This document shows positions 1-64,000 of a DNA stretch of 64,000 nucleotides, one piece after another. The first letter of the stretch is position 1. Each line of letters starts with the position of its first letter. Location: positions 123,256,001 through 123,320,000 of the forward strand of contig JBNRSN020000016.1 of the NCBI GenBank assembly GCA_051313645.2, in the 5' to 3' direction. The notes beneath the pieces are model-generated. The model had not been told where the DNA came from. It did no database searches and saw only the letters and a list, made by a program, of their open reading frames with translations. A program made the position numbers and the translations under genes. The stretch is from Centroscyllium fabricii. Its lineage: Eukaryota.

Positions 1-37
1 GCGTGTAAACATTGCTGAGAAATCTTCCTTCCTCTAG

Positions 38-168
38 GGTTCGCCCGAAGACCCTGGGATTAACCAGCGGGCTCTCCGGCTCCTGTTTGGTGAAGTGGCG
101 GAACGGTCAGCGGACTGGGACCTGACCATCACTGTCAGCATGGCCGAGATCTACAATGAAACGCTCAG
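38..168 (+). CDS. KIFC3: KIFC3 (kinesin-14) internal exon, motor domain
   Basis: AG at 36-37, GT at 169-170; GSPEDPGINQRALRLLFGEVAERSADWDLTITVSMAEIYNETLR contains the kinesin EIYNE motif; phase matches the next exon. Confidence 0.93.
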
Positions 169-2342
169 GTTCGTGCACGTTGACGCCAGTTGGGTCGCGG
201 CTGTTTCGGCGACTACCGAGCAATGGGGACTGCTTTCCACGTGATGCCGCGTTAAAGTACAGGGATAATCTATGGATGTGGCTGCTAATAGTATTTTCCT
301 CTTTTTATAGAGACCTGCTGGGGTCTGACCCCCAGAAGATTGAGGATCTAACTATGAGGTTACTAATACCTGCACTCTGATGGAAGGTGCATGGGTGGTG
401 ATTGGTACAATGCTTTGGCATGGCTGTAGAGCTAACTGTAAAAACTGTGGGCCTATTTAATTCAGATTTTCCAAGTGGTTCAGGTGCATCCTCCATGTAT
501 AGCCCTTGCTGTCTTTGGGAGGTCTACTTTAGCCCCCATTTTCTTCACTCGTTATTTAGAGGAGCTCTCTCTCCGTAATGACTGGAAACTTGGGTCACGG
601 AACCCTTGGTTATCCTTGTTACATCTTTCCCCATTGTTTGAAAGTTCACCGCAGGTGATGCAGAGGAGATCTCGAGTGATGCAACTCGATCAGACTAAAA
701 ATAGGGGTACACGCCTAGCGATTCTGGCATGGGATTTTTTTTGAAACCGCAGCAAGATCTGTGCCGACTGAATCCTTTCGTGGGACTGAAAAGAAATTTG
801 TCCCCCTTCCCCCTTTGTTTCTCCCCACAGGCGGTTGATGGCCTTTCTTTATGTGAAATCCTAAGTTAGTTGGTGCGAGAGATTGATTCATCCTGAAGTC
901 CAGTGCTGTGTATACAAACATCCACTTTCCAGTAAAGGTTAGTTGGATAGCCATAAGAAGCAGGAAGCTTGGCTTCTGTGACCCCTCCACTAAGCCCCAG
1001 ATACAAGCACAGCTGTAGCACCCCCATTACTGCCTTGATTAAGATCAGCTGACCTCACACGGAGAAGGCCTCAAGCCTGGCGGGGCCTTCCTGGTCTCCC
1101 TGGCTTCTGAGCGTTACTGATTGGTGCCTTTGCCCCACTGCCCTGAGGGAATCCCAATCCGAACAGTTTCACTTTCCTTGGAGCTGGTTCCACCTCTTCA
1201 ACCAGCCCCAGCTGAAAGTTTCTCAATGTCTACTCTTCATCTCCCCTCATTGTTTCTGCTTCCACCCTCTGGGTGTCCCTCTCCTGCAGCTGTGTTGACC
1301 TTGATCTTCGTATTTCAGCTAACTTCTTCACTTTTGCTAGCTGAAGGTGATAAATACAGGAAGGGATCATTCTGGAGCTTTCACTGTTGCTGGCATGGGC
1401 TGATTGTGAGACTAACGAGGATCGGTTGTGGCCGATTCCCTAGCTGCTTGTCTAATTACGTTGCTCGTTGGCAGGTTTGTTGTACATAACCATCTGTTTC
1501 CCCTGGTAACGCAATCTGCTTCAGTGCGGATCTGGTTGGGTGGCCACTCGGGTCAGTGTCATTGGAGATGTGGTCATTACCTTCTGGAAATCGACAGAGC
1601 AAGCTAATCACCAAATGTCCTCATTTCTCGAAAGCAATGGTTGGGGAGCCAACAGCATTGCCCATCTTTTATAATTAAAAAAAATGAGCCCGGGTACTAT
1701 CTAGGTTAGGCGTAGAGTAAAGCTCCCTCTCCACTGCCTCATCAAGCACTTTCCTGCAAGGTACAGCAATGAGACCAAAGCTTCAGTGGTGCTAGAGTTG
1801 GCAGAGAGATGTTGTTATGGGCCAGGATTTCCGCATTCTATTTGATCACCTTTGACAATACAGTGATATGTGTTGGAATAAGAAAATCCATTATATTCAC
1901 CAAAGACGGTGATTCTCACAGCTTCACCCGACTGATCTAGTGCAACAATGGGAAGGATTTTTTTTTTCACAATTTCTCAATGGAAAGAACAGAAAACTGT
2001 AGAAGTGGGTTTGGTTTTCTTGTGAAACAATAATCACAGTTCAACTTCAGCAGAAAGGAGTGGAGCAGATAAAATCAAAATGATCAATTAAATCTAGTTT
2101 TGTGAAAAGAAAATTAAATGGATGCCTTCCAGAATATAACCTGGACCAAATTACTTCTTAAGCAGTGTGTCTAACTTGCTGACGCCTTCGCGATGGAACC
2201 TCCTGGATCTCGGTGTAAGTTGTAGATGCCCGAGTCAGCGGGCTGATTGGGTATTTGATGGTAGGCTTTTCGTGGAACTCTTCACCCTCCCTTACTTGGC
2301 AGCACAGGTTACAGTCACAGAGCTTTGATGAATGCCTCCACC

Positions 2343-2892
2343 CATAGAAACATAGAAAAATAGGAGCAGGAGTCGGCCCTTCGAGCCTGCCCCACCATTC
2401 AATATGATCATGGCTGATCCGCTATCTCAATACCATATTCCTACTCTCTCCCCATACCCCTAGATGCCGTTTGTGTCTAGAAATCTATCGATCTCCTTCT
2501 TAAATATATTCAGTGACTTGGCCTCCACAGCCTCCTGTGGTAAAGAATTCCACAGGTTCACCACCCTCTGAGTGAAGTCTTTCCTCCTCATCTCTGTCCT
2601 AAATGTCCTACCTCGTACCCTGAGACTGTGACCCCCCACCCAAGCCAGGGGAAACATCCTCCCTGCATCCAGTCTGTCTAGCCCTGTCAGAATTTTATAC
2701 ATTTTAATGAGATCACCGCTCATTCTTCTAAATACAGGCCTACTCGACCCAATCTCTCCTCATACGACAGTCCTGTCATCCCAGGAATCAGTCTGGTGAA
2801 CCTTCGCTGCACTCGCTCTATGGCAAGTGTATCCTTCCTTCGGTAAGGAGACCCAAACTGCACACAGTACTCCAGGTGTGGTCTCACCAAGG
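2343..2892 (-). mobile_element. CR1 LINE 3' fragment
   Basis: RT C-terminus (GDLIKMYKIL...FTQRVVNLWNSLP) and CTATGTTT-type tail. Confidence 0.9.
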
Positions 2893-3198
2893 CCCCCTCC
2901 CCTTCCTAAAATGCCCCCTTCTTCCCCAGTCTCTTTATTCCCAAATAAAGTGCTCGATTCTTACAAAACCATTTCTAAAAAATTCTATTGTAAAATTCCA
3001 CTTTTCTGAGCACAGAATTCCTCGTAGCCACAGTCTGCCTGCTGTCTGCTGCTTGCTGCTGCTCTGTGGCTGCTGTTGTTGTTGGCTTATCCTTCTTGTG
3101 GTTGTATGTCTGGTGGTGAGGGAGTCGGCGGATGGGGCACTGATGACATTGAGCCCGTTGTCGAGGCAACAAGGACCAACTTCTTGTTTACTTTGCAG

Positions 3199-3322
3199 GA
3201 ACCTATTGGCCAAGGACCCCAGTGAGAAGCTGGAGATAAAGCTGAGCCCTGATGGCAGTGGCCAGCTCTATGTTCCGGGCCTGATTCAGATCCGGGTACA
3301 GAGCGTGGACGACATCAATAAG
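3199..3322 (+). CDS. KIFC3: KIFC3 internal exon
   Basis: ttgcag acceptor, gtgag donor; NLLAKDPSEKLEIKLSPDGSGQLYVPGLIQIRVQSVDDINK. Confidence 0.94.
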
Positions 3323-3641
3323 GTGAGAGGGCTTTTTTTCCCTCTTATTTGTTCTAGTGATCTGTAGGAAGAGGGGCTGAGCAGGCTCGCAGTGAGAGAT
3401 TACAATGGGGATATGAGGGTGGGACATTTATCTTGACATGGTCAGTCTTTGTGGGTTGTATTTCTGCTACTGTCCAGGAATGCTGGCCTGTGCCATTTCC
3501 CAGGAAAAGCACCTTCCATACAAGGCCCTGAAAGAAAGCAAAGAAAGACTTGCATTTATATAGCGCCTTTCACAAACTCAGGATGTCCCAAAAGCACATT
3601 ACAGCCATTGAAGTACTTTGAATTGTAGCCACTGTTGTAAT

Positions 3642-3950
3642 CATAGAATCGCTACAGTGCAGATAGAGGCCATTTCGGCCCATCGAGCCTGCACCGACAC
3701 ATATGCCACCCTATCCCCGTAACCCCACATATTTAATCCCCCTAACACTAAGGGTCAAATTATCATGGCCAATCAACCTAACCCGCATATCTTTGGACAG
3801 TAGGAGGAAACCGGAGCACCTGGAGGAAACCCACGCAGACACGGGGAGAATGTGCAAACTCCACACAGATAGTCACCCGAGGCCGGATTTGAACCCGGGC
3901 CCCTAGCGCTGTGAGGCAACAGTGCTAACCACTATGCCATCGTGCTGCCC
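3642..3950 (-). mobile_element. HE1-like tRNA-derived SINE
   Basis: Reverse complement starts GGGCAGCACGATGGCATAGTGGTTAGCACTG with a GGTTCAAATCC B box; near-identical to the copy at 9504. Confidence 0.85.
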
Positions 3951-4111
3951 TAAATAAAGTGCTATACATTTTTTTTTTAATTCACCCCTCCGAGCTGGAG
4001 ATATCAAGTCGATTAAATTGACATAATAAAACTCGCTACGCACTTGGTTTGAGCATAAAGCAAGGCTTGTTTCAAAACATGGAGGTCTAGTTACAGTTAC
4101 TTGACCTGTTC

Positions 4112-4410
4112 CAAAATGCAGGAAACACGGCAGCCGATTTGTCCACAGCAAAGGTCACATCAACAGCATTGAGATAATGACCAGATAATCTGTTTTTAGT
4201 GATGATGTTTGATGGATAACTAACTGTATTGGCCAGGACACTGGGGCAAACTCCTCTGCTCTTCAAAATAATGCATAGGATCTTTTAAGTCCGCTTAAAC
4301 TGAGGCCCCTTCTGCCCCCTCAACGTTTCATTCGAAAGACTGCACCCACGACAGTGCAGCACTCCCTTAGTACTGCGCTGGAGTGTCCGCCTAGATTATA
4401 TGGTCAAGTC
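4112..4410 (-). mobile_element. Deu-domain SINE fragment (SacSINE1/AmnSINE-related); tail at about 3540-3640
   Basis: Shares GACAGTGCAGCACTCCCT.AGTACTG and Deu-like blocks with copies at 10365, 17290 and 49312. Confidence 0.7.
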
Positions 4411-5645
4411 ATAGAAACATAGAAACTAGGAGCAGGAGTAGGCCATTCGGCCCCTCGAGCCTGCTCCGCCATTCAATGAAATCATGGCTGATCATCCAAA
4501 TTCAGTACCCTGTCCCTGCCTTCTCCCCATATCCCTTTAGCCTTAAGGAATATATCCAACTCCTTCTTGAATATATTTAATGAACTGGCCTCCACCACCC
4601 TCTGGCAGAGAATTCCACAGGTTCATCACTCTGGGTGAAGAAATTCCTCCTCATCTCAGTCCTAAATGGCTTACCCCTTATCCTTAGACTATGACCCCTG
4701 GTTCTGGACTCCCCGGCCATCGGGAACATCCTTCCTGCATCTAGTCTGTCCAGGCCTGACAGAATTTTATAAGTTTCGATGAGATCTCCTCTCAATCTTC
4801 TAAGCTCCAATGAGCATAAGCCCAACCCTCCCCATACGCCATTCCTGCCATCCCAGGTATCAGCCTGGTGAATCTTCGCTGCACTCCTTCCATGGCAAGA
4901 ACATCCTTCCTCAGATAAAGCGACCAAAACTGCACACAATTCTCGAGGTGCGGTGTCACCAAGACCCTGTACAGCTGCAGCAAGACATCCTTATTCCTGC
5001 ACTCGAACCCTCTCACTATGAAGGCCAACATACCATTTGCCTTCTTAACCGCCTGCTGCACCTGCATGCTTACCTTCAGCAACTGGTGCACATGAACACC
5101 CAGGTCTCTTTGCACTTCCCCTTCTCCCAGTCTATTGCCGTTCAAATAATAATCTGCCTTCGTGTTTTTGACACCAAAGTGGATAACCTCACATTTATCC
5201 ACATTATAGTGCATTTGCCATGTTTCTGCCCAATCACCCAACCTGTCGAAATCGTACTGGAGTTTCTCGGCATCCTCCTTACAGCACACTCGCCCACACA
5301 GCTTTGTGTCATCTGCAAATTTGAAGATACTACATCCAATTCCCTTGTCCAGATCATATATATATATATTGTGAATAGCTGGGGTCCTAGCAGCAATCCC
5401 TGCGGTAGCCCACTAGTCACTGCCTGCCACTCAGAAATCAACCCATTTATTCCAACTCTTTGCTTTCTGTCTGCCGACCAGTTCTCTATCCAAGTCAATA
5501 CCTCCCCCCCCAATCCCATGTGCCTTAACTTTGCATGCTAATCTCTTGTGCGGGACCTTATCGAAAGAATTCTGAAAGTCCAAATACACCACGTCCACTG
5601 GTTCTCCCTTATCTATTCTACCAGTTACATCCTCAAAAAATTCCA
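4411..5645 (-). mobile_element. CR1 LINE, 5'-truncated, frameshifted RT
   Basis: ORFs 5142-5519, 4792-5289 and 4577-4939 encode RT motifs (SGLPQG..LGP.LF, FADDT-like, HLENCVQFWS). Confidence 0.93.
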
Positions 5646-5919
5646 GTCTACCTTGGCTGTGCCTTAGGACTGTGTTAAATCTGCTATTGTTGTGCTCATG
5701 TTGTCTGTTTCAGCCTGGAGCTATCTATTACAACATCTGAGGAGTTTAATTGTGTTGTTAAGGTTTGGATGTTAAAAACTGGATTCCTTTCTTTGAAATT
5801 AGACAGTAAAGCAACGAACATGCTCATAATAATTGTACCTCCTGAAGTCCGAATTCTAGAGAAATCGGGATCTTTGCGAGATGGATATGATTTGAGTTCT
5901 GCCGTTTCTGTTCCACCAG

Positions 5920-6049
5920 GTTTTCGAACTCGGCCGTGTGAATCGAGCGACAGATTTCACAAATGTGAACGAGCGCAGCTCCCGGTCTCACGCCCTGCTT
6001 ATAGTCTCCGTTACTGGGGTAAACCTCACCTCTGGAGTCCAGACAACAG
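5920..6049 (+). CDS. KIFC3: KIFC3 internal exon, switch I
   Basis: AG/GT; VFELGRVNRATDFTNVNERSSRSHALLIVSVTGVNLTSGVQTT contains the NxxSSRSH motif. Confidence 0.95.
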
Positions 6050-6256
6050 GTAGGATCTGGGCGTTGCAAAGAGAGGTGACTACGCCGAGGCTGCAGGTGT
6101 CGGTGTGCACGAGTACTTTGTACATTAGAAGCTTTGATCTGCCAACTTTATTAAAAGAAAGGTTTAACATTGTCCATAGATTTTAAACGGTCAGAGTTCC
6201 AAACAGTGTTTCTCAGATTTCTGCCCATTCATCCAAGTTTTATTCATTTTAACACA

Positions 6257-6477
6257 AAAGCAAAATACTGCAGATGCTGGAAATCTGAAATAAGAACAGA
6301 AAATGCTGGAAAGACTCAGCAGGTCAGGCAGCATCTGTGGAGAGAGAAACCGAGTTAACGTTTCAGGTCGATGACCTTTCGCCAGTTCTGATGCAGGGGC
6401 ATCGACCTGAAACATTATCTCTGTTTCTCTCTCTACAGATGCTGCCTGACCGGCTGAGTATTTCCAGCATTTTCTGC
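6257..6477. mobile_element. Penelope-like inverted terminal repeat (fold-back) with degenerate hammerhead motif
   Basis: About 90-bp inverted arms; same family as 43921-44548, which carries a GIY-YIG C-terminal remnant. Confidence 0.8.
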
Positions 6478-6624
6478 TGTGATTTGTTCATTTTTAAGGT
6501 AACTTTAATTTATAAAATTGGAGCAATTAAAAACAGGAATTGCTAGACGGTAAAAAGACCAAGCTCCATCTGGTTTCCCTTCTGCCATCCTGGTAGTCAT
6601 ATGATACAATGATATTGTCCCCCG

Positions 6625-7716
6625 GTTAAGCAACGTCTCGATTTCAAAATTCTCATCCTTGTTTTCAAATCTCTCCATGGCCTCGCCCCTCCCAGCTCTG
6701 TAATCTCCTTCAGCCTCGCAACCCCCCGAGATATCTGCACTCCTCTAATTTTGCCCTCCTGAGCATCCCTGATTATAATCTGAGCTCTGGAATTCCCTGC
6801 CTAAACTTCGCTACCGCTCTTTCCTCCTTTAAGACGCTACTTAAAACCTAGTGAAGTGCAAAGAGACCTGGGTGTCCTTGTGCACCAGTCGCTGAAGGTA
6901 AACATGCAGGTGCAGGAGGTGATTAAGAAGGCAAATTGTATGTTGGCCTTCGTAGCGAGAGGGTTCGAGTACAGGAACAAGGATGTCTTGGTGAGACCAC
7001 ACCTTGAGTATGTTTTACTACATTAAAGTTGTGTAGTTTTGGTCACCTTATCTGAGGAAGGATGTTCTTGCCATGGAGGGAGTGCAGCGAAGATTCACCA
7101 GGCTGATACCTGGGATGGCAGGAATGACGTATGAGGAGAGATTGGGTCAATTGGGCTTATACTCACTGGAGTTTAGAAGATTGAGAGGGGATCTCATCAA
7201 AACCTATAAAATTCTATCAGGCCTGGACAGACTAGATGCAGGAAGAATGTTCCCGATGGTGGGGGAGTCCAGAACCAGGGGTCACAGTCTAAGGATAAGG
7301 GGTAAGCCATTTAGGACAGAGATGAGGAGGAATTTCTTCACCCAGAGAGTGGTGAACCTGTGGAATTCTCTGCCACAGAGGGCAGTGGAGGCCAGTTCGT
7401 TAAATATATTCAAGAAAGAGTTAAATATATTCCTTAAGGCTAAAGGGATCAAGGGATATGGGGAGAAAGCAGGGACAGGGTACTGAATTTGGATGATCAG
7501 CCGTGATCTCATTGAATGGCGGAGCAGGCTCGAGGGGCCAAATGACCTACTCCTGCTCCTATCTTCTATGTTTCTACCTCTTTGACCAAGCTTTTGGTCA
7601 TCTGCCCTAATTTCTCCTCGTGTGGCTTGGTGTAAATTTTGTTGTCTTGTAGTTCTCCTATGACACGCCTTGGGATGTTTTACTACATTAAAGGTGCTAT
7701 ATAAATACAAGTTGTT
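6625..7716 (+). mobile_element. L2 LINE 3' end split by a CR1 insertion (6851-7576)
   Basis: L2 tail TTAAAACCTA|CCTCTTTGACCAAGC is interrupted; CR1 RT ORF at 7073-7486. Confidence 0.85.
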
Positions 7717-8332
7717 GTCATCGAAGATGATGACTAATCACAGCAGTCATTCTCTATCAATTAGTCTACAACAGACCCCGACACGAGGTAAGGAAAACCC
7801 CCAGTGGTGGAGAGCTTTGGGAACCATCGGCCCAAAGCACCTGTTCCTCCCAGGCTTGCTGCACTCACCACATGTCTCAAATTACTCATGGACTGTGTCC
7901 CAAAATGGTATTTTATGATGGACATCAATCTAATTTTTGAATGAATTGGGTATGGATTTGAAATAAATGCTATGGTAGGGTTGGGGCTGCTCCATTTGCA
8001 ATGTGTCTGGGACAGATTTTCCTGCATTACCTGGTGTTTCTCATCCACCGAGAGTGCCCATCACAAATTCAGACACAAGCTGCCCGATTTTCCACCCATT
8101 AAAATGGACAGAGAATTGTGGGAAGGGTTACAAACGATGCCGAGCAGGTAAAGACCCTCTGGTCCATCGAGTCTGTCCCACCCTATTGTGATATACACCC
8201 CACCCCAAACTATGTGATCCCCTCGGAGAGGCTAAAAAACAGATTTAACAAAACCCCAGCCCAATTTTGCAGTGGAATCTGGGAAATTCCCCTCTGAAAC
8301 ATCTGAAACTAGTCCAGGAGATCATGCTGGCC

Positions 8333-8428
8333 CTGATAATTCCCTGCAGTACCCGCCTTCTGTACTGATAATTCCCTGCAGTACCCGCCTTCTGTACTGA
8401 TAATTACCTGCAGTGCCTGCCTTCTGTA
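8333..8428 (+). repeat. Tandem repeat, about 33 bp x 3
   Basis: ctgataattccctgcagtacccgccttctgta repeated, inside a decayed CR1 tail. Confidence 0.85.
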
Positions 8429-9014
8429 CGAGATGATCTCCATCCCAGCCAGAACCAGGTCCAGCTCTTGCTCAAAGAAATTCACATGAGCTGGCAGTCT
8501 GTTCCAGAGGTCGACTAAGCTTTGGGAAAATAACTACCTTCTGACATCTAACCTAGATCTGGCCTTATAAAACTTAAAATTGTGACCCCTGGTCCTTGCT
8601 AACCTATTTAATTGGAACAAACTGTCAATTGGAACCGAATCTATTCCTTTCGTTATCTTATAAACCTCAATCCGATCATCTCGAAGAGGAATATCTGGGT
8701 TTGTGTATGAGGTGGAGGTAATGGTGGAACCGTGATCCTTCTGGTCTCTGCCTTAATATGGTACAGGGTATTAGGAAGAAAGGCAATGTTTTATAGTTGG
8801 GGTGGGATGTAATGGGAATAGCTGAACTGGGAGTCTGATGATGAGGGTTGAGTCTAATGGAGTTAGACCTGAGTATCTGAGAATGAGGGTAAAGGGTATT
8901 GTCTAACTGTTTGAATTGAGCACCTAATCACTGGGCCACTAATTGATTCCCTCTTCCTGTTTGGAGATGTGTGGTTTTTCATTGTCTTAAACTCACTGCT
9001 TTGCTTCCTTTCAG

Positions 9015-9244
9015 GTAAACTAAACCTGGTGGACTTGGCTGGGTCTGAGCGTGTTGGCAAGTCTGGTGCAGAGGGGCCCCGGCTGAGAGAAGCCCAGAAT
9101 ATTAACAAGTCCCTGTTGGCTCTTGGTGACGTCATCTGTGCACTGCGCTCCAAGCAGCCATATATTCCTTTCCGCAATTCCAAACTGACCTACCTACTGC
9201 AAGACTCCCTCAGTGGGGACAGCAAAACCCTCATGATGGTCCAG
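9015..9244 (+). CDS. KIFC3: KIFC3 internal exon, switch II
   Basis: AG/GT; [41 protein letters not shown]...[28 protein letters not shown]. Confidence 0.96.
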
Positions 9245-9503
9245 GTGAGATTCCTTGCTCCTCACTTTATCAACGTGTTTCCAGGGCACGAACTGACTCA
9301 AGTTCCAACTGGGGAGAAGTGTCCCTGGGCATCTGATGTCCGCGGAAATGGGGGAGAAGATGCTGGCCCTTGTGGTTTTGATGCATTTTGGTGGTTGTGG
9401 GGGGGCGACGGGGAGATGGGAGCCGTGCAAATAGAAAGAGTAGTACGGGACAGCTCTGGTGTGCTAATTGCTATCAGAATTAGATACACGTGGAAGGAAT
9501 ACA

Positions 9504-9899
9504 GGGCGGCACGGTGGCACAGTGGTTAGCACTGTTGCCTCACAGCACTGGAGACCCGGGTTCAAATCCAGCCTCGGGTACTATCTGTGTGGAGTTTGCA
9601 CATTCTCCCCGTGTCTGCGTGGGTTTCCTCCGGGTGCTCCGGTTTCCTCCCACAGTCCAAAGATGTGCGGTTTAGGTTGATTGGCCATGATAAATTGACC
9701 CTTAGTGTTAGGGGGATTGAATATGTGGGGTTATGGGGATAGGGTGGGATATGTGTCGGTGCAGGCTCGATAGGGATCGAGGGATATGGGGAGAGGGCAG
9801 GGGAGGGGTGCTGGGTTTGGATGATCAGCCATGATCTCATTGAATGGCGGAGCAGGCTCGAAGGGCCGAATGGCCTACTCCTGCTCCTATGTTTCTATG
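9504..9899 (+). mobile_element. HE1-like tRNA-derived SINE with CR1-derived 3' tail
   Basis: A box TGGCACAGTGG, B box GGTTCAAATCC; tail matches the CR1 tail at 7490-7576. Confidence 0.9.
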
Positions 9900-10364
9900 A
9901 ATACGAGCTGAACTCGTGCAATTTAATTTTAAGGCAACCAGCGGTTCTGCTGGTAGATGATTGGCTACTATTGCAGCTGATGGTTGTTTTTGTATCTTTA
10001 CACCGTTCTGCAAGGGGAAGAGTGTGAAGTAGTGGAATGATTCATCGCATTACATAAATGGCATAGATTCGCCAGTGAGCGCGCGTTCCGTGGCCGTATT
10101 CACCTTTAGATCAGCCGATAGGGTGGTCAGTCCTATACGGGGAGAGGATTTTATGGGCTCCCACAACCCATACAATGAGGGGAGGCTACCCACAACCACC
10201 GCTGGATGTCAACCCAGAATTCGGAGCCGGAGCTCTCCACTCGGGGTTGATGGTGTCACAGCAGGAGAGCAAGAACCTATCTGCCCGAAATATATCTTGG
10301 TGTTTCATGTGGAATTATGTTGTGCAGCGACCGTTATGTAGGCAATGTCCTGGAATCAGCAGGT

Positions 10365-10695
10365 AGACAATGACCAGTAATTCTAATTTTACTGGTTATT
10401 GTTGAGGGAGGAATATTGTCTAAGACACCAGGTGAATTTCCTTCAAACAGTATTGTGGGATTTTATTTTAATGTTCGCCTGAACCACCAGGGAAGGCGTA
10501 ACGGGGCCTTGGTTTAATGTCTCACCCAAAGGATGACTCTTCCTATAACATAGCACTCCCTCAGTACCGCCCCTCCGACAGTGCAGCACTCCCTCAGTGC
10601 TGCACTAGAGTGTCGGCCTATATTGCACTGAAGTTCTACAGCGGAGCTTGAACCCACAATCTCCTGACTCAGATGAGAGTCTCACCAACTTAGTC
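10365..10695 (-). mobile_element. Deu-domain SINE fragment
   Basis: Same blocks as 17290-17705. Confidence 0.7.
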
Positions 10696-11152
10696 AAGCT
10701 CTAATTGACTGGCCGGAACCAGAAGAAAGAATGGACTCATTGTGGGAGTCAATAAATGTGTGCGTGGGTTTTCTGCTGGAACGAGCTCCAGGGCACGACA
10801 AAACCGCTTGCCCGGGGCAAGCAAAATGCGCCATCGGGCAAGCAGAAGAAAATTTCACTTGCCCAGCCGGGCAAGTGCAATCATGATCGAGGCCACGGGA
10901 ACAGGTGGTTGGATCCCACCCTGGAGGTGGCTGCGGATGGGCCGGACGCGCTTCAGCCGATGGGTTTTGAACTCTGCCCCGCCCGAGCTCAGCCAATCAC
11001 AACCCAGCAGTTTTCTCGCGCTCTGGCGGTTTTGAAGCGCTGCGCCCTGCCCCTGCCCACGCTCGACCAATAATAGCTCACTCTGGCCGGCGGCCCGCCC
11101 GCCGCTCGGCACAGCAGCAGCTCAAACCGAGCAGGAAAGCGAGGGCGAATAG

Positions 11153-11246
11153 CAAAATACTACAGATGCTGGAAATCCGAAATAACAACAGAAAATGCTG
11201 GAAAAACTCAGCAGGCCAGGCAGCATCGATGGAGGGAAATATAGTC
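11153..11246 (-). mobile_element. Truncated Penelope-like terminal repeat fragment nested in the hAT-like element
   Basis: Matches arms at 6260 and 43929; flanked by AATAG direct repeats. Confidence 0.75.
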
Positions 11247-11424
11247 AATAGAAAAATATAGAAGCCCCGCTTCGTCCAGCCCCCCCCCCCCCCCCCCCCT
11301 CCCCCAACCACCACCTCATTAAAAGGAGAAAACCACAAAGGCTGCAAAAAAGAAAGAACTGAGAAAAAGATGAACAGATGATGAGTGAAGGGACTGGGAT
11401 GAGGTGACAGCGAGCTTCCTCTCG

Positions 11425-11895
11425 GGGACACTGACACCCAGAGACCGAATCCAGGGACACTGGCACCCAGAGACCGAATCCAGGGACACTGACGCCCAGA
11501 GACCGAATCCAGGGACACTGACGCCCAGAGACTGAATCCAGGGACACTGACGCCCAGAGACCGAATCCAGGGACACTGACGCCCAGAGACCGAATCCAGG
11601 GACACTGACGCCCAGAGACCGAATCCAGGGACACTGACGCCCAGAGACCGAATCCAGGGACACTGACGCCCAGAGACCGAATCCTGGGACACTTACGCCC
11701 AGAGACCGAATCCAGGGACACTGGCACCCAGAGACCAAATCCAGGGACACTGACGCCCAGAGACCGAATCCAGGGACACTGACACCCAGAGACCGAATCC
11801 AGGGACACTGGCACCCAGAGACCGAATCCAGGGACACTGGCACCCAGAGACCGAATCCAGGGACACTGACACCCAGAGACCGAATCCAGGGACAG
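11425..11895 (+). repeat. 29-bp minisatellite, about 16 copies
   Basis: Unit gggacactgacgcccagagaccgaatcca. Confidence 0.97.
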
Positions 11896-12499
11896 TCCAG
11901 GGTGTGACAAAACCGCTTGCCTGCTCGATGATCGAGGCCACGGGAACGGGTGGGTGGATCCCGCCCTGGAGGCGGGTGCGGGTAGGCCAGGTGGGCTGGG
12001 CGGCACGGCGGGAATTGGAGGAGGCGGCGTGTCCATCAGGAGACGGGGCAGCAGTCGGGTTAGGTGGAGCGGGCTGGTGGTGCGCAGCAAGAGTGGGTCG
12101 GTGCCGTAGACCCGCTGAGGGGGGAGAGAAAAAACCGGAGCAGCTGCTGGATGAAGGTAGGCGGGGAGAGAGTGAGGGAGCCCATGGGCTACAGAGGCTT
12201 CACAGAAAGTTTGGTAAATGAGGGAAGAATGTTCAGAGTAGAGAGAGAGAGACCCTGGCAGAGAGGGCCAGAAACCGGACCAATGCAACTAAAGGCACAA
12301 TCACAATGTATGGCTTTATATTGAAGCATTTTAATAAAAATGTAAAATCTTTATTTATTCCTTTAAAAATTTTGGGCAAGTGAAATTTGTGTTCAGGCAA
12401 GTGTTTTGGAAATCCAATTGCCCTACTGGGCAAGTGGGAAAAAAAAAAAATTTTTGTAGCACCCTGAGCTCTTATCTAACCTTTCTCTGATCTCCGCAG

Positions 12500-12634
12500 G
12501 TGTCTCCGATGGAGAAGAACGTCAATGAGACGATTTGCTCACTCAAGTTTGCCCAGAGAGTGCGCTCGGTGGAACTGGGGGCTGTGGTACGAAGGGCCGA
12601 GAGCCAGCACTGTTCCAGCCGCCAAGACTATGAG
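12500..12634 (+). CDS. KIFC3: KIFC3 exon, end of motor domain
   Basis: ccgcag acceptor, gtaacg donor; VSPMEKNVNETICSLKFAQRVRSVELGAVVRRAESQHCSSRQDYE. Confidence 0.94.
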
Positions 12635-14512
12635 GTAACGAACACTTCATTGCCTAATACTCTCTGGGAACGGGGTGTGTAAATGGGTGTGGCTTGAACA
12701 GTTTGCTGTGGGAGAGACATCGCAGGATTGGAGTCTTGAATGGAAAGGGAAAATGATACTGAAAATAACTTGGATTTAGTGAATTTAAAATTTGTATGGG
12801 AAATATTTGCTGAGGTGCCACTTCCCTCCATTACTCCTCTCTGGAAATACATTCTGTGTACTGGTTACCCTGTGCAAGAGAGAATTTCCTGATATCAGTC
12901 CTATATTATCCTTTTTACTAGTTTGAACCCGTGATCTTGTCCTGCTGCCACTGATTTACCTTTTGCCATTCCCTTCACTATCTTTTATGCAGCTGCAAGA
13001 TGATCACTCAGATGCTTCTTTTTCTAGATGGAGGAGCCCAAGATTCTCTAGACTTTCCTCATAACTCAGACCTCCGACACCAGCAATGAGCCTCCAGCAG
13101 CTGAACGTCTCCCTTGTGTCTCATTGACCAGGCTGGACAGATGTAGTGTGACTGGAGCACTCTGCAGTTTGATCATGACCTTCTCTGACTTGTGTTCCAC
13201 TGTTTTGGTTGTGCAGTTCAGCATTCTGATGACTTTATTGATCACTGCTCTGCATTGGTTGGACACCTTGAGCACCAATTCTACAAAGATGGGTCAAAAT
13301 CCTGGAACTCCCTCTCTAACAGCACTGTTGGGAGTACCTTCACCACACGGACTGCAGCGGTTCAAGAAGGCGGCTCACCACCTTCTCGAGGGCAATTGTG
13401 AATGGGTAATAAATGCTGGTCAAGCCAGCGACGCCCACATCCCATGAACAAATAATTTTTTTTAAAAATCCCAAGTTTCTCTTGACTTCATCCATGGTTA
13501 TTTCAGCACCATTTCTGAAGTATACACAACACTCATTTTTCCTTCCTATGTGGAGCACTTGAAATTTAGTGTACTCCCATTTAATCTCACATCACAATTT
13601 GACTGATTTGCATTGACGTTCTGAATTTGTCATTGGTGTAAATTAGAAACAGTAGTGATCCCAGTACTGAGCCCTGGTGCATACATCTTTTATGGTTCTC
13701 GCCCCTTCTCTGACTGCTGCCTTACTGTTTTCGTACTGAATTTTTTTTTGTAACTATTTTACTTCCGCCACATGCTTTATTTTTTCCCCTCTCTCATTCT
13801 TGCCCTTCTGATCAACCTTCTAGATGTTCTTATCCCAATGAATCCCATCTACCTGCAGAATTTGTAAAGGACATTTATCCTCTTTATTTCCCCTGTTAAT
13901 CCATTTTCGGGTCACATTTATTTTAGTCTGAGCTTGCTAATTTCTAGGTATGTATTCATCCTGTGTGCTCAGCATTATTCCTTTAAAGGTGTTCCACTTA
14001 TCCTCTGCTGAAATGTTGAACCTCCTTCAATCCATTTCCATTAGTGATCTCAATTTCTTTGAATTGTAGCTCTGTGTTTTTTTTTACACCTAGTGCTTCG
14101 TAGGTGAAATATCTGAATTACAGATCATATTAAATGTGATCATTCTGTAGTTGCTGTCCTCCAAGCTACGATTTCAATGTCCTGCATACTGTCTGAATTA
14201 TTAACAAATGGCAGGTCACGATGAGCACAGAAAATTGTGGCTTCCTTGACGCACTGAGTCACAAAGCAGTCATACATTACATTTACCAGCTGTTTCCATT
14301 CAGTGTCATGTGAAATATTGCAGAGTATATCATGCAGTACGCTAACATGTTAGCAGTGATGCTGTCTCTGTCTCAGTGTACTGGTGGGAGTGGAGGAGCT
14401 TCTTGATCGCCAATGCAAGTGAAGTTCTATTAGGGGTCTGGTTCGAGAGTATGTCGTCACGTGGAGATAGGGGGCCTCAGCCTCGGGCTGATGTGTGTAT
14501 TTTCTTTTACAG

Positions 14513-14621
14513 TCAGAGTCGTCCCCTGCAGCTGCCCAACACGGACGGCTCAACACCAACCATCCAGGAGGAAGCGCTGTGGGGAAAAGCACAGCAGGGA
14601 AAAGAAGACTGATGGCATCGG
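14513..14621 (+). CDS. KIFC3: KIFC3 C-terminal tail exon
   Basis: Strong pyrimidine tract + AG, GT donor; SESSPAAAQHGRLNTNHPGGSAVGKSTAGKRRLMAS resembles the RRKLQPS tail of KIFC3; frame-compatible. Confidence 0.75.
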
Positions 14622-15379
14622 GTACAGCAATCCTGCACTTATCTTTTTGGGGGGTGATGGGGGTATGGTTGGATTAGCCCCATTGTACCGACTCAACCAA
14701 TTTCAACCAGCCATTGGCATCATAGTTGACACTGGGTGCTTCTGTTAGGTGTGATGTTGATCGGATTCGAACCATGTGGAGGACATGTGGAACAACATTG
14801 CTTCACTCGGGGGAGGTGTCAGTACAAGAAGCCATGCTGCTGACCAGACCTACTTCTTCCACAACCAGTTCCAAGTCCCGGGTCCAACTCTCAGCCATGA
14901 CTCCCACACTCTGGCTAATCTCAGCCAGCCAGTCGCCTCAAGGAATCCCAGAAACCCACCAGGACTTCTGGCCCACTACTGTCCCCCCTCGTGTCATCTC
15001 TGCTTCGACGTGGGATCGGAATAGACTATTTGACTCATTCTGTTTCATATAGGGCCTATGTTGTGGATGTGTACAAACTATATTTTTTTCTCTTTAATGC
15101 CTTGCTGTCCGACCTTTGGCCCCTCCGAGGGACATGAACAGATTCACTTTAATATAGAATCAGCTATATCTGCTCCATAAGCTCAGTTCTCTGGAAAAAC
15201 CTGAATGCAAATCACATCAGTTTAGAATTTATTTTCAAATGAAGTGATATACCTTTATAAATGATTTTGAAATTTGATGGTTTATCTCCAGCTATAAAGT
15301 GTTCCTTTCACTACCCTGCCCTCTCCCGTCCCCCAACCCTTTCTAGCTAGACCTCGCTTGCCAGAGCTGCTCAGTTTTT

Positions 15380-16912
15380 TAAATTCATTCCTGGGATGTG
15401 GGCGTCGCTAGCATTTATTGCCCATCCCTAATTGCCCTTGAGAAGGTGGTGGTGAGCTGCCTTCTTCAACCACTGCAGTCCGTGTGGTGACGGTACTCCC
15501 ACGGCGCTGTTAGGGAGGGAGTTCCAGGAGTTTGACCGAGCGACGATGAAGGATCAGCGATATATTTCCAAGTCAGGATGGTGGGTGACTTGGAGGGGCA
15601 CTGGGAGGTGATGGTGTTCCCATGCGCCTGCTGCCCTTGTCCTTCTAGGTGGAAGAGGTTGTGGGTTTGGGAGGTGCTGCCGAAGAAGCCTTGGCGAGTT
15701 TCTTCAGTGCATCTTGTAGATGGTACACACTGCAGCCATGGTGCGCCGGTGGTGGAGGGAGTGAATGTTTAAGGTGGTGGATGGGCTGCTTTGTCCTGGA
15801 TGGTGTTGTGCTTCTTGAGTGTTATTGCAGCTGCACTCATCCAGGCAAGTGGAGAGTATTCCATCACATTCCTTACTTGTGCCTTGTAGATAGTAGAAAG
15901 GCTTTGGGGAGTCAGGAGGTGAGACACTCGCCACAGAATACCCAGCCTCTGACCTGCTCTTGTTGCCACAATATTTATGTGGCTGGTCCAGTTAAGTTTC
16001 TGGTCAATGGTGACCCCCAGGATGTTGATGGCAGGGGATTTGGCGATGTTAATGCCATTGAATGTCAAGGGGAGGTGGTTAGACGCTCGCTTGTTGGAGA
16101 CAGTCATTGCCTGGCACTTCTGTGGCGTGAATGTTACCTGCCACTTATCAGCCCAAGCCTGAACGTCGTCCAGGTCATAGATACATAGATGATAGGAGCA
16201 GGAGTAGGCTATTCGGCCCTTCGAGCCTGCTCCGTCATTCAATGAGATCATGGCTGCAAGTGGGCATGGATTGCTTCATTATCTGAGGAGTTGTGAATGG
16301 CACTGAACACTGTGCAGTCATCAGCGAACATCCCCATTTCTGACCTTATGTTGGAGGGAAGGCCATTGATGAAGCGGCTGAAGATGGTTGGACCTAGGAC
16401 ACTGCCCTGAGGAACTCCTGCAGCGATGTCCTGGGGCTGTGATGATTGAACTTCAATCACCACAACTACTTTCCTTTTATGCTAGGTAAGACTCCAGCCA
16501 GAGGAGCATTTTCTCCCCGATTCCCATTGACTTCAGTTTTACTAGGGCTCCTTGATGCCAGACTCAGTCAAATGCTGCCTTGATGTCAAGGGTAGTCACT
16601 CTCACCGCACCTCTGGAATTCAGCTCCTTTTGTCCATGTTTGGACCAAGGCTGTAATGAGGTTTTGAGCCGAGTGGTCTTGGTGGAACCCAAACTGATCA
16701 TTGGTGAGCAGGTTATTGGTGAGTAAGTGCTGCTTGATAGCACTGTCGAATACATCTTCCATCACTTTGCTGATGATTGAGAGTAGACTGATGGGTTGGT
16801 AATTGGCCGGATTGGATTTGTCCTGCTTTTTGTGGACAGGACATACCTGGGCAGTTTTCCACATTGTCGGATAGATGCCAGTGTTGTAGCTGTACTGGAA
16901 CAGCTTGGCTAG
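15380..16912 (-). mobile_element. CR1/L2-clade LINE (second family), decayed RT, with a short CR1 tail inserted at about 16175-16255
   Basis: ORFs 16586-17038, 16248-16463 and 15769-16251: PISLLSIISKVME, GVPQGSVLGP, MFADD. Confidence 0.9.
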
Positions 16913-17289
16913 TTGACCTTGGTATGGGCCCACATCATGAAGTAGTTCCATGGGATCCAACACCGATGGAGATTCTGATCTGTTGTCGTGATTGAGGAGA
17001 ATGAGTCCTAAACATAAATAGTGCCTGACTAGTACCACAGGGTCAGATCAGAGGAAGGAGAAAAAGCTGCCTTGGAGCAGGCTGCAGATTGGTGCTAAAC
17101 CTTGATTTGGCAAACCAAATACTGTATTGGGATGTGTCGGCCCCCCACAGCTATCAATAGGCTCGATACCATCTTAACCTTGCTGTCTGGTATTCCCCTG
17201 GCCTTTCCACAGATTCTAGGCTCAAATGCCATGTTGAGCTTGTTAACTGTCTATTGCCCCAATAAAGAACAGTCGGCTGTAGAGAAATA

Positions 17290-17705
17290 AAAAGACTTGC
17301 ATTTATATAGCGCCTTTCACGACATCATGATGTCCCAAAGTGCTTCAGTATTATAGTCACTGTTTTAATTTAGGAAATGCGGCAGCCAATTTGTGCACAG
17401 CAAGCTCCCACAAACAGCGATGTGATAATGAGCAGATAATCTGCTTTTTAGTGATGTTGGTTGAGGGATAAATATTGGCATGGGGAACCCCCTGCTCCTC
17501 TTTGAATGGTGACATGGAAGGCAGACGTGACCTCGGTTTAATGTCTCACCCGAAAGACGGCACCTCAGACAGTGCAGCACTCCCTCAGTACTGCGCTGGA
17601 GTGTCGGCCTAGATTTTTTGTGCTCAAGTCTCTGGAGTGAAACTTGAACCCACAATCTTCTGATTCAGAGGCGAGGGTGCTGCCCACCAAGCCACGGCTG
17701 ACTCT
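17290..17705 (-). mobile_element. Deu-domain SINE, near full length
   Basis: tRNA-like head on the - strand (GTGGGTTCAAGT), Deu-like core, TATAAATGCAAG tail. Confidence 0.75.
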
Positions 17706-18494
17706 CAAGATATCCGGTGTCTTTCTACCCAGCCACAGCTTCCCCATTATTGTTTGAAAGGGGTAAAAGGATTTCAGTGCGTGGGATGGGGAGGACCTCA
17801 TCTTCCCTTTCTTCCAATTCTCAAGAAAATAATCTGTGTCTGGACTCCTGGGGAGAGAGAGAGCGAAGGTGCCTGCCTGCCTGTGGGAGCCTCCAACTGG
17901 AGCCTATGAGGATAGATTTGCCCAAGTATGTATCGCACGAACCTTTTATGGGTAACATCTACAAACCACACAGCTGCCACAGCAATGAGCAGTGGTTGGA
18001 TCTGATGTTTGTGCAGGCTCTACTGCCAATGCTTGTTATCCTGGCATGGGGTGTCCAGTCTCCCTACAAGCTAAATTCCCTTCACTGGGAAATGTTTCTT
18101 TGAATTTGTGAAGACACAGGTGTACAACTTGTAAGATAGCAAACACTCAAAAGTCAGCCCATGCATGACTGTGCCACCGCCTCCCCCTTACCCGCAAAGA
18201 CTCACCGTGATACTGGGTCAAACTCCCTACCTAACAAACCACTTGGGACCACCTCCACCCCATGGACTGCAGCGGTTCAAGAAGGCCCACCACCATTCTC
18301 GAGGGCAGCTCGGGGTGGGCAATAAGTCCTGGCCTTGCCAGAGCCACCCACATCCTGAGTGAATTTCTTTTTTAAATCCTCCCAAGACTATTTCATATGG
18401 CTGAACTGGCTTCACACCAAGCTTAGGTTAGGTGACATTTTGCTTCGAGCGTGGATTTAAGAGTTATATTCTGTAACTTGTTTCTCAGAGGCTT

Positions 18495-18787
18495 CTGTGC
18501 TGTTACTGTTTCTCAGACAAAGAGAGCTCCCCCTGTGTATCGGCTTAAAAACTGGGTTCCTCTTTGTTCGTGTAGCGCAGCACCCTAATTACACCTCGTC
18601 CTATAGTATCCAAACTCCGTATATTAGTGCCACCCAAACCGAGGGAACACTGGAACTGACCTCTGTCTTGCCAAATCCATCGTTTCTTGCTGCCACCCCA
18701 CTTGCTTCAGGGACTTAAAAAATCTGCACCAAAAGCAAAATTTCACTGAAAGCTGCTGTAAGCGTATTTGTCGCCGTGTAAAGCCAA
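18495..18787 (+). repeat. About 290-bp diverged direct repeat, copy 1
   Basis: Colinear with 20235-20528. Confidence 0.9.
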
Positions 18788-18973
18788 GCTAGAAACCCCT
18801 TCATTTGGGATGTTTTCTTTTTTCCACTTGTAATTTGTTTGCTAAACACTTGCTTTATTACCGAGGCTAAGTTTTGTTTAATTTTAAAATTCTTTTAAAT
18901 GTCAAGTTTTGATAAATTGCTCATTGTGTCTCCTCGATGTGGCTTAGCTGATCTGTGCACATTTTCCCTGCAG

Positions 18974-19020
18974 GTGAAGTAAACCATCGACAAGGTCCGG
19001 CTGCGATGGCTGCTCTCTGA
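18974..19020 (+). CDS. KIFC3: Probable KIFC3 terminal coding exon (GEVNHRQGPAAMAAL*), followed by about 2 kb of 3' UTR
   Basis: ttttccctgcag acceptor, correct phase 1, TGA at 19018-19020, UTR-like AT/TGTA-rich sequence follows; no homology support recognised. Confidence 0.5.
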
Positions 19021-20234
19021 GGCTGCCTGGAGTAGTGGGAGATGGGGAGTGGTACCCTGTTCCAGTGTACAAAGTCCAGCACTTCTCCAGTCACAGACCG
19101 TAGGCCATTGCCTGTACATTTATATACTTAAGCCTGTACATGTATACAGCCCGTTTTAAAAAGTTGATGCACAGAGTAGAGCTCATTACTTATTTTTTTA
19201 TATATATATATATATATATAAAGATTTTTTATATTGTCTACATTTTTAAATGTCATTTGATATCCAAAGGTTGGTGTTCAGTGAGCTCCAGTACAAAAAC
19301 CTTGTCCTTTTTATTTTATGTTCTGATCCATATACTGACTACTTTTTGCACTGCAAACCTTGGGCAGTTAGCGGTCACTACGGGTGCGGCCAATGTACTA
19401 CGTATTGAATTTGGTGAGGTCAGAGGGGAGTTCAGCGCAGTACGGTCTTACCGAATAAGCGGAAGACCCCACTCACCGAGGCACTGACTGCTGCCACCAA
19501 GTTGCTACTTAAGACTTTGGTGCCTTTCTCTCTCTTTTCACTTCCTCCCCATCTCAGTGCCTCATGGGCAAGGCCATTCTGGTTCATGACTAAATGCACG
19601 GTGTTGTGGTACTAAGCCGTGCAGACCCGAGATCCTGTGTATGAACTCCAGACTGTGCCGAGTTGGTCTTTGTCCAGGTGCGTCAGTGTCTCTGACGGAG
19701 AAAGTTGTCCAGAATTTCTGCTCTGTTTTGAGCATTTCCTTATTTTCCCCAAGTGTTTGTGGAGAAGATGAAACTCACTTGTGATACCTCGAGGGAAAAG
19801 GGCCAGCACTTGCTGCCGTGAGAGTGGCAGGTGGAGGGTGACCAGTTGGAGAGATTGACCCCAGCAAGGGTCACCATCAGAAGAGGTGCAAGGAGGAAAC
19901 ATGGGGCAGGGGTGCCGGTGTGGTGAGGGGGGAGGCAAAGTAAAGGGCGAGTCTTGCCATCAAGGTACTAATTTAAATCTTTGGAACATTGTCACAACTT
20001 TTTTCCCATTTCCCTGTGGTTTTTGATGGCGGCTGATTTAAAATAAGCCTGGGTGGGATCAGGCAAGGGTTCACATTTAAGCCAAAGTTCGTTTGGCCCT
20101 TTAAAGCAGCTGCCTCCCACTGGCCGAGTCATAGAAGGCAACAAGCTATCCTATTTATTTTGTAAAATGGACAGACAAAAGTATGTTGATAAACCAAAGG
20201 AAGTTGATATTTTGTGTAACTTGTTTTTTGGCGG

Positions 20235-20528
20235 CTGCTGTACTGTTACTATTCCTCAAACAGAGCTCCCCCTGTGCACCTAGCTAAAAACTGGGTTCCC
20301 CTTTCTTCATGTAGCACAGCACCCTAATCACACCTCATCCTATAGTATCCAAATTCTGTATATCAGTGTCACCCAGACCAAGGGGACACTGGAACTGACC
20401 GTGTCTTGCCAAATCCATTGTTCCTCACTGCCACCCCACTTGCTTCAGGGACTTTTAAAATCGGAGCTAGAAGCAAAATGTCACCTAACCTAAAAGCTGC
20501 TGTAAGAGTATTTGTCTGTGTAAAGCCA
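20235..20528 (+). repeat. About 290-bp diverged direct repeat, copy 2 (in the putative KIFC3 3' UTR)
   Basis: Colinear with 18495-18787. Confidence 0.9.
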
Positions 20529-21062
20529 ATAATAATAGCCAACTTGTTGTCTGAGTGCTTTTAAATTTAATGTATATAATTTTTCCAGCCATCCTTCCAT
20601 TTTTAGTTAGGTGGTGAGAGTTTTGCTGTCCAAGGCAGCTTCTTCCTGTTATGCTTAGCATGAAATGTCTTGCTTTCAAAGAGTTGAACTCTTTCAATGT
20701 TCCTCTCCTAGATGTTAGCATTCTGGGTTGGAAAACGAGCAAGGTTGTTCCCCCACTGCCCCTGTGGTTGTGGTTGAGGAACCCAGAACCAAAGTGACAG
20801 CACCTGTTGGCGAGAAAGCTTCCAAGCACTGGTGTACTCCAGAGAATCGGTCTGTTTCAGTAATGAATGTTCACATTGCTCAGGGTGACTGATTGCTCAG
20901 AAATGTTTAGTGTTGATTCTAATGTTTTTTGGGGGGCATTCTGGTTTGTCTATAAAAATTCCAGTTTGGTTCTTTGCAGTATTGAGAATCTTGATCACTG
21001 GCTCAGTGCAAATGTAATGTTTGGTAAAAGTTTCAAAGTATGTTGCTGCCTATTCAATTTCA

Positions 21063-21068
21063 AATAAA
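21063..21068 (+). terminator. Candidate KIFC3 polyadenylation signal AATAAA
   Basis: Canonical hexamer at the end of the UTR-like region, facing the KATNB1 signals. Confidence 0.5.
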
Positions 21069-21079
21069 GTCCAGTATTC

Positions 21080-21268
21080 TTTATTCAACAACAGTAATGC
21101 TTTTAAACCAATTTTACCAGGGTCTTTTAATTTAAAACAATTCAGATGTGATTGTATAACTGTGTCCAGTAAAGGTGATCATTGGCCACTGGGCTGGGAG
21201 GGGAGAGAGAAAGAGCACGAGGCAGCAGCACTGATGCAGTTTGCTAAAGCTCTTCAAATAAGTTTATT
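21080..21268 (-). terminator. Candidate KATNB1 polyadenylation signals (AATAAA on - strand at 21263-21268 and 21080-21085)
   Basis: TTTATT on + strand about 1.6-1.8 kb past the KATNB1 stop. Confidence 0.5.
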
Positions 21269-22882
21269 ATTGTGAAGACTATAAAATTCATATATACATA
21301 TAGAAAATAACATTTTCCAGAAGCACAACCTGAAGTTTAAATGTACAATGGTGCAGCAGAATTTGGTAAAACTCTGAATGTCAAACAGAAAATGATACAG
21401 CCTCCTGTTGAGACACCTGACAGGCGGGCACAGGGCACGCTATGAATAACTTCTCTCACAATGCACTGTTACGAAGCTCAAACATCACAATTGGTGAGTA
21501 ATCAAATATTCAGCTAGGTGATATGTTGATTTATACCTGCTTCTGGGCCATGGATGAGTCATCACGTCAAGACTCCTCAACAATCAGCCCTAAAACAAAG
21601 TTTGACAGGATCATTCAACCAGGTCACAATGTAATGGTGGGCTCCTGATTGGCTGGTTTTCAGGGGGGGGGGGGGGCTGCTAAACTTGCATGGATTGGAT
21701 TGCTATTCCAGAATGGGCAGCAGAAACAGGCATAACTTGTTTTGAGGTGGGGATTGTTGGTCAAGTAAAAAAAATAGGGAAGAAGTAAGAGACAAAGATG
21801 TTAATACAATAAAAAAGGTATCAGCACCTGTAATGATTTCAGCCTTGGTGTAAAGAAGTTAAATCTTGGAAGATGTAAAATGAGCAACCATGACATTCAC
21901 ACAGCAGGAACAACTTCCACAGCTATTTCTAAACATGGGCAGGGCTTGCCCTGTATGCGTGCTGCAGCATTCAGTTTGAAATTCCCAGTGCCATTCAAGC
22001 AGTGTAGACATTTGATGGCATTGTTAGAGAAGTTCTGCTATGCTACAGTTAATCTGTCACTGCAGCCAACAGGAAACCAAATTGGACAGTTCACGACAAG
22101 CAACTTTTACAAAGTAACTTCAATACCGTGTAACAGCTGGTGAACTGTTACACTGCGATCCACTGAACAGATGCTTCACACAAAGGACCAAAGACTATTA
22201 AAGTAATGATAGATCCTGCTTCACACTCAATACAGTAGGAAACAGTGAGAGACAAGTTCCTTGAGGCTAAAGGAGAATATCCCAGGTAATATACTTTAAA
22301 TAAACCCAACTTGTTCTGATTATATATTTAAACCCAAGGACAGTTATTCAGGCAACAAGCTCATAACACTATGGAGATCACCATTTACCTGCAGACTAGG
22401 GTAGAATGACAATCACCAAGATCAGCAGGGCTGGGCCTATATATGTACTGAATGGCTTCACGATAGAACAAATCTGGCTATGAAATGTTAACTGATTAAT
22501 TAGGATCAGAGAGATTTGAGCTCATTTCAACCTCAATGTATAAATAGAAAACAGAAAGGGACTTAAAACAAGTCAACATGTTAACAATTCAAAACGTGTC
22601 ACTAGAATCGCAATCCCTAGCAGCCATCACATTGCTATTAACAGGGATGGACTCTCAACCAACAGCAGTTTCCCCAGCTCTCCTTTTTGGTATTTACAAT
22701 GAGGAGAAACTTTGTTCCCTGCAGTTTACAAAAAAAACTCGAGGCACGTGCATCTTGGCCAATACATGTTTGAAATTCTAAATTTTGGAAAACTTTAATT
22801 GGCATCATTCATCAGTAGTGTCTGCAACTGGATATCAATTAACCAGAGGGAGTGTTCAATGACAAATCTACGGAGAACGTGG

Positions 22883-23015
22883 TTATTCAAAAGCTGCCAT
22901 TAGAAGCTGCAGTTCACGAAAAGCACTGCCTTGACGACCAGGCAGCCCTGCTTTACTCTGAAGAATCGGGAGCAGGTTTTTAAACTGCTTGTAACAAAGC
23001 TTACATTTCTGGTGC
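22883..23015 (-). CDS. KATNB1: KATNB1 last coding exon
   Basis: ctttctcag acceptor; RHQKCKLCYKQFKNLLPILQSKAGLPGRQGSAFRELQLLMAAFE* matches the katanin p80 C-terminus. Confidence 0.93.
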
Positions 23016-25647
23016 CTGAGAAAGGAAAGGGTGGAAAAATGAGTCACAGACACACCAAGACATTTAAAGATAAACAAGAACTTGCATGCATTTTGTAATT
23101 TTATCCAACTTTCCCCATTGCCTGATAAATTAGTCTCTTCTCTCCCCATTCTTGTAAATTACAACTGAATGGTCAGCCAACTCTCCCAGTCTCAATGGGA
23201 AGCGCATTACAACACAAGAATAGTGCATCATTGACGCCTTATCTAAGGAAGCTGGACCTGTGGGAGAGATTTTCCTAATTGCCTTTGAACCTGGCAAATG
23301 ATGAAACATCTGCCATGAACAGCATATGACTTGCATTTGGAATGCAGTAGTTGGGAGTATGTGCATTGACAAGAGGCAGGGAAGGTACAATGAATGGCCA
23401 GCATAGGCAGACAGAGCCCAAAGACACTTCATACAGTCTTGAACCTGTCCAATGATTGGGTGGGAGAGTAAGAGAGGAACTAATATTGAAGGGAATCGAT
23501 AACCAGGTCAGAAGACTTGTCTGGACATACTTGTGCAAAGCCAACCTTAACACAATCTTCTTGTGGAAAAATCTAGCTGTGACTGGGAATTTCATCAACA
23601 GAATATTGGCCTGATGTGATAAAAAGATGGATTGTCTCGTTGTATTGTACCAGTACTCTGCAATGACAATAAAAATTGAATTGAATTGAGTGTTTTTATT
23701 TGGTGCCTTACACCAAATGGCACCAGAGTATGTTGCAACTGTGCGCCTCTTCAAAAAGACACGCTATGCCAGGAAATTATAGACCCGTTATCTTACGTTA
23801 GTTGGTAAATTAGTTTATAAAATCAAATGAAATTACTAAGCACTGGAGAAAGAAATTAGATCAGGTCCAGGAAGCACAGATTTCTAAAGATAGGTTGTGT
23901 TTCACGTACCTTACGGAATTCTTTCAAAAACTAACAAGAAGATAAAGAAAATGCATCAGATGTGATTTATATATAGATTTCCAAAACTTTTGATAAGGTA
24001 CCACATGAGACTTATGGTCAAGATAATCCCATGTGGAATTAAGAGGAATGTGGCCATATGAAGAGAGATGGTTGGAGAGCAGATAGAAAAGAGCAACGGT
24101 AAAAAATGTTTCTTTGCTTGGAAAGATGAGACGACTGGTCTTCCACAAGGGCCTGTTATTTATTATATAAATGACCTGGGTTTAGGAATTGAGGATTTAT
24201 CATCAAAATGTGCTGACACCACCAAATGAAAGAATGGGAAATTGCAACAAGGCTTGCAAAATATTGTAGGAGGATATTGATGGACTCGGATAGGCAGTAG
24301 ATGTAGTTCAATGTAGAAGAATATGAAGTAATGGCTCAGAATTTGCTGAAGAAACATGTCGTTACTAATGCGCAAATCAGTCAGCAACTTGTAGCGAGGA
24401 GGAGATATCCCAGAATTGTGAATCGTTACAAGTTGCTGGACGATTTGTGTCGCTCCGCTGTTAACTTTGCAAAAACGGCATCTCGCCCTTAACCTCCCCG
24501 TGGGTTTCATGAGGTTGCTGCATTTGCATATTACCCATTAACCTCACCACAGAAAATCAAGTAATTAACAGCGCAAGTACCCTTTCAACAACATGATAAT
24601 TGTGAACGACTGCCAATCAACCGCTGTAGTCCAGAAAATTAAAATTAAAAGTGTGGTGTCGCATTCCTTCAGGTTGGGAATTTTTGTTGGGCGATTTTAA
24701 AAATGTCAATTTAAAAAAAATTTTTTTTTTTTTTTTTTTTAAACCCTCTCATTTTCTCTCTCAATCCAATCTTTCTTTCCTTCTTTATCTCTCTGTACCT
24801 GATTGGACATTGAATTAACCCACTCCAATTCACCTTCCTTTTCAGTCCTCCCTGTTTGTCAATCCTTTAAGCTCATTGGTTAAGGAGATAAACAGTTTGT
24901 CCCGTTGTTCACCAGGGTCCCAGTTGCCCTGGCTGCGCCGTTATCAGCTCGCACTTCCAGCAACTCTGGGCAAAAAATTTTAAAAACCTAAACATGCACA
25001 AAAAAGTCTAACTGATGGGCGGGGGCATGCCACGAGATGTCCCGCTTCAATAAAACCTGGGCCAATATATTTTGGAGGTACTAGACAAAGAAATTGCATC
25101 TTAAATGGTAAGATTTTAGATTGAGAAGAGCTTGTGCAGAAACAGGCTGTTGAAGACGGCAGCACAAGTGAGTAAGGCTGCAAAAAACAAACAAACAGAA
25201 TCCTTAGGTTTTGTATCTAGGGGTTGCAATACAAAAAGCACTGGGGTAATGTTAAACTTGCACCAGGGCTGCAGTTGGAATATTGTGCGGGGCTCTGGGC
25301 ACCCTAATATAGCACGGATATGAAACCAGTGGTAAAGTTCAGTGCAGAGTCACTGGGATGTGACCAGGGATGAGGGGTTACAGTTGCAGAGCCATGAGAA
25401 ATTAGGGTTTCTTTCCCCATTAGAGTTGAGAAGGCGAAGGAGGGTCACTGATTATCTCATCATCCTTTATAATCCTGACGAGCACAAACAGTTTGTAATG
25501 GCTGGCAACATGTGAACAAATGGACACAAATAAAGATAATCAAAAAATTGAGATGATGTTAGATGAAATTTCTTTACAGAGGGTGGTTAGAATGAGAGTA
25601 TGTGAATTCTCTACCAAAAACAGTCCATAAATTATGTTAAAAGGGAA

Positions 25648-26105
25648 GACGGTGGCGTAGTGGTTATGTCACTAGACTAGTAAGCCAGAGGCTCAGTCAT
25701 AATGCTCTGAGGATATGGGTTCAAATCCCACCACGGCAGCTGGTGGAATTTAAATTCAGTTCAATTTAATTCTGGAATTAAATGTTAGTCTTAGCAATGT
25801 GGCAACCATGATACCATTGTCAATTGTTGCAAAAACCCATCTGGTTCACTAATGTCCTTTAGGGAAGGAAATCTGCCGTCCTTACCTGGTCTGGCCTACA
25901 TGTGACTCCAGACCCACAGCAATGTGGTTGACTCTTAATGCCCTCTGAAATGGCCTAGCAAGCCACTCAGTTGTAAACAACCACGACAAAAAACAATAGG
26001 ACTGCAGCGGTTCACCACCATCTTCTCAAGGGCAATTAGGGATGGGCACTAAAATGCAGGCTTAGCCAGCCAGCGACGCTCACAGCCCATCAATGAATAA
26101 AAAAA
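25648..26105 (+). mobile_element. tRNA-derived SINE sharing its 3' tail with the second LINE family
   Basis: GGTGGCGTAGTGG A box, GGTTCAAATCC B box, tail GGACTGCAGCGGTTC...GGGCAATTAGGGATGGGC as at 29455-29560. Confidence 0.8.
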
Positions 26106-26216
26106 TAAACAGTTGCTTGAAAGAGGAGTATCAATGGATATTGGGAGCGAGGAGAGTGGGATCAGGTTAGGTAGCTCATGGAGAAAAACAGATCAAGTCT
26201 GTGGCCTGTTTCTATA

Positions 26217-26821
26217 CAGGTACACAATCACTTATCCGAAACCCTTGGGGCCAGATGTGTTTCGGATTTCAGACTTTTTTGGATTTCAGAACGGTAGCAG
26301 GTTTATCGAGCGCTATTTGAAAAGAAAGGAACAGGTAGAGCTTTGTCTACAAATATGTTCCCTGTCGATTCTTTCATTAATAGATAGAATCACATTTTCC
26401 AGATTTACCTCCGTGTATTGCTTCCCGTCATCGGAGACCAGCCGAAACTTGCAAGCCGATAATTCCCCAACGTTTAGCATTAAATCTTCAAAGAGATTTC
26501 CAACAAAGGCCCCGTGCTCCAGCTCCTCAGGAATCGAGTAGTGAATCTGTCCCGAAAATCAGGTCCAACACACGGAGCAGGAAAATAAAAGACGCCCCGC
26601 TGCGGATTGTGTTCGCCATTGTTCTGGGCTGGATTTCCTTGTAAATATCTCCCAAACGCAAATATAAAGCTTTGCCACCAAAATGCTAAGTCGATTGTGC
26701 ATCCAAATACTAAAATTGAACAGAGAACTACAACTCAGGTCATGTGACGCTCCACGAAAAACCTTTAGTTTTTCGGAGGCTTTTCAGATTTTGGAATTGC
26801 AGATAAGGGATTATGTACCTG
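26217..26821. mobile_element. Tigger4/Zombi-like non-autonomous Tc1/mariner element with captured gene cargo
   Basis: TA on both sides; TIR CAGGTACACAATCACTTATCCG vs CAGGTACATAATCCCTTATCTG (19/22); GGATTTCAGA subterminal repeats. Confidence 0.88.
26299..26619 (-). pseudogene. Protocadherin 5' fragment (signal peptide + most of EC1), two frameshifts
   Basis: MANTIRSGASFIFLLRVLDLI/SGQIHYSIPEELEHGAFVGNLFEDLMLNVGELSACKFRLVSDDGKQYTEVNLENVILSINERIDREHICRQSSTCSF/FQIALDKP: YSIPEE, VGN, IDRE and C-X5-C motifs of protocadherin EC1. Confidence 0.9.
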
Positions 26822-27372
26822 TACTACAATATTCTATGATTATAGGAATAGCAAATTCAGGAATATTTGCCAACAAAGGGTTGTGAGAATGTGGAACTCA
26901 CTGCTCTAGAGGAAGGTGAAGTGGGGAAAACAAATAATCCAAGTCCAGTAGAGGTGGTCATTGATGCAAAATCAATCGAGATGTTTGAAAGGAAGATAGA
27001 ATACGACTCGTGAAGTAAAAGTATTAAGGGGGTTTGGAAAAAAGGCAGTGAATTGGGACTGGTCAATGCTGCCATGGCTAACAAACTGGTGGAGCAAGCT
27101 TGATGGGCTGATTTGGGAAAGGAGTTGGCCAATGTGGGTTTAGCACCAAGCCTGAACTCATTGATGGAGTGTAAAAGGAGGGTAGGTCCACTTCTCCCAA
27201 ATGAATTAAGCAAATGAAAAAGTAAAAAATCATTACTCAGTGTAGCACACAAATGGTATGAATTAAGATACTCCAACAATATCATTCTTCATTAAAGTTG
27301 TACAGCGATAAGAACTTGCCAAAGACGACAGGAGTCACGCATTCACCATACTGTGTAGCAGCAGTCACTGAC

Positions 27373-27489
27373 CTTTCTTCCCGTGTTATGTCCACCCCAA
27401 TCGAGGGTGGTGTAACCAGGTTGTCTGCTATTAAGGGCCCAAATCTCTGCAGGATCAGCTTCAGGGAAGTACAGCCTGTCTGCACATAG
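27373..27489 (-). CDS. KATNB1: KATNB1 exon, con80 domain
   Basis: AG/GT; [39 protein letters not shown]. Confidence 0.95.
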
Positions 27490-28678
27490 CTACAGGGAGA
27501 GAAAGGTGATCAGAGCTGGTATACATAACAAGCAATGGAGGACAACTCATTTCTCTGCTCTTGGGGCTGCCAAGCTATTTCATCAAAAGGAGAAAAGAAA
27601 CCCCACATGTGAATGTTTATGCTTCTCAAGGGAAGGGATCCCCGTGCTCAGACATGGAACACTTTCATGCACCCAGTGTCAGCATTAAACACTCCCAAGT
27701 CAGCTATAGACATCCTGCAGCTTTCCAGAGCGAGAACTGCCAGTTTAGCGCCAAGTTATGGTAGTTGTGTGTGGTGGAACATGTGGGGTTGAGACTGTCC
27801 AAATTCACTTCACAAGAGGAATTTAAAGGGAAGATTCTCAATTCAAAAAATCACCAGATTGTAACTGTTGGAAATCCCAGAGAAACAATCAGTGCAGTTT
27901 GAATTAGCCCCAAAACAAAGGTGTGGAATTCATTTACTGAAGCAGGGAGCTAGGAGCCAATCGGACTTAAAATACTCAACCCAACAGTGGGATTGAATTT
28001 GCAAATCAGAACTTTCAAAATCGGATGATCTGGTGAAGTTGGTAGGAGGTATAACTGACACGCACTTGTTTGCTCCCCATTTATTTCCAGCTAGGAAGAA
28101 CATGCTAAAATTTGGTTTCTAATTGTCAGTGAAATGCTGCCCAGTTGCTCGACCATGTTGACAGGTGATCTGCTGGCAGGCTGTGGAGAAACTGTCTGGT
28201 TTCTGCACACTCATTTACACTCTTACCACAACAAGAAGCATCAGGCCCCAGTGAGAGGAGCTACAGCATCAGTCAGGGACAGCAGTGTGTCCAATATCAA
28301 CACACACTTTGGCATAAAGTCTCCCCGTATATGTGTTTAGGTGCAATGCATAAATCCTTTCCCGTGCTGAATGGAGGGAAATCAGTGGATAACACCATTT
28401 ATAATCAACAAGTGAAACAGGCTGCACTACTTCAGTTATTGATGTGTTTACCATTAAATGAAAGAATGGTAAACAAGAGTTACAATATGCCAGTAAACTG
28501 CTTCATCAGACTAGCAAATGTGTAGCCCCATTTTATGTTTAAAAAAAATTGAGCAGTGCAGGATGTCTATTAACACAAAAATGAATCACCATTCTGCAGT
28601 GGTGTAATACGGATTTCCCCCATCACAACACTCCAGCCCCCACTTAATACAGGAAAAATGCAGGAAACAACTACTGAC

Positions 28679-28753
28679 CTCTCATACTTGCTCTGCAACA
28701 GTTTGTTAATTTGAGGAATGATCGAAGGACACAGGTCTAGTTTCCACAAGGCC
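28679..28753 (-). CDS. KATNB1: KATNB1 exon
   Basis: AG/GT; ALWKLDLCPSIIPQINKLLQSKYE. Confidence 0.95.
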
Positions 28754-28794
28754 CTGAAATAAAGAAGTACGATCAGTAACATTCGCACCACACA

Positions 28795-29565
28795 AGTGTC
28801 AGGCAATGACTATCTCCAACAAGCGAGAGTTTAACCACTGCCCCTTGACATTTAATGGCATTACCATCGTCGAAAACCCCACCCACCCCATCAACATCCT
28901 GGGGGGGGGGGGGGGGTCACCATTGATCAGAAACATAACTGGACCAGCAACATAAATACTGTGGCCACAAGAGCAGGCCAGAGGCTGGGAATTCTGTGGC
29001 GAATGTCTCACCTCCTGACCCTCCCAAAGCCTTTCCCCCATCTACAAGGCACAAGTCAGGAGTATGATGGAATGCTCTCCACTTGCCTGGATGAGTGCAG
29101 CTCCAACAACACTCAAGAAGCTCAACACCATCCAGGACAAAGCAGCCCACTTGATTGGCACCCCATCCACAACCTTAAACATTCACTCCCTCCACCACCG
29201 GCATACCGTGGCTGCAGTGTGTACCATCTACAAGATGCACTGCAGCAACTTGTCAAGGCTTCTTTGACAGCACCTCCTAAACCGGGTGACCTCTACTACC
29301 TAGAAGGACAAGGGCAGCGAGCACAAGGGAACACCATCACCTCCAAGTTCCCCTCCATCCTGACTTAGAAATATATCGCCGCTTCTTCATCATCACTGTG
29401 TCAAGATCCTGGAACTCCCTCCCTAACAGCACAGTGGGAGTATCTTCACCGCACGGACTGCAGCAGTTCAAGAAGGTGGCTCATCACCACCTTCTCAAGG
29501 GCAATTAGGGATGGGCAATAAATGTTGGCCTTGCCAATGACACCCACAGCCCATGAACGAATAAT
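28795..29565 (+). mobile_element. LINE 3' fragment (same family as 15380-16912)
   Basis: Colinear RT C-terminus and 3' UTR; begins about 40 bp from a KATNB1 acceptor. Confidence 0.9.
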
Positions 29566-29619
29566 AAAGTAGCTGCTGGTGGAAGATTTAACAGATGGAA
29601 CATTGGTACCAATTCATCC

Positions 29620-29622
<3 letters not shown>

Positions 29623-29658
<36 letters not shown>
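29623..29658 (+). repeat. (CA)n microsatellite
   Basis: Direct reading. Confidence 0.95.
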
Positions 29659-29662
<4 letters not shown>

Positions 29663-30883
29663 AACAAAGTGCTAGCAATCTTGAACCTTAGGAGGAATAG
29701 CATCTCCTCCCAAATTCCACCATTTGTATCAATGTTACAAGATCACCCCATCGGTACATTTCTCAAAGATTCTGCCCAGTCCTGAAACGGGCCAGGGAAT
29801 ATTGCAGGACAAGGTACGGGAAGAGAAAGTGTGGCCAATCTTTGGGGCTGCTGTTGGGTCTTGGGTGGTTGTATGAATTGGGAGATAGCAAATGGGCAGC
29901 CCGTTTTGCTATCGCCCAAGACCAATTTCACGTCCTCTCGTTCTCTACTGGACTGGATACATTGATTTTCCTTACTTAAACCTTCCTCACTAAGCTAGCA
30001 GAACTTGTACAAGGCAAGATCATGGCTCCACGGACTGCCTTGCCGTATGGTGAATGGCTTTCTGAACTTTTTGCACAAAGTGGCGTTTGATGCCAGTAGG
30101 TTCTGAAAGTTACTGAAAGAGAAAGGTACGGAATAATTGCTGGAAACACATGTGTGGAGTGGCATCCGCCGAGAATTAAACTTTTCAGCCAATAGAACAA
30201 TTGATTCTGACGAGGAGAACACTAATTAGAAAGCGCCAGTCAGGAAGGCCCTTGTATCATGTTACTCCAGCCTGAATGTCTCCATCTTATTTGCTGCATA
30301 TGGAGCACAAGTGAAGTATCAGTCAGACGAGAGAAAATACTAATCGACAGGGTTGGACGCTGGTGGGTGAATCATGTGAAGTTAGAGGGTGGTTGGATAC
30401 AACTGTAATCAATGAATAATCAATAAGTAAAATGAAGTGGCAATCCATTATTTATGGAATAGGAACAGGAGGTCATTTAGCCCCTCGAGCTTGCTCCACC
30501 ATTCAATTAGATCATGGCTGGCCTGTACCTCAACTCCATTTACCTGCCTTTGCTGCGTATCCCTTGATACCCATACCCAGCAAAGGTCCATCGTTCTCAG
30601 CCTTGAAAGCTCCAATTGTCCCAGCAGGCAGTGTCTTTTGGGAGATAAAACTCCAGATTTGCACTACACTGTGTTAAAAAGTACTTCCCGATTTCATTCC
30701 TGAATGGCCCAACTCCAATTTTATTATCTCACCTCATTCTCAATTCCCTCACCAGAGGAAATACTTTTCTATTGAATAATTTTAACATTTTAAACATAGT
30801 GGTACCACTCAAGATTTGCAGACAGCACTTTTCCCCCCCAAACAACATGGAAGGAGCGGATAGCCTTCTAAGCAGATACGTAC

Positions 30884-30960
30884 GGTTTGAGATTAATAAT
30901 GTTCAGGATGTCCACAATGACCGCCAAGTCATTCATGGTCACTGCCGAGTCTATGGAGGT
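30884..30960 (-). CDS. KATNB1: KATNB1 exon
   Basis: AG/GT; TSIDSAVTMNDLAVIVDILNIINLKP (not in the ORF track). Confidence 0.94.
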
Positions 30961-31604
30961 CTGCAATGAAGAGATCTTGTTAGAACGTGCATTTGAATCC
31001 AGAACGTGCATTTGAATCCAGGTCAGAAGATGTCGTTTTTCCAGAATACACCACTCCAGAGATCATATTGCTGTCAGCACAAGGAGGTTAGGACAAAAGT
31101 GGCCTTGTTTCAGCTGAAGTAGAAAGCAATAAGCCTGCGGCAGTGCAATGGGCATTACGAGCTCTTCTGTCAATTAGAAGTCAGTTTTAACCAGCCAAAT
31201 TTCAGTATTCACCAGGGGTAGAGCTGAATTATAAGATAACCTTTTAAATGACAGGAAACTAAACTGTGCCGCTTTTCAGAGTTTCACACCTTGCTGTGAA
31301 CAATGGAGACCAAGGAATTACGAAAGTACTAGGAATATGATATTAATTGTGCTGGGACAGTGTCTTCCTGAATTTCTGGAAGCAAACAAACCTAACCTTT
31401 CAAGTTATCCACAGGAGTGATACAAATAATGAGGATTCACAGAAAGCCATGATTTTTTCACATGCGGCTCCCTGTGAGGCCTGCAAGTAGCACACACACA
31501 TTGTGCCATCATTCTCATTTGTTATATGTGCCAACTCTCACAATGGGGTATAAATCCAAATCCGTTCTAGAAATCAGAGAGGGAATCTCACACTACACCT
31601 GGTA

Positions 31605-31888
31605 CAGGTTGAGCACCGGTAATCCAGCACCCGATGGTCTGGCACGAATCGAAACCAGCGGTCTTCGGTTTGCGGAGCAGCCGCTCGGCGGCGCCAGTTT
31701 CCCGCGAAGGGTGGGCGAGCGCCGAAGGCGTCGGGCATTTGGGTTTCTGTTTTTTTAGGGCTTGTAAGTGTTCTATCCCCAGGCTCCCTCCAGGGGAGTG
31801 TTCTACCCAAACCTTCAGTGGTTCGGAATTTTCAGTGGTCCAGCACCAGCCTGGTCTCGAGGGTGCCGGGTTAATGGTGCTCAACCTG
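31605..31888. mobile_element. Tigger-like MITE
   Basis: TA|CAGGTTGAGCACC...GGTGCTCAACCTG|TA. Confidence 0.9.
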
Positions 31889-33472
31889 TATTAGTTAATC
31901 CCACTCCCATGGACCAGCATTCTCATCTCTTGCACTTCATCAAAAATACTGCCCAAAGCCCTTTGCGAGTGTCCGTGACTTACTATATTTGCGTAACTCA
32001 TTATGATTGTGTGTGTAAATATTTCTCATTTATTCTGCCTTAAATAACAGTAGCAATTGCCATGAAAAAGCAACTGCACAAGTCTATCACATGCTTTAAT
32101 CACAAAAATAAGTTCACTATTTTACTGCTTCTGTATTTCCCCCCTCCAGTCTCTGCTGAGAGGAATGATATAGGTTTTGTCCAAATCAAATAAACTGCAA
32201 CTCACTGAGGTCAGAAGTCAGCGTTTATAGCACATTAACAGGTAGAGTTGCAAATATCCAAAAAGGAACAGAGTCCAATGAAACAAAAAACCCAGATCAA
32301 ATCAGGTGAAACGTGAAGTAAAGGAAGGTTATGAACACATGCCCAATATACAGATGGCATTTTGGCCCCAGCTGCACAAGTGAGGCCCCAGATAGGGATC
32401 AGTTGACCAATTAGATAACTCAGAAAATCAAACTTTGATCGTTAACCACTGCAACAATAACCACCCCACCAAACTGAGGAAGGGAAGCGGGGAGGGGGGG
32501 GTGGTTTGGCGGAGAGAAAAAAACCGAACTTTTTATTCCTCCAGTTTTTACGCTCATTATTACTCCATAATTTATTAACAAGTGCAGTCAAACCTGCGTT
32601 AGCGGCCACCGCCACAGAACAGCCACCTGCTCAGAGCGGCCACATCGGATTCCACCCCCTCCCGCACAGAATGGCCACCTGTCCAACGCGGCCAGCGGCC
32701 ACCCATTCTGTATCCCTCCAGCACTTTCCCACCGCACACAGCGGTCAGTGATAATCTGCAGAGGTGGCCGTGGACGCGGCCAATCAGCGAACTCTCAGGT
32801 GTGCGTTTTTGTGCGGACTTAGTTCCAACATAAAATAATCGTAATCTTCGCAATTTTACCAATAATAACATCTGGGTTAAAGCAGTCAGGGGGGAAATGG
32901 CTTTTCGCTGGGAAGGAAATCCTTACTGAGAAGTGATAATGATGAGGAGTGGTGCGAGACGGTTCCAGATGATGGTCACTGAGTCTGTAACTCTGTAGTC
33001 TGGGAAATCCTCAGTCGGAGCAGAAATACAGATTCCCTACCCCACTGCACTGGCTAATCCAACCAATGCCAAACGGGGAACGGCGGCAGCAATATCTCCA
33101 ATAACACAGGGCAGGCAAGACCACTCAGAGCTAGAGCAGCAAATGGAAGCAGAGGGCGGGGCGGCCGCAGGCGGTGTTGTCACACGGGATGCACCTGTGC
33201 GGAACTGAATTCAATAATAATGTCCCCTTTGGAAATTATATAACTCTGCCTCTCTATAAGGGCTGTGTTACTTTCACATTCATCACAAATTAGGGCAAGC
33301 AGGCTCGAGATAGGAATTGCAAAATTATTATACTGTACATCAAAAAAAAAAATGGTCACCGTCGACCTGTATAGAAAGGCCACCTGTCTATAAAGGTCAC
33401 TTTTTGCCTTTCCCTTGAGTGGCCTTTCTGTACAGATTTGACTGTAGTTGCGTTCAAAGGCACTGCACTGAC

Positions 33473-33619
33473 CTTGACGTCTCCAGTGGTCCATACAGCT
33501 CTCACAGTGTCTAGATTCTTGAAGCGACTTGTTAATACCACGCACATGGTTTCATGTCCTTTCCGTATTTGGCTCACAGCATCTTCGTCACTCAAATCTG
33601 CCAATTTATTATTCTGAGG
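33473..33619 (-). CDS. KATNB1: KATNB1 exon
   Basis: AG/GT; [49 protein letters not shown]. Confidence 0.95.
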
Positions 33620-34204
33620 CTGGCGAAATACACAGTACAATGCAAAACAAGTTAAATGCAACAACAAAAAAAGCCACTTGGTTTGGCAAACCGTCAAGAA
33701 CCTCTGCTGCAGACTTCCTCATTAATAATTTATAGCAACTGCCGGATAAGAAACTTATCAAGCGTTGAATGGGAAAGAGAAAAACAACTGGGCAATCGCT
33801 CTTAAAATTTTGGCACTGCTTAGTCATGTGATCCTGCTCCCTGAGCTACTACTCAGATTGGTAGCCTCCTTCCCTGCACAATTGTCACTGCATTTCAAAA
33901 ATAATTCTACCGGAGCTGCTGCAAGATGTTTCAATGCGATAAGACACTAAACAAATATGCAGTTTTATATAATTTAAAGCTGATAAACTTTAATACATAT
34001 CTATCAACACAAATACTCAGGAAGATTGGAGCTTCCTGTATGCATAGGATCAAGAATTGGAGAACAAAGAATTACCGGAGGGCCTTTGCCATCATTTGTT
34101 ATTATTTATCTACCAAAGGTTTAAACGCCAACACCATTGATGTGATCTTACCACTGATCCCACATCTATATCCAGAACCAAATTAGCCAACATGCACACA
34201 CTGC

Positions 34205-35207
34205 CTTTAGTGTGCAGATATAGACAGGAAGGGAGCACGCGGCCTTAGTGTAGATATAGACAAGAAGGGAGCACGCGGCCTTAGTGTAGATATAGACAGG
34301 AAGGGAGCACGCGGCCTTAGTGTAGATATAAACAGGAAGGGAGCACGCGGCCTTAGTGTAGATATAGACAGGAAGGGAGCACGCGGCCTTAGTGTAGATA
34401 TAGACAGGAAGGGAGCACGCGGCCTTAGTGTAGATATAGACAGGAAGGGAGCACGCGGCCTTAGTGTAGATATAAACAGGAAGGGAGCACGCGGCCTTTA
34501 GTGTAGATATAAACAGGAAGGGAGCACGCGGCCTTCAGTGTACAGGTATAGACAGGAAGGGAGCACGCGGCCTTTAGTGTAGATATAAACAGGAAGGGAG
34601 CACGCGGCCTTTAGTGTACAGATATAAACAGGAAGGGAGCACGCGGCCTTTAGTATACAGGTATAGACAGGAAGGGAGCACGCGGCCTTTAGTACACAGG
34701 TATAGACAGGAAGGGAGCACGCAGCCGTAGTGTGCAGATATAGACAGGAAGGGAGCACGCGGCCTTTAGTGTAGATATAAACAGGAAGGGAGCACGCGGC
34801 CTTTAGTGTAGATATAAACAGGAAGGGAGCACGCGGCCTTTAGTGTAGATATAAACAGGAAGGGAGCACGCGGCCTTTAGTGTAGATATAAACAGGAAGG
34901 GAGCACGCGGCCTTTAGTGTAGATATAAACAGGAAGGGAGCACGCGGCCTTTAGTGTAGATATAAACAGGAAGGGAGCACGCGGCCTTCAGTGTACAGGT
35001 ATAGACAGGAAGGGAGCACGCGGCCTTTAGTGTAGATATAAACAGGAAGGGAGCACGCGGCCTTTAGTGTACAGATATAAACAGGAAGGGAGCACGCGGC
35101 CTTTACTGTAGATATAAACAGGAAGGGAGCACGCGGCCTTTAGTATACAGGTATAGACAGGAAGGGAGCACGCGGCCTTTAGTATACAGGTATAGACAGG
35201 AAGGGAG
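34205..35207 (+). repeat. 36-39-bp minisatellite, about 27 copies
   Basis: Unit agtgtagatata(g/a)acaggaagggagcacgcggcctt(t). Confidence 0.97.
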
Positions 35208-35485
35208 GGCAGTGCCAGCTGAGCGGAGTTCTGTCCTCACTGACCTCCACAAAAGGTGCCCTTGCCAGCAAGCATTATTGGCATTGATTGGCAGCAGAAA
35301 CTCTGGTTTATTTTCCACCCCTACTACCAAACAGAAAGCAAAAGCTTGTGTAGAACAAAAGTATAAACAATGAGAATTCAAGTGCCCCATCGCTTCAGAG
35401 TCCACTGCTGTGGAGAAAATACAACTGCAGAAAAAAATTACATTAAATTACCCAAAGGGTAAATAAAACACTAAACACCACTTAC

Positions 35486-35605
35486 TGGGAGAAAGTCTGC
35501 TACCTTCAACCCAATGGGCTCATTTTTAGCGATGGGGATTATCGGTGCTTCGTGCCGGTTGATGGGCGTGGAAGATGCTGCTGGAGGAAAGGTCAGCTGA
35601 TCCGG
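35486..35605 (-). CDS. KATNB1: KATNB1 exon, proline-rich linker
   Basis: AG/GT; PDQLTFPPAASSTPINRHEAPIIPIAKNEPIGLKVADFLP. Confidence 0.92.
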
Positions 35606-35759
35606 CTGAAAGAGAACAGAGTTTCAACAGTTTCAACTGGGAAGGCTGCAAACCTTCAAACCGTAGCCGTTTCAGCCCAACCATAGCTACAAGTATGCAG
35701 CCAATGAAATAATGGTAAAGAAATCAAAATATCCAAAGAAAATTAAAAGACCCTAGGAA

Positions 35760-36455
35760 AGACAGAGGATCAGAGGGACCTGGTGTGCATGTACATAGAT
35801 CCCTGAAGGCAGGTGGACAAGGTGGTTAAAAAGGCATATGGGACACTTGCCTTTATTAGCCGAGGCATAGAATATAAGAGCAGGGAGGTTATTATGGAGC
35901 TGTACAAAACGCTGGTAAGGCCACAGCTGGAGTACTGTGTGCAGTTCTGGTCGCCGCACTATAGGAAGGATGTGATCGCTTTGGAGAGGGTGCAGAGGAG
36001 ATTCACCAGGATGTTACCTGGGCTGGAGCGCATCAGCTATGAAGAGAGACTGGACAGGCTGGGGTTGGTTTCCTTAGAGCAGAAAAGGCGGAGGGGGGAC
36101 CTGATTGAGGTATACAAAATTATGAGGTACATAGATAGGGTAGATAGAAAGGAACTTTTTCCCTTAGTAGAGGGGTCAATAACAAGGGGACATAGTTTCA
36201 AGGTAAGGGGCAGGAGGTTTAGAGGGGATTGGAAGAACCACCTTTTCACCCAGAGGGTGGTTGGAATCTGGAACTCACTGCCTGAAATGGTGGTAGAGGC
36301 AGGAACCCTCAACATTCAAGAAGCATTTAGATGAGCACTTGAAATGCCATAGCATGCAAGGCTACGGACTAAGTGCTGGAAAATGGGATTAGAATAGAAA
36401 GCGCTTGATGGCTGGCGTGGACACGATGGGCCTCTTTCTGTGCTGTATAACTGAC
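35760..36455 (+). mobile_element. CR1 LINE 3' fragment
   Basis: ORF 35813-36334 with RPQLEYCVQFWSP...FTQRVVGIWNSLP. Confidence 0.92.
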
Positions 36456-38652
36456 TCCAATAGCAAGCTGTGCCAATCAACCAATATTATCTTATTGTTG
36501 AGTTTGCTGGTGGGCGAAAGAACTCCTGAGACGAGTAACAGCAAACAACCTTCTTTATTCATTCACCTTAGAGTGTGCGCTTTCGCGCCCTTGCGCTCGA
36601 ATAAGTAGCCCCCGTGATGTCATTACGCATGAGCCCGATGACGTCGGCGCGTCTGCGCGATGCGCGGGGCGTCTTTGCGTCGGCACTGGCCTCGGGAGAG
36701 TAGCGCGCCTCGGGGCCGGTGCCTTCAGGGTCCATGAGTCCGGCCGATTCGCCGGTATGTCCGTGGCGATCCGCCACATTATCACAATAATCCAGTCAGC
36801 AATTTTTAACTCCATGAAATGCAAAAGTCCCCAGAGCTAAAAACAAAATTCATAATTTCTGACAAATAATGAACCACCACTAGTGGTAATATTACTAAAA
36901 CAACTTGTTATATCCCACCTTTAAAGTAGAAGAAATGCCCCAAAGCATTTCACAGAGGCATAATTTTTTTTAAATTGACAGAAATAAAGATGATATTAGG
37001 AAGGGTGACTAAAAGCTTAGACAGAGAGCTTAATATGTTATTCTCACAATAATTACAGCAAAGTACGCTTGTAATGCACAAGATACAATCAGACATGGGA
37101 ATCAAAGCAACATTTTTTGGGCTTTGCTTCTCACTATTTCCTTGATATCTGTTTTGTCGGCAGTTGTACATGAACATGAACATGATCAGACAAAATGGGT
37201 GTGTGTTGACTGGTACCATGTACTTGCACTATGCTGAACAGTGGGAAAAAAAGAGATGTGCATACATCATTAAAACTGATATCAGAAATCGGACGAAGGA
37301 CAGCCATATGGATGTCGAGCATTGTTACAAAGTACGGCCCTGAAAATTCAAATATTCTTTCTTTTAGAATTGGTTTCAATCATCTTAATGCAGTTCAATC
37401 ATTTCCAACTAAGATGTTACTGCATCTGTAACTGAAGGGACCTTTATGCAGTCAGTGGTTTGCCCAGAAATGTAATGCAAAGTCTTTTCAACTCCAAATC
37501 TTTAAGCTGTTGAACTTGAAGACCCAGATGAAGGGTTGTGTAATGTTAGTAGCTCTGTGGGTCTTTTGCAGCATCACCATTTTCACAGACCTCAATCATG
37601 AATGGGAAATGTGTCAGTTCACCCCTCTGCCACCGAGTCTGAAAGAGCTTCACTTTCTTTGTAACAAACACATGTTGCCAAGTCCAGATAACAACTTTAT
37701 CTTTCCTCGCAATGCCACATTTAATTTGTCCAGCTACAGCAATGCGTCTGATAGAAAGACCAAATCCAAAACCCACTGCGCGTCCGTCAATTCAGGCTAG
37801 TTTGCCCTCTTCTATCATGAATACTTTCAGAGGAACGAGCAATTAGAAAAATAACAAGCAATCACTTTTCTTTCAGAAGCCAGTGGATTGCACAGTGCAG
37901 GACCAGGTCTGAAGGGAGATTTTTATTGACTTCCTCAATCTGATTTTTTAATTGCCTGTGATTGAGTGCATGAGTTTCAACGTAGCTCAGTTTCCAAAAC
38001 AATCTTCGCAATGTGCTTCAAATCGAGGTGCTTGGACACCAGCTGCTCCCGATGAATGATGCAATGCCCAAAATTTGGGAAAGCTGTAATCGGTTTTACA
38101 AAGTTCCACTGACCCACTTACTGATCCTAATGTTGCTGGCACCTCACCTGCAGCAATGGTAGCAAGTTTCCGTGATAATATCTCAGCTTTTCAAATAAGA
38201 GACATCAGGAACTCTTAGATATCCACAACCTACGTACAATCTTTGGCGACACAACATCAAGCAGTTCTCCCTTCACAGTACAGCTAGACAGAATATGAAT
38301 AAACACCGCTAGCAGAGGCTTGCCCTGAACATTACAAGATTCACCCTAAGTGGGACTTAATATGCTACTTCTGGATGCCTGATATGCCATTCAATCGCAC
38401 TACTTAGATCCGATACACCATCTGTGAGACACAAAATTCTCGAGGAAGTAATATCGGCAGTTGTTGGCACCTGTGCAATTGCACTCCTGTAAGACTCTGT
38501 TCCCCAGGGCTCTAAGAAAAAATGATATATTGCTGGGATCATACATTTTGCACAAGTACCAACCTCTGGAACCATGAAAAGACTAGTCTGGTAGAACTGG
38601 TTTTCAAGATATGATTAATGATAAAAGGTCTTTCACAGATTGCATTACTAAC

Positions 38653-38729
38653 CTGCAATCTTTTCACTACAGGAGAATGCATCTCTGTTGGAGGAGTCAC
38701 TTTCTCAGCTTCCTTCGCCGAAATGGTAT
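38653..38729 (-). CDS. KATNB1: KATNB1 exon, linker
   Basis: AG/GT, phases 1 and 0 fit the neighbours; DTISAKEAEKVTPPTEMHSPVVKRLQ. Confidence 0.85.
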
Positions 38730-38929
38730 CTGCGCAAATTCCATTGTATAACATTAACACAACATACACAAAGCCCAGCACTAAACAGACAAGCATTAAA
38801 CACAGAGTCCACTGGGCACAAATAAAATTACTCCATGCATCTGTATGCAGGATATTCAGAGAAGCACAACTTAACATTTGCTGTTGTTTGGTTATTTAGC
38901 ATCTGCCCAGAGTGAGAAGGTGGGGAAGT

Positions 38930-39620
38930 AAAGGCCGAAAAATTCGGTTGCTTGCGCCTCCCGTTAGCGCCCGAAGAGGGCTGTTAATGAGGCTGGCGCC
39001 TCCCGCGATAGTCAGTGTGGCGCTGGTGGTAGCCGGTTGCGCCCGCGGCTCTACGCGGCCGATGAAGTCATCGAAGTGCGCAGCGTCGCGCCCGCTGCCG
39101 TGCCGCCTGACGCTGCCCGCGACAGGGTCAGGGAGTCGTGCTTGCAGCAGGGGAGCGATATTTAAAGGAAAAGGTGCCGGGCGGCCATTTTTCTTGCTGG
39201 CCGACTGCTAGCATCTGTCCCCTCTGCCGTCCCCGGCCTTCCCCAATGCCCCCCTGCGGTGTGCTGGTTGTGCTCCGTGAGCCCAGCACTTCCCTCGAGT
39301 GCCGGGCTCCTTCGGCGGCATTCCGATCCCCGGCAGCCCAACGGGGCTCTGGCCCGAGCCGCGCTAGGCCACTCCCCTTTAATCAGGGGAGGACGGCCCG
39401 CAGTACCGCGGCGTGGCGCTCTGCATTGCGTGGCGCAGCGACCGAAATTCAGTTGCTGCGCCTAAAGAACGAGGTCAGGCGTCTGCAGTAGCGCCTGACC
39501 TCCTACTAGGGGCACTAAAACCGAATATCACGAGGAGTGGCGCGAACGTTAGCCGGGCGCCAAAAGTAGCGCACCGCCAAGGTTAGCGCCCCAAAATGGG
39601 CGCCGCTGAATTTTTCCCCC
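38930..39620. mobile_element. GC/CpG-rich putative MITE
   Basis: Imperfect inverted ends (GGCCGAAAAATTCGG / GCTGAATTTTTCCCC), repeated TAGCGCC motifs, sharp GC boundary. Confidence 0.55.
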
Positions 39621-40160
39621 CCGAAAGGAAGTTCATTCTTTTTACTGGAACAGACAAGTAGGGGTGGGAGAAATAAGAATTAAAACATTTTTTGGGAATC
39701 AATCAGGTTCACATGGAAAAACATCCCTGTTAAACTAGGACAAAAGAACAGGATTGTAAACGAAGGAAACTTTGAATTGAAACAGAACTTGAGTAGCAAC
39801 TTCACTTAAATTAATTTATGTAGTAAACTGCCATCTAGTGTGGTAAATGGAAATGTACTCAGTGCATTTCATAAAGAAATCAATGGACTTCCTAATTTAA
39901 CTGAGTAAAAAAGGATGTGGCTTTGCCCAAAGGCAGCAAAGAGATGAAAACGGGCTGATCAAATTGACCCGAAACAGAACAAAATTATGACGTACTAACC
40001 ACCCACAGCTAAAGGCTAGATCAATACAGCTGGGAACAGGAACAGCCACATCTCCTTAGGAAGGAGGTTGGATGCAGTGGCCTGGACATCGGCACTAAAG
40101 TTCAACACAGATGTAAATCATACACACACACAGAAAGAAAATGTTCCAAAAGAGGCTTAC

Positions 40161-40211
40161 CATCTTCTGGGGGAGCAGGGAAGGGATCGGTCCTCCGGGG
40201 TGGAGTCCGAG
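40161..40211 (-). CDS. KATNB1: KATNB1 51-nt exon
   Basis: AG/GTAAG; ARTPPRRTDPFPAPPED. Confidence 0.93.
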
Positions 40212-41106
40212 CTGTCACAAAAACACACCAATCAGAGAAGGCAACAACATTTCACGTTATATTTTCAAATACTTTACCCTCAATGTAATAAGAGAACTGC
40301 TTATATGTTAAAAAGACACTCCAATTTAAAAAAAAACTTACACGTAACATTGAAGAGCTCCTAACATTCATTTTAATACAACAGTGTGGCCCTAAAACAA
40401 ATGTTCCTGCTAACAGGGCTACGCAGCATTTTTAGGTCTATTTGCACCCCATCACTCTGGGCTATTCAGGCAGCAGTATGCTGGTGTGTGTCTGGACAGA
40501 ATGCACAACCAGATTCTGTAATGCAAATGCAGTTTCAGATGTAGTTAAGCTAATTTGGCACAGACATTCACTGCAACGATCAGTGAAAAGGAACATGGCA
40601 ACCATAATGGCAGATGCAGAGATAGGATTGTGCGATTTCCCTGCTCTCTGACCGTCAATTTCAACTGCAGTGCACTTAAAAAATTACAAAAAAAACCTTC
40701 CCAAATATGTTTCCAGTGAGATACTCTAGTTTAAAAAAAAAATGAACTTCAGAAATAAGGGTGCATGATATTTTCATGGGATGTGAACTTGCAAGAGTTT
40801 ATCACCAACGTGCTCATTTCAAACGCCCCTATGAATCAAAGAAAGATCGGAGAACTTAGAAATTGTAAGTATATTTAGTTATAAAATACTTGATTTTTAC
40901 TCTGATCATAAAACCAATAAACTAATTGATGACCTTGGAAGGCGATGTTTCAGTAATTATCATCTCCCAGGAATGCCAGCATTTCCAAAATGGACAGATT
41001 CCACAACTTCTCACGTCCACTGGAGTGATTTTACTGACTCCATAAAATTCTTTGCATCCCAAGTGTGATCAGTACAGGCAGAATTAGAGAAAGGAGTCTC
41101 ACTGAC

Positions 41107-41243
41107 CAATGGCATTTTGTGCCTGAAAGATCTCCTTGTATTCCTCTGGGTTTCGAATTTCTGCGGTTGACTCCTTGTCGTCCTTCTCTTCCTCCCCGCT
41201 CGGGATGCGCCCTTCACTCTCTGGCTCCTCTTTCACTTTACTA
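41107..41243 (-). CDS. KATNB1: KATNB1 exon with CAGTAG tandem acceptor
   Basis: SKVKEEPESEGRIPSGEEEKDDKESTAEIRNPEEYKEIFQAQNAI; alternative in-frame start at 41240. Confidence 0.9.
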
Positions 41244-41519
41244 CTGAGACAACAGTTTGCATTTATTTATCTGGGGGTGGGGGGAAATAGCTACACTAGA
41301 TCAACTAGAGAAAGTGCCTAAAACAGCTGGAGATGGTCCCACTCCAAAGCACTGGGGCCCATTATCCACGTGTACCTGATACCGAGTACCCTGAAATATC
41401 AAATGGGTCTGTTGCCCTAGTGATTTGATGATATAATCAAAATTTGCCAGTGTTTAAAATAGGATTTTAGTGAAGTACAAAAGGTGGGCACGTTAACATT
41501 TTTATGCAATTGCTCTGTA

Positions 41520-42716
41520 GACTTTTTGAGGATGTATCTGGTAAAATAGATAAGGGAGAACCAGTAGACCAGTATTTGGATTTTCATAAAGCTTTCGATA
41601 AGGTCCCTCATAAGAGATTAGCGTGCAAAATTAAGGCTCATGGGATTGGGGGCAAAGTATTGACTTGGAGAGAGAACTGGTGGGCAGATAGAAAACAGAG
41701 AGTTGGAATAAACGGGTCGTTTTCCGAGTGGCAGGCAGTGAGTAGTGGGGTACCGCAAGGATCGGTCCAAGGACCCCAGCTGTTCACAATATATATTAAT
41801 GATCTGGACGAGGGAATTGGGTGTAATATCTCCAAATTTGCAGACGACACAAAGCTGGGTGGGAGGGTATGCTGTGAGGAGGATGTCGAAAAACTCCAAT
41901 GCAATTTGGACAGGTTGGGGGAGTGGGCAAATGCACTACAATGTGGATAAATGTGAGGTTATCCACTTTGGTGGCGAAAACAGGGCAATAGATTGGGAGA
42001 TGGGGAAGTGCAAAGAGACCTGGGTGTTCTTGTGCACCAGTCACTGAAGGTAAGCATGCAGGTGCAATAGGCAGGTAAGGCGGCAAATGGTAAGTTGGCA
42101 TTTGTAGCAAGAGGGTTCGAATACAAGAACAAGGATGTCTTGCTGCAGCTCTACAGGACCTTGGCGAGACTACACTTCGAGTATTGTGTGCAGTTTTGGT
42201 CGCCTCATCTGAGGAAGGGCGTTCCTGCCATTGAAGGAGTGCAGCGAAGATTCACCAGGCTGATACCTGGGATGGCAGGAATGACGTATGGGGAGAGATT
42301 GAGTCGATTGGGCTTATACTCACTGGAGTTCAGACGATTGAGAGGGGATCTCATCAAAACCTTTAAAATTCTTTCAGGCCTGGACAGACTGGATGCAGGA
42401 AGGATTTTTCCGATGAAAGGGGAGTCCAGAACCAGGGGCCATAGTCTAAGGATAAGGGGAAAGCCATTTAGGACTGAGATGAAGGGGAATTTCTTCACCG
42501 AGAGTGGTGAACCTGTGGAATTCTCTACCACAGAGGGTGGTGGAGGCCGGTTCATTAAATATATTCAAGAAGGAGTTGGATATATTTCTTCAGGCTGAAG
42601 GGATATGGGGAGAAGGCAGGGACAGGGTACTGAATCTGAAAGATCAGTCATGATCTCATTGAATGGTGGAGCAAGGGCCAAATGGCCTACTCCTGCTCCT
42701 ATCTTCTATGTTTCTG
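41520..42716 (+). mobile_element. CR1 LINE, 5'-truncated
   Basis: ORFs 41504-41950 (LDFHKAFDKVPH, GVPQGS, KFADDTK) and 42095-42598. Confidence 0.93.
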
Positions 42717-44018
42717 GCCACTAGCATATCAGTAAAACGCAATGGCAACTACATGAAACTTTTGTACTATGCCCACTTGAATTGTGAAAAACATCCAGCA
42801 GCTTGGAGAGAGCCTCTCGAGGTACTTAATACCAAGTTGATTACAGGACTGTCACTGGTGATAGTGGAAGAAAGCAAATTGAGGTGCTTAATGGGAGAGT
42901 ATCTCCAAAGCAGCCTACTGGCAGAGTGAATACTTTGCCCTAAAGTGTATTGGTATCAAGATGTTCAAATAAAATGACCTGTTTTCACATTCTATGTTGG
43001 ACTAATGGATTCCCCCAGAATAATGGAGGCGATAAGAGACTCACGTAGACCACTTTCTTTTTTTTTGGGGGGGGGGGCAAAGGCCAGCCTTAGACATACA
43101 TTGTCATTTCATGCAGCACAATATGCATGTAATAGTCTATCACACAGTAAAACGTAAGTCAATAAAGCATGTGTTGTTAGAATCCAATCCAATAAGACAG
43201 ATAACAAAAATAAATGCAAGATTTAGGACAAAGAGTAAAAAGATATTTTTTTTATAAATAGAGGGTTGTGAGAAATGTTCCCTGCTTTGTCCTGAGCAGC
43301 CCGTTTCTTTTAAAGCATGGTCCCTTTATATTTCTGCGCACGTGCGGAATTCAAGTTGTAAAAGCCGGTGAGGGGCCTGCGCGGGACCTTTCCCATTACT
43401 GCACAGCCACGCAACTTAGACAGAATATTGGTTGTGAGGCTGTGAATTGCACTACTAGAGTTAGTGATTGAAGCAGAGACCATGTCAACTTGTAAGAATA
43501 AGTTGGGATGAGTGATTAAGACAACACTGATTCGTTGGGCCAAATGACCTTTCGCTGTGTTATAATTTCCATGCAATAAGCAAATGCTTACCATGGCAAA
43601 TTACTTTTATATGTAGAAATTTCAGGGCAATTGTGAACAAGCTGACTAAGAGGGGATACCCTGGAGAAACAGCAAGAGGATTAGCGAAAGGAATAAAAAT
43701 GCTATGGAGTGCTAGGGAAGTGCTGAACTCTATTCCAAATGAACCGGCTTGTAATCTGCTTCAGCTACTGCTCTTGGTCCCAAGGTTGTGATGATGGAAA
43801 TCTCATCAGACAAGAGACTATTTCTGAAATGGTCAATGTTCCCTGCATGGGAGGGGGGGCATGCGAAAGGGGCAGAAATAAATATTCAAAGTAGCTCTCT
43901 TTTTGCCCAATACGATGAAAATGCTACAGCAAAATACTGCAGATGCTGGAAATCCGAAATAACAGAAAATGCTGGAAAAACTCAGTAGGCCAGGCAACAT
44001 CCATGGAGAGAAACATAG

Positions 44019-44054
44019 TGTCGACGTTTCGGGTTAGGAACCTTTGTCAAGACT
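44019..44054 (-). ncRNA. Minimal type I hammerhead ribozyme motif (U3:A8 variant)
   Basis: AGUC-UUGACAA-AGGUUCCUAACCC-GAAA-CG-UC/GAC. Confidence 0.65.
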
Positions 44055-44452
44055 AAAGCATGGAAATGAAAGAGGTAGGAAGGCCGGGGGAGCTGGGAGG
44101 ATGCAGAAAACAAAGAGAAGAGAGAACAAAGAGAAAAGACGTTAAGAGGTATTCAATGCAGATGCAGCTGTGTTCAGAAGGCCGCTGTAGATTAGGTGTG
44201 AAAAGCACTAGCAGAATGGGAGGGGGCTGCTACGAGAGAGAGAAGAAAAAAAAAGGGCGTGGATAAAAATATTGGGGGCCGAAGTTATGATCTGAAATTG
44301 TTGAACTCGATATGGAGTCCGGAGGGCTGTAGAGTGCCTGTTCACAGCCGCATCTAATACCTCTCAGCAGATTTTCTCTTTGTTCTCTCTTCTCTTTGTT
44401 TTCTGTTCCCTCCCAGCCCCCTGCCTTCCTACCTCTTTCATTTCCTGGCTTT

Positions 44453-44488
44453 AGTCTTGACAAAGGGCTCGAACCTGAAACGTTGACT
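44453..44488 (+). ncRNA. Minimal type I hammerhead ribozyme motif (U3:A8 variant)
   Basis: AGUC-UUGACAA-AGGGCUCGAACCU-GAAA-CG-UU/GACU; stem I AGUC/GACU, palindromic AACGUU. Confidence 0.65.
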
Positions 44489-44731
44489 CTATATTTCTCT
44501 CCACGGATGTTGCCTGACCTGCTGAGTTTTTCCGGCATTTTCTGTTATTACGATGAAAGCGCTTTTGGTCCTCGCGGAGCTTGGACAAAGCCAAACCAAT
44601 GCCTGGTAAATCACAATTGTACAGAAACTGCAAATAAAGCAGTGAAAAGAAAGGAAATGTTTAGTCGAACAACGCGGAGTTGAAAGGATCAGGAGCTCCT
44701 CTTTGCTCTAACCGAATAGAAACTGCTGTAC

Positions 44732-44919
44732 CTTTGTGGCCCGCTGCAGGTGGTTAGTGGCCGCTCGTAGTTGCGCCGGAGTGCGGCTCCTTTCGTCACT
44801 GGCAGATTGAACAGCTTTTCATCCTCAACTACGCCCTGGACAATAGAACCAGTCTTCTTCACACGATTCAGATCCACCACGAACGTCGAGACTGTCACCT
44901 GACTGAACGAAGCTCCGAT
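44732..44919 (-). CDS. KATNB1: KATNB1 exon
   Basis: AG/GT; IGASFSQVTVSTFVVDLNRVKKTGSIVQGVVEDEKLFNLPVTKGAALRRNYERPLTTCSGPQ. Confidence 0.93.
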
Positions 44920-45898
44920 CTATTATATAAACAAAGCACCGAGTGATTTGAAATAGCACTTTGAGGTGAACAGTAAAGGACGTCTGCCCCTCTTGTGCTG
45001 AACAGGCAGCACATTTGTTCAGAGCAAAGTTGTGTAAGGTACCAAGTCTGTCACATGCAATCCAGTAGAAAAATCAGATTCCATTCATTTTAGAAAATGT
45101 AATATTACTTACTAGCCATTTATTTCATTCTATGGCACACAAGCAGCTTTGTTTATCAGGAACATGATCATTTGTTTTTTATATTAGTTCCTAGGATGTT
45201 GGATGATAATTTAGGGTATTGAGTAAACAGAAGTCAGTCCAATCAACAAGGCACAATTCAGAGCTTTAAACCAGGACAAATCACCCACACAGAATACTAC
45301 ACCATCCACCAACTTCACCAATGGGAACATGCAGGACAGTAGGCTGCAGCAAGATGTTGAAGACAGTAATTTAATTGAACAGTTATGATGTTTCAACAGT
45401 CCAAATGTCAGCAGACACCTGGTAAATTACTGCTTTAATCTCAGGTCCAGCGCATGATTTGCATTTCCACACAGCCACCTCATGAAGTCACTTGCCCCCC
45501 GCCCCCCGCCTCCCCCCCCACCCCCAAATCATTAAGACTCAAGTAGATTCCACTTCTGCAAATCACACGTCCCCTCTTTTAATGAATTTACTATAACGCA
45601 AGAATCGCAAGGAGGCCAATACACGTCATGGACCATCACTCTCACTTTGCAGTCTATTGCTAAATCCCTATTGACAAGTTCACTCAAATCAGCAGGGTAA
45701 AGCATTCTTGTTAATCACAAACACGTGAAACAGATGTTGGTGTCAATAACTCATCATGAAATATATTGGGACATTTTGTTGCAATTAAGAGCTGCCTCCG
45801 GTTGGAAATGGCCCCGTACAGCACGTGAGGTGGAAGCTTAGCTTTCCCCAACAACACTGACTGTGGCCCTGAGGTGCAACAGACATGCGGATACTGTA

Positions 45899-46393
45899 CA
45901 GGTTGTGCACCATTAATCCGCCACGGGCGGGACCAGGCCCGTGCCGGGAAATGGAAAAAACCGGGAGAACGAGGTTGGACACTGCGCATGCGCACCAGTC
46001 AAAATGGCCACGGCATGCGCGCAACATTGGGATTGGCTGGCGCGCGCATGCGCAGATCGGGCCCGGGTCCGCCGTCCCTCTCCATCGCCTTTCGGGTTGC
46101 TGCTGCCGCCGAGCCGGACTCAGGCTGACAGCTGTTGCCCAGTGACTGTCCGCCTCAGTCACGGGGCTCAGCTGTGGAGAAAATAACCGGCGGCCGTATT
46201 GAATTATCTGCGCATGCGCTAATCATTCAAAACACCCGGCAGCTGTTTTGAATGATCTGCGCATGCGCAGATCATTCGCTGAAGCCACAATGGCGGCGGC
46301 CATCTTGCGCATGCGCAGTGCAGTCAGGGCAATTTGTGCCGGCAGACTGAAGCTGCCGGCTATTCGGGACACGGATTTTCGGTGCACAACCTG
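45899..46393. mobile_element. Tigger-like MITE rich in TGCGCATGCGCA motifs
   Basis: TA|CAGGTTGTGCACC...GGTGCACAACCTG|TA. Confidence 0.9.
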
Positions 46394-47232
46394 TAATATG
46401 CATATATCTCAGGAGCAAAAAGGAGAAACAATGCTTCAAAAAGCAATGGGAAAACAGTTGATAATATGAGCAAATTCTGCCCAAGATGGCCAGTTACTCA
46501 CTATGTTGCACATGCCTCGTTTTTCTCCTCACAATGACATCCCTGGTTCTGCAAAAAAACTCTACATCCATTCAACTAATTTGCTTCAGAATTTTAAAAA
46601 TTCAGATCATGTTCCAAAATTAAATTACTCCAGTAAGATTAGATTGTGTTTCTTTAGCTTCTACTCACGGCTCATTTGATTCAAATCTAAATCTTCTTTG
46701 AACCCTTTCCATTGTCCCCACCTCATTTTCTAAGCATAGTGACCACAAAGAACAAGTCGCATTTCTCAAGCACCATAATCATGTGCCTCAGAAATATGCA
46801 ACTGATTACTTTGAAACTCAGTGACGTTTGTTAGGTAGGTGGGTGAATACAGCAGCCATTTTTCACACAAAATCTCAAGGGGAGTAAGATGAATGAGCAG
46901 TGAATCTATTTTTGATGGTATTGGTCGAGGGAGGAATTTTGGCCGGGACGCCAGGAGAATTCCCCAAGAGATCACAAATGGACACACACACCATGATCAG
47001 ACTAATTTGTAATCTACCAATATGCTTATACATCTCAATGTTAATGCTTTCATCATTTATCTATTACATTCAAATCTATTTGCTTAGCTATGCAATTTCC
47101 TCTTAGCATCATAATTCTTATTAACACCAAGGTGCGTTTCTTTTTATTTCTTGTAAGAATTCCACTACTTAAGGACGAGGGCTTCTCTGGGCAGTTTCTG
47201 CAGCTCTATACCCATGCGTGTGCAATACATAC

Positions 47233-47383
47233 CAACTGATTGGAACAGATGGCGAGATCCACTGCTCTACCCCAGTTAACTGGCAGTACATCAAAACAGC
47301 GGGGAGGTTCCCAGCCATAGACATGCAACGAATCCTGAGAACCACTGTAGAGACAACAGCCATCTGGGTTGAATAAAATACAC
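47233..47383 (-). CDS. KATNB1: KATNB1 exon, WD40
   Basis: AG/GT; [50 protein letters not shown]. Confidence 0.95.
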
Positions 47384-47646
47384 CTAAAAACCAAAAGGAG
47401 AATGAGAAAAGGTATTAAGTTTAACAGTTTCCTCAATCGAGGGGGCGGGGGAAATCAACAAGAATTCCCAGTCATGAGCACAAAGCCCCGCTGGAAAGTC
47501 TGTGTGTATGGATGCCAGGTGAGGACAGGATCAGTCTTGACCGTGATGCCACTCCCTGCGGAATAGCTAGCTAATACTAAGCAGTCTAGGCTCAGACTAG
47601 TCACTTGAACAAGATATTGGCAGGCTGTTAGGATCCAGGGAGAATA

Positions 47647-48245
47647 GTGGTGGAGACAGAGCTGCACTTCCTCACAACTTGCGAAAATTATCAGGGAATA
47701 AGGGGAAATTTCTTCCCAAAATTTGCAACAACATGTCCTGAATTCAAAAATTTGACCGACCACCAGAAACTCCCATACCTATTAGGGGAACAGAGGGAAT
47801 GTGTAAAACTAGCGGCAAACTACGTCACAGCTTGCCATAAGCAGAGGGACAACCAGTGACCATTGAAGCTAGGATGAGCATACAAGCTCTATATGCGGGT
47901 ATAAATGTACATGTGTGCGTAACTAATGTACGGTTGTCAAGACGTCTACTAATGTATTATTCTATGTATTACGTCTACTAATGTATTATTTTTATGTATG
48001 TTACAATGTATGTTACAATGCTCTACTAATGTAATTTTTTTGTGTATGTTACAATGCTTTGGCAACAACGGTTGATACTAATGTATTATTCTATGTATTA
48101 CGTCTACTAATGTATTATTTTTATGTATGTTACAATGCTCTACTAATGTAATATTTTTTGTGTATGTTACAATGCTTTGGCAACAACGGTTGATACCATT
48201 CATGCCAATAAAGCTATTTGAATTGAATTGAATTGAAATTGAATA
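47647..48245 (+). mobile_element. Non-LTR retrotransposon 3' end (RTE-X-like) with (GAATT)n tail
   Basis: Open ORF end VETELHFLTTC...KLPYLLGE...AANYVTACHKQR*, AT-rich internally duplicated UTR, AATAAA then a GAATT repeat. Confidence 0.75.
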
Positions 48246-48610
48246 CAACTGCTTTTAGAAAACTGGAGAAAATGGGGAACAAAAAAAAAAGATAGTGCCC
48301 ACCCACCCAGTATCAGGACACATTTTTAAGCTCCCAGCCAACAGACCAGGACATCCTGTACCAGAGGAAATCAGCAGGCTAAGACTGCTATTGGTGGTAT
48401 ATTTGTTGTATGAGTGCATCATGAACAATGTACCAAACATAATTTCCAAAGCTCATCAGCACTGCCACTTCAAAAAAACATGCAGGGGCGAGTAGTGTTC
48501 GCACCCACTACCCGGCCCCGCCAGCGTACACACATTTGCGGTTCCCGAAAAATCACCGAGCTGCAATGCGGTTTATAACACACCAACCCTCTCAACATAG
48601 CCCCTCGTAC

Positions 48611-48682
48611 CTGACAGGAGTGCTCTCTACTTCCGTGCAGCTCACCATCTTAAACTTTTCTAGATCCCAAAACTTTATCGTC
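48611..48682 (-). CDS. KATNB1: KATNB1 exon, WD40
   Basis: AG/GT; TIKFWDLEKFKMVSCTEVESTPVR. Confidence 0.95.
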
Positions 48683-49599
48683 CTGAAAGCAGGGGGAGAG
48701 GGGGGGGGGGGGGGAAAGAAAAGGGAAATAAGTTCTTGTGGAACATCAATGCAAAGTAGTGTCCGTCTTTCCAATCATTACTGTATCCACACTTGATGGT
48801 TCAGGAAAATTATTTTTACAAGATGAATTTTCAGGTTAACGCACATCAGGGAACAAATATTTTATATTTAACCCAACACAATTAGAAAGGAGAGGCCAAT
48901 GGACTCTTTTTGCTTCAACGATTTGTCTTGTTTTCCTACACCACTCTTCCATCACAATAAGTGCTGATTGTTTCACAATAGATTAATACATTCTATTGCG
49001 TGATAAGTGAATCAATAGGCAAAACTTACTGCCTAACACATTAACTCAGGGCCCTACATCGAATCCACCTAAAATGCAGTCAACAGCATTGTTGAAGCAG
49101 ACTTTGCACCTAAGTCCATTCCTGCTGCTACTGTGGTGTCTGAATAGGGCCTTGACCCGCTTTAAGCTGATTGCGCCACCCAGACCAATCTAGGCAATTC
49201 TATTGTTAACAAGCCATTTACAACCCGAGGGGGAACTATCTCCTTTGAGCTGCTGATATTAAGGGGATAGCAAGAGGGTTTCGCAGTGGTCAAATTTAAC
49301 GCAATGTAAAAGAAACACTTGTATTTATGTAGAGTCTTTCACCACCTCAGGATGTCCCAAATCGCTTTACAGCCCCTTGCATTTATATAGCGCCTTTAAT
49401 GTAGGTGTTAAAATATTTTTGAAGTGTAGGCACTGTTCTAATGTAGGAAATGTGGCAGCCAATTCGCACACAGCAAATCAACTCCCACAAACAGCATTAA
49501 GTTTACGACCAGATCATTTATTTTAGTGGTGTCGAGGGATAAATGTTGGCCAGGACATCCCCACGGAGAAGCTGAAGGACTGAAAATTAAGTTATACAG

Positions 49600-50045
49600 T
49601 CATAGTGTCATAGAGTTATACATCACAGAAAGAGGCCCTTCGGCCCATCGTGTCCGCGCCGGCCATCAAACCCTTTCTATTCTAATGCCATTTTCCAGCA
49701 CTTGGTCCGTAGCCTTGTATGTTATGGCATTTCAAGTGCTCATCCAAATGCCTCTTGAATGTTGAGGGTTTCTGCCTCTACCACCCTTCCAGGCAGTGAG
49801 TTCCAGATTCCAACCACCCTCTGGGTGAAAAAGTTCCTCAAATTCACTCTAAACCTCTTGCCCCATACCTTGAAACTATGCCCCCTGGTTATTGACCACT
49901 CTACTAAGGGGAAAAGTTCCTTTCTATCTACCCTATCGATGCCCCTCATAATTTTGTACACCTCAATCAGGTCCCCCCTCAGTCTTCCCTGCTCTAAGGA
50001 AAACAACCCCAGCCTGTCCAGTCTTTCTTCATAGCTGAAGCGCTC
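49600..50045 (-). mobile_element. CR1 LINE 3' fragment, adjacent to a Deu-SINE fragment at 49312-49565
   Basis: ORF 49740-50072, same subfamily as 35760. Confidence 0.9.
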
Positions 50046-50106
50046 ATTAATGTTGATCCAAATTGTGGGCACCAGTGACTAATCTCAAAGCAGCATCCAT
50101 TCTGAC

Positions 50107-50222
50107 CTGTCTGAGCTGCCTGAAGCCAGCAGATACTCGTTGGGGTGGAACTCCACAATGTTTACAGGTCCAGTGTGGTCCGTGAATTCCGTTAGAATTT
50201 TTGCCGCCGACAAATCCCACAG
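50107..50222 (-). CDS. KATNB1: KATNB1 exon, WD40
   Basis: AG/GT; [39 protein letters not shown]. Confidence 0.95.
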
Positions 50223-50901
50223 CTGAATATTTTAAAAAAGGGGAAAATAAATCACATGCACTGAAGATAGCAACTCCTTCCATCTTCATGGATATAGATA
50301 CAACACAGGTAAATTTCACTAGTATCGCTTTTCAATGTCAGGAAACAAATCTAGCTGGGAATTACAGCCTATAAACGCATCGCTAGCCTTAATTTCAATG
50401 GACTCACTTACTATAAAAAAGACATCTTCATGTGTATTTATTATTTTCTAAATATAGAGTGTAACTTCAGTGGGGTTTTTTCTTTTTACATTCATTAGAC
50501 AAGGGACGCCCTTTTCCACTTTGATATCCAGTCTCAGCAGCAAGCACCTCCAAGTCACATACATTGGCTGAATGCAGAGTCAAGTCTCCCTCTACACTGC
50601 CAGACAATATACCTTAAAAAGCAGGGAAGGAAAGTTCAAGGGAATACTTTTTCCTTAAAAGATCTTCTGCCTACTGAAAAAAACACTGGAATGGCTTGAC
50701 ATTTTAAAAATTAAATCAAACTCCATCTCAACAGACATCCAGAATACAGATCAATTAATCAGCTGATAAGTTACAACATTGACTTACAGTATCTGAAGAA
50801 GTAACCAGAATATTTTTTATGGATTTCAGTGTCTTTGGAGGGTTTATTTGATGATCCAGAGCTGCCCAGCTTGAAAATATAGGCTACTGACAATACAAGT
50901 A

Positions 50902-51556
50902 CAGGTTGAGCACCGTTATTCCGGCACCCTCGGGGCCAGGCCGGTGCCGGACTACTGAAAATTCCGGACCGCTGAAGGTTCGGGGGAGCGCGCGGTAGAA
51001 CACTCCCCGGGTCCCGGAGCGCGCGGTAGAACACTCCCCGGGTCCCGGAGCGTGCGGTAGAACACTCCCCGGGTCCCGGAGCGTGCGGTAGAACACTCCC
51101 CGGGTCCCGGAGCGCGCGGTAGAACACACCCCGGGTCCCGGAGCGCGCGGTAGAACACACCCCGGGTCCCGGAGCGCGCGGTAGAACACACCCCGGGTCC
51201 CGGAGCGCGCGGTAGAACACTCCCCGGGTCCCGGAGCGCGCGGTAGAACACTCCCCGGGTCCCGGAGCGCGCGGTAGAACACTCCCCGGGTCCCGGAGCG
51301 CGCGGTAGAACACTCCCCGGGTCCCGGAGCGCACGGTAGAACACTCCCCAGGAGGGAGCCCGGGGATAGAACACTTACAAGAACTGAAAAACCAGCAACC
51401 CAAACGCCCGACGCCTTCGGCGCTCGCCCACTCTTTACGGGAAACGGCGGCACTGCCGGGCGGCTGCTGCACAAACCGATGGCTGCCGGTTTCAATTCGT
51501 GCCAAACCACTGAAGTTGCCGGACCATCGGGTGCCGGATTAGCGGTGCTCAACCTG
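50902..51556. mobile_element. Tigger-like MITE (family of 31605-31888, opposite orientation) containing a minisatellite
   Basis: TA|CAGGTTGAGCACC...GGTGCTCAACCTG|TA. Confidence 0.92.
50985..51349 (+). repeat. 31-bp GC-rich minisatellite, about 12 copies
   Basis: Unit ggagcgcgcggtagaacactccccgggtccc. Confidence 0.97.
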
Positions 51557-52607
51557 TACTGGATTTTTAAAAGATCAACCTTGGGCCGTGGGGATCGCTG
51601 GTGACTCCGCCTCCATTGCCCATTCCCTAGTTGTCTTTGAGAAGATGGCAGTGCTCCTCCTTCTTGAACCGCTGCAGTCAGCGTGGTGAAGGCACTCCCA
51701 CAATGCGGTTAGGGAGGGAGTTCCAGGATATTGACCCAGCTGACATTGCAATCGACAGAGCCATTCTAGCAAGCAAGTGGCTGGCTTTAGTCAGTAACGG
51801 GACTAATCCGGCGGGTATTTGTTGAGGTTAAAAAATATATATTTTTTTGAAACAAAGCAATGTTTTATCAGTATTCCACTATATCAGAAAACGGAGCCAT
51901 CTCAGACATCAGACTAACAGAATACATGGTAAAACGCTCCCACCCTTATAAAACTGTATTACCTTAACTTACTACAAGCAGTGTCAAGGGAAGTCAGCTT
52001 CTTTTGAAAATAGACAGTAGGTGAGCTCTATGAATAAAAGTACTGTTTCCTTCATCTTTTAATCCTTTAAACAGCCCCTCTTACCGTACCAGTGAAATAT
52101 CTTCCTCCATGCCAACAAAGAGTACAGCCTCTCTGGTGCAACAGCTAATGTATTTCAAATTATAGGCAATTTTGTGCATTTACTATTTCATGCTACACTC
52201 ATCAATTGTAAATAATAAAACTTCCAATTATCATCTTTAACTTTCCCCTTTAATTGAAAGAATGGAACATGAAAAGAAAATCGCTCCTATTTTTAAAAAA
52301 AACAAAGGCCAATTACCAAGATCCTCCACATTACTGCTTGGAATTCTTGTCCCAATATATCCATCACTCGACAGAAACCATTTTGGTTTACCATTTGCTG
52401 ACAGAGAAACCCATCCAGCTGCAGTGACTTCATTTTAAACAAAGCAAATCTGTTTCATTGAGCAACAGGAGGGCAATTTAACAGAAAGGTCTCAACACAT
52501 TTTGCGCCAGGAGCAGGTTCGAAGTCAATACATAAATTATTCAGCTAAAAGCAGCAAGTCAATCGCTTACTGATGCTGCAGTCACATCAGGAGTTCTGTG
52601 TAAATAC

Positions 52608-52691
52608 CTTCACCGTGCCATCATCCCCACCAGCAGCAATCCACCGCCCATCAGGACTGAATCTTAAACACCGCACAGCATTTGTGTGACC
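52608..52691 (-). CDS. KATNB1: KATNB1 exon, WD40
   Basis: AG/GT; [28 protein letters not shown]. Confidence 0.95.
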
Positions 52692-54020
52692 CTGCAGAGA
52701 GTGGGGACAGTTTTAAGTGGAGTATAAACAATGCCATCCTGCAGTCTGTCCCGATTGAAGTACCTACTATACAGTAAACAGAGCAGTCCAACGTTATTGC
52801 ATTTTTATTACTACCCACATTACACAATGTAGTTAAGCGTGCAGTTATGCATAAAGGTGCGTAGAATTCAGGTATAGAGTATAGCAAAGGTTAAAGGTGG
52901 CAGGTTAAAGGTGGCAGGAAGGGAAAGGGGGTGGTCATGGACCGCTCCAATAAAGGTTCAAGCCCAGTGTCAGGCAGCTGCAGCCGAAGCAAACAGGGTC
53001 CTGGGCTGGACTGTTCTGTACAAAAACCAAAGCCATGATAGTAGGGTTATACAAGGCTTTGGTGAGACTTTGTCAGGACCCCTCAGCTCGAGAGCGATAT
53101 TGTGGCTAGAGAGAGGGATCAGTGAAGGGCAACAAGGAAGATTCCCAGCCTAAATCCATTGAGTTACGGAGATGGGGCGTAGACTTAATTAGGGATCTGA
53201 TACAAGTATAAAAATTATTCAGGGCATTGATAACATACAAGTGGATAGATTGTTTGAGGTGATGGGACTGGGCAGGGCTAGGGGCCACCCATTTAAATTC
53301 AGAGCACTGGGAATGGCAGGATATGTTGAAGTTTTATTTTTCTTATAGGGCGTTGGACCCGTAGAACAGGATTCTGGAAGTGACAGTGAAGACTGACTCC
53401 TAGTCAGACACATTTTTAGAAAGCGATGAGATTTTGACAGAAAGGCGGCAAGATTTTGGTCAATACTGTTGAGGTGCCAGAGGCGTTTTTGGTAGAGGTT
53501 TCCTGAATTGAGTCACTTTTGTTTGCCTCTCAGATGAAGAGGGGAAGAGTGGGGACATGGGCAAAAAAATGGAGCAAGAGCATATGGTCCTCTTCTTATC
53601 CCAAGTACATAACTAACCACATGGGGGCTCAAGTGCAGTTTAAGGTAAGCAGCAATAAGTCTTTTAACGTGATAAACCCAATTGCAGCACCCAGCAGCAG
53701 AAAATGTTGCATTATGGTCCTTTTCACTCTGAATGCAATTCATCTCCGTACAAACACCTAGAACATTTTACAAAAGCAGATCATAGGACACTATCCCTTT
53801 AAGGCTTTTTCCCTCATGTTGACTACATGTGACTTCACTGACCCAAATTATACACAGCACCTCATGTGACTTCACTGACCCAAATTATGCACAGCACCTC
53901 ACTCTAGGTTTCCGCTTTAGTTGGAAATTGCCATAAGGTTGAGTTCCAGATAACCTATCTGCCATCACCTGAAAGAAAATTGCTTTGCCGTTGACTTAAG
54001 AGACGGGTTATTCCTCTCAC

Positions 54021-54062
54021 CTTGTACGTCATTACACAACCTTTTCTTCGAATGTCCCACAG
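54021..54062 (-). CDS. KATNB1: KATNB1 42-nt exon, WD40
   Basis: AG/GTGAG; LWDIRRKGCVMTYK. Confidence 0.94.
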
Positions 54063-54134
54063 CTGGAAATGGAAACACATCAGAATCAACAATATGCAGC
54101 CATTTCAGTGCAGATACTTCATATTTTGTTTTAT

Positions 54135-54720
54135 GTGCCGGGAAAGTGAAAATCCCGAGCGATTGAAGCTTCGACGAGTGCATGAGCGGCCCATTCAAAA
54201 TGGCCACCGCGAAAGGCTGGTGGCCATTTTGAGTGGTTTGCGCATGCACTTATCGTTCGGTAAGGCCCGGCTCGGCTCGGGGAGCCCTGGCCCGGGAAGG
54301 CTCGGCGAGGCCCGGCTCGGGAAGCCCCAGCCCGGATCGGGAAGGCTCAGTAAGGTGAGGCCAGGCCCGGCTCAGCTCAGCAAGGTGAGGCCCGGCTCGG
54401 GAAGCCCCAGCTCGGTAAGGTGAGGCCCGGCTCGGGAAGGCGAGGCGAGGCCCGGTTCGGGAAGCCCCGGCCCGGCTCGGTAAGGCAAGGCTCGGGAAGG
54501 CCCATCCCGGGATCGTTCAGCAGCACATGTGCAGATTAAAAACTTCGCAGCGGCCATTGTGAATGATCTGCATATGCACTCGGCAGCACATGCGCAGATC
54601 ATTCACTGAAGCATCAATCACGGCGGCCATTTTGCGCATGCGCAGGGCAGTCGGGGCAATTTGTTCCGGAAGACTGAAGCTGCCAGCTTATCGGGTAACG
54701 GATTAACGGTGCACAACCTG
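54135..54720. mobile_element. Truncated copy of the 45899-46393 MITE with internal GGCCCGGCTCGGGAAG repeats
   Basis: Right end CGGTGCACAACCTG|TA and colinear last about 180 bp; left TIR missing. Confidence 0.8.
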
Positions 54721-55137
54721 TATAGCAAGAAACACTAAAATCATCTGAACACCTTTATGTGCTAGAGGCTGATTGCTTTTGAAGGCAGCTGCCAAAGGAA
54801 CAGGAGTGACTGGGAATTTGCTACATCATCCATCTGAAGTCTTCAAGATTAGGAAGGATTGACGAATCTCATTTGTGTTTTTACAGAACGGTGAGTAACA
54901 TGTAAAATACATTACCAGGGAAACTATCAAAACCAACAATATAAATAAATTCAAGAGACAATTAGATGGGTTCCTAGAGAGATGATGCATTTGTTGAGAA
55001 GGCAGATGGGGGCTATCAAGATACATCAGAAAAAGAAAGATTTGCTGGATCAAATGGTCTTTTCCTGTTCCTAAAATGTATATTCTAACATGCTTATCCA
55101 CAATAAGTGGTTAATGGTCTGCTGGACTGTACTGTAC

Positions 55138-55238
55138 CTTTACATTGGTGTCCAGAGAGCCAGAGGCCACAAACTCCCCAAAAGGATGGAAGTCTAAACT
55201 GCAGATGTTGGCTTTGTGTCCTGACAGTGTCCGAAGAA
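55138..55238 (-). CDS. KATNB1: KATNB1 exon, WD40
   Basis: AAG acceptor, GT donor; [34 protein letters not shown]. Confidence 0.95.
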
Positions 55239-56610
55239 CTTCAAGAAAACAAAATTAACATTGTGTTAATACATTCCTACCTTACACTGATTTACGAATT
55301 GCCCATGTAAGAGATCTAATAACTTCAACATGATGTTCCAGTTACAATTGTGGTTTCTTTCCATCGTTCTTACTGTGGACTTTTCTGCTTCTAACTGTTA
55401 GATCCCAACTCCATATGCCTTTGAGAGCATCTTTACTAGCCTCAATATCCAGCTAAGCTTTTGGTAATGCACCCAGGAGATCAAACAAAACAACCTTTCT
55501 GTTAATAGTTTTTAAGCTGCTGCAATTATCCCATGCCACCACAGGAACTCTCTCCGTTCGTCAATAAGAGATAGAGTATCATAACTTCAGACCTTATTTT
55601 AAGATTAAATTATTATGCACAATTGTTTTACAAAAGATGAACAAGCAAATAACTAAGTGATAATAATACATATCTACAACAGAAATCCTTCTTTCTAGCA
55701 CCTTGAAAAGTCACAATTTAATGCTAAGATATTACACAGCATTTATTTTCTCCTTGTACTGCTTACCACTGTGGAAGTTGATGCTGATGTAAACTATTCT
55801 CTTGAGAACCAACTTACTTGAATAGCTACAGCTCTTTAAAATATTCCCAGAAAGAATTACTGGGATCTCCTGGATTTGAATAACTGACTGGTTTACACAT
55901 AATTGAACACGTATCACTATCTGTTTTGCTTAAAAGTAAAGTAGCTCTTTCCTAATCTTTTGAGACAACTGGAGAAAGCTTGAAACATGTATTGAATTTA
56001 GTTTGGCATAAGAATCTGCCGGCACTGGCTTTTATACTGCGACTGGATTTAAAAGGGGTAGCCACTAAATTAAAACTAGGCCAAAAATAAACCCTTCATT
56101 TTTGTCGCAGTACGATCCTAAAGTAGTTGTAGAGTTAACTAAGGAGAAATGGACATGAATGTCAAATAAGAACAGAATTTAATTTAGTTATGAGGCAAAA
56201 CAGTGGAACAGCTTCATAAATATTCACTTCAGATCCATGCATGAAGAATAAGGACTTGGACAAGGTTGAAGGCTGCATGTACGCATAGAATCATACCCCA
56301 GGAGGAAAGGTGGGGAGAAATTAGCCTTAAAGGTAAATTCATTATCTGCTGCAGAGTTATCCCCACACATAAATAAAACATGAGAATCAATTAATAAAAG
56401 CCACTTCCTCACTGCTGCGCTGGGGAGAGCGAGTGAGGGTGGTCTGCGATGCGTAGCTGGCCAGGTTTAATAAAGATGCATAGACATTTAATTTGGGATT
56501 TTATTTCATTACCTTTGGAGACGAGGGAATACATGAGCAGAACTTTCAAAAGACTGCAAGGTAGGAGGTTAAAACCGTCATTCAATTATTCAAGAAAAAT
56601 GGGTACTTAC

Positions 56611-56728
56611 TCTTGGCTGCTTCCAAATCCCATATTCTTAGTGATCCAGACTGCGAGCCTGCAACAACCAATTCCTCAGAGTCTTTGAACTGAATACACT
56701 CGACGGGTGTGTTGTGCCCTGTAAGACT
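56611..56728 (-). CDS. KATNB1: KATNB1 exon, WD40
   Basis: AG/GTAAG; [39 protein letters not shown]. Confidence 0.95.
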
Positions 56729-57563
56729 CTACACAATGAAACATTTTTTTTTTTTTTAATTGAAGCTTTATTGAATTTGTTATGCTGTAGAAAATACAAG
56801 GCTAAATGTATGCATGCAAAGTACAAACAGGAATAAAAACAGATATAAAATTTGAAGCATATAGTTAAACGAACTGGATTCGAAGTCAGAGGGACATAGT
56901 TTAAAATCGGGCATTTAAACTCAGGTTGTGAGTTTAACCAGTTTTAACAGGGTCACCAAGCTGATCACTACTGTTCTTGGCACCAGTTGGATAACTGTCA
57001 GCACGAGTGGCATCTAAAAATCATATTCCATGAAACTGCCCAACATACCCTTTGTGATGGTGTAAATATTTGCTCATAGGCCCGGTTAATGATACACAAG
57101 CTGACTTGTTTTATCAGTTGTGCATTCAAATCCGTAGAATTCTGTGGCCACATTCCACAAAGAAGTCCCCTGTTTCGTGAGTGGTTGGAGCACAAACACC
57201 CCTGTAAAAGATTCATAACTTTATCTAGTCACCCAATCTTCGCTGCTAAATCTAGTGATTAAACACACCCTCTTCCATAAAATTAGGATGACATTTATCC
57301 CAGAATACAATGATTCAAGTTAAGGGTTTTGTTAAACAGATTGTCTTTGGCTAGCAGAATCTTAAAAACACACACAAATAAACAAGGATGCTTGAAGCGG
57401 AGAAGCCGTTTATGCAAAATTCATATTCAACAAAAAATGAGACAAAAACAAGTTATACTAAAGATATCTGGATTAACTTGTCCAATGTGGGCACCTGGAA
57501 ACTATCAAAACAACCTACTCCTGCTCCTAGGTTGTTCCCAAGAGCTCATAGGTCACGAGTTAA

Positions 57564-58229
57564 GCCCCGCTTTCACTGGAGGCTAAGAATATCAAGAATC
57601 GTCACGTATCGAAATTCGTGGCGATTCGGCAAAAAATGTGAAAATTCGTGGTGGATTCGGGAGGAGCTACGAATCCACTACGAATTGATTACGAATTATT
57701 CGTGCCGAATGTCAAGAATGGCTTAAGAAACAAGTACGAATTCAAAGAATCAGGTAAGAATTTAACGAACTCACTTACGAATGTGCCGAATTACTGTACG
57801 AATCCACTACGACCGATTCGTACCTGATTCGTGGACATTCGTGCCTGTTTCGTGATGTATTCGGCGTGGGTCCACGAATTTGAGGGAGTCAAGAATGCCC
57901 AAGAATAGACAAGAATGCAGAAGAAGCGATTAAGAAACGGTTAAGAAGGATAAGAAAGGGTTAAGAACGATAAGAAAGGGTCACGAATTGTTTAGGAATC
58001 TATCACGAATTTGACATTCGTTAACCCTCCCACGAAATTTTTTGACAAACAAAAACTTTCTTGAAAAATCAAAGAAATCACGCGAACTTACGCGAACTCT
58101 ACGAATCATCTACGAATCAACGACGAATCAACCACGAATCGGTTACGAATTGCAAGAATTACCCACGAATCGGACAAATTTCAGAATCGGGACGATTCGG
58201 CAATTCGTAGCCTCCAGTGAAAGCGGGGC
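57564..58229. mobile_element. Non-autonomous DNA transposon with perfect 22-bp TIRs and TTAA flanks
   Basis: TTAA|GCCCCGCTTTCACTGGAGGCTA...TAGCCTCCAGTGAAAGCGGGGC|TTAA; interior is dense with ACGAAT/AAGAAT motifs. Confidence 0.9.
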
Positions 58230-58479
58230 TTAACACAGGTTAGATGCAGAGTACCTTAACCATGATTTCAGGGGCATTCTCTATTGTACAGCAGAAATAT
58301 TTTTAAATCCTAGGTAGGTACGTTCTGGCCTGTGACAGAGTGCAATTTTTATTCCAATTTGAGGGAATGTTCGTGCTCATGGACCCTCATTCGCTAGGAA
58401 GCAAAACTACCTCAGGCTCATCTCGTAGACCCTCACAGCTAGAGAAAGGGTAACACTGTTTCAGTGCCCTCCGACTCAC

Positions 58480-58610
58480 CATAATACAGTTAGGTTTGCT
58501 GACTGACCACAAGTTGACCCGACAGTCCTCTCCGCCAGTGGCCAATAGTCTTCCGGAGTTCTTCCCCAGCACCAGACAGGTTACATTACCGGCGTGAGCA
58601 ACAAACTCCT
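58480..58610 (-). CDS. KATNB1: KATNB1 exon, first WD40 repeat (start exon lies beyond the window)
   Basis: AG/GTGAG; [43 protein letters not shown]. Confidence 0.95.
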
Positions 58611-58944
58611 CTAAGGGAAATGGAAAAGGAGGAGAATCTAAGTACAACAACTTGCATTCATATAGCCCCTTTAACATGGAAAATAACAAACCTAAGGTGC
58701 TTCACAGAGGCAGCAAGAAAAACAGACGCCAAGCCAAAGAAGAAACACTTATGACCAAAATACAAAAGGTATATATTTCTCAAGCTTGACATTCATATAG
58801 TCATCATTTTGTAAATAAAACTGTTCCACCCACAGATGCTCTATTCTCAACATGTCAAATTTCATTACAGCAAACCCTTATAACATCAATCACTGGTCTG
58901 CTCCGCTTCATACAAAAGGAACTCACAACAACAACTTGCACTTA

Positions 58945-59595
58945 TATAGCACCTTTAATGTAGTAAAATGTCCCAAGGCACTGCACAGGAGTATTATAAG
59001 ACAAAAAATTTGACATCGATCCACAGAAGGATAAATTAGGGCAGGTGACCAAAAGCTTGGTTTTAAGGAGAATCTTAGAGGAAAGAGGGGTAAGCGAGGC
59101 AGAGAGGTTTAGGCTGGGAATTCCAGAGCTTAGGGCCCAGGCAACAGAAGGCACGGCCACCAATGGTTGAGCGATTATCAACAGGGATGCTCAAGAGGGC
59201 AGAATTAGAGGAGCGCAGATATCTCGGGGAGTTATGGGGCTGAAGATTACAGGGATAGGAAGGGGCGAGGCCCTGGAGGGATTTGAAAACCAGGATGAGA
59301 ATTTTAAATCGAGGGGCTACTTAACTGGGAGCCAATGTAGGTCAGCGAGCACAGGAGCGACGGGCGAACGGGACTTGGTGCGAGTTAGGAGACGGGCAGA
59401 CGAGTTTTGGATGAGCTCAAGTTTACGTAGGGTAGAATGTGGGAGGCCAGCCAGGAGTGTGTTGGAATAGTCAAGTCTGGAGGTAACAAAGGCACAGATG
59501 AGGGTTTCAGCAGTGAATGGGCTGAGGCAGGGGCAGAGACGGGCAATGTTGCGGAGGTCTTTGTTATGCTGCGGATGTGTGGTCGGAAGCTCATT
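58945..59595 (-). mobile_element. L2 LINE 3' fragment
   Basis: ORF 59317-59625 AFVTSRLDYSNTLLAGLP...IQNSSARLLT...LHWLPV. Confidence 0.9.
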
Positions 59596-60077
59596 AAACC
59601 TCAGTAAGATCCTGATTGTGGGCATATGTCAACAAGAGGACACGAGCACAAGATTCAAGGAGGAAGATTCAGAAGGGATGGCAGGGGCAGGTTCTTTACA
59701 CAGAGAGTGGTCGGGGAATGGAATAGGCTACCATCTGAAATAGTGGATGCGGACAGTCTGGGTGCTTTTAAAAGGATGATAGACAGGTACATGGAGGGGA
59801 AGGAACAGTAGGGGGGAAAGGAAAAATCAGAGATGGACTAAGGGCGGCACTACATTGAGGGCCCAAGGGCCTGTACAGTGCTGTATGTTCTATGTTCTAT
59901 GTTCTATGTACAAATATCTTCCTCTAGCCTCCCCCTCCGTCTCTCCCCTTTTCACCCCTCCCTCTCTTTGCCTTCCCTCTATTTCTTTTCCATTCCTCTC
60001 ACCCATTTCATTTGTTCTTTGCTTGCTCTGTTTTCTTCTTTTCCAGTTTTTCTTTCTTCCCATGTTTATCCCTCCCA

Positions 60078-60296
60078 TGCAAGAAGTCACACAACACCAG
60101 GTTATAGTCCAACAGTTTTATTTTAAATCACAAGCTTTCGGAGCAGCTGCCCCTTAGTCAGGTGAAAGATAAGCTGACGAAGGGGCAGAAGCTCCGAAAG
60201 CTTGTGATTTAAAATAAAACTGTTGGACTGTAACCTGGTGTTATGTGACTTCTTGCAATTGTCCACCCCAGTCAAACACCGACACCTCCACATCAT
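60078..60296. mobile_element. Second Penelope-like fold-back element with hammerhead motifs on both arms
   Basis: About 85-bp inverted arms; flanks ATCCCTCCCATG / ATCTCTCCCATG; CTGACGA-AGGGGC-AGAA-GCTCC-GAAAGCTT-GTGA at 60174-60207. Confidence 0.8.
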
Positions 60297-60574
60297 ATCT
60301 CTCCCATGTTTTATCTCCCTCCTGTATTTTTAGGATACATTTCCTCATCCTGTACTCTTCATTCCTCTCTCCATGTTTTCTGTCTCACCCTGTGCTTACT
60401 CTCTTCCCCTTTCCTGTTTTCTGCAATATTTTCCCTGTTTTCTTCTTCATACCTTGTTCCTTTCTCGCTCCTTCATGTTTCCTCCCTCTCTCTCTGCTTC
60501 CCGAGTTCCCCATATCCGTTTTCCTCATTTGCCCTCATTTCATTTTTTCCTCCCTCTCCATTCTCCGCTCCCCA

Positions 60575-60606
<32 letters not shown>

Positions 60607-60673
60607 CTCCCCTTCCATTCCCCCCATCATTTTCCTCTCTCTCACCCCATTTCATTCTCCCCCCCCCCCCCTT

Positions 60674-62160
60674 CAATGTTATAAACTCCTCAGTGACCAT
60701 CCCTGGGTATGCCCTGTTCCACCGGCAGCAGAGATCGACCAGAGATGGGGGCACAGTGATGAACAGTCGAGCGAGTGTGTTCCTGGGAGTCCTCAACATC
60801 GACTCTGAACCCCATGAAGTCTCAGATCAAACATGGGCATGGAAATCGCCTGCTGATTACCACTTACTGCCTTTCCTCAGCTGATGAATCAGTACCCCTC
60901 AATGTTGACCACCACCTAGAGAAAGCACCACAGGTAGCAAGGCTACAGAATATATTATGGGTGGGCGACTTCAATGTCCATCTAGAGTGGCTTAGTACAA
61001 CCACTGACTGAGCTGGCCAAGTCAAGAACATTGCTGGTGGGCTTGCAGCAGGTAGCAAGAGAACCAACAGGAGGGAATAACCTACTTCACCTGGTCCTTG
61101 CCAATCTGCCCATCACAGAGGCGTCTGTCCATAACAGTATTGGTAGTAACCTCAGCAGAGTCATAGTATCATAGAATGGTTACAGCACAGAGGCCATTAG
61201 GCCAATCGAGCCCGTGCCAGTTCTCTAGAAGAGCACTTCGGCTGGTCCCACTCCCCTGCCTTTTCTCCGTAGCCCAGCATTTTTCCTCCCCTTCTGGTAC
61301 TTATCCAACTCCCTTTTGAAAGCCACGATTGAGTCTGCCTCCACCACCCTTTCAAGCAGTGCATTCCAGATTCTAACCACTCGCTGCATAAAATGCCGGA
61401 TTAACGGTGTCGGACCTGTATTAGGATAATTAAAGTCCCCCATTATCACTACTCTATAGTTCCTCTAATTTCCATGCTCCTCTATATCCTTCGCACTAGC
61501 TGACGGCCTATCGTAAAACTGTCCCGCGGCCCGGTCCGCGGACCGGCGGTTGGAGACCGCTGGCCTATAGTGTGCAATAACACCTCCATTGTTTTTCAAC
61601 TCTAACCAAATAGATTCTGTCCTTGACCCCTCCAGGACATTTAGCAGTGTAATATTCTCAATTGTGGAGACCAAGTCCTGTTTTCACACCAAGGACACCC
61701 TCCATTGTGTCGTGTGGCACTACTACCATGCTAAGTGGCATAAATTAACAGATCTAGCAGCTCAAACTAGACATCCATAATGTGGATGTCTAGTTTGGAC
61801 TGGGGTGGACAAATGCAAGAAGTCACACAACACCAGATTATAGTCCAACGGTTTTATTTTAAATCACAAGCTTTCGGAGCTCCGAAAGCTTGTGATTTAA
61901 AATAAAACCGTTGGACTATAATCTGGTGTTGTGTGACTTCTTGCATTTAGACATCCATAAGGCACTGTGGACCATCAGCAGAATTGTATTCCACTACAAT
62001 ATACAAACTCATGGCCCTGCATATCCCTCACTCCTCCACTATCTTCAAGTCAGATGACCAACTCTGGTTCAATGAAGAGTGTAAAAGAGCATGCCGGGAG
62101 CAGATCCAGAAAATTAGGTGCCAATATGGTAAAACTACAACACTACATGTATGCATGCCA
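60674..62160 (+). mobile_element. Decayed LINE endonuclease region with several nested insertions
   Basis: IPGYALFHR..RDGG and NILWVGDFNVH APE-like motifs; interrupted by CR1, hAT-end and palindrome inserts. Confidence 0.75.
61811..61948. repeat. Perfect 138-bp palindrome (69-bp arms, no spacer), family of 60078-60296
   Basis: Centre GGAG|CTCC at 61879/61880; TAGACATCCATAA at 61768-61780 and 61948-61960. Confidence 0.95.
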
Positions 62161-62199
62161 CATTCTCTCTCTCCCACCCTCCCTCTCCAGTTTGTGCGT

Positions 62200-64000
62200 T
62201 TCTCTCTCCCTCCCCCCCCACCCCTCTCTCTCCCTCCCCCCCACCTCTCCCTCCCCCCATACCCCTCTCCCTCCCCCCCACCTCTCCCTCCCCCCATACC
62301 CCTCTCCCCATACCCCTCTCCCTCCCTCTCCCCCCCCACTCCCACACCCCCCCTCCCCTCCCTCCCCCCCCACCCCTCTCTCCCTCTCCCCCCCCCCACC
62401 CCACCCACCCCTCTCCCCCCACCCACCCCTCTATCCCTCCCCCCACCCCTCTCCCCCCACCCACCCCTCTCTCCCTCTCTCCCACCCACCCCTCTCCCTC
62501 CCTCCCCCCCACCCACCCCTCTCCCTCCCTCCCCCCCACCCACCCCTCTCCCTCCCTCCCCCCCACCCACCCCTCTCTCCCTCCCTCCCCCCCACCCACC
62601 CCTCTCTCCCTCCCTCCCCCCCACCCACCCCTCTCTCCCTCCCTCCCCCCACCCACCCCTCTCTCCCTCCCTCCCCCCCACCCACCCCTCTCTCCCTCCC
62701 TCCCCCCCACCCCACCCCTCTCTCCCTCCCTCCCCCCCACCCACCCCTCTCTCCCTCCCTCCCCCCCACCCACCCCTCTCTCCCTCCCTCCCCCCCACCC
62801 ACCCCTCTCTCCCTCCCTCCCCCCCACCCACCCCTCTCTCCCTCCCTCCCCCCCACCCACCCCTCTCTCCCTCCCTCCCCCCACCCACCCCTCTCTCCCT
62901 CCCTCCCCCCCCACCCCCCCACCCACCCCTCCCTCCCCCCCACCCACCCCTCTCTCTCTCCCTCCCCCCCCACCCACCCACCCCTCTCTCCCTCCCTCCC
63001 CCCCACCCACCCCTCTCTCCCTCCCTCCCCCCCACCCACCCCTCTCTCCCTCCCCCCCCCCACCCACCCCTCTCTCCCTCCCTCCCCCCCACCCACCCCT
63101 CTCTCCCTCCCCCCCACCCACCCCTCCCTCCCCCCCACCCCTCCCTCCCCCCCACCCACCCCTCTCTCCCTCCCTCCCCCCCACCCACCCCTCTCTCCCT
63201 CCCTCCCCCCCCACCCACCCCTCTCTCCCTCCCTCCCCCCCCACCCACCCCTCTCTCCCCCCCCACCCACCCCTCTCTCTCCCTCCCTCCCCCCCTCCCT
63301 CCCCCCCCACCCACCCCTCCTCCCCACCCCCCCACCCCTCCTCCCCACCCCCACCCCTCCTCCACCCCCCTCTCCCCCCCCACCCCACCCCCCTCTCCCC
63401 CCCCACCCCACCCCCCTCTCCCCCCCCTCCCTCCCCACCCCTCTCCCCCCCACCCCACCCCCCTCTCTCCCTCCCCACCCCACCCCACCCCCCTCTCTCC
63501 CTCCCCACCCCACCCCACCCCCCTCTCTCCCTCCCCACCCCACCCCCCTCTCCCCACCCCACCCCCCTCCCTCCCCACCCCACCCCCCTCTCTCCCTCCC
63601 CACCCCACCCCCCTCTCTCCCTCCCCACCCCACCCCCCTCTCTCCCTCCCCACCCCCCTCCCCCCCCTCTCTCCCTCCCCACCCCCCTCCCCCCACCCCA
63701 CCCCCCTCTCCCACCCCCCTCTCTCCCTCCCCACCCCCCTCCACCCCACCCCCCTCTCTCCCTCCCCACCCCACCCCCCTCCCCCCCACCCCACCCCCCT
63801 CTCTCCCCCCCACCCCACCCCCCTCTCCCTCCCCACCCCTCTCTCCCACCCCACCCCCCTCTCCCTCCCCACCCCCCTCTCCCTCCCCACCCCTCTCTCC
63901 CTCCCCACCCCACCCCCCTCTCCCACCCCACCCCCCTCTCCCACCCCACCCCCCTCTCCCTCCCCACCCCTCTCTCCCTCCCCACCCCACCCCTCTCTCC
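62200..64000 (+). repeat. C-rich low-complexity tract (CCCCA/CCCT/CT units), essentially no G on the + strand
   Basis: Direct reading; runs off the window end. Confidence 0.95.

Follow-up and report, generated by a model that had tools for sequence, protein, structure and literature searches.

A multicopy pogo/Tigger-type element family carrying a protocadherin fragment in the shark Centroscyllium fabricii

The last coding intron of KATNB1 in Centroscyllium fabricii contains the start of a protocadherin coding sequence, set between the inverted ends of a short DNA transposon. How did a piece of one gene come to lie inside a transposon, and has the transposon carried it elsewhere? We addressed this in the 64,000-nt stretch that holds the element (hereafter the window) and in the 7.2-Gb genome assembly. 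We report that the element is very probably one copy of a non-autonomous pogo/Tigger family bearing the ~430-nt start of a clustered protocadherin, likely captured by template switching and likely moved by a 2.27-kb partner with the same ends. Capture followed by true amplification is thought to be rare for animal cut-and-paste transposons, the survey text giving four multicopy families in 100 genomes (PMC8277862). New here is a pogo/Tigger derivative by which a piece of a coding exon reached over 40 sites, and which picked up sequence from a second locus en route.

An element in the last coding intron of KATNB1

An earlier sequence-only reading of the window had described a 605-bp, TA-flanked element with 22-bp TIRs and three mismatches. 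We found the same coordinates and counts, the inverted ends differing at 3 of 22 nt and at 4 of 25 nt. The element and the adjoining exons comprise:

26217..26821, minus strand: pogo/Tigger-type non-autonomous element with protocadherin fragment, 605 bp, one of at least 44 loci
26215..26216, no strand: TA target-site copy, flank adjoining the 26217 end
26822..26823, no strand: TA target-site copy, flank adjoining the 26821 end
26731..26821, minus strand: 5′-end arm; 26744-26819 is 86% identical to L217, the remainder matches cargo-free relatives
26620..26730, minus strand: captured stretch upstream of the protocadherin ATG, 111 nt, likely 5′ UTR or proximal upstream DNA
26299..26619, minus strand: captured coding piece, signal peptide and EC1 to QIALDK(P), broken in the window copy
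26555..26558, minus strand: +1 frameshift private to the window copy, an extra T in a run
26328..26329, minus strand: −1 frameshift private to the window copy, a lost C
26217..26298, minus strand: 3′-end arm, 88-90% identical to the 3′ end of L217-L219 (transposase-coding element)
27373..27489, minus strand: KATNB1 penultimate coding exon, from Katanin_con80 matches and splice sites
22883..23015, minus strand: KATNB1 last coding exon including the stop, from Katanin_con80 matches and splice sites

The 432 nt between the arms are of protocadherin origin. On the minus strand, the ATG at 26619 opens a hydrophobic, signal-peptide-like stretch that is followed by EC1 text in a different frame, as had been read from the letters, and the ~110 bp set apart there as upstream sequence foreign to the transposon correspond to 111 nt of non-arm sequence 5′ of the ATG. 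The +1 frameshift suspected near 26556 falls within the T run, while the −1 frameshift suspected near 26325 exists but lies at the lost C instead. In the majority form of the family, the frame that starts at the ATG stays open over 106 protocadherin codons and continues for another 22 within the arm, and the two frameshifts of the window copy thus arose after insertion. In the predicted founder the reading frame of the cargo is open; in the window copy it meets a stop after 30 codons.

On the minus strand, Katanin_con80 (Pfam) is matched part after part by five ORFs, and the splice sites show that the element lies within intron 23016-27372, which is 4.36 kb long. The proposed location in the last KATNB1 intron, with the cargo in the sense of the gene, therefore holds for the last coding intron; the 3′ UTR may contain an additional intron. 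Cargo and KATNB1 share the minus strand, an orientation implying that the cargo would be transcribed within the KATNB1 pre-mRNA. The copy would then leave with the spliced intron, and is most likely an inert intron passenger.

Two other stretches of the window caught our attention. Directly beside the element, 25800-26110 is repeat-like with an A-rich tail at its end, and presumably resembles a shark SINE/LINE 3′ end. At 62001-64000, a G/C skew of −0.96 and 74% GC likely reflect a C-rich simple repeat.

The cargo and its missing parent gene

The proposal that the frameshifted peptide is a cadherin could be checked directly: Pfam Cadherin_2 matches 26320-26552 of the window with an E value of 2.3e-24, and solved Pcdh10 and Pcdh-alpha EC1 chains match the cargo at 1e-20 to 1e-18. 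When the open copy L003 served as query, its best match was a clustered gene of Heptranchias (85%), with clustered genes of Heterodontus and Pristiophorus at 80-81% and epsilon 8, 9 and 18 of C. milii at 73-74%. A tree of 32 EC1 rows was built from 27 homologue and cargo rows, picked out of 120 listed matches, and five of the genome's own genes; in it the cargo joins shark cluster genes with support of 94/85 and stands away from this genome's non-clustered genes, among them a Pcdh10-like gene. These comparisons identify the probable source as an epsilon-type shark clustered protocadherin variable exon, not a non-clustered delta protocadherin. Epsilon is described as a protocadherin subcluster of cartilaginous fish (PMC2764143).

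The captured piece stops at QIALDK(P), before the last EC1 strand and the DxNDN motif seen in relatives, so any product would be an incomplete EC1 domain. Upstream, neither strand of the 111 nt contains a CGCT box, the mark of the CSE, which is described as a protocadherin promoter element and CTCF site (PMC7811963).

The sequence-only reading had asked for the parental gene to be located; two protein searches of the assembly with P0024 failed to find one. A whole-protein search with a stricter first pass gave no clustered variable exon among the 56 of 368 candidates scored (best full-length match 51%), and a search with the EC2 part gave none among 150 of 347 (best 55%). Both did find non-clustered protocadherins, whose paralogue names we presume save for the Pcdh10-like match, and other cadherins. 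Cluster exons, if assembled, should have matched, since scores of 49-81% were obtained with this query for 16 cluster proteins from other sharks. A Cadherin_tail family search gave no match either, an outcome that carries no weight in that control genes went unmatched too, and tblastn of 120 protocadherins placed no variable exon in C723:1-330 kb, in C1155:251.38-251.60 Mb, or in the 1.975-2.135 Mb, last 70 kb and first 50 kb of C1011. Four loci considered as candidate parents (L019, L031, L032 and L033) were rejected, all being copies with arms.

A constant-region query returned a single decayed match, on the minus strand at L084:1520-1660 (C1155:251.39 Mb). This 5′-cut constant-exon piece is 83% identical to Stegostoma P0100 over 29 aa, with an indel and a stop. 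It lies away from the expected place of the cluster; the 220 kb searched there contain no variable exon, and the next 5 kb no run of nine or more A.

The expected place itself falls at a scaffold end. A diaphanous gene on C723, labelled DIAPH1 by a PDB match and taken by us to be DIAPH1 on grounds of synteny, extends to ~17 kb from the scaffold start. With 33 of 33 candidates scored, its DAD exon did not turn up, although the DAD exons of both remaining diaphanous genes did. IK, a 5′ neighbour of the cluster, sits on a separate 7.9-Mb scaffold. Diaph1 is listed as the first gene 3′ of the protocadherin cluster in human and anole (PMC2764143, Table 1). Because the scaffold ends inside the diaphanous gene, the DAD exon is missing and IK is on a separate scaffold, an assembly gap is far likelier than a real cluster loss, and we infer that the assembly lacks a stretch beside DIAPH1 in which the parent exon is located.

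The empty searches, together with a decayed piece on another scaffold as the only constant-exon match, would also suit a loaded element that arrived by horizontal transfer from another shark, or a host that truly lost its protocadherin cluster. We judge this very improbable, as one gap where C723 ends by the diaphanous gene, and where the DAD exon has gone too, explains everything. It is more improbable still that this shark truly is without a clustered protocadherin locus and retains only ~40 transposon-borne fragments and one decayed constant exon; if true, a jawed vertebrate would be wiring its brain without clustered protocadherins, and the transposon burst would date the loss. Annotators should take note that copies of the element will swell the number of protocadherins counted, whereas the actual cluster appears to be absent from the assembly.

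Among the non-clustered protocadherins, L045 and L046 (C1:117.7 and 118.5 Mb) are near-identical genes in opposite orientation ~750 kb apart, either a recent duplication or an assembly copy.

Copies across the genome and their reading frame

It had been suggested that a multicopy family, if one existed, would be spreading protocadherin 5′ sequence to unlinked sites, and that copies with the same TIR-cargo structure should be counted. We identified at least 44 loci with the same arms and cargo, on 26 scaffolds. They amount to 43 independent insertions, because only L036 and L037 have both flanks in common; the flanks of all other loci are unrelated. With the whole element as query, 40 of 3919 candidates in the genome were scored, and 39 loci resulted. 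A 21-mer taken from the cargo had 27 exact matches, as against none for its reversed control; 25 fell at known loci, and the two further loci are also element copies. A search with a second cargo, described below, brought three more loci carrying the family. From the overlap between searches (25/27; 6/9), the total would be ~45-60 loci. Both ends are kept in 31 of 41 copies analysed, and 18 of those 31 have TA on both sides. The copies diverge from the commonest letter by 4.2% on average (3.4% outside CpG, 11% at CpG), and the family tree is close to a star.

Have any copies been kept for what they encode? We counted 298 non-synonymous and 121 synonymous changes across 40 copies, and 6 that create stops, with the copies' shared descent uncorrected in these counts. 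The dN/dS ratio is 1.06 (p 0.59) against the element's own mutation spectrum and 1.10 (p 0.37) with non-coding rates, and 25 of the 34 indels within the reading frame shift it. We read the family as evolving neutrally, with no sign of function and likely no new gene.

An alternative is that the family, or some of its copies, has been retained for a secreted EC1 fragment or for an RNA that tunes protocadherin or KATNB1 expression. The founder frame, open from the ATG via the cargo into the arm, would allow this, as would the five of 30 translated copies that are open without indel or stop, two more that are open with in-frame deletions, and a cargo that reads in the direction of the transposase gene whose place it took. 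Against these stand the near-neutral ratios and mostly frameshifting indels, the early stop in the window copy and an EC1 that lacks its last strand and DxNDN motif. Moreover, no short protein of the cargo kind occurs among 15 candidates of 70-224 aa (a weak test), and three loci searched against Rfam gave no match. On this balance, retention for function is very improbable.

Carrier, second cargo and formation

The 22-nt end motif has 6594 exact matches in the genome, so copies with the cargo make up a small fraction of a large group of MITEs. Twenty loci sampled from these matches included neither the protocadherin piece nor an arm-to-arm empty precursor, and their 18 resolved elements fall into seven interior classes. 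Viewed separately, this 20-locus sample (L054-L073) contains same-ended MITEs with at least six other interiors, some of them minisatellite-like runs. The same-ended group may hide further captures; a Pfam search with 40 of the 78 ORFs from other MITE interiors gave no match.

The sequence-only reading had left open that the two arms were independent insertions. Both arms, however, match one and the same type of element, a 2.27-kb transposon found at L217, L218 and L219, whose arms are 86-93% identical to those of the cargo family. The three are 95-98% alike; L217 and L219 contain open frames of 595-596 aa with CENP-B_N, HTH_Tnp_Tc5 and DDE_1 domains, and L218/L219 have a damaged 5′ end. The window arm at 26731-26821 corresponds to the 5′ end of the transposase element and that at 26217-26298 to its 3′ end, hence the cargo took the place of the transposase gene, in the same sense. 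The idea of capture by a pogo/Tigger-type TIR transposon thus gains a transposase-coding element with the same arms, and L217 and L219 are candidates for the mobilising element.

These loci came from a DDE_1 search in which 150 of 1715 candidates were scored and 50 of those loci inspected. The top 30 belong to a different Tigger family with other ends, and 17 of 20 further loci are not the partner either. A second Tigger family was seen along the way (L215, L216 and others on C967). Its eight loci on a single 9.5-Mb scaffold all have open frames of the same length, 558 aa, and probably represent either segmental copies or a young burst.

Junctions differ among copies. The 5′ junction is variable, with the longest cargo in L031 and L033; at the other 5′ junctions, the transposase-element arm meets the cargo at 3-nt shared words. 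We read these forms as probable nested deletions of a longer founder. On the 3′ side, nine loci contain a second captured piece of 260-320 nt, which in L024 follows the entire first cargo; the other second-cargo loci look like deletion derivatives of the L024 form. A search with this piece gave 10 loci (10 of 10 candidates scored), nine within the family's arms or cargo. The tenth, L230 (C834:35592642-35592948, 35.59 Mb), lacks arms, is set in unique flanks and shows 91% identity. Its features identify it as the single-copy, non-coding source of the second cargo, and a Pfam search with 80 of the 121 ORFs around it gave no match. The 5′ junction of the second cargo has 3 shared nt, and a piece of 15 nt at the 3′ junction occurs twice in the elements and once in L230. 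Both fit what a template switch would leave.

These observations suggest how the family may have formed. Some 430 nt from the start of a protocadherin exon would have entered an element a single time, when a break in it was repaired with template switching; we infer this repair step by analogy with the second capture. The loaded element would then have moved into TA sites with the transposase of the 2.27-kb same-ended element, presumably acting in trans. L230 would have been captured later, and the L024 form subsequently deleted into derivatives.

In the least probable account, reverse transcription of a protocadherin mRNA loaded a MITE already in place, which then spread. This could draw on a transcript-like start slightly upstream of the ATG and on a captured gene part that is intronless, so that intron loss is no guide, but the cargo breaks off at its 3′ side within EC1, whereas LINE-made copies are usually truncated at the 5′ end; of the poly(A) tail and own target-site duplication that the sequence-only reading had named as its marks, there is no poly(A) (the longest A run in the element is 6) and the sole word shared near the two junctions is 5 nt, is non-abutting and is tied to a private change; and the second cargo derives from non-coding DNA with template-switch junctions.

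Comparison with known capture systems

A literature search, largely of open-access papers, found no published report of a protocadherin-carrying element. As carrier, the element has a TA duplication, short TIRs and a same-ended relative with CENP-B_N, HTH_Tnp_Tc5 and DDE_1, as pogo/Tigger MITEs do. Its arms may resemble those of Tigger4/Zombi and MER46-type MITEs, which are alike in their short pogo-type TIRs starting with CAGG, TA sites and repeated subterminal motifs. We know of no host coding cargo in these mammalian elements.

The closest comparison is with Pack-TIRs. The definition given by Tan et al. (2021, PMC8277862) is a non-TE interior of 100-5000 bp, an unambiguous parent of at least 90% in the same genome, and no segmental duplication or retrocopy. 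Here, the interior is a 432-nt protocadherin stretch between L217-L219-type ends. Flanks differ save for one pair and there is no poly(A), for a stretch that is itself intronless. The chimera occurs at 44 loci, 43 of them independent, with TA on both sides in 18 of 31. For the second cargo a parental copy was found at 91% identity (L230); for the protocadherin none was found, its expected place falling at a scaffold end. On the features tested, the family is a multicopy Pack-TIR, unusually high in copy number and with serial capture.

In the account of Tan et al. (PMC8277862), 100 animal genomes contain 370 Pack-TIRs, commonly carried by TcMariner elements (115/370), with four multicopy families for which template switching is proposed; the elephant shark, the survey's one cartilaginous fish, is given 0. 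The multicopy families they describe likewise hold host DNA between the ends of one TIR element, at distant and separate target sites and with short junction words. The one that is figured consists of three copies of a 5′ UTR piece, whereas here there are at least 43 insertions, a coding cargo and a second capture. Their pipeline requires a unique parental match (PMC8277862), and we would expect such filters to under-count amplified families, making the contrast partly one of method. Our findings suggest that such families escape surveys based on consensus sequences. Shark Tigger MITEs offer a test bed for mechanisms of capture, since the partner element, the intermediates and the signatures at the junctions can all be read here.

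According to Thomas et al. (2014; PMC4224331), the Helibat Helitrons of bats carry exons, UTRs and promoters and have amplified them. They too are vertebrate DNA transposons that amplify host pieces, but they are rolling-circle elements without TIRs or TA duplication, and some of their cargo looks selected, in contrast to none here. Plant Pack-TYPE and Pack-Mariner elements are non-autonomous TIR elements, and Gisby and Catoni (2022; PMC8903248) report that Pack-Mariners gain host pieces stepwise, some of them drawing on several loci. The family described here shares this stepwise, multi-locus gain and differs in its setting, a vertebrate pogo/Tigger element instead of a plant one: it is plant-style gene capture seen in a vertebrate.

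Follow-up and report, generated by a model that had tools for sequence, protein, structure and literature searches.

A head-to-head Penelope-like insertion in a KATNB1 intron of Centroscyllium fabricii, and apparent compensatory change in the hammerhead 3:8 pair of its family

The stretch of DNA analysed here, which we call the window, comprises 64,000 nucleotides of Centroscyllium fabricii (contig JBNRSN020000016.1, positions 123,256,001 to 123,320,000 of the forward strand). It contains KATNB1 exons, a kinesin exon, possibly of KIFC3, as vertebrate synteny with KATNB1 would suggest, and, at 43921-44548, a 5'-truncated Penelope-like element (PLE) consisting of a sense copy with a 31-nt tail and an inverted copy, bounded by a 10-bp target-site duplication (TSD). 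The features are as follows.

5920-6048, plus strand: kinesin motor-domain exon (Pfam PF00225)
6256-6476, no strand assigned: stub of a C3:G8-type family, folded back on itself, in which both hammerhead arms are decayed, just after the kinesin-motor exon
11151-11245, minus strand: third stub of the element 3' end, 95 bp, without a hammerhead
41242-41102, minus strand: next KATNB1 exon
43911-43920: left copy of the TSD, TACGATGAAA
43921-43927: 7 additional bases between the TSD and the end of the 3' tail, differing from the family continuation
43928-43958, minus strand: PLE 'tail' extension, 31 nt, in the sense copy only
43928-44339, minus strand: 5'-truncated sense copy of the PLE 3' end (ORF end, 3' UTR/pLTR, hammerhead, tail), aligned to the long copy L031
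44019-44054, minus strand: minimal type I hammerhead motif, U3 (44050):A8 (44045), GUC triplet
44285-44338, minus strand: last 17 codons of the RT/GIY-YIG ORF, GTLQPSGLHIEFNNFRS, and stop; the same peptide ends the longer copies L002 and L031
44337-44548, plus strand: inverted, 5'-truncated, tail-less copy, head-to-head with the sense copy at a 3-nt CCT microhomology
44453-44488, plus strand: second minimal hammerhead motif, U3 (44457):A8 (44462), GUU triplet
44549-44558: right copy of the TSD, TACGATGAAA
44734-44919, minus strand: KATNB1 exon of the host, preceding the insertion and sharing 98% identity with a shark KATNB1

Contigs of sequencing runs confirm the limits of the insertion. A contig from another organism (run X3) joins 43836-43910 straight to 44549-44714, an empty site in which the TSD sequence is present as a single copy, while both insertion junctions are bridged by contigs from two samples of one further organism. 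Since the KATNB1 exons at 44919-44734 and 41242-41102 flank the element, the insertion is intronic; contigs of runs that we guessed to be RNA cover exactly 44732-44920, i.e. the first of these exons. The sense copy shares the orientation of KATNB1, and its hammerhead begins 680 nt downstream of the exon end. Thus the two inverted U3:A8 motifs, the TSD, the GIY-YIG-type C-terminus and the GUC-bearing motif in the KATNB1 pre-mRNA, all of them claimed in a preliminary description made from the sequence alone, are present. An 86-codon open frame beside the insertion (43531-43788) had neither a Pfam match nor a real match to the PLE ORF, and a short repeat with raised contig depth adjoins the insertion at 43400-43515.

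The CCT microhomology at the junction of the two arms was read from the sequence, and contigs have loose ends there, at 44339. Past the end of the tail, 28 of 33 family copies continue ATCN or ATTN (mostly ATC), which the window copy does not. The TSD starts with TACGAT, the reverse complement of the usual post-tail sequence in family copies, and the same junction (43911-43927) contains GAAAATGCT, which is also present at the short end of the element; target-template annealing plus a template jump is a possible source of both.

An RT/GIY-YIG ORF at the family level, an inverted truncated copy, a one-sided tail and a short TSD together mark the insertion as an endonuclease-bearing (EN+) PLE. 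ORF pieces of L031 match GIY-YIG (E 2.5e-4; 21.7 bits against a curated cut-off of 22.6) and RVT_1 (E 0.018; 15.2 against 29.6 bits), both below the cut-off, and the GIY-YIG domain of longer copies ends in the peptide of which the window keeps 17 codons. L031 also carries a 1,313-bp direct repeat at 93% identity together with an inverted copy, i.e. partial-tandem pLTRs. Between RT and endonuclease, the longer copies have a CX4CX2C linker, read by eye (CKRKKCNTC in L031, similar in L002 and L029), and a zinc-finger-like CX2-5CxxC linker in this place is a feature of the Neptune clade, shared with Nematis (PMC8557442, Craig et al. 2021). The element is likely of Neptune type, a likeness of structure rather than of RT phylogeny; the window copy retains just those 17 codons. 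In its anatomy the insertion equals the published layout of EN+ PLEs (PMC3846280, PMC8557442), as known from Pen2 of Adineta vaga (PMC3846280, Arkhipova et al. 2013), which has a head-to-head inverted copy, a 9-10-bp TSD, a one-sided 31-bp tail and a microhomology junction. One-sided tails are also described for Poseidon PAc of Anolis, a member of a different PLE clade in which two reverse-transcription start sites explain the tail, and both target strands are cut and extended (PMC11167929, Frangieh et al. 2024). We also considered a non-LTR retrozyme, since type I hammerheads are known from short PLE-related repeats of that kind, one cartilaginous fish included (PMC7229834; bioRxiv 10.64898/2026.07.22.740005). 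This was ruled out: retrozymes are head-to-tail tandem units, whereas the arms here stand head-to-head and come with an ORF remnant, a TSD and a tail.

The locus itself is ordinary. When 100 evenly spaced 10-kb stretches (1 Mb) of the 7.2-Gb genome were sampled, 50 element ends were found, which corresponds to about 50 per megabase. A core could be parsed in 23 of them (10 C3:G8, nine U3:A8, three C3·A8 and one U3·G8), the other 27 being truncated, decayed or missed by the parser.

Both window motifs fit the core YUGANRA...GAAA...UH with a 3:8 pair, here U3:A8. The minus-strand motif (44054-44019) reads AGUC-UUGACAA-A-GGUU/CCUA/ACCC-GAAA-CG-UC-GACA, with a predicted cut between 44023 and 44022, and carries a U·C mismatch in stem II and an A·A at the end of stem I. 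The plus-strand motif (44453-44488), antisense to KATNB1, reads AGUC-UUGACAA-A-GGGC/UCGA/ACCU-GAAA-CG-UU-GACU, with a G·U at 10.1-11.1, a C·A mismatch in stem II and U17. In family-typical copies, by contrast with these two, helices I and II are paired, with compensatory changes. An Rfam scan of the whole 64 kb (E<=5) gave four matches, none of them to a hammerhead family, and none of seven isolated motifs folded better than its shuffles (z -1.3 to 0), as expected for minimal hammerheads, although this lends the assignment no support. What does support a PLE remnant with minimal type I hammerheads is the family. The pLTRs of metazoan PLEs carry such motifs (min-HHRs; PMC4209133, Cervera and De la Pena 2014), and ours share with them the core, the short helix I, the unpaired base between 9 and 10.1, the palindrome at 15.2-16.2, the place behind the ORF and the dual motifs on opposite strands, which lie 100-700 bp apart in that study. 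The unpaired A and the ACGU palindrome stand in 20 of 20 aligned motifs, though ACGU was demanded by most of the search patterns.

The exchange of C3:G8 for U3:A8 is not new: it was reported for PLE min-HHRs in 2014 and for other natural hammerheads in 2011. The former study describes the U3-A8 covariation in the Cercyon elements of Schistosoma, with about 1,300 matches in S. mansoni and low activity of the motif as a dimer (PMC4209133); its Fig. S3 lists a Saccoglossus family with UUGAAGA, i.e. U3·G8, and its Fig. S4 may show U3-A8 families in Xenopus. The latter notes that C3/G8 covary to U3/A8 in several natural hammerheads, earlier proven active in vitro (PMC3088659, Perreault et al. 2011), but those are not minimal PLE motifs and the part of the paper available gives no copy-level evolutionary path. 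Nor do the rows of Fig. S3 in PMC4209133 that we covered include a cartilaginous fish, or its accessible text a tree-based count of origins or a series of wobble intermediates. Our search for literature on U3-A8 or C3-G8 covariation in hammerheads returned only PMC4209133, and one that covered few subscription journals found no publication on a repeated origin of U3:A8 through a wobble step. The locus is thus a known kind of feature, and what is new is modest evolutionary detail at the level of the family, namely the repeated origin of U3:A8 and the wobble step.

The preliminary description had set the window motifs against a C3:G8 copy at 6384-6420 (plus strand), combined with its opposite arm. 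This comparator is a composite of two decayed arms: the plus arm has CUGAUGC (A9 lost), GAAACAUU and a mismatched stem I, the minus arm has CUGGCGA, and neither is an intact C3:G8 hammerhead. Intact C3:G8 members of that family are nevertheless abundant. Similarly, the two window arms are not independent evidence for U3:A8, since both derive from one U3:A8 clade. The genomic counts given below reflect few source elements rather than independent events and come from patterns that fixed most core letters by design.

In a first frame (stem I AGUC/GACU), 6,223 exact matches were obtained, of which 5,599 are U3:A8, 438 C3:G8, 95 C3·A8 and 91 U3·G8. The U3:A8 pattern contrasts with 0 matches for a reversed-pattern control, and the 438 C3:G8 matches with 45 expected if positions 3 and 8 were independent. 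U3:A8 is thus the inherited state of a large subfamily and not peculiar to the window copy; U3·G8 shows no excess over C3·A8 in this frame proper. In a second frame (AGUU/AACU, with a longer stem II) we counted 4,327 C3:G8, 805 U3·G8 and 64 C3·A8 matches, and 1,795 U3:A8 matches with a pattern somewhat wider than the rest; of the first 100 listed, 97 fit the strict frame. Covariation in stem I and at 3:8 across many genomic copies, which had been proposed from the window, was indeed found: among 20 chosen motifs (18 recurrent types plus the two window copies), both partners change at 3:8, at the inner pair of stem I (C-G/U-A) and at 10.1-11.1 (A-U, G·U, G-C), and 98% of 200 cells are paired as against at most 49% in slid controls. 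As the rows are related and the patterns fix most core letters, this pairing is to be taken as a description of the family rather than as a test of significance.

Trees were built without the hammerhead columns from 39 copies that retain 100 nt or more of the ORF end and whose motif could be parsed; 17 further ORF-end matches lacked such a motif and were excluded. The two U3:A8 groups fall in separate clades (24 vs 12 rows), and a single U3:A8 clade is rejected with the ORF end (p-AU 0.00019) as well as with the UTR plus tail (p-AU 1.8e-5). On these trees, U3:A8 arose at least twice. In the second lineage the path seems to have led through the wobble pair. In frame 2, decay to U3·G8 on one strand and decay to C3·A8 on the other involve identical trinucleotide contexts (TCT and TTT, as the patterns show). 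Decay should thus yield equal numbers, and 805 against 64 indicates that U3·G8 was amplified. Two flank markers are ancestral at both places in 15 of 17 C3:G8 copies and derived at both in 16 of 25 U3:A8 copies, while the 15 U3·G8 copies comprise six ancestral, two half-way, four derived and three unscored, a gradient that supports U3·G8 as the intermediate. C17, counted by hand among the first 100 matches listed for each state, was found in 18 for C3:G8, 61 for U3·G8 and 83 for U3:A8. Lineage 1 also has U3·G8 copies, in a sister frame (AGUU/GACU) counted for U3 only and without a C3·A8 control, which gave 2,364 matches, with G8 in 19 of the first 100 listed; nine of the 18 U3·G8 copies fetched share a private deletion. 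The ones that the tree includes fall within the U3:A8 clade (quick tree, SH-aLRT 87-91), and here the wobble therefore looks like a step back.

An origin of U3:A8 twice among relatives suggests selection on the RNA fold, and we infer, from sequence comparison, that selection probably acted on the hammerhead fold while it was carried by the source elements, in keeping with the 'selected ribozymes' first suggested for this locus. One may also consider that the hammerhead is a largely neutral passenger, in which two AT-ward transitions drifted to fixation in a few source elements, so that the covariation is subfamily history. Few source lineages do lie behind the counts, the C>T and G>A changes both follow the usual AT-ward mutation bias, and U3·G8 subfamilies were amplified in both lineages. 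In vitro, the Anolis element inserted no less well when its hammerhead was mutated (PMC11167929), Naiad elements have spread though they lack canonical hammerheads, and one paper suggests that the hammerhead may merely parasitise PLEs (both PMC8557442). Against this, the same double change occurs in two separate clades here and in Schistosoma; the C3:G8 and U3:A8 patterns of lineage 2 differ only at positions 3, 8 (and 17); C3·A8 keeps close to what decay would give in the two full frames (95 of 6,223; 64 vs the 805 U3·G8); and at two more helix pairs both partners have changed, with loop II free to vary. We thus consider the passenger scenario improbable.

Selection on the fold need not have been strict. 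When the search did not fix the core, five of 19 motifs in the random 1 Mb showed other core changes: A6U at two separate loci with shared flanks, A9C once, and U4G in both arms of one insertion. A related insertion carries U4C in each of its arms. There are apparent non-canonical-core subfamilies with CUGUAGA (A6U, both with G12A; L071, L092) and with C[C/G]GAUGA (position 4; L097, L205), and it would seem that non-canonical cores also spread; of comparable changes, A6C has low activity and a U4C variant suffices in a viroid (PMC3088659). The recurrence of A6U and position-4 variants, which also speaks for a passenger, makes selection look real but loose, or confined to the master lineage. 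Whether this genome holds a copy-by-copy record of compensatory change in the hammerhead 3:8 pair, such that folding was selected during Penelope mobilisation in vivo, we regard as an even call; the same evenly balanced confidence applies to the particulars of that record, in which C3:G8 would have changed to U3:A8 at least twice, once via amplified U3·G8 and once with a return to U3·G8, C3·A8 remaining unamplified. Repeated pair-keeping switches with a countable wobble step would be genomic evidence for selection on the active fold, and if the reading is true, selection acts on hammerhead folding in vivo, although insertion in vitro can do without it. The natural variants C:G, U·G, U:A and C·A, nearly identical and set in a single 35-nt context, form a clean allele series with which to probe the role of the ribozyme. 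In PAc the 3:8 pair matters for cleavage, with partial rescue by C3G/G8C (PMC11167929).

For the locus itself, we have good confidence in a head-to-head, 5'-truncated insertion of an EN+ PLE, likely of Neptune type, whose arms inherited U3:A8, whose putative self-cleavage would likely be confined to tandem source elements, and which is likely inert as a copy. The element's enzyme would have cut both target strands 10 nt apart, each target end would have served as primer for reverse transcription from one or the other known start point (one includes the tail, the other does not) on RNA left uncut at the hammerhead, and the two short cDNAs would have been joined through the 3-nt microhomology. 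Among randomly sampled core-bearing copies, 33 of 39 extend at least 55 nt beyond the cut site, which suggests that the inserted templates were uncut there, as for the Anolis element in vitro, where cleavage needs protein and the insertion template is uncut RNA (PMC11167929). In elements that are active and stand in tandem, cleavage by the pLTR hammerhead would be dimeric, via the ACGU palindrome, or would be aided by the element's protein. It would probably trim precursor RNA in tandem source transcripts, and such cleavage may have kept 3:8 pairable (C:G, U:A, U·G), with C·A not amplified.

Element ends at the cut site were considered as a sign of cleaved templates and rejected. Only three of 50 5' ends lie within 5 nt of it, and of the 39 random core-bearing copies three stop at 0/+1 and one at +8, the G-run of a second inserted element following in all four. 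After about 750-900 nt the PLE end is met again in L106 and L149, as it is in the additional loci L018 and L210; in L071 and L074 no resumption was found within 3 kb. It appears that the PLE end is a recurrent target of an element with G-run/C-run termini, about 750-900 bp long where both termini could be located, which inserts at the predicted cut site (L071:7019, L074:7009, L149:7601; three of the 39 random copies directly so) or 8 nt beyond, and also in L106, L018, L210, L235 and L247.

One could imagine that the KATNB1-sense copy is active, or has been co-opted, as an intronic ribozyme and cleaves the host pre-mRNA. Its motif has the orientation of KATNB1 and lies 680 nt after the exon, with all core letters and the GUC triplet, and contigs that bridge the insertion come from two samples of a single organism. 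However, the U·C in stem II and the A·A in stem I weaken the hammerhead-like fold (-3.5 kcal/mol, where a typical copy has -7.6), a same-strand partner is absent from the window, single min-HHRs gave no cleavage in vitro (PMC4209133), and the minus-strand transcript is predicted to fold as a single hairpin (-357.7 kcal/mol, z -25) about 210 bp in length. In the KATNB1 pre-mRNA, the antisense of the inverted arm would be transcribed first and would pair with the sense motif, making cleavage of the host transcript unlikely. Same-site conservation across species with an intact fold, as for a domesticated intronic hammerhead, was not observed, the site being empty in another organism and the stems bearing lesions. 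With lesions in both motifs and the pre-mRNA-sense motif buried in the predicted hairpin, the window copy is likely inert, and any effect on the host is likelier to come from the double-stranded intronic hairpin than from cleavage; an active intronic ribozyme we consider very improbable.

Hardly tenable at all is the view that decay after insertion produced the 3:8 pattern, through loss of the CpG in CUGACGA together with C>T: CUGACGA families do yield C3·A8 copies via CpG decay (three of the first 100 matches listed), and C3·A8 was seen in three of 23 parsed random cores, but exact UUGACAA is present in 30 of 36 motifs from the 30 best-matching loci, lineage 2 has A7 and hence no CpG, the flank markers travel with the core state, and fixation at the subfamily level contradicts it.

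Several minor observations may be added. The two window arms carry different loop II types (CCUA vs UCGA), likewise in L019 and L025, and arms with differing subfamily loop or core types occur also in L029, L204 and L227, while others share rare variants (e.g. L222). Two separate RNA molecules may have been the templates for the two arms in such cases; flanks did not separate the subfamilies when this origin was examined. Some second-lineage U3:A8 copies (L173, L174, L177, L155, L159, L163, L164, L169 and L061) lie inside a larger GC-rich repeat with shared non-PLE flanks, and in L173, L174 and L177 two hammerhead-bearing ends stand on opposite strands about a common spacer. This repeat is possibly a composite non-autonomous element carrying PLE ends, which would inflate the copy count of the second lineage. 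Elsewhere in the window, tandem arrays with units of 29 bp (11309-12004), 36-39 bp (34176-35283) and 31 bp (50892-51445) are present, and a long C-rich simple-repeat tract (62170-64000) closes it.
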